A stretch of 23,165 bases of DNA, from positions 1 to 23,165 of the forward strand of contig DAIENX010000052.1 in NCBI GenBank assembly GCA_027340875.1. Direction: 5' to 3'. Of this stretch, positions 1 through 23,165 are shown in pieces. A program made the position numbers and the translations under genes. The notes beneath the pieces are model-generated. The model was not told where the DNA came from. It searched no databases and saw only the letters and a program-made list of their open reading frames with translations. The first letter of the stretch is position 1. Each line of letters opens with the position of its first letter. The stretch is from Elusimicrobiota bacterium. GTDB lineage: Bacteria > Elusimicrobiota > Elusimicrobia > Elusimicrobiales > UBA9959.

Positions 1-141
1 CCGACGCCGGTGCTGTTCGCCACGGCCGTCCCCGCGTCGGTCTCCGACCTGGAAAAGAACCTCAACGTGCTGGTCATCAAAAAGCCGGTCACGCCCGGCG
101 TGCTGGTCGGCGCCGTAAAGGACCTTCTTAAAATATCCTGA
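1..141 (+). CDS. 3' end of a response-regulator receiver domain protein (partial)
   Basis: Frame 1 reads PTPVLFATAVPASVSDLEKNLNVLVIKKPVTPGVLVGAVKDLLKIS* (TGA 139-141). TPVLFAT and KP match the receiver beta4 Thr and beta5 Lys-Pro motifs. Confidence 0.7.
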   Translation, partial: PTPVLFATAVPASVSDLEKNLNVLVIKKPVTPGVLVGAVKDLLKIS

Positions 142-159
142 CGCAGCCGACCGGGAATG

Positions 160-191
160 AAAAAACCCCCGGCGGGATCTCCCGGCGGGGG
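160..191 (-). terminator. Rho-independent terminator between convergent genes
   Basis: CCCCCGGCGGGA (166-177) / TCCCGGCGGGGG (180-191) hairpin with one mismatch, preceded by A6 (U-tract on the minus strand). Confidence 0.75.
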
Positions 192-210
192 CTCACGGCG
201 CGCGGCGCGT

Positions 211-522
211 CTATTTAGCTTTCTTATCCACCTGGTTCCAGGCGTTCTTCAATTCCACAGTCAGGTGGCGCAGCTCGTCGGAGGTTATGGACTCCAGACG
301 GGAATATTTATCGGCGACCTTGTCCACCAGGCGCAGGTAGGTGTCCCGGTCTATCTTCTTCATGGATTCTATCTTCTCCAGGACCTCGCCCTTCATCTTC
401 AGGCTCCAGCCGCGTATGGCCTCGCGGTTCTTCGCGCCGCGCTTGCCGCCGAGGAAATAAGCCCCGGCCGCCGCCAGCGCGGCCAGGCCTATGCCGCCTA
501 TGATCTTTTCGCTTTTCTTCAT
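211..522 (-). CDS. Small membrane-anchored hypothetical protein (YtxH-like organisation)
   Basis: 103 aa. Hydrophobic Gly/Ala N-terminal segment IIGGIGLAALAAAGAYFLGG, then GAKNREAI and a charged helical region. Followed by a terminator. Confidence 0.75.
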   Translation of the reverse strand: MKKSEKIIGGIGLAALAAAGAYFLGGKRGAKNREAIRGWSLKMKGEVLEKIESMKKIDRDTYLRLVDKVADKYSRLESITSDELRHLTVELKNAWNQVDKKAK

Positions 523-547
523 AAATGGTCGCCTTGCACCGGGCCGG

Positions 548-748
548 CTAGTTTATGGATCCGGTTCCGCGCCAGTTCTTCTCAAGGCGCCGGCCGCGGC
601 CGGCAAGCCAGAGATAGGCTCCGTGGCTGGCCGGTCTTATCGCCGGGGTATCGGTACCGATGTCCTTCACGGGCGGCAGGCGGAGTATCAGCTTATCCGA
701 CCTGCGCATTTTCCTGTCGTCCCTCTCGAAGTTGCATGTCATCGTCAT
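548..748 (-). CDS. Putative small hypothetical protein (66 aa)
   Basis: GGAGAG Shine-Dalgarno-like motif about 7 nt before ATG 748, AT-rich promoter-like stretch upstream, same strand as its neighbours. No recognisable domain. Confidence 0.4.
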   Translation of the reverse strand: MTMTCNFERDDRKMRRSDKLILRLPPVKDIGTDTPAIRPASHGAYLWLAGRGRRLEKNWRGTGSIN

Positions 749-833
749 ACGCTACTCTCCACTTAACCCCCGCGACTATATACTATGAAAATTGACCGGA
801 CTTGAACAGGTCCAAAGGTCCCAGCCGCCGGCC

Positions 834-2312
834 CTATTTTGTCCCAGCCGGGGCACGGGACCTCGCGTAAAGCCCGACAAGCTCGGCCTCGGAGATCACA
901 TGTCCCTTCATGGCGTCCAGCAGCGCGTACTTGCCCCCGCCGGCAGGCAGGCGCGCCGCGGCGTCAAGCGCGTAAAGCTTGAAAAAATAACGGTGCGGCT
1001 TTCCCGGGGGAGGACATGGCCCGTAATAGCCTACTCGGCTGAAATCCCCTTCCTTTATCCCCCAGACCAGCCCCTGGCCGGAACCGTCAGGCAGCGCGGC
1101 GTTCCTGGCCACCCCCTCCGGCAGCCCTTCGGAAGACGGCGGGATGCCGTACATCACCCAGTGCACCCAGGTACCGGGAGGGGCGTCCGGATCGTCCATT
1201 ATCAGGGCCAGGGCGGCCGCTCCGGAAGGGACACCCTCCCAGCGCAGCTCCGGCGAAACATCGTCCCCGTCGCAGGTGTGCCTGACCGGGATGTACCCGC
1301 CGGCGCCGAAGGCGGGGCTTTCCATCTTCATCACGGTCTTCCCGGAGGGCGGGTGCCTGTCGCCGAGCACAGCGGCGCCGGCCTCCAGAGAGTGCCCTCC
1401 GAAGAAGCTCCAGATCTCCGCGTCGGCGTCCAGTTCCCTGGAGGTGGGTCCTATCACTCCCGTCGGCAGGTACTGCAGGCCGCCGGGCCAGGTGTGACCG
1501 CCTCCCTCTATTTTCACGAACTTCACGGCCGAGCCGCCCGCGCACGTGCCGTAGGTCTCGGTGACCGCGGCCGTCCCGTCCTCGGGGTCGGAATCGGACC
1601 TGACCGAAGTCTTCTTAGTCTTGTCGCAGGAGTCCAGCGCCAGCCAGAGGTCCCTGCTCTTCTCCACGGAAACGGCACGCCCGAATTTGCGCTTGCCGAA
1701 GGGCCCCGTCACCTCACCGCCTCCCCAATGCACCAGGCCGTCGGCCGTGCCGTTGATGATCAGCACCGGTACCGGGCGGGACGGGCGGCACGAGGAGTAG
1801 ACCGTTTCCGGGACGGCCCCGGCCACCGCCGCTATCGCGGCGAAGCGGCCCGCAGCCCGGCAGGCCAGCGTATACGACATCATCGCGCCGTTGGATATGC
1901 CCGCGGCGTATACCCTGTTCCCGTCCACCGGGTAGGCTTTCTCTATCGCGCGGACCATCTCCTCAAGGAAGGCGACGTCGTCCACGTTCTCGCGCTGCGA
2001 CTTACGACTCTTATCGCCGCGGTAGTCGTTCCAATGCTTGTCCACGGCCTCGGGGTAGGCTATTACAGCCCCGTGCTCGTCGGCCATAGCCTCGAAGCCG
2101 CCGCGGGTCAGGCGCCGCATGCCGGCCCCGGTCCCGCCGCCGCCGTGAAGGAGAAGGATCAGCGGCAGCTTCCGGCCGGCGGCGGCCCCTACCGGAGAGT
2201 AGACGGAATAGTGCCGTTCCCTGCCACCGGACTCGATGGTGAAATGACGGAGCTCCCCGGCGGCCGCCGGGACGCTAAACAGCAGAGCCAGTATCGCGGA
2301 CAATGTTCTCAT
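834..2312 (-). CDS. Secreted fusion: LpqC/PHB-depolymerase-family esterase + YbhB/YbcL (PEBP, Raf kinase inhibitor-like) domain
   Basis: Signal peptide. Esterase motifs LHGGGG, YPEA, DDVAFL, GISNG (nucleophile), GTAD, GGGHTWPGG, IWSFF. Then YbhB motifs MESPAF, HTCDGDDVSP, DDPDAP, WVHW, GPCPP, HRYFFKLYALD. Strong RBS GGAGGGG. Confidence 0.9.
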   Translation of the reverse strand: MRTLSAILALLFSVPAAAGELRHFTIESGGRERHYSVYSPVGAAAGRKLPLILLLHGGGGTGAGMRRLTRGGFEAMADEHGAVIAYPEAVDKHWNDYRGDKSRKSQRENVDDVAFLEEMVRAIEKAYPVDGNRVYAAGISNGAMMSYTLACRAAGRFAAIAAVAGAVPETVYSSCRPSRPVPVLIINGTADGLVHWGGGEVTGPFGKRKFGRAVSVEKSRDLWLALDSCDKTKKTSVRSDSDPEDGTAAVTETYGTCAGGSAVKFVKIEGGGHTWPGGLQYLPTGVIGPTSRELDADAEIWSFFGGHSLEAGAAVLGDRHPPSGKTVMKMESPAFGAGGYIPVRHTCDGDDVSPELRWEGVPSGAAALALIMDDPDAPPGTWVHWVMYGIPPSSEGLPEGVARNAALPDGSGQGLVWGIKEGDFSRVGYYGPCPPPGKPHRYFFKLYALDAAARLPAGGGKYALLDAMKGHVISEAELVGLYARSRAPAGTK

Positions 2313-2354
2313 TACCCCTCCCCATTCCCGCCCGCCATGGACGGCACCGCCAAG

Positions 2355-2690
2355 TCAGAAGCCCTGCATCCCCGAAAGCAGGGACTGGTACAGGAGCCAG
2401 ATCCTGTGCAGCTCGTAGAGCACGAAGACCGTGGCCAGCGATATAAGCGCCGTGTATACCTGCTTCCCCCCGCGGGAGATCAGCGGCGAGCGCCAGACAT
2501 AGAACAGGCTGAAAGGGCCAAGGCCGAGCAGGGTTATCAGGATGACCCCCCAGTGCCTGTAGTACCAGGGCACGCTGCCACCCTGGCCCTTGCCGCAGCG
2601 GCGGCAGTAATTGTCCCCCTGGTCTATGACCGCGCCGCAGGACCAGCAGGAGCTCCCCTCGGCGGGCGCGTCGTCAAACCGGCCGTCCAT
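2355..2690 (-). CDS. Zinc-ribbon-containing small membrane protein
   Basis: CWSC...CRRC double CxxC followed by PWYY and two or three hydrophobic segments. Confidence 0.8.
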   Translation of the reverse strand: MDGRFDDAPAEGSSCWSCGAVIDQGDNYCRRCGKGQGGSVPWYYRHWGVILITLLGLGPFSLFYVWRSPLISRGGKQVYTALISLATVFVLYELHRIWLLYQSLLSGMQGF

Positions 2691-3369
2691 GCCCTTTACT
2701 CAGCCTGATCTTCGAATACGGCCTGGGCCGCCTGCGCACCAGCGGCGTCCCGGAGCCGCCCAGCACCTCCGCCTGCAGCAGCAGGGAATCGGCGCGGCGC
2801 AGCGACCTTTCGGCCCGGTACGGCACTATCCGGTAATGACGGGCGGCGTCGAGGCGCCTGCCGACGAAAAAGACGTTCTTGTCCGAATGCAGCCAGTCGG
2901 AACGCAGCGAGGACGCGTTCAGCGGCACGGAGAACTCGCGCAGAGTCTTCTCTCCTGAGCTGTTGTAGTAGAACTCGAAATAGCTCCTGGCCAGCTCGGC
3001 GAAAGAGGCGTAGACCGGCTCCCGGTAGCGCAGGCCGCAGAAATGGGACTGGGCTACCGCGCCCCAGCGCCCGCCCTCCAGGAACGGCGCCACCACATGG
3101 TCGTCGTCGCTGGCGTTGGCGCGCAGGTCCATCAGCAGGGGACGGCGGCCGTGGAACATGAACGCCGCGGCGGCCAGCATGGCGCCCTCGATGCAGTGCG
3201 CCCTGCGCTGCTTCAGCACCTCCAGCGGGGAGAGGCAGGTATTCACTTTCGAATCGTTGTAGCGGAGCTCGTAGTCCAGGAAGTCCTGGACCTTCCGCGG
3301 AGTTCCCAGCCTCCGCAGCAGGGCCAGCTGGCCGGAAGGGAAGCAGCTGAAGCGGGCCGGCAGTTTCAC
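2674..3369 (-). CDS. Conserved hypothetical protein, transglutaminase/papain-like Cys-His candidate
   Basis: Motifs TPxKVQDFLD, YN, CLSPxxVL, AHCIEGAMLAAA, DDDHVVA, WGA, LRYREPVY. The start overlaps the stop of the response regulator (ATGA). Confidence 0.75.
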   Translation of the reverse strand: MKLPARFSCFPSGQLALLRRLGTPRKVQDFLDYELRYNDSKVNTCLSPLEVLKQRRAHCIEGAMLAAAAFMFHGRRPLLMDLRANASDDDHVVAPFLEGGRWGAVAQSHFCGLRYREPVYASFAELARSYFEFYYNSSGEKTLREFSVPLNASSLRSDWLHSDKNVFFVGRRLDAARHYRIVPYRAERSLRRADSLLLQAEVLGGSGTPLVRRRPRPYSKIRLSKGHGRPV

Positions 3370-3791
3370 TTCTTGCCTTTCTTCACCCGCCAGGGCTTGT
3401 CGCTCGAGCCGTTATGCTCGTCCCGCTTCTCCAGGTCCTGCAGCGCGTTGAAGACCACCGCGCGGAGACGGTCCACGTCGAAAGGCTTCGTGAGATAGCC
3501 GCTGGCCCCGCCTTTCAGCGTGAAGGCCGCCATCTCCAGGTCCTCGTCACCGGTCAGCATCCAGATCACCGGCGCGGCGGCCAGGCCGCGTATCTTCTCC
3601 AGGACCATCACGCCGGACATCCCCGGCATGCTTATGTCCAGGAACACGAAATCGGGCTTCTCGCGGGAAATTATCTCCAGGGCGGTCGGCCCGTCCACGG
3701 CCGTGAGGACGTCGCAGTGGCCGGACAGCGCCTGCTTCACTATCAGCAGAATGTTCTCCTCGTCGTCCACTATCAGCACTTTGTGAGCCAT
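3366..3791 (-). CDS. Single-domain response regulator (receiver)
   Basis: VLIVDDE, FLDISMPGMSG (phospho-Asp), MLTG, YLTKPF. Short basic C-terminal tail and no output domain. Confidence 0.93.
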   Translation of the reverse strand: MAHKVLIVDDEENILLIVKQALSGHCDVLTAVDGPTALEIISREKPDFVFLDISMPGMSGVMVLEKIRGLAAAPVIWMLTGDEDLEMAAFTLKGGASGYLTKPFDVDRLRAVVFNALQDLEKRDEHNGSSDKPWRVKKGKK

Positions 3792-3810
3792 AATAGCACC
3801 ATCCTAAATA

Positions 3811-4872
3811 TCAAATCTTCAGATCGGGTCTGTATTCCGGCAGCTCGAAGAAGAACCGGGAGCCCTTGCCTTTCTCGCTTTGTACCTGAAGCCTGCTGCC
3901 GTGCAGGGCCAGCAACTCGCTGGTTATCAGCAGCCCAAGGCCGAAGCCGCCTGCCCTGGCGCGGCCTTCCTCGGTACGGAAGAAGCCGGAAGAGATCCGC
4001 TCCATGTCTTCCGGCGAAATCCCTATACCCGAATCCTCCACCGAGAACGAGACGCTGCCGGGAGAAGCCCGGCCTATCCTCACGGTTATCCTGCCGCCGC
4101 TGCCGGTATATTTTACGGCGTTCCCTATCAGGTTGCTTATCACCAGCGCCATCGCCTCGCTGTCGGCGTTGACCAGCAGGGGCTCCGTAGGCAGCTCGGT
4201 ATCGAGCTCTATCTCCTTCTGGCGCAGCATCTCGGCGAGGGACCCGGCGACGTCCGCGGCCAGGTCGCGCAACAGAACGGGCATCCTCTCTATCTTGAAG
4301 CGTCCCTCCTCCATGCGCGCCTCGTTCAGTATGTTCTTGACGTAAAGCGCAAGCTTGCGCTGAGCCGCCTGCATGGCCGTATAGATCTCCCTCCGGGGCG
4401 TCTCTCCGGCCGAGAGGTCCGTCTCCTTGAGCAGGAACAGGCCCGCGGCAAGGCCGGTAAGGGCGTTGTTGAACTCGTGGCTGACCGTATGGATCATCAG
4501 GGATTTAAGCTTTGAGGCGGCTCTCTCCCTGTAGACCATCTCCCGCAGACGGTCTATGAGAGCGACCACCACCGCGAAGAAGGCCAGTCGCACCACCGCG
4601 TTCCAGATTATCACATGCACCTGGCCCGTCAGGTCCGGGATGTAGATGCGCTCGTCCAGCAGCCAGACGAAGACGCTGGCCACGGCCGTGGTCATGCCGA
4701 GCCACAGCCCTCCCCGCCAGGTCAGGATGAAGATGGGCAGGAAGTAGAATACATCGATGGAGATCTCGTTCCTTACCAGGAAATCCCCGGCCGATACCAG
4801 CGCGAAGCAGGCAAGGCCGGAGACCAGGGCCCGCCGCCTGGTACCGAAAAAGAAGTCCTTCAATCCCTTCAT
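3811..4872 (-). CDS. Membrane sensor histidine kinase
   Basis: About four N-terminal TM segments, H-box VSHEFNNAL, N-box NLIGNAVKY, G1 DSGIGI, G2 GFGLGL. Start placed at ATG 4872 (MKGLKDF); the ORF extends to 4911. Confidence 0.92.
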   Translation of the reverse strand: MKGLKDFFFGTRRRALVSGLACFALVSAGDFLVRNEISIDVFYFLPIFILTWRGGLWLGMTTAVASVFVWLLDERIYIPDLTGQVHVIIWNAVVRLAFFAVVVALIDRLREMVYRERAASKLKSLMIHTVSHEFNNALTGLAAGLFLLKETDLSAGETPRREIYTAMQAAQRKLALYVKNILNEARMEEGRFKIERMPVLLRDLAADVAGSLAEMLRQKEIELDTELPTEPLLVNADSEAMALVISNLIGNAVKYTGSGGRITVRIGRASPGSVSFSVEDSGIGISPEDMERISSGFFRTEEGRARAGGFGLGLLITSELLALHGSRLQVQSEKGKGSRFFFELPEYRPDLKI

Positions 4873-4917
4873 GATATACCGGTCATGCGGCCGCTCCCCG
4901 GGCCGCGGCACCGCCGC

Positions 4918-6177
4918 TCAGAGCAGCGGGTTGGAGACCACCCCGTCCGCCAGCTTAGGCTCGAACCAGGTGGACTTGGGCGGCATCACCTGCCCGTCGT
5001 CCGCCACGCTGATCAGTTCGTCGAGCGAAGTCGGGAACAGCGCGAAAGCGGCGGCCATCTCGCCGGAGTTCACGCGCTTCTCCAGTTCCTCCAGCCCTCG
5101 GATGCCTCCTACGAAATCCACGCGGTCGCTCTTCCGCAGGTCCTTGATGCCGAGGACGCGGTCCAGCACTAGGTCCGACAGCACGCTGACGTCCAGCGCC
5201 TTCACCGGGTCCTCCCCCCTCGTCGGGGTCTTCACGGACGGCTTCATCAGGTGCCATTTGCCGCCCAGGTACAGGCCGAACTCGCGGCGCGCGGCCGGCT
5301 TGGCCCGGCCGGGGGCCGCCTTCACCTCGAAGCTCTCTCTCACCTTGGCGAGGAACTGCTCGGGGGCTAGCCCGTTGAGGTCCTTTACCACGCGGTTGTA
5401 GTCCCAGATCTTCATCTCGTCCACCGGGAAAGCGGCCGCGAGGTAGACGTTGTACGGCTCGTCGCCTTTATGCCCGGCGCCGCGCTCCGCGACCATCAGC
5501 TTCTTGACGCGGCTGGCGGCCGCGCTCCTGTGGTGTCCGTCGGCGATGTAGACCGTCTTCTGCTTCTCGGAGGCGGCGGAGATGGCCTTTATGTCCGCCT
5601 CCTCGTCCACCAGCCAGAGGGTATGTATGACGCCGCCAGAGCCTTTCGCGGAGAACAGCGGCTCCTTCCGCACGTTATTCTTTATCACGGCGTCTATCTC
5701 CGGGACCTGTTTGTAGGCTATGATGCCCGGGCCGGTCTGCGCTTTCACGTGCTTGATCTGGTTGACGCGGTCGTCCTCTTTCACGGGCCGGGTGAACTCG
5801 TGCCGGCGGATGCGGCCGGCGTCGTAATCGTCCACGCAGGCGCCGACCATCAGCCCGGTCTGCACATGGCCGCCCATCTGCAGGCGGTAGACGTAGAAGC
5901 AGGGCTTGCTTTCGCGCAGCAACAGCCCCTCCCTCAGCATCCTCTCGAAGTTCTCCGCGGCCTTGCTGTAGACGGCCTCCGAGTAGACGTCGGTCCCCGG
6001 AGGCAGGTCTATCTCCGCCTTCGAGACGTGCAGGAAGCTGTTGGGCTTGCCCTTGGCCAGCTCGCGGGCCTCGTCCGAGTTGAGCACGTCGTAGGGCGGC
6101 GCGATTATCTCCTGGGCCTTCGCCTGCGAGGCGGGCCGGATGCCGAATATCGGCGAAAAAAGCGGCAGCTTTGTCAT
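4918..6177 (-). CDS. DUF1015 family protein
   Basis: APPYDV, SFLH, IRRHEFT, YIADGHHRSAAA, YNRVVKDLNG, MPPKSTWFEPKL. Lies directly downstream of serC-serA, the usual context of this family. Confidence 0.92.
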   Translation of the reverse strand: MTKLPLFSPIFGIRPASQAKAQEIIAPPYDVLNSDEARELAKGKPNSFLHVSKAEIDLPPGTDVYSEAVYSKAAENFERMLREGLLLRESKPCFYVYRLQMGGHVQTGLMVGACVDDYDAGRIRRHEFTRPVKEDDRVNQIKHVKAQTGPGIIAYKQVPEIDAVIKNNVRKEPLFSAKGSGGVIHTLWLVDEEADIKAISAASEKQKTVYIADGHHRSAAASRVKKLMVAERGAGHKGDEPYNVYLAAAFPVDEMKIWDYNRVVKDLNGLAPEQFLAKVRESFEVKAAPGRAKPAARREFGLYLGGKWHLMKPSVKTPTRGEDPVKALDVSVLSDLVLDRVLGIKDLRKSDRVDFVGGIRGLEELEKRVNSGEMAAAFALFPTSLDELISVADDGQVMPPKSTWFEPKLADGVVSNPLL

Positions 6178-6204
6178 AAGAAGTCTTCCTTAATCTTCCC
6201 AGCG

Positions 6205-6400
6205 AGGCGCCTGTTTCCCGGCGAGCGACCGGGAGGTTTAGCCTCGCGAGCGAGGTTTTAGAGGGTATCCCTCCGGGATGCCGAGGAATGTCTGAGCCCA
6301 AAAGCTTTGCCTTTTGGGCGAGTTCCGCAGGCACCGATAAAACCGAAGCGAGCGACGGCGTTAAAAACCGACCTCGGAGCGAGGCGGGAAATTGGCGCCT
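6205..6400. repeat. Long nested imperfect palindrome (REP/MITE-like or structured RNA), element 1
   Basis: Nested pairs AGGCGCC 6205-11/GGCGCCT 6394-400; TTTCCCG 6214-20/CGGGAAA 6385-91; GGTTTTA 6254-60/TAAAACC 6338-44; GCCCAAAAG 6296-304/CTTTTGGGC 6311-19. Four GAGCGA motifs at mirror positions. Confidence 0.75.
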
Positions 6401-7350
6401 TATATCTTCTCGCCGTTGACCGCGTGGGTGCGCTTGCCGTCCAGCAGGTAGTCCGCTATCTGCTCGGCCGCCTGCCTGGCCACCGTCACCTGCGCGTCCT
6501 TGGTGGAGGCGGCGATATGCGGCGTGCAGATCACCTTCTCCATGCCGAAGAAGAGGTGCCTGGTAGCGGGCTCCTCTGAATAGACGTCCACGGCCAGGCC
6601 GGCGATCTGCCCGCTCTCCACGGCCGCCTTCACGTCCTCTTCGACCAATATCGCGCCGCGGGCGCAGTTAATCAGGCGCACGCCCTTCTTCATCTTGGCT
6701 ATAGCGTCCTTGTTTATCATCCCCTTGGTGGCCGGGTTGATGGTCACATGGTAGGTGATGAAATCGGACTTAGCGTAGAGCTCGTCCAGCGTCGCCATCT
6801 TGACGCCCAGTTCCCTGGCGCGCTCAGCGTTCATGACGGGGTCGTACACGATAACGTTCATCTTCAGCCCGCGGGCCCTGTCGGCGACGACGGCGCCTAT
6901 ATGGCCGCAGCCGACCACCCCGAGGGTCTTGCCGGTTATCTCCACTCCCTCGAAACGGCTCTTCTCCCACTTGCCGGCGTGCGTGGACGCGTTGGCCTGG
7001 GGGATGTGGCGCGCCAGAGCCATCATCATGGCTATGGCGTGCTCGCCGGTGGAGACGGTATTCCCGAAAGGCGTGTTCATCACCAGCACCTTCTTCTCGC
7101 TGGCGGCCGCCACGTCGATGTTGTCGACGCCCGCTCCGGCGCGGGCCACGGCCTTCAGGTTCTTAGCGGCCTCGAATATCTCCCGCGTGATCTTGGTGGC
7201 GGAGCGGACTATGATGGCGTCGTACTCGTGCGCGCAGGCCTTCAGCTCTTCGGGCTTCATGCCGGTCTTCACGACGGCGTCCAGCCCGCGCTCCTTCAGC
7301 ACCTTCTCGCAGAGCGGATCTGCCTTGTCGGCTATAAGGACCTTGCTCAT
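6400..7350 (-). CDS. serA: D-3-phosphoglycerate dehydrogenase, short form lacking ACT/ASB regulatory domains
   Basis: IVRSATK, RAGAGVDNID, NTPFGNT, GKTLGVVGCGHIG, INCARG, DVYSEEP, TPHIAAST. Overlaps the serC stop. Confidence 0.92.
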   Translation of the reverse strand: MSKVLIADKADPLCEKVLKERGLDAVVKTGMKPEELKACAHEYDAIIVRSATKITREIFEAAKNLKAVARAGAGVDNIDVAAASEKKVLVMNTPFGNTVSTGEHAIAMMMALARHIPQANASTHAGKWEKSRFEGVEITGKTLGVVGCGHIGAVVADRARGLKMNVIVYDPVMNAERARELGVKMATLDELYAKSDFITYHVTINPATKGMINKDAIAKMKKGVRLINCARGAILVEEDVKAAVESGQIAGLAVDVYSEEPATRHLFFGMEKVICTPHIAASTKDAQVTVARQAAEQIADYLLDGKRTHAVNGEKI

Positions 7351-8525
7351 TTCACGGCCTCCTTGGCGTATTCCTTCGAAACCTGCTCGTGGGCCCAGTC
7401 AAGCCACGGGATGAGGGCCTCGATGTCGGCCGTCTCCACGGTGGCCCCGCACCAGACGCGGATCCCGACGGGAGCCTTGCCGTAGGAGTTGATGTCCTTG
7501 GCCACTCCCTCCTTGTCCAGCAGGCCGGTGATCTTCTTGGCCGCTTTGGCCTGCTCCTCGGCCGGGAGCTTCAGGAACCACTCGGACTTTATCCTGAAGC
7601 AGACCGAGGTGTTGGAGCGGATCTCCCTGGACTCGGCGAGGAAGGCTATCCAGTTCGACTTCTCGACCCACCGCTCGAAAGCGGCCAGGTTGGCGGTGGA
7701 GCGCTTAACGAGCCCGGGCAGGCCGCCTATCGTCTCGGCCCACTTCAGGGCGTCTATCGCGTCCTCGACGCAGAGCATGGACGGGGTATTGATGGTGCTG
7801 TACTCGAGCTCGCCGGGGGCGAGCTTCTTCTCGTCCACCAGGCGGAAGATCTTCGGCATAGGCCAGGTGATCTTGGCGTTCTGCTCCTCCATGCGCTTCA
7901 CGGCGCGCGGCGAGAGGATTATCACGCCGTGCGCGGCCTCGCCGCCCAGCACCTTCTGCCAGCTGAACGTCACTACGTCGAGCTTAGTGAAATCCATGTC
8001 CATCGCGAAGACCCCGGAGGTGGCGTCGCAGATCACGATGCCGTCGTGGTCCTTCGGCAGCCAGTCGAGGTTCGGGACCTTCACGCCCGAGGTAGTGCCG
8101 TTCCAGGTGAAGATGATGTCGTTCTTCGGGTCGGCCTTCTTCAGGTCCGGCAGCTTGCCGTAGTCGGCCTTGTACTCGTTGACCTTCGGGAGCTTGAGGT
8201 ACTTCACCGCGTCGGTGATCCAGCCCTTGCTGAACGACTCCCAGCCGAAGATGTCCACCGGCCTGGGGCCCAGCAGCGACCACATAGCCAGCTCCACCGC
8301 GCCGGTGTCCGAGCCGGCCACCACGCCTATGCGGTAGTCCGCCGGCAGGTTCAGGACCTTCTTCATGCGGTCCGAGACCTCCTGCAGGCGGGCCTTGCCC
8401 TCCTTGGAGCGGTGGGAGCGGCCGACGAGAGCGCCCTTAAGCGCGTCCACGGTCCAGCCGGGGCGCTTGGCGCAGGGGCCGGAAGAGAAGTTGGGGCAGC
8501 CTGGTTTCTTGACTGGTTTTTCCAT
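7347..8525 (-). CDS. serC: Phosphoserine aminotransferase (Methanosarcina/alphaproteobacterial type)
   Basis: FSSGPCAKRPGW, GRSHRS, GSDTGAVE, WNGTTSGV, CDATS, FSWQKVLGGE (PLP Lys), TINTPSMLCVED, RVWCGATVE. RBS AGGAG. Confidence 0.95.
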   Translation of the reverse strand: MEKPVKKPGCPNFSSGPCAKRPGWTVDALKGALVGRSHRSKEGKARLQEVSDRMKKVLNLPADYRIGVVAGSDTGAVELAMWSLLGPRPVDIFGWESFSKGWITDAVKYLKLPKVNEYKADYGKLPDLKKADPKNDIIFTWNGTTSGVKVPNLDWLPKDHDGIVICDATSGVFAMDMDFTKLDVVTFSWQKVLGGEAAHGVIILSPRAVKRMEEQNAKITWPMPKIFRLVDEKKLAPGELEYSTINTPSMLCVEDAIDALKWAETIGGLPGLVKRSTANLAAFERWVEKSNWIAFLAESREIRSNTSVCFRIKSEWFLKLPAEEQAKAAKKITGLLDKEGVAKDINSYGKAPVGIRVWCGATVETADIEALIPWLDWAHEQVSKEYAKEAVK

Positions 8526-8662
8526 GTTGTTCTCCTGTTAACGAAATAGGGTTACGACAGTTTTTCCCTCACGCCTATAATTATAAATAATTTTACCGGC
8601 AGTCTGGCACCCCCCTGCCCTCCCGGCGCGGCCGGGCGCAGGTTTTTGTAGAATATCTGTCT
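8526..8662. promoter_or_regulatory. Divergent promoter region between serC and the PEP-binding protein
   Basis: AT-rich island. TATAAT on the minus strand (8580-8585) and TAGAAT on the plus strand (8649-8654), 8 nt before ATG 8663. The -35 elements are weak. Confidence 0.55.
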
Positions 8663-11614
8663 ATGGAGAACAACAAGCGCGCTGGCGACTACGAGGTGGA
8701 ATTCGGCGGATTCGAGAAGCTGATGCCGCACAGGATAAAGAACGTCCTGCTGGTGGCCTCGCTCTACGACTCCTTCCTGCTGGCCGACGACGACCGCCTT
8801 AACGAGGCGCTGTTCGGGGAGATGCTGGACTCCTCCCCGCGCTCGGCCCCGCGCATAACCCGCGTTTCCACGGCCGAGAAGGCGCTGGAAAAGCTCAAGC
8901 GCGGCTCCTACGACCTGGTCATAGCGATGATCCAGGTGGGCGAGACCGACATGGGGGACTTCTTCAGGAAACTGAAGGCCACGAAGCCCGGCCTCCCGGT
9001 GGTCCTGCTCTCCTTCAACACCCAGGACATCTCCAGCATACCCGAGGAGGCCTGCGCGCTGGCCGACGGCCTGTACCTCTGGAGCGGCGATACCCGCATC
9101 TTCTCCGCGATAATCAACATAATCGAGGACGCGCAGAACTTCGAGCACGACTCCCAGGTGGGCGTGCAGGCCGTGCTGCTGGTGGAGGACAACATCAAGT
9201 TCTATTCCTCCTACCTGCCGACGATCTACTCCGAACTGATGAAGCAGACGCAGATCGTCATGGCCGAGGAGCTCAATCCCGCCAAGAAGATGCTGCGCCT
9301 GCGCGCGCGGCCGAAGGTGCTGTTCTGCAGCACCTACGAGGAGGCCTGGGCGCTGTACGAGAAGTACAAGTCCAACCTGCTCGGCGTGATAACCGACATC
9401 GAGTACCCGAAGGGCGGCTCCTCCACCTCAGAGGCCGGCCTGGAACTGACGCGGCGCATCAAGGCCGATACGCCGGACATGCCGGTGCTGCTGCAGTCCT
9501 TCAACATGTCCTTCGCGGCGAGCGCCGCCGCGCTGGAGGCCTCCTTCATGCACAAGGCCGCGCCGGACCTCTCGAAGCAGCTGCGCGCCTTCATCGTCCG
9601 CTATTTCGGCTTCGGCGACTTCATCTTCTCCGACGCCTCCGGCGCCGAGCTGGCCAGGGCCTCGGACCTGGGCACGATGCTGAAGCTGCTGCAGATAGTG
9701 CCGGTGGAGTCGGTGCTCTACCACGCCGGGCGGAACCACTTCTCGAAATGGCTGTTCGCCCGCACCGAGTTCGAGATGGCCTACAACATCAGGCCCAAGA
9801 AGATATCCGAGTTCGGGAACCCGGAGCAGCTGCGGAAGTACCTGGTGGAGACGATGCACCAGTTCATCTACCACACGCAGCTGGGAACGGTCCTGAAGTT
9901 CGACAACAAGCTGTTCGACGACTCCACGCCGCTCTCGAAGATAGGCGGCGGCTCGATCGGCGGCAAGGCGCGCGGCCTCGCGTTCGTGGACTTCCTGCTC
10001 TCGAAGACCGACATCGAGAACCGCTGGCCGGGCATCACTGTGACGGTCCCGAACACGGTGGTGATAGGCACGGACGTCTTCGACTTCTTCATAGAGCAGA
10101 ACGGTCTGGACTCGCTGGTGAACGAGAACAACACCAGCGAGGAGACGGCGGCGCTTTTCGAGAAGGCCAGGCTGCCGGACTACGTCAAGCGGGACCTGGA
10201 GGTGCTGGTCACGCGGCTGAAGGGACCGCTGGCGGTGCGCTCCTCCTCGCTGTTGGAGGACTCGAAGACGCAGCCGTTCGCCGGCGTCTACAAGACCTAC
10301 ATGCTCCCGAACAACTCGCCCGACCCGGCGCAGCGCCTGCAGGACCTCTCGCACGCCATCAAGCTGATCTACGCCTCCGTGTTCTCGCAGGAGGCCCGCG
10401 CCTACCGCAGGCTCAACCCGTCGCTGATAGACGACGAGAAGATGGCCGTGGCCATCCAGCGGGTGGTCGGCCGGGCCCACGGCCCCGACGGGCGCTTCTA
10501 TCCGGCCTTCTCCGGCGTGATGCAGTCCTACAACTTCTACCCGGTGCCGCCGCTGGAGGCGACCGACCCGATAGTGCATATCGCCCTCGGCCTGGGCAAG
10601 ACCATCGTGGAAGGCCACAACGCGCTCCGCTTCTCCCCGGCCCATCCGCACAACCTGCACCAGTTCTCCACGATCACCGACTTCCTGACCAACTCGCAGA
10701 AGAAGTTCGTCGCGCTGCGGCGGGACAGGAGCGAGGGAAGGCTGGGCTACAACTCGGAGCCCGCGCTGGAGGAGGCGGGCATAGACGAGGCCGAGACCGA
10801 CGGCACGCTGGAGCTGGTAGGCTCGACCTATTCGGCCGAGAACGACAGGGTGTACGACAACGTCTCCTCGCCCGGCCGCCGCCTGATAACCTTCGCCCCG
10901 GTCCTGAAGAACGAGGTGCTGCCGCTGTCGGAGATACTGCAGACCCTGGCCGAGCTGGGCAAGGACGCGATGGGCGCCAACATAGAGATGGAGTTCGCCT
11001 GCGACTACGACGTCGAGTCAGGGAACGCCGTCTTCAACATACTCCAGATGCGCCCGATGGTGGCCCGCAGCGCGGTCAAAAAGGTCTCGATGAAGGACCT
11101 CCGCCGGGAGAACCTGCTCTGCCTGACGAAGCAGGCCCTGGGCAACGGCTCCATCAAGAACATAACCGACCTGATCTACGTCATCCCGGAGAAGTTCGAC
11201 CGGATGAAGACCCTCGATATCGCCGATGAGATCGGGGCGCTGAACGCCAGGCTGCGCGACGAGAAGCGCTCCTACATAGTCATCGGCCCCGGCCGGTGGG
11301 GCTCCAGCGATCCGAGCCTCGGCATACCGGTCAAATGGAACCACATCTCCGGCTCCAGGATAATCATCGAGGCGGCGTACGGCGACTTCACGGTGGACCC
11401 CTCCTACGGCACGCACTTCTTCCACAACGTGACCTCCCTCGGCATAGGATACCTGACCGTGAACGAGACCGGCCCGGATTCCTTCATAGACTGGAAGCGT
11501 CTGAAAGGGCAGAAGCCGGTGCAGGAGCTCTCCTACATCCGTCATCTCCGGTTCCAGTCGCCGCTGGATATACGGATAGACGGTTCGGAGGGCCAGGCCG
11601 CCATCTCGCTGTAG
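8663..11614 (+). CDS. PEP/pyruvate-binding (PPDK_N, PEP-synthase-like) domain protein with N-terminal receiver-like domains
   Basis: Receiver-like segments (VLLVASLYD; VLLVEDN...VITDIEYP...PVLLQS). Nucleotide-binding region GSIGGKARGL, LAVRSSSLLED, FAGVY, MAVAIQ, ALGLG, EMEFA, ILQMRP. C-terminal GPGRWGS...GTHFF. Confidence 0.88.
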   Translation: MENNKRAGDYEVEFGGFEKLMPHRIKNVLLVASLYDSFLLADDDRLNEALFGEMLDSSPRSAPRITRVSTAEKALEKLKRGSYDLVIAMIQVGETDMGDFFRKLKATKPGLPVVLLSFNTQDISSIPEEACALADGLYLWSGDTRIFSAIINIIEDAQNFEHDSQVGVQAVLLVEDNIKFYSSYLPTIYSELMKQTQIVMAEELNPAKKMLRLRARPKVLFCSTYEEAWALYEKYKSNLLGVITDIEYPKGGSSTSEAGLELTRRIKADTPDMPVLLQSFNMSFAASAAALEASFMHKAAPDLSKQLRAFIVRYFGFGDFIFSDASGAELARASDLGTMLKLLQIVPVESVLYHAGRNHFSKWLFARTEFEMAYNIRPKKISEFGNPEQLRKYLVETMHQFIYHTQLGTVLKFDNKLFDDSTPLSKIGGGSIGGKARGLAFVDFLLSKTDIENRWPGITVTVPNTVVIGTDVFDFFIEQNGLDSLVNENNTSEETAALFEKARLPDYVKRDLEVLVTRLKGPLAVRSSSLLEDSKTQPFAGVYKTYMLPNNSPDPAQRLQDLSHAIKLIYASVFSQEARAYRRLNPSLIDDEKMAVAIQRVVGRAHGPDGRFYPAFSGVMQSYNFYPVPPLEATDPIVHIALGLGKTIVEGHNALRFSPAHPHNLHQFSTITDFLTNSQKKFVALRRDRSEGRLGYNSEPALEEAGIDEAETDGTLELVGSTYSAENDRVYDNVSSPGRRLITFAPVLKNEVLPLSEILQTLAELGKDAMGANIEMEFACDYDVESGNAVFNILQMRPMVARSAVKKVSMKDLRRENLLCLTKQALGNGSIKNITDLIYVIPEKFDRMKTLDIADEIGALNARLRDEKRSYIVIGPGRWGSSDPSLGIPVKWNHISGSRIIIEAAYGDFTVDPSYGTHFFHNVTSLGIGYLTVNETGPDSFIDWKRLKGQKPVQELSYIRHLRFQSPLDIRIDGSEGQAAISL

Positions 11615-11626
11615 GCCGCCCGGGCG

Positions 11627-11662
11627 AAAAAAAGGGCCCGCAGAAGCGGGCCCTTTCATTTT
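11627..11662. terminator. Bidirectional Rho-independent terminator
   Basis: Perfect 11-bp stem AAAGGGCCCGC (11631-41) / GCGGGCCCTTT (11646-56) flanked by A- and T-rich tracts, between convergent genes. Confidence 0.9.
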
Positions 11663-11675
11663 AGATCACGGTACG

Positions 11676-12905
11676 CTAGAAACCATCCTTGGTATAGCGC
11701 TCCAGCAGCTCGCGCGCCAGGCCGCCTTCAGGATTGAGCCTCAGCGCCTCGTCGAGGGAAGCCTTGAAGTCCGCCTCGAGGCGGGCCCGGCCGCGAAGGC
11801 GCGGCCCTTCCACCGCGCGCAGCGCCGCCAGCGAGGCGGCCTTCAGCGCGTACGCCTCGCCGAGGAATCTGGAAGGTTTAACAAAAGGTATCAGGTTCCC
11901 GCTCCTCTGCGCCTCGGCGATCACGGCGGAGGAATCTCCGTACGCCTTATAGAGCAGCCTGGAGGCCTCTTTCTGGTCCTCTCCGGCGGCGGCCAGGGAA
12001 GCCCCCTCCTGAAAATCCGTCTCGGCCAGCTGCCGCCTGGCGTCGATCATCCCCGGGAACTGCACCAGCGCGCCGCGGTAGAAGGCCCTGGCCTGCGGAT
12101 AATCCTTCTTGACGAGCGAGGCGTTGCCGCGCACCGTCATCTCCACGGCCTTCCTGAAAGCCTCGTCCGAAGCGGTCCTGGCGCTGAACGCCGCTATATC
12201 CGCCCGGCCCTGCGGGTCCTTAAGGGCGTCCGCGGCGGCCACCTCGGCGGCCGAGGACAATTCCTGAGGGGCGTGCTTCTTCAGCGACGGGTCGGAGGCG
12301 TTCAGCTTGTCCAGCTCCCCCTTGAGCTCGCTGACCTTAGAGGACCCCGCGGCATAGGAAGCGGCCTTCTCGAAGAGCGTTTCCGGGGACCTGTTCAGGC
12401 TGAGGTAAGCCTCGGACTCTATCCAGGGCAGGGCCGAAGCCCTGGCTTCCAGCGCCGCCAGCAGGGAGCAGTACCTGGTCCCCGCGTCCTTGGAGGCGAG
12501 AAGTTCCTGGGCCTGCGCCGCCATAGCCTCGAGGCCGCCGGTGTCGCCGAGGGCCCCGTAAAAGTTGGTCAGCGACTCGCGGGCGGCCCAGTTCAGCGGC
12601 GCGCCGGCGAGCGCCTTGCGCAGCGCGGCGACATGCAGCTCCTGCGCGCCCTGGAAGCCTGTGTTGGCGGAGACCTCGGCCAGGCGGCTTAACAGGTCCA
12701 CCGCCGCTTCCGAGCCGGGAGCGTAGTTCAGGGCCTTGTCCACGGAAGCGAAAGCGGCCTGCAGCTCCTGCGGGGCGGGATTGCGGGCTTCAGCGGTACG
12801 GCGCGCCTTGGAGAGATAATAGCCGGCGGCCTTCTGCCTGACCAGGCCGCAGCCCGAGAGCAGCAGGACGGCCAGAGCCGCCAGTCCAAGCCGCCGGGAT
12901 CTCAT
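11676..12905 (-). CDS. Putative lipoprotein with alpha-helical/TPR-like repeats
   Basis: MRSRR + hydrophobic stretch + lipobox LLSGC. TPR-like segments (DKALNYAP, YRGALVQFP, DEALRLNP). Start overlaps the upstream stop. Confidence 0.8.
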   Translation of the reverse strand: MRSRRLGLAALAVLLLSGCGLVRQKAAGYYLSKARRTAEARNPAPQELQAAFASVDKALNYAPGSEAAVDLLSRLAEVSANTGFQGAQELHVAALRKALAGAPLNWAARESLTNFYGALGDTGGLEAMAAQAQELLASKDAGTRYCSLLAALEARASALPWIESEAYLSLNRSPETLFEKAASYAAGSSKVSELKGELDKLNASDPSLKKHAPQELSSAAEVAAADALKDPQGRADIAAFSARTASDEAFRKAVEMTVRGNASLVKKDYPQARAFYRGALVQFPGMIDARRQLAETDFQEGASLAAAGEDQKEASRLLYKAYGDSSAVIAEAQRSGNLIPFVKPSRFLGEAYALKAASLAALRAVEGPRLRGRARLEADFKASLDEALRLNPEGGLARELLERYTKDGF

Positions 12906-13399
12906 GCGAAGCTCTCCGCTTTGATTATCCTGCCGAAGTAGAGCGTGTGCAGGTCCGCCGGGGCGGGGTAGTACCGGCCCAGCGCCGGCTCGGCCACGGC
13001 TCCGTCCTTAAGATCGGTCCTGCCGCAGACCTCGCAGAAATAGACCAGCTCGCAGCCTTCCAGGTATTTCACCCCTCCGGCGCCTTCGGCGGCTTTCAGG
13101 CCGCAGGCGCGTATCTTGTCGTAGTCGCGGCCCGACTTGGAGCCGCAGAAGGCGAGCTCCTTCTTCAGCTCGCCGCGGCGCGGCACGCAGACGCTGAAGG
13201 TCTTGGCCTTCTCCAGCAGGCCGTGGGTGTAGCGGGACGGCCTGACCAGCACCGTCATGACGGGCTGGCCCCAGATCACTCCGGCCTGCGCCCAGCCTAT
13301 GGTCATCGCGTTGACGCGGCCGCCGCTCTCGACCACGAGGAAGGCGCCGGGCCCCTCGAGGGCCTCGCAGAGCTTCCCGAAATTCTCGTCGTACCTCAT
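12902..13399 (-). CDS. Flavin reductase (flavoredoxin-like) family protein
   Basis: NAMTIGW, G+IWG.P, VLVRPSRYT, FSVCVP, FCGSKSGRDYDK, HTLYFGRI. Confidence 0.9.
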   Translation of the reverse strand: MRYDENFGKLCEALEGPGAFLVVESGGRVNAMTIGWAQAGVIWGQPVMTVLVRPSRYTHGLLEKAKTFSVCVPRRGELKKELAFCGSKSGRDYDKIRACGLKAAEGAGGVKYLEGCELVYFCEVCGRTDLKDGAVAEPALGRYYPAPADLHTLYFGRIIKAESFA

Positions 13400-13417
13400 A
13401 AATCATACCACCCGTAA

Positions 13418-13572
13418 GGGATTGACCGGGGGATGGGACCGGAGGGCCCTCGCGCAGGGTGAGGCTTGCGCAGCGCCGAACCCGGGTGGAGCGAAAGCGA
13501 CACCGCTGCGCGGGAGCGCGGCCACTGTGTGGCCGATAGCGTGCCAGACGGGTCCATCCCCCGGTCGGTCCC
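13418..13572. repeat. Structured intergenic element with terminal inverted repeat, element 2
   Basis: Perfect 13-bp GACCGGGGGATGG 13424-36 / CCATCCCCCGGTC 13554-66, enclosing GCGCAGCG 13468-75/CGCTGCGC 13504-11, GGTG-GA-GCGAAAGC-GA-CACC and GGCCAC-TGT-GTGGCC 13520-34. Confidence 0.72.
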
Positions 13573-13577
13573 GCCCA

Positions 13578-14609
13578 CTAGACCCCCGTCCAGTCCAGGA
13601 TTATCTTGCCGGACTTGCCGGAGGACATCACCTCGAAGCCCTCCTTGAAGTCCTTCGCCGGAAAGCGGTGGGTGATTATAGGCTTGATGTCCAGGCCGCT
13701 GGTCAGCATCGCGCACATCTTGTACCAGGTCTCGAAGATCTCGCGGCCGTAGATGCACTTCATCGTCAGCGCCTTGAAGATGACGTTGCCCCACGGTATC
13801 GTGGTGTTGGGCGGCAGGATGCCGAGCAGCGCCAGCTTCGCGCCCATCTTGACGTTGGCTATCATGTCGTTGAAGGCCTGGGCGTTGCCGCTCATCTCCA
13901 GGCCCACGTCGAAACCCTCGGTCATCTTCAGCGCCTTCATCACGTCCGGCAGCTTCTCGCGGCGGGAATCGACGACGGTCCTTATCCCCAGCTTCGAGGC
14001 CAGCTGCATCCGGTAATCGTTGACGTCGGTTATCACCACGTGGCGGGCTCCGACGTGGTTGGCTATGGCTCCCGCCATGATGCCTATGGGACCAGCGCCG
14101 GTGATCAGCACGTCCTCGCCTATCAGGTCGAACGACAGCGCGGTATGCACCGCGTTGCCGAGCGGGTCGAGGATGGCGGCCTCGTCGTCCGAGACGCCGT
14201 CGGGGATGGAGAAAACGTTCTCGGCGGGGATAGAGAGGTACTCGGCGAAGCAGCCGGGCCGGTTCACTCCGACGCCTTTCGTGTTTATGCAGAGGTGCCG
14301 GTGGCCCGCCTTGCAGCTGCGGCAGTGGCCGCAGACGATGTGCCCCTCGCCGGAGACGCGCTCCCCGACGAAGTGCCCCTTCACCGCTTTGCCCAGCGCC
14401 GCTATCTCGCCCACGAACTCGTGGCCGACGTGCATAGGCACCGGGATGGTCTTCCGCGCCCAGTCGTCCCACTGGTAGATGTGGACGTCGGTGCCGCAGA
14501 TGGCCGTCTTCCTGATCTTGATGAGGACTTCGTTGTCCGCCGGCTCGGGCTTGGGCACGTCCTCGAGCCACAGGCCTTTCTCGGGTTTGGCTTTGACAAG
14601 GGCTTTCAT
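13578..14609 (-). CDS. tdh: L-threonine 3-dehydrogenase
   Basis: [71 protein letters not shown]+[23 protein letters not shown] before ATG 14609. Confidence 0.96.
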
Positions 14610-14652
14610 GGTGGTTCCTCCGCCGTTATCCTGGCAGTATGCCAACGCCTAC

Positions 14653-14681
14653 ATTATAGCGATTTTAGCGCACGGCGGCAG
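14653..14681 (-). promoter_or_regulatory. Putative sigma70 promoter of tdh
   Basis: Perfect TATAAT (minus strand, 14653-58) with a weak CTGCCG -35 element 17 nt upstream. Confidence 0.5.
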
Positions 14682-14686
14682 GCGAT

Positions 14687-14711
14687 AAAAAAGACCGGCG
14701 GTACCGGCCTT
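14687..14711 (-). terminator. Rho-independent terminator downstream of the alpha/beta hydrolase
   Basis: Minus strand reads AAGGCCGG-TACCG-CCGGTCTT followed by a U-run (one G.U pair). Confidence 0.6.
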
Positions 14712-14746
14712 CGGTGCGTCCGCGCGGCCGCATCGCGGCCGTCCGC

Positions 14747-16063
14747 TCACGGGCGCCGCAGCAGGTCGTCCCAGACCTTGCCCTCGGTGCTGTAGCCCTC
14801 GTGGCCGCTGTCCGGGAAGGCCGTGTACTCCACGAGCCCGCCCAGAACGGAAACCTCTTCCCTGAAAGTATCCACCGGCACGAAGGTGTCCTTCCGGCCG
14901 GCATACAGATACAGTTTCAGCGAGGGATTCTCGGCCAGCGAGGTCCTGACCGCGTCGAGCGTCAGCGGGTCTATCCCTGTGACCGAGTCCAGAAGGGAGT
15001 CCAGGCGCTCGTTCTTAACCGCGGCTATAATGCGGCATTCGTTCACCGGCCAGAGGTCCGGGTCGTCTCCGGCCGCCCTCAGCCGGCGGGAAGCCTCGGC
15101 GCATTCCGCCACGTCGCTGGCACCCTTGTTTATCTCGACCTTGTTGATCACGGAGCTGGGCAGTTTGGAGCGGGTGAAATCGGTAGCATAGACCAGCAGG
15201 AAACCGTTCATCATGTTGTCGCTGTACTCGTTCTGCTGTGAGAGGGTGTCTATCCACCAGTGCATGTCCTCCCAGGAATTCCGGAAGCCGAGAGGATGCC
15301 TTATGGCGTCTATCATGGCCGGACCGCATATGGTACTGCCTTCGTCGGTAAAGCACTTGTCCGGAGGGATCCTGGCGCGGATAGTCTCCAAAAGCTGCCT
15401 GTCCTGCGGGTATCCGCGGAAATAATCGTCCGCTACCCGGTCCTGCGAAAGGATACGCTCCTTCATCCATTCCACCTGGTCGGTCATCACCGCGTAGCCG
15501 TGGGAATACGCCGCTTCCAGCGACCCCGGCGCCACTGCCAGATAGCGGTGCACTATCAGGCCGCCGTAACTTTGGCCGAATATGCGCCATTTGCCGTTCC
15601 TGCCCAGGAGCTTTCTCCTGACAGCTTCCGCGTCATGCACGATGGCGCGGCTGGTGTATCCGGTCAGCCGGCGCGCCGTTTCGCGGCTCTCTCCCGGGGG
15701 ATAGGGCGTGGAACAGCCGGTCCCGCGCTGGTCCATGAAGACGAAATCTACGCCGGCGGAACGCGGATCCGATGAGAGCTTGCGGTACAGACCGTGACTG
15801 TCCGACGAGGGGCCGCCGTTGAAAACGGCCACCACGGGGTTCCCTGAACCCGGGCGCAGCCTGCCGTAATAGAAGACCTCTATCTTTTCTCCCTGCGGTT
15901 CGTCCCAGTTCTCCGGTACGGAAACGTGACCACGCACATAGTTGTCCGGCAGGGAAGAGATGAGCTCCTCGCAATCGTTCTGCGCGAGAGCGGCGGAAAC
16001 GCCGAAGAGGCTTCCGGCGAGGAAAATAAGGGGCGCGATGCGTGTCGTTAGTCGGTGTCTCAC
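14747..16063 (-). CDS. Secreted alpha/beta-hydrolase, proline iminopeptidase/tripeptidyl-peptidase (S33)-like
   Basis: Signal peptide, VPENW, FNGGPS, MDQRGTGCS, DAEAVRRKL, GQSYGG (nucleophile), GRKDTFVP (Asp), DSGH (His). GTG start. Confidence 0.88.
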   Translation of the reverse strand: MRHRLTTRIAPLIFLAGSLFGVSAALAQNDCEELISSLPDNYVRGHVSVPENWDEPQGEKIEVFYYGRLRPGSGNPVVAVFNGGPSSDSHGLYRKLSSDPRSAGVDFVFMDQRGTGCSTPYPPGESRETARRLTGYTSRAIVHDAEAVRRKLLGRNGKWRIFGQSYGGLIVHRYLAVAPGSLEAAYSHGYAVMTDQVEWMKERILSQDRVADDYFRGYPQDRQLLETIRARIPPDKCFTDEGSTICGPAMIDAIRHPLGFRNSWEDMHWWIDTLSQQNEYSDNMMNGFLLVYATDFTRSKLPSSVINKVEINKGASDVAECAEASRRLRAAGDDPDLWPVNECRIIAAVKNERLDSLLDSVTGIDPLTLDAVRTSLAENPSLKLYLYAGRKDTFVPVDTFREEVSVLGGLVEYTAFPDSGHEGYSTEGKVWDDLLRRP

Positions 16064-16413
16064 CAGCTAAAGTATAGCTTTCGGATATCGGGAACGACAG
16101 GGTCTTTGGTCCGCCAGTTCAGAGTCAATGGGCCTATGCGTCCCGGCCCTTCCATCCCCGGAATATCCCACGGTAAGCGGAACCGCCTGGAAATGCGCGC
16201 GTTCCGGCATAGCGCTATACGCCGGCGCTGAAAAGCCGGTACCTGGTGGACCATCCGGTCGCGGGACCCGGATATGGAGACATGTCGTATTGTCGCCGAA
16301 CCGTTACGCCGGCAAGGCCGCCATCATGGCAGGTTCAGCCCCTCCCCGCCCAGTGCCGTCCTCGTGACGCCCGCGCCACGGGCCGCTTGGGACCAGGAAT
16401 CGGGAGCGCGCAG

Positions 16414-16965
16414 TTATTTGCGACCGACCTTGAGCCGGAACGACTTCAGGAACCCGTGCCAGACCTTGGCGCCGTCATAAGTGGAGTCCGGCAGGTCGTC
16501 CTCGTAGGAGTAGCTCAGCACGAAGTATCCCGAACGCGCAGGAACTACGCAGAACTCCTCATCGGCATAAGAGGCCGGCCCGCCCATGTCCGGCAACGGC
16601 AGGGAGACGGCCGCCTTGCGCTTGTAAAGCATAACCTTCTGGCCGGCCACCGCCACGTGCCCCAGCTTGCCAGGGGCCTTTCCGTCCGCGGAGCGTACCT
16701 CCAGGCCCACCAAGAAGTCAGCGGCCTTCTTGTAGCGGGATTTTTCGCCTCCTGAAAGGCGTACCGTTATCCTGTGCAGGCCATACTTTAGCACGGCCTG
16801 CGGATCCCCCTGGTTCCGGGAAAAGGTCTCCTTCCAGCCCTCGGGCAGGACGTAAGAGGCCGCCGAAGTTATCTGGTCTTTTGGCATAATCGTTTTCGCC
16901 TTCGGCGCCGTGGCGGGCGCTGCGCCCATCAGCAGCAGAACCGGGATGAACATAATACGCTTCAT
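16414..16965 (-). CDS. Secreted hypothetical protein
   Basis: MKR + hydrophobic signal peptide, LPEGW motif, ends FLKSFRL. ATG overlaps the upstream TGA. Confidence 0.78.
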   Translation of the reverse strand: MKRIMFIPVLLLMGAAPATAPKAKTIMPKDQITSAASYVLPEGWKETFSRNQGDPQAVLKYGLHRITVRLSGGEKSRYKKAADFLVGLEVRSADGKAPGKLGHVAVAGQKVMLYKRKAAVSLPLPDMGGPASYADEEFCVVPARSGYFVLSYSYEDDLPDSTYDGAKVWHGFLKSFRLKVGRK

Positions 16966-18182
16966 TTTACACCCCCGTACTGGCAGTCCTGCCTGTCCTT
17001 GTTGAGCATCTCCTTGAGCTGCTCCCAGGTCACCTGCCCGGCCTGCGGAGGCGGCGCTGTGGTCTCCGCGCTCTGGCCGGCCAGCAGCCCGTCCAGCTTC
17101 CTGCGGTTAGCCAGGATCACGGCGTCCCTGTCCTTCAGGAACTGCGAAGAAGCGCCACGTCTGAGCACTTCGAGCGTCGCTTTCCCTTTCTCAGTGGATA
17201 AATACGATATCCGCTGCTCGAGCGCCTTCTTGATGTCGGCATACATCTTTTCCGAATTGGGCAGCGCCTTGCTGGAGTTGGCGATGCTGTCGCGGATGTT
17301 CCTGAACGAAGCCTCGTCCATCTTGTGAGCGTTGACGAAGTGGTCGACTATCCTGGTCCAGTTCTTCAGGTTCTGCTGCCGCTTAGGGATATTGGCCTGC
17401 AGTTCGCTGACCTTGTCCAACCTTTCCTGGTACACCGGCAGCGGGTCCTGCATCTCATCTGTGGTGAGCTGCAGGGCGTAATACGGATGGCCCATCGTCA
17501 GGTCCTGCATGGACCGGTCGGGGTTGGCCGCATAGTCCCAGATCTCAGCCTCCGGCGGCACTCCCAACTCGGTCCTGACCAGCCAGCCTATCATCCTGGC
17601 GTTCTCCTCCTCGGTAATGGCGCAGGTGTTCACCAAGGCATCGGCCCCGCTCAGGGTACTGGCCGAAACGGCGTGCCCGAAAGTCTCGTGCGCGAAAGTC
17701 CCCACTCCGACATCCGTGTCATAGTCGAGGAACTCCTTGTTGATCTGCACTCCGGGCGGGACTTCCCTGATATGCGTCACGCCCCTCGGACCCCAGACCT
17801 CCTTCCTCCCGTTCACGGTAGCTATAGTGGTGCCCGTCATGTCCGCGAAAGAAAAGGTTATCTCGCGGCCGTCCTCCACGAACTTCCGAGCCTCCTGCCT
17901 GGCAGTAGGACTGTTCATCAGGCGGGTAAGCATGCGCTCGTAGCCCTCACGCTCCCTGCTACTGCCGTGGTCATCGAAAACGATGTGCTTCTTGAGCTCG
18001 GCCTTCAGCGCCTCGGGGGACATCTCCGAGGGCGAGGTCCCGGACTGGAGGGCTTTGTAATGCCCGGCGCCGTCGAAGAACCCCGAGCCCTGCTGCAGTT
18101 CCTCGCCTACGGCATTCGGCGCAGGGAGATAGGCAGCGCCCAGGAGGCCCAAAAGCAGCGTTAACGCGTATCGGCATCTCAT
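16962..18182 (-). CDS. Secreted hypothetical protein with HExxxH zinc-metallopeptidase-like motif
   Basis: Signal-like MRCRYALTLLLGLLGAAYLPA. FAHETFGH followed by TEEENAR...VRTELG, then a helical C-terminal half. Start chosen at ATG 18182 (ORF extends to 18227). Confidence 0.75.
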   Translation of the reverse strand: MRCRYALTLLLGLLGAAYLPAPNAVGEELQQGSGFFDGAGHYKALQSGTSPSEMSPEALKAELKKHIVFDDHGSSREREGYERMLTRLMNSPTARQEARKFVEDGREITFSFADMTGTTIATVNGRKEVWGPRGVTHIREVPPGVQINKEFLDYDTDVGVGTFAHETFGHAVSASTLSGADALVNTCAITEEENARMIGWLVRTELGVPPEAEIWDYAANPDRSMQDLTMGHPYYALQLTTDEMQDPLPVYQERLDKVSELQANIPKRQQNLKNWTRIVDHFVNAHKMDEASFRNIRDSIANSSKALPNSEKMYADIKKALEQRISYLSTEKGKATLEVLRRGASSQFLKDRDAVILANRRKLDGLLAGQSAETTAPPPQAGQVTWEQLKEMLNKDRQDCQYGGVK

Positions 18183-18307
18183 AGAGTTATGGCGGCTTCG
18201 AAGCACGCGATGAAGCACAGCTGACACTGACCGCGGCGATCACTGCCTGGAACATCTCGGCCCATCTGACGACAAGCGTCCCCGAGAGATCTCCGGCCGC
18301 GGCCGCC

Positions 18308-20743
18308 CTACATCAGCAGGGAGAGAGCGCTCCGGAGCTCCTCCGCGCTGCGGAAGCGGGCCTCCTGGTCGGGGGCCAGGCAGCGGGCTATCACGTCGTC
18401 GATGCCCTGCGGCAGCCCCGGCACGGCCTGTGAGAGCTTCTGGAAAACCATCCTCTCCTTCTGATGGTGGAAGTCCGGCCCCTGGAACGGGAGCACCCCG
18501 CTGAGCGCCTCGTACAGGCAGACCCCGAGCGAATAGATGTCCGACTGGGCCGAGGCCGCGCCGAGGTCCTGCTCCGGCGCCATGTAGGCCGGAGAGCCGA
18601 CCACCTCGCTGTGGGACAGGCGGGCTGCCGACTCCCTCGCCCTGAAGGCCAGACCGAAGTCCATGACCTTGGCCGCGCCTTCAGCGCTGAGCATGATATT
18701 GGAAAGCTTCAGGTCCCTGTGCACCACGTTCTTGGAATGGGCGTAGGCCAGCGCGTCGGCGGCTTCGGCGAACACCTTAAGCGCCTTGTCAGGGAGCAGG
18801 CGGCCTTCCTTCTCTATCAGCCGGTCCAGCGTCTCCCCGCCGACATGCTCGAAAACGAGGTAGATATCCTCGCCTTCCTCGAAGATGGTGTAGATCTCCA
18901 CTATGCCCGGATGGTGCAGCAGTGCGACGGTGCGCGCTTCCTCAAGGAAGCGCTGCTTCTCCCGGTCGTTCACCTTGATCTCGTCGCTCATCTTCTTGAT
19001 GGCGACCTTGCGGCCCAGCGACTGGTCCGTGGCCTCGTACACGACGCCCATAGCGCCGGCCCCGAGCTTGCGCTCTATCTTGTACTTGCCGGTGGCCACG
19101 CCCTCGTAGAACACGGAAGGAGAAAGAACGTCGGGATGGGTGCTGCGCGGCGCGCGCTCCTCCTCCGCCGCACTTCGGGAGGACATGATGTGCAGCAGGC
19201 CCGCGGCCACCAGGCCGCCGCCGGTAAGCGTGAAGAACATCAGCGTGAGGAAGCGCCGCAGCGGGCTGCCGCCGCCGGCCGGGGTAGTCCCGCCGCCGTC
19301 CTTCGCCGAGGCCATCCTGGCCGCCCCGGCTTCGGCCGCGAAGCCCGGCACGCGCGGGCCGTACTGGGCCACCGCGTCCTGATAGCGGCCGGAATAGGCC
19401 CCGCTGAGCGAGGCCGCCTGCTTGAAATCCTCCAGCATGCGCTTGTAGTCGCCCTGTTTTTCGTAGGCGAGGGCACGGTTGAACCAAGCGTCGGCGAAGC
19501 CGGGATTTATGCCTATGGCGCGGCTGGCGTCGCTCACGGCGTCCTTGGCCTGCCCTTTGCGGTTCAGCGCCCAGGCGCGCATGTTGTAGGCCTGCATGTT
19601 GGAGGGGTCCTTCTCGATGACGTAGCCGGCGTCGCGCACCGCGTCGTCGTAGCGGCCGAGGAAATTGCTTGCGTGGGCGCGCTCCAGGTAGGCCTCGTAG
19701 TTGCCCGGGTCCTTCTCTATGGCCAGCGTGGCGTAATGGGCTGCGCCCCGGTAATCGCCCAGGTGGTTCTTGGCCAGCGCTGTCTTAAGATAGGCCTTGG
19801 ACCTGGCGAAGTCCGGATCCGCCTGGGCCGATATCTCCCCAGCGCGTTCCCCGCCGCCGGAAGCGGCGGCCTGGCCGCCCGCCCCGATGAGCGCGGCGTC
19901 CTCCTCCGCGTCGCCCAGCGCGCGCCTGATCTCGCTCACCGAAGAGATGGTCTTCAGGCTGGCGGTGGACCTGCGGCTCTCAAGGAGCGCCCCGAGCACA
20001 CGGGCGGACTCGTCCTGCGGGTCTATGCTCATCGCCTTTTTTATATCCTCGATGGCGCCCTGACGGTCCTGCAGCGAGGCCTTGGCCAGGGCTCTGGCCT
20101 TGTAGGCGTCCGGGTCCTTATCGTTCAGCTGTATGGCCGCGGTGGCGTTCTCCTGCGCCTTCGAATAGTCCTTCTCCTCGTTGTAATAGTTGGCTGCGGC
20201 GGTCCTGACGGAAGGGTTCTGCGGGTAGGCCTGCACCGTGGCGTCCAGTATCTTCCCGGCCTTGTCCTTGTCGCCGGAGTCAGCCGCGATATGCACGTCC
20301 ACCAGCGCCTCCACAGCGTCACGCTTCTTGCCGCCGGAAGGGGGCCAACCCTGGAAACCGCGCTCCGTAGGCGGATGCAGGTCGAAGGGAGAGAGCTCCG
20401 TGACCGCCTGCAGGAACTCTTCGGTGGTTATACGATGCCCCACCACGGCCCTGTGAAGGGAGACCATCAACTCCGCTATCTTGCCGCAATGCTGCTGTCT
20501 GAAGCTGTCCAGGTCATCCTTGGTTTTTCCCTGGAGGAGGCGGGCCAGAGCGTCCGCGGATTCCAGCGGATGGTCCGCGGTGTTCAGCCGGAAGACGTCC
20601 ATGTCGCTATCGCCCAGCACCTCGCCAGAGCTGTAGGCACCGGACTGCAGGCTGCCGGGACCGGGCACGGTTTCGGCCGCAAGACCAGCCCGGGCGGAGT
20701 CCAGCAGGACAAAGCAAAAAAGAACAGAAAGCATCTTCCTCAT
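18308..20743 (-). CDS. Receptor-type Ser/Thr protein kinase: signal peptide, TPR ectodomain, TM helix, C-terminal kinase
   Basis: MRKMLSVLFCFVLL signal, multiple TPRs, TM FLTLMFFTLTGGGLVAAGLL. Hanks motifs LGAGAMGVVY, VAIKK, HRDLKLSN, DFG, GSPAYMAPE, SDIYSLG. Start set at 20743, downstream of a consensus promoter. Confidence 0.93.
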   Translation of the reverse strand: MRKMLSVLFCFVLLDSARAGLAAETVPGPGSLQSGAYSSGEVLGDSDMDVFRLNTADHPLESADALARLLQGKTKDDLDSFRQQHCGKIAELMVSLHRAVVGHRITTEEFLQAVTELSPFDLHPPTERGFQGWPPSGGKKRDAVEALVDVHIAADSGDKDKAGKILDATVQAYPQNPSVRTAAANYYNEEKDYSKAQENATAAIQLNDKDPDAYKARALAKASLQDRQGAIEDIKKAMSIDPQDESARVLGALLESRRSTASLKTISSVSEIRRALGDAEEDAALIGAGGQAAASGGGERAGEISAQADPDFARSKAYLKTALAKNHLGDYRGAAHYATLAIEKDPGNYEAYLERAHASNFLGRYDDAVRDAGYVIEKDPSNMQAYNMRAWALNRKGQAKDAVSDASRAIGINPGFADAWFNRALAYEKQGDYKRMLEDFKQAASLSGAYSGRYQDAVAQYGPRVPGFAAEAGAARMASAKDGGGTTPAGGGSPLRRFLTLMFFTLTGGGLVAAGLLHIMSSRSAAEEERAPRSTHPDVLSPSVFYEGVATGKYKIERKLGAGAMGVVYEATDQSLGRKVAIKKMSDEIKVNDREKQRFLEEARTVALLHHPGIVEIYTIFEEGEDIYLVFEHVGGETLDRLIEKEGRLLPDKALKVFAEAADALAYAHSKNVVHRDLKLSNIMLSAEGAAKVMDFGLAFRARESAARLSHSEVVGSPAYMAPEQDLGAASAQSDIYSLGVCLYEALSGVLPFQGPDFHHQKERMVFQKLSQAVPGLPQGIDDVIARCLAPDQEARFRSAEELRSALSLLM

Positions 20744-20776
20744 AAGAATAAGGATACACTTATCTGAAACATTAAT

Positions 20777-20805
20777 AGCATAAAGGCCAGGCTGACTTTT
20801 GTCAA
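20777..20805 (-). promoter_or_regulatory. sigma70 promoter of the kinase gene
   Basis: TTGACA (20805-20800) - 17 nt - TATGCT (20782-20777) on the minus strand. Confidence 0.75.
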
Positions 20806-20864
20806 GGGCCCACAGGCCCCGGACCCTGGGCCCATTTCCGGCCATAACCTGGGCCATTGGGCGC

Positions 20865-20893
20865 TTGCCTGCTCCCCCTCCTCGCGGTAGACT
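20865..20893 (+). promoter_or_regulatory. sigma70-like promoter, probably near-leaderless
   Basis: TTGCCT (20865-70) - 17 nt - TAGACT (20888-93), 8 nt before ATG 20902. No SD. Confidence 0.55.
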
Positions 20894-20901
20894 ATAGCCG
20901 C

Positions 20902-21666
20902 ATGACGCTATTCAGAACCGCCATCCACGCCCTGCTCGCGTTATCCTTCACCCTGCCGGCCTGCGCGGCCACGGCCACGGCCGAAGAGGTCGTACAGCGC
21001 AACATACTGCTCAGCGAGACCGTCACGCCGCTGACCCCGGCCGACGCCAGGGCCATAGCCGCCGCGCGCGGGGACAAGGCCATAGTTATCCCCGCGGCCC
21101 TCGTCATACTGGCCGGAGCCAAGGTCTGGAACGTCATAATGGACAACCGGCCGTCAGCCGACCTGGCCTCGGCCTACGCCAGCGCGATACCCGGCTTCGA
21201 CTTCAACTGGAACGAGCTTTCCTCCTGGAAGAAGGTGACCAGGAAATACCGCTTCACTATAGACCACTGGCTGCAGGGCCGCGCGGTGGACATAGTCTAC
21301 GAGATCTCCTTCTATTACGGCTCCATCTCCCTGCCCGGAAGCGGCAAGCTCCGCGGCCACTATCTGGCCAATTTCGTGATAAAACCCGAAGTCATAGACC
21401 TCAAGTGGGGCTGGAAAGTCGCGCTCACTGCGGCCATGTCCGACCCGATGAACATCGGTACCCCCGAGGAGCCGGTGGCCATGCTGAACGCGGACCTCAA
21501 ATGGCAGTACGCCAAGCCCCTCAGCACCAAGCCCAATATAGGCATGAACTCCGTCTCGGTCAACGGGCTGGGAGAGATGGCCGAGGAATCATACGGCGAC
21601 CTCGCCATAGCGCCGGTGCCTGCGGGCGAGCAGCGTGACTACGCCCCTGAAGTGAAGTGGGACTGA
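20902..21666 (+). CDS. Secreted hypothetical protein, paralogue A
   Basis: Signal peptide. Shares WNVI, YASAIPGFxFNW, WKK, GHYxxNF, KWGWK, MSDPMNI, PVA, VxGLG with the next gene. Confidence 0.85.
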   Translation: MTLFRTAIHALLALSFTLPACAATATAEEVVQRNILLSETVTPLTPADARAIAAARGDKAIVIPAALVILAGAKVWNVIMDNRPSADLASAYASAIPGFDFNWNELSSWKKVTRKYRFTIDHWLQGRAVDIVYEISFYYGSISLPGSGKLRGHYLANFVIKPEVIDLKWGWKVALTAAMSDPMNIGTPEEPVAMLNADLKWQYAKPLSTKPNIGMNSVSVNGLGEMAEESYGDLAIAPVPAGEQRDYAPEVKWD

Positions 21667-21755
21667 AGGCCCAGCCCGTCTTGGGCCCCGCGGCACTTGC
21701 CGCATTTTCCGGAGAAGTTAAACTATATACAAGACCTAAGTTCAGGAGACGAACC

Positions 21756-22556
21756 GTGAAAAACCTCTTCCTCGCAGCCGCCTTCTGCGTTTCCCTTTCT
21801 CCGCTGGCAGCCGCCGGCGCGGCCGACAATGATTATTTCAGGACAGGCCTCACGAGGCTCACCTCCGAAGTCACGGAAAGAGACCTTACGGAAGCGGACA
21901 CTGTCAACGTCCCGATGAAGCCCGATAACGAACGCGTTGGCCCCGCGGCGGCGATAGTCAACGGCGGCGTACAGGCGTGGAACGTGATCAACAGCGGCAA
22001 GCCGGACGCCAACCTCTCCAGCTCCTACGCCAGCGCTATCCCCGGCTTCAGCTTCAACTGGGCCAATTTCAGCGGCTGGAAGAAGAGGGAAGCGGTCTAC
22101 ACCTACACCGTGACCAACCTGATGCAGGTGGACGTCATTAAGATAAAGTTCGCGGTCTCCTACTACTACAACGGCCAGAACCTGGTGGTGCAGGGCAAGC
22201 CGGGCTCCGATCCCATCAGCAGCATGGCCCAGCGCGATGTCATCAAGGGCCACTACATCACCAACTTCACCGTCCGCCCGCTGTCGATGAACATCAAGTG
22301 GGGCTGGAAATTCTCGCTCAACGTCCGCATGTCAGACCCGATGAACATCGCTGCCCCAGGAGAGGACCCGGTGGCCTATCTGCAGTCCGATCTTAACTAC
22401 ATAGTCTCCACCCCTTTCTCCACCGACGGCGCGGTCTGGACCTACGGCGTTGACGGCCTCGGCGGTTTCAGGGACCTGACCGCGGAGAACCGCGAGCTGG
22501 CCAGGCAGATCCCGGAGATAACCCCGCTGGAGGCCAAAGAGATACAGTGGTATTGA
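21756..22556 (+). CDS. Secreted hypothetical protein, paralogue B
   Basis: GTG start with AGGAG RBS (21744-48), signal peptide MKNLFLAAAFCVSLSPLAAAGA, same motif series as paralogue A. Confidence 0.88.
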   Translation: MKNLFLAAAFCVSLSPLAAAGAADNDYFRTGLTRLTSEVTERDLTEADTVNVPMKPDNERVGPAAAIVNGGVQAWNVINSGKPDANLSSSYASAIPGFSFNWANFSGWKKREAVYTYTVTNLMQVDVIKIKFAVSYYYNGQNLVVQGKPGSDPISSMAQRDVIKGHYITNFTVRPLSMNIKWGWKFSLNVRMSDPMNIAAPGEDPVAYLQSDLNYIVSTPFSTDGAVWTYGVDGLGGFRDLTAENRELARQIPEITPLEAKEIQWY

Positions 22557-22572
22557 GCAGAGCAGTCTCCAG

Positions 22573-22612
22573 AAAAGAAGGACCCCGGCTTTTATGCCGG
22601 GGTCCTTCTTTT
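22573..22612. terminator. Bidirectional Rho-independent terminator
   Basis: Perfect 17-bp inverted repeat AAAAGAAGGACCCCGGC (22573-89) / GCCGGGGTCCTTCTTTT (22596-612). Confidence 0.92.
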
Positions 22613-22629
22613 ATCGCGGTCGCGGACTA

Positions 22630-22906
22630 CTTGCCCGGTCACGGATAAGCCGCATAGCGGCTTTCCTGGCCTATGGCCGTGCCGCATCTGCGCTATGCGC
22701 GTGCCGTATCAGACGCTATGCGTATCAGACGGCCAGGAGCTATGCTCTGGGCTATGCCCGTGTCGTATCAAGCGCTATGCGCATCAGACGACCATCAGGC
22801 GGCCGCGACCCCGGCAAGAAGGAACCGCTTCGCGGTTCGCGGCGCTCGTCGCTGTGCTCGCGCCTCCGGCCTTGCGGGCCGGCCGCACGGCATGATTATG
22901 CCGTGC
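22630..22906 (-). other. Highly structured non-coding element with nested triloop-hairpin modules, element 3 (candidate ncRNA or ssDNA element)
   Basis: Six NNNC-TAT-GNNN hairpins plus one inverted, three covarying 5-bp stems flanked by ATC/ATCAG, closing stem CTTGCC 22630-35/GGCAAG 22813-18, and further hairpins up to 22906. Confidence 0.75.
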
Positions 22907-22907
22907 T

Positions 22908-23165
22908 CTAACGCCGGCCCTCACCGCAGCACTTCTTGAACTTCTTGCCGGAACCGCAAGTGCAGGGGTCGTTCCTGCCCACTTTCGGTTCCTCGCGTCT
23001 GACGGTCTCCACCTTCACGGTCTCGCCGCCCTGCAGCACCTCGGGGTGCTTCTTCATCCACTTCTTCACTTCCCTGTCGTCGTTGATGTTCACGTTGTCC
23101 AGCAGCATCTTGCGGTAGATGCCGATGATCAGCGCGCGCATCTGCGGGTCCCTGGCCTGCGCCAG
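22908..23165 (-). CDS. SEC-C motif protein, 3' part (partial)
   Basis: Open frame to the window edge, ending [21 protein letters not shown]. The upstream sequence does not look like SecA. Confidence 0.88.

What the first reader, a model, noticed from the sequence alone, without database searches (positions are those of the whole stretch)
22630..22818. Recursively nested ('fractal') hairpin element with internal covariation
Seen: a module T-[4-bp hairpin, C-TAT-G loop]-GT-[5-bp arm]-ATC(AR)...ATCAG-[complementary arm]-C occurs three times, and two copies sit inside the third. Outer copy: GGCC-TAT-GGCC (22668-78), then GCCGC 22681-85 ... GCGGC 22799-803. Inner 1: GCGC-TAT-GCGC (22690-700), then GCCGT 22703-07-ATCAG-ACGC-TAT-GCGT-ATCAG-ACGGC 22729-33. 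Linker: GAGC-TAT-GCTC (22737-47). Inner 2: GGGC-TAT-GCCC (22749-59), then GTCGT 22762-66-ATCAA-GCGC-TAT-GCGC-ATCAG-ACGAC 22788-92. The stems differ in sequence but always pair (GCCGC/GCGGC, GCCGT/ACGGC, GTCGT/ACGAC; five different 4-bp triloop stems), while loops and linkers are nearly invariant. The whole is closed by CTTGCC/GGCAAG and GGTC/GACC. Inference: secondary structure is under selection. On the minus strand the internal loops read CUGAU/YUGAU (capable of tandem sheared G.A pairs, as in K-turn/SECIS cores), the triloops read ATA and the bulges are A. It could be a multivalent protein-binding ncRNA/3' UTR scaffold, or a self-inserting non-autonomous ssDNA mobile unit that nests into itself. 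I do not recognise it as a known RNA family.
Basis: partly seen in the sequence, partly recalled or inferred. Interest (0 to 1): 0.85.

Follow-up and report, generated by a model that had tools for sequence, protein, structure and literature searches.

The report
Tiny 46-base self-nesting mobile DNA
The 'fractal' hairpin is two copies of a 46-base jumping DNA piece that landed inside a third; dozens more are scattered through these bacteria, and the enzyme that moves them is unidentified.

Summary
The nested hairpins are real, but they are not one RNA. They are three copies of a 46-nt dispersed element: 59 model hits in this genome, and hits in 68 of 79 other genomes of the family (Elusimicrobia by record titles). 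Two copies (22688-22733, 22747-22792) sit inside a third (22666-22803), which sits in a ~150-nt repeat inserted in a gene end. Empty sites, including six in coding sequence, show exact 46-nt insertion, no target duplication, placed just 5' of a C (mostly C-A-A). Base 1 covaries with base 14 (C:G, T:A, G:C), so the folded strand brings both ends together as a nicked dumbbell. The same internal sites are hit repeatedly; another genome built the same double nest independently. Orientation to genes is unbiased, against a UTR/ncRNA role. Best mechanism (inferred, ~0.55): single-strand excision and reinsertion by an HUH-type enzyme in trans. No cognate enzyme was found; local Y1 and IS91-type transposases have other ends. 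It fails REP, IS200/605, IS91 and MITE membership tests. New family of a known kind.

The parts
22666..22803 (+). Outer 46-nt element (22666-22687 + 22734-22746 + 22793-22803), interrupted twice; inserted 5' of target C22804
   Evidence: Without the inner copies it equals the two C79 copies; un-nested paralogue with the same left flank on C69 and empty host copies on C3, C65, C5
22688..22733 (+). Inner copy 1, inserted before host base C23 (first internal loop)
   Evidence: Model score 70.7 bits; same site hit in at least 10 other loci
22747..22792 (+). Inner copy 2, inserted before host base C36 (foot of the second hairpin)
   Evidence: 72 bits; same site hit on C14, in L236/L341 (G023, identical inner copy in a different outer copy) and in L340 (G032)
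22636..22926 (.). Host repeat of about 150 nt (ends approximate) carrying the outer copy; it has its own TAT-triloop hairpin on the other strand (22648-22664)
   Evidence: Five other partial matches in this genome, at least three without the 46-mer; whole stretch missing at the orthologous site of G023 and of 18 other genomes fetched
22627..22635 (-).
   Evidence: G023 orthologue ends this way
22908..23165 (-). 3' end of a gene with a SEC-C motif (PF02810); its present stop comes from the inserted repeat
22573..22612 (.). Hairpin with A/T tails between the convergent genes, probably a bidirectional terminator; not part of the element
   Evidence: Read from sequence; a like hairpin stands at the orthologous sites; the consensus scan did not list it
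21756..22556 (+). Upstream gene of no Pfam family (paralogue at 20857-21666); bystander

Best explanation
Shown (confidence about 0.95): a 46-nt non-autonomous mobile element with exact ends that inserts without duplicating its target, directly 5' of a C (consensus C-A/T-A). One strand folds into hairpin 1 (base 1 pairs with base 14, base 2 bulged, TAT loop), an unpaired T15, and a 5-bp arm / 5x5 internal loop / hairpin 2 whose last pair (16:46) abuts base 1. The window's 'fractal' is two insertions at recurrent sites of an older copy. Inferred (about 0.55): the folded single strand is a nicked dumbbell that puts both element-flank junctions side by side; an HUH-type nicking-joining enzyme supplied in trans cuts there, reseals the flanks, releases a 46-nt single-stranded circle and re-inserts it at exposed C-A-A sites, including loops of other copies. 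End-to-end arrays come from insertion at its own end, multimers or slippage. The enzyme and the active strand are not identified.
For: Copy number 59 at E<0.01 here; 68 of 79 other family genomes, 0-73 copies, capped at 77 scored. Exact empty sites: repeat hosts and host copies, one coding insertion in another family (L242), five distinct sites inside IS91-type transposase genes, one by the G:C subtype. First flanking base C in 123 of 141 dereplicated single sites, then A 93/T 29, then A 86 (contigs over 9 kb left out). Base 1 follows base 14: C in 118 of 125 G14 sites, T in 17 of 20 A14, G in 7 of 7 C14, while the next flank base stays C (107/125, 15/20, 6/7). 95.6% of 1162 cells paired, 182 double changes, against 79.2% and 61 in shuffles and 29-48% for slid controls. 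DNA-parameter circular fold of both inner copies on + gives the dumbbell with the 1:14 pair. No-duplication, short-target, ss-circle logic is that of HUH systems (PMC13181058, PMC3333891, PMC8266576).
Against: No transposase is flanked by the element: 2 of 80 Y1 loci hold any element end; neighbour clustering shows no recombinase. This assembly (92% complete) has one Y1 gene with its own palindromes and no Y2, reverse transcriptase or IS110 hit. G098 has 61 copies and no Y1 or Y2 hit. Copy number does not differ with Y2 presence in the genus (means 24 vs 16, p=0.23). Replication-strand bias, expected for IS200/605-like movement, is weak: 50 of 80 (sign p=0.03, t p=0.15) and 25 of 39 neighbour pairs concordant (p=0.11). 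Strand hints conflict: G.T exceeds A.C 47:23 on +, target logic and skew favour -. No circle was observed; the 1:14 pair forms in the linear form too.
Confidence: 0.55

Rival explanations
1. Same 46-nt unit, but moved as a structured RNA (excised or circular rod, reverse-spliced or copied back by a reverse transcriptase in trans).
For: Precise ends without duplication also fit reverse splicing; G.T excess on one strand (47:23); rod-like circle folds well as RNA (mean z about -2.5); weak replication bias.
Against: No reverse transcriptase hit in this assembly; no ribozyme or intron match in Rfam; far too short for a group II intron (recalled); both orientations equal relative to transcription.
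Confidence: 0.15
2. Single-stranded DNA movement by a non-HUH or unrecognised enzyme (tyrosine recombinase acting on folded strands, topoisomerase, or an uncharacterised SOS-induced protein).
For: No HUH partner found; extrahelical bases on a folded strand recall integron attC substrates (recalled); genomes rich in copies can lack Y1 and Y2 hits (G098).
Against: Only two tyrosine recombinase genes, of XerC/D size, in this assembly (not examined further); target differs from the integron crossover (recalled); no candidate clusters beside copies.
Confidence: 0.2
3. A functional ncRNA or 3' UTR scaffold with K-turn-like protein sites.
For: Stable fold and covariation.
Against: Even orientation to genes; absent from 19 orthologous sites; disrupts genes; nest explained by insertion history.
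Confidence: 0.03
4. Local duplication relic or assembly artefact.
For: One 22-study-independent check is lacking: the tiling runs come from one study.
Against: Three copies differ in paired positions; each has closer relatives elsewhere; independent double nest in G032; junction-spanning unitigs.
Confidence: 0.02

Closest known systems
REP / BIME / REPIN elements with RAYT (TnpA-REP)
   Same: 20-50 nt structured, strand-specific, non-autonomous, dispersed and clustered; insertion into existing copies noted for REPINs (PMC3116915 passage); ss circle model (PMC3333891 passage).
   Different: No GTAG/GTGG or CGTC tag; not inverted doublets; fixed exact ends; cut maps N|C, not C|T or C|A (PMC8266576); no flanked RAYT.
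IS200/IS605 peel-and-paste ends and their non-autonomous derivatives (PATEs, recalled)
   Same: No duplication; short target on one side; element end resembles the target; a base at the hairpin foot pairs with the terminal base.
   Different: Only 46 nt in all; the outside target base does not change with the internal base; local IS200-type loci carry no such ends.
IS91/ISCR rolling-circle elements (Y2)
   Same: No duplication, target tetranucleotide next to one end, ss circle as integrating form (PMC13181058); abundant in this family (30 of 80 genomes).
   Different: Local Y2 ends are unrelated in sequence and are followed mostly by G-A/T-T-N, the 46-mer by C-A-A-N; the 46-mer inserts into these elements rather than deriving from them.
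Small dispersed repeats (SDRs) of Nostocaceae (Elhai et al. 2008)
   Same: Very small, apparently mobile repeats with a preferred insertion site and no known enzyme (second-hand from PMC5861425 and PMC2884548 passages; rest recalled).
   Different: About 20-27 nt, cyanobacterial, no sequence likeness known; the paper itself was not held.
CGTC-tagged repeats (RPE, dRS3)
   Same: Palindromic repeats lacking a dedicated transposase (PMC3733652 passages).
   Different: Single 8-9 bp stem with a terminal tag; no two-hairpin dumbbell.

Membership tests
REP/REPIN | GTAG/GTGG tetranucleotide at the foot of the hairpin | tested here: not met
   Consensus of 83 copies has none on either strand
REP/REPIN | Cognate RAYT gene flanked by the repeat | tested here: not met
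   2 of 80 Y1 loci hold any element end; they carry their own inverted repeats
REP/REPIN | Inverted doublets as the main unit | tested here: not met
   Singles dominate (168 single units; clusters are direct tandems or nests)
REP/REPIN | Cleavage at C|T or C|A | tested here: not met
   T:A and G:C subtypes place the junctions at N|C; biochemical cut not testable
IS200/IS605 derivative | No target duplication, short one-sided target | tested here: met
IS200/IS605 derivative | Ends shared with an autonomous TnpA element | tested here: not met
   No element ends in the IS200-type loci L165-L167; a clade-wide search for longer elements with the same left end was not completed
IS200/IS605 derivative | Orientation bias to the replication fork | tested here: inconclusive
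   50 of 80 and 25 of 39
IS91/ISCR derivative | oriIS/terIS ends and target like those of the local Y2 elements | tested here: not met
   Different end sequence and target
Classical MITE | Terminal inverted repeats plus target duplication | tested here: not met
   Ends asymmetric, no duplication
Known Rfam RNA (K-turn, SECIS, C/D box) | Match at gathering score | tested here: not met
   0 hits in the window; best over the element 9.3 bits against 38
HUH substrate in general | Strand-specific cleavage with 5'-phosphotyrosine and ss circle | not testable with these tools
   Needs biochemistry

The most novel reading that the evidence does not exclude
A minimal mobile DNA: 46 nt whose whole information is a fold that closes into a covalent dumbbell circle, moved by an enzyme not yet recognised as a transposase, which preys on other mobile elements and on itself and can carry cargo between its ends (nested 92-nt composites recur at several loci). 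It would be a natural, scarless, almost target-free single-strand insertion system.
Probability: 0.25. Interest if true: 0.88.

Novelty: new variant of a known kind. Interest (0 to 1): 0.68.

Why it matters
How 20-50 nt bacterial repeats spread is a long-open question because their ends and targets are usually blurred. Here ends, target base, fold and subtypes are fixed to the base by natural insertions in coding genes, so a cleavage/strand-transfer test can be written down at once. Finding the enzyme would show either a substrate for the untested TIR-associated Y1 proteins or IS91-type proteins, or a new ssDNA recombinase. It also warns that striking covarying 'fractal RNAs' in genomes can be insertion histories.

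Tried and rejected
Rfam: none. Viral contigs: 0. Plasmids and phages: no match. First reading that the base before the module is a target base chosen by guide pairing was dropped: nests and coding insertions show it travels with the element. RAYT-type C|T cut dropped for the same reason. Y1 proteins of the genus and of five copy-rich genomes, IS91-type Y2 (78, 81, 84, 102), GIY-YIG (42, 44-48: small housekeeping-like gene next to other repeats), reverse transcriptase, IS110, tyrosine recombinases (41, 43, 88): none tied to the element. The Y2 family search rang in no control genome. Target C only slightly more unpaired than other C-W sites in rebuilt empty sites (0.57 vs 0.51). No RNA holder listed. 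An end-to-start joint in three runs cannot tell tandem arrays from circles. Earlier findings: nothing relevant. Literature searches that did not surface this element: 0 papers; listings only; no mention of the phylum; subscription papers are not covered. My notes call the SEC-C gene 'secA'; only the SEC-C motif is shown. A clade-wide listing of left ends lacking the second hairpin was not completed, so a longer autonomous partner outside the loci held is not excluded.

Full report
Observation. Every stem and coordinate in the finding reads as written. The region folds better than shuffles on both strands as RNA and DNA (z -2.5 to -3.5), though the single best folds only partly match the nested drawing. 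Rfam has nothing at gathering score. Unitigs from three runs of one study tile the nest without differences.

It is a dispersed repeat. A search of the own genome gave 47 matches. A covariance model from 83 copies (83 of 98 thinned references, 15 damaged or chimeric rows left out by eye) finds 59 hits at E<0.01 here, hits in 68 of 79 other genomes of the family with up to 73 copies (capped at 77 scored), and in 9 of 151 genomes drawn from the phylum, three of them single hits outside the family (one weak). Viral contigs, phages and plasmids gave nothing.

Exact ends. The module is ambiguous by one base because it is usually bracketed by C. Subtypes settle it. Asking for copies with a non-G at base 14 returned copies whose first base changes in step: C with G14 in 118 of 125 dereplicated sites, T with A14 in 17 of 20, G with C14 in 7 of 7, while the base after the element stays C. 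T-starting copies nested in other copies restore the normal host sequence only if the T travels with the element. Insertions in coding sequence confirm 46 nt and no duplication: one gene in another family and five sites in IS91-type transposase genes, one by the G:C subtype. The target is C in 123 of 141 single sites, then A or T, then mostly A.

Fold. On the alignment, 95.6% of cells pair, with 182 double changes against 61 in shuffles; slid controls pair 29-48% (kin are not independent). Nine of 14 pairs show double changes, including 1:14. Base 2 is bulged and T15 is invariant and unpaired, so helix 1 stacks against the arm whose last pair is 16:46: the two ends of the element meet. Joined, they give a closed dumbbell, which the DNA-parameter circular fold returns for both inner copies on the + strand. 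The pair also forms in the linear state, so this does not prove a circle. Some 47-nt variants have a different first hairpin but keep the same foot.

The window. The outer copy 22666-22803, minus its inserts, equals the two copies on contig C79. Inner copies sit before host bases C23 and C36. These sites recur: C23 in at least ten other loci, C36 on C14 and in G023 and G032, C39 in three loci. G032 holds a double nest at the same two sites with different inner subtypes, so the 'fractal' arose twice. G023 has the same inner copy 2 in another outer copy at another locus, which suggests composites move as units (inference). The outer copy interrupts a ~150-nt repeat with empty paralogues, and that repeat is inserted in the last codons of a SEC-C-motif gene; G023 and 18 other orthologous sites lack it.

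Not an mRNA element. Flanking-gene orientation is even, 19 against 19 (rough gene calls), and none of the 59 hits lies within a called gene here, while decayed genes elsewhere carry it.

Mechanism. No duplication, a short one-sided target, an element start that resembles the target (C-A-A-G is the commonest start, 50 of 141, and a commonest target) and subterminal hairpins are the pattern of HUH single-strand transposition: IS200/605 and RAYT (PMC3333891, PMC8266576, passages) and IS91, where a single-stranded circle is the integrating form (PMC13181058, introduction and passages). I therefore favour excision and reinsertion of a folded single strand by an HUH enzyme in trans (0.55). Against it: no partner. 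Y1 genes are common (36 of 42 genus genomes) but carry the inverted repeats described for TIR-associated Y1 proteins (PMC3733652, PMC6006769, passages); 2 of 80 loci hold an element end. IS91-type genes occur in 30 of 80 family genomes; 7 of 35 such loci hold the 46-mer (11 copies in 100 kb, some loci overlapping), but as inserts, and their ends and targets differ. This enrichment may be neutral tolerance or a real link. This assembly has no Y2, reverse transcriptase or IS110 hit but is incomplete. Replication bias is weak and the hints on the active strand conflict (versus 104).

Known kinds. It works like REP/REPIN, IS200/605 miniatures and the cyanobacterial SDRs (seen only second-hand in PMC5861425 and PMC2884548 passages), and fails the membership tests that could be run. 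PMC3116915 and PMC12306157 were read as passages. Searches did not surface it; subscription papers and supplements were not seen, so a listing in a repeat catalogue is possible.

Verdict. A real, clade-restricted family of 46-nt mobile elements with base-exact anatomy and an open mobiliser: new variant of a known kind, interest 0.68.

Noticed in passing
G000 contigs C22, C68, C69, C74, C78; L236; Y1 and Y2 loci: A palindrome (CGACA, six bases, TGTCG) followed by a -10-like motif precedes recA-like, radC-like, ssb, repair helicase, comM-like and ORF6N-like genes and most Y1 and Y2 transposase genes (gene names from reading the sequences): a candidate SOS/LexA box for this clade. The 46-mer often inserts in it.
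   Followed up: partly
window 22560-22930 and orthologues L222, L223, L232, L234, L235: The same intergenic site hosts a TIR-flanked Y1 transposase, solitary TIR pairs or a protease gene in other genomes: an insertion hotspot beside the terminator.
   Followed up: partly
L273-L307: A divergent ~490-aa IS91/ISCR-like transposase clade with a conserved right end is widespread in this family and often decayed; solitary right ends also lie near 46-mer loci.
   Followed up: partly
G000 C69:31497-36841: Array of short cassettes, each with the palindrome-promoter and an ORF6N-like or small gene, separated by a repeated motif.
   Followed up: no
G000 C1, C20, C65, C73, C81 and others: Several other 60-150 nt structured repeat families, some with the same TAT-triloop hairpin, some beside or in tRNA genes; 172 repeat regions at depth 5 or more. 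They may share a mobiliser.
   Followed up: partly
L145, L146, L149, L155, L159 (rplN-rplX); G000 C56:1356-1400 (after rplR): Copies fixed inside ribosomal protein operons; several copies supply the stop codon of the upstream gene.
   Followed up: partly
window 20857-22556: Two tandem paralogous secreted-looking proteins with no Pfam family, conserved across the genus.
   Followed up: no
G000 C73:313-2040 and C108:1-930: Near-identical GIY-YIG plus downstream gene pair on two contigs, the C73 copy with a frame break; duplication or strain mixing in the assembly.
   Followed up: no
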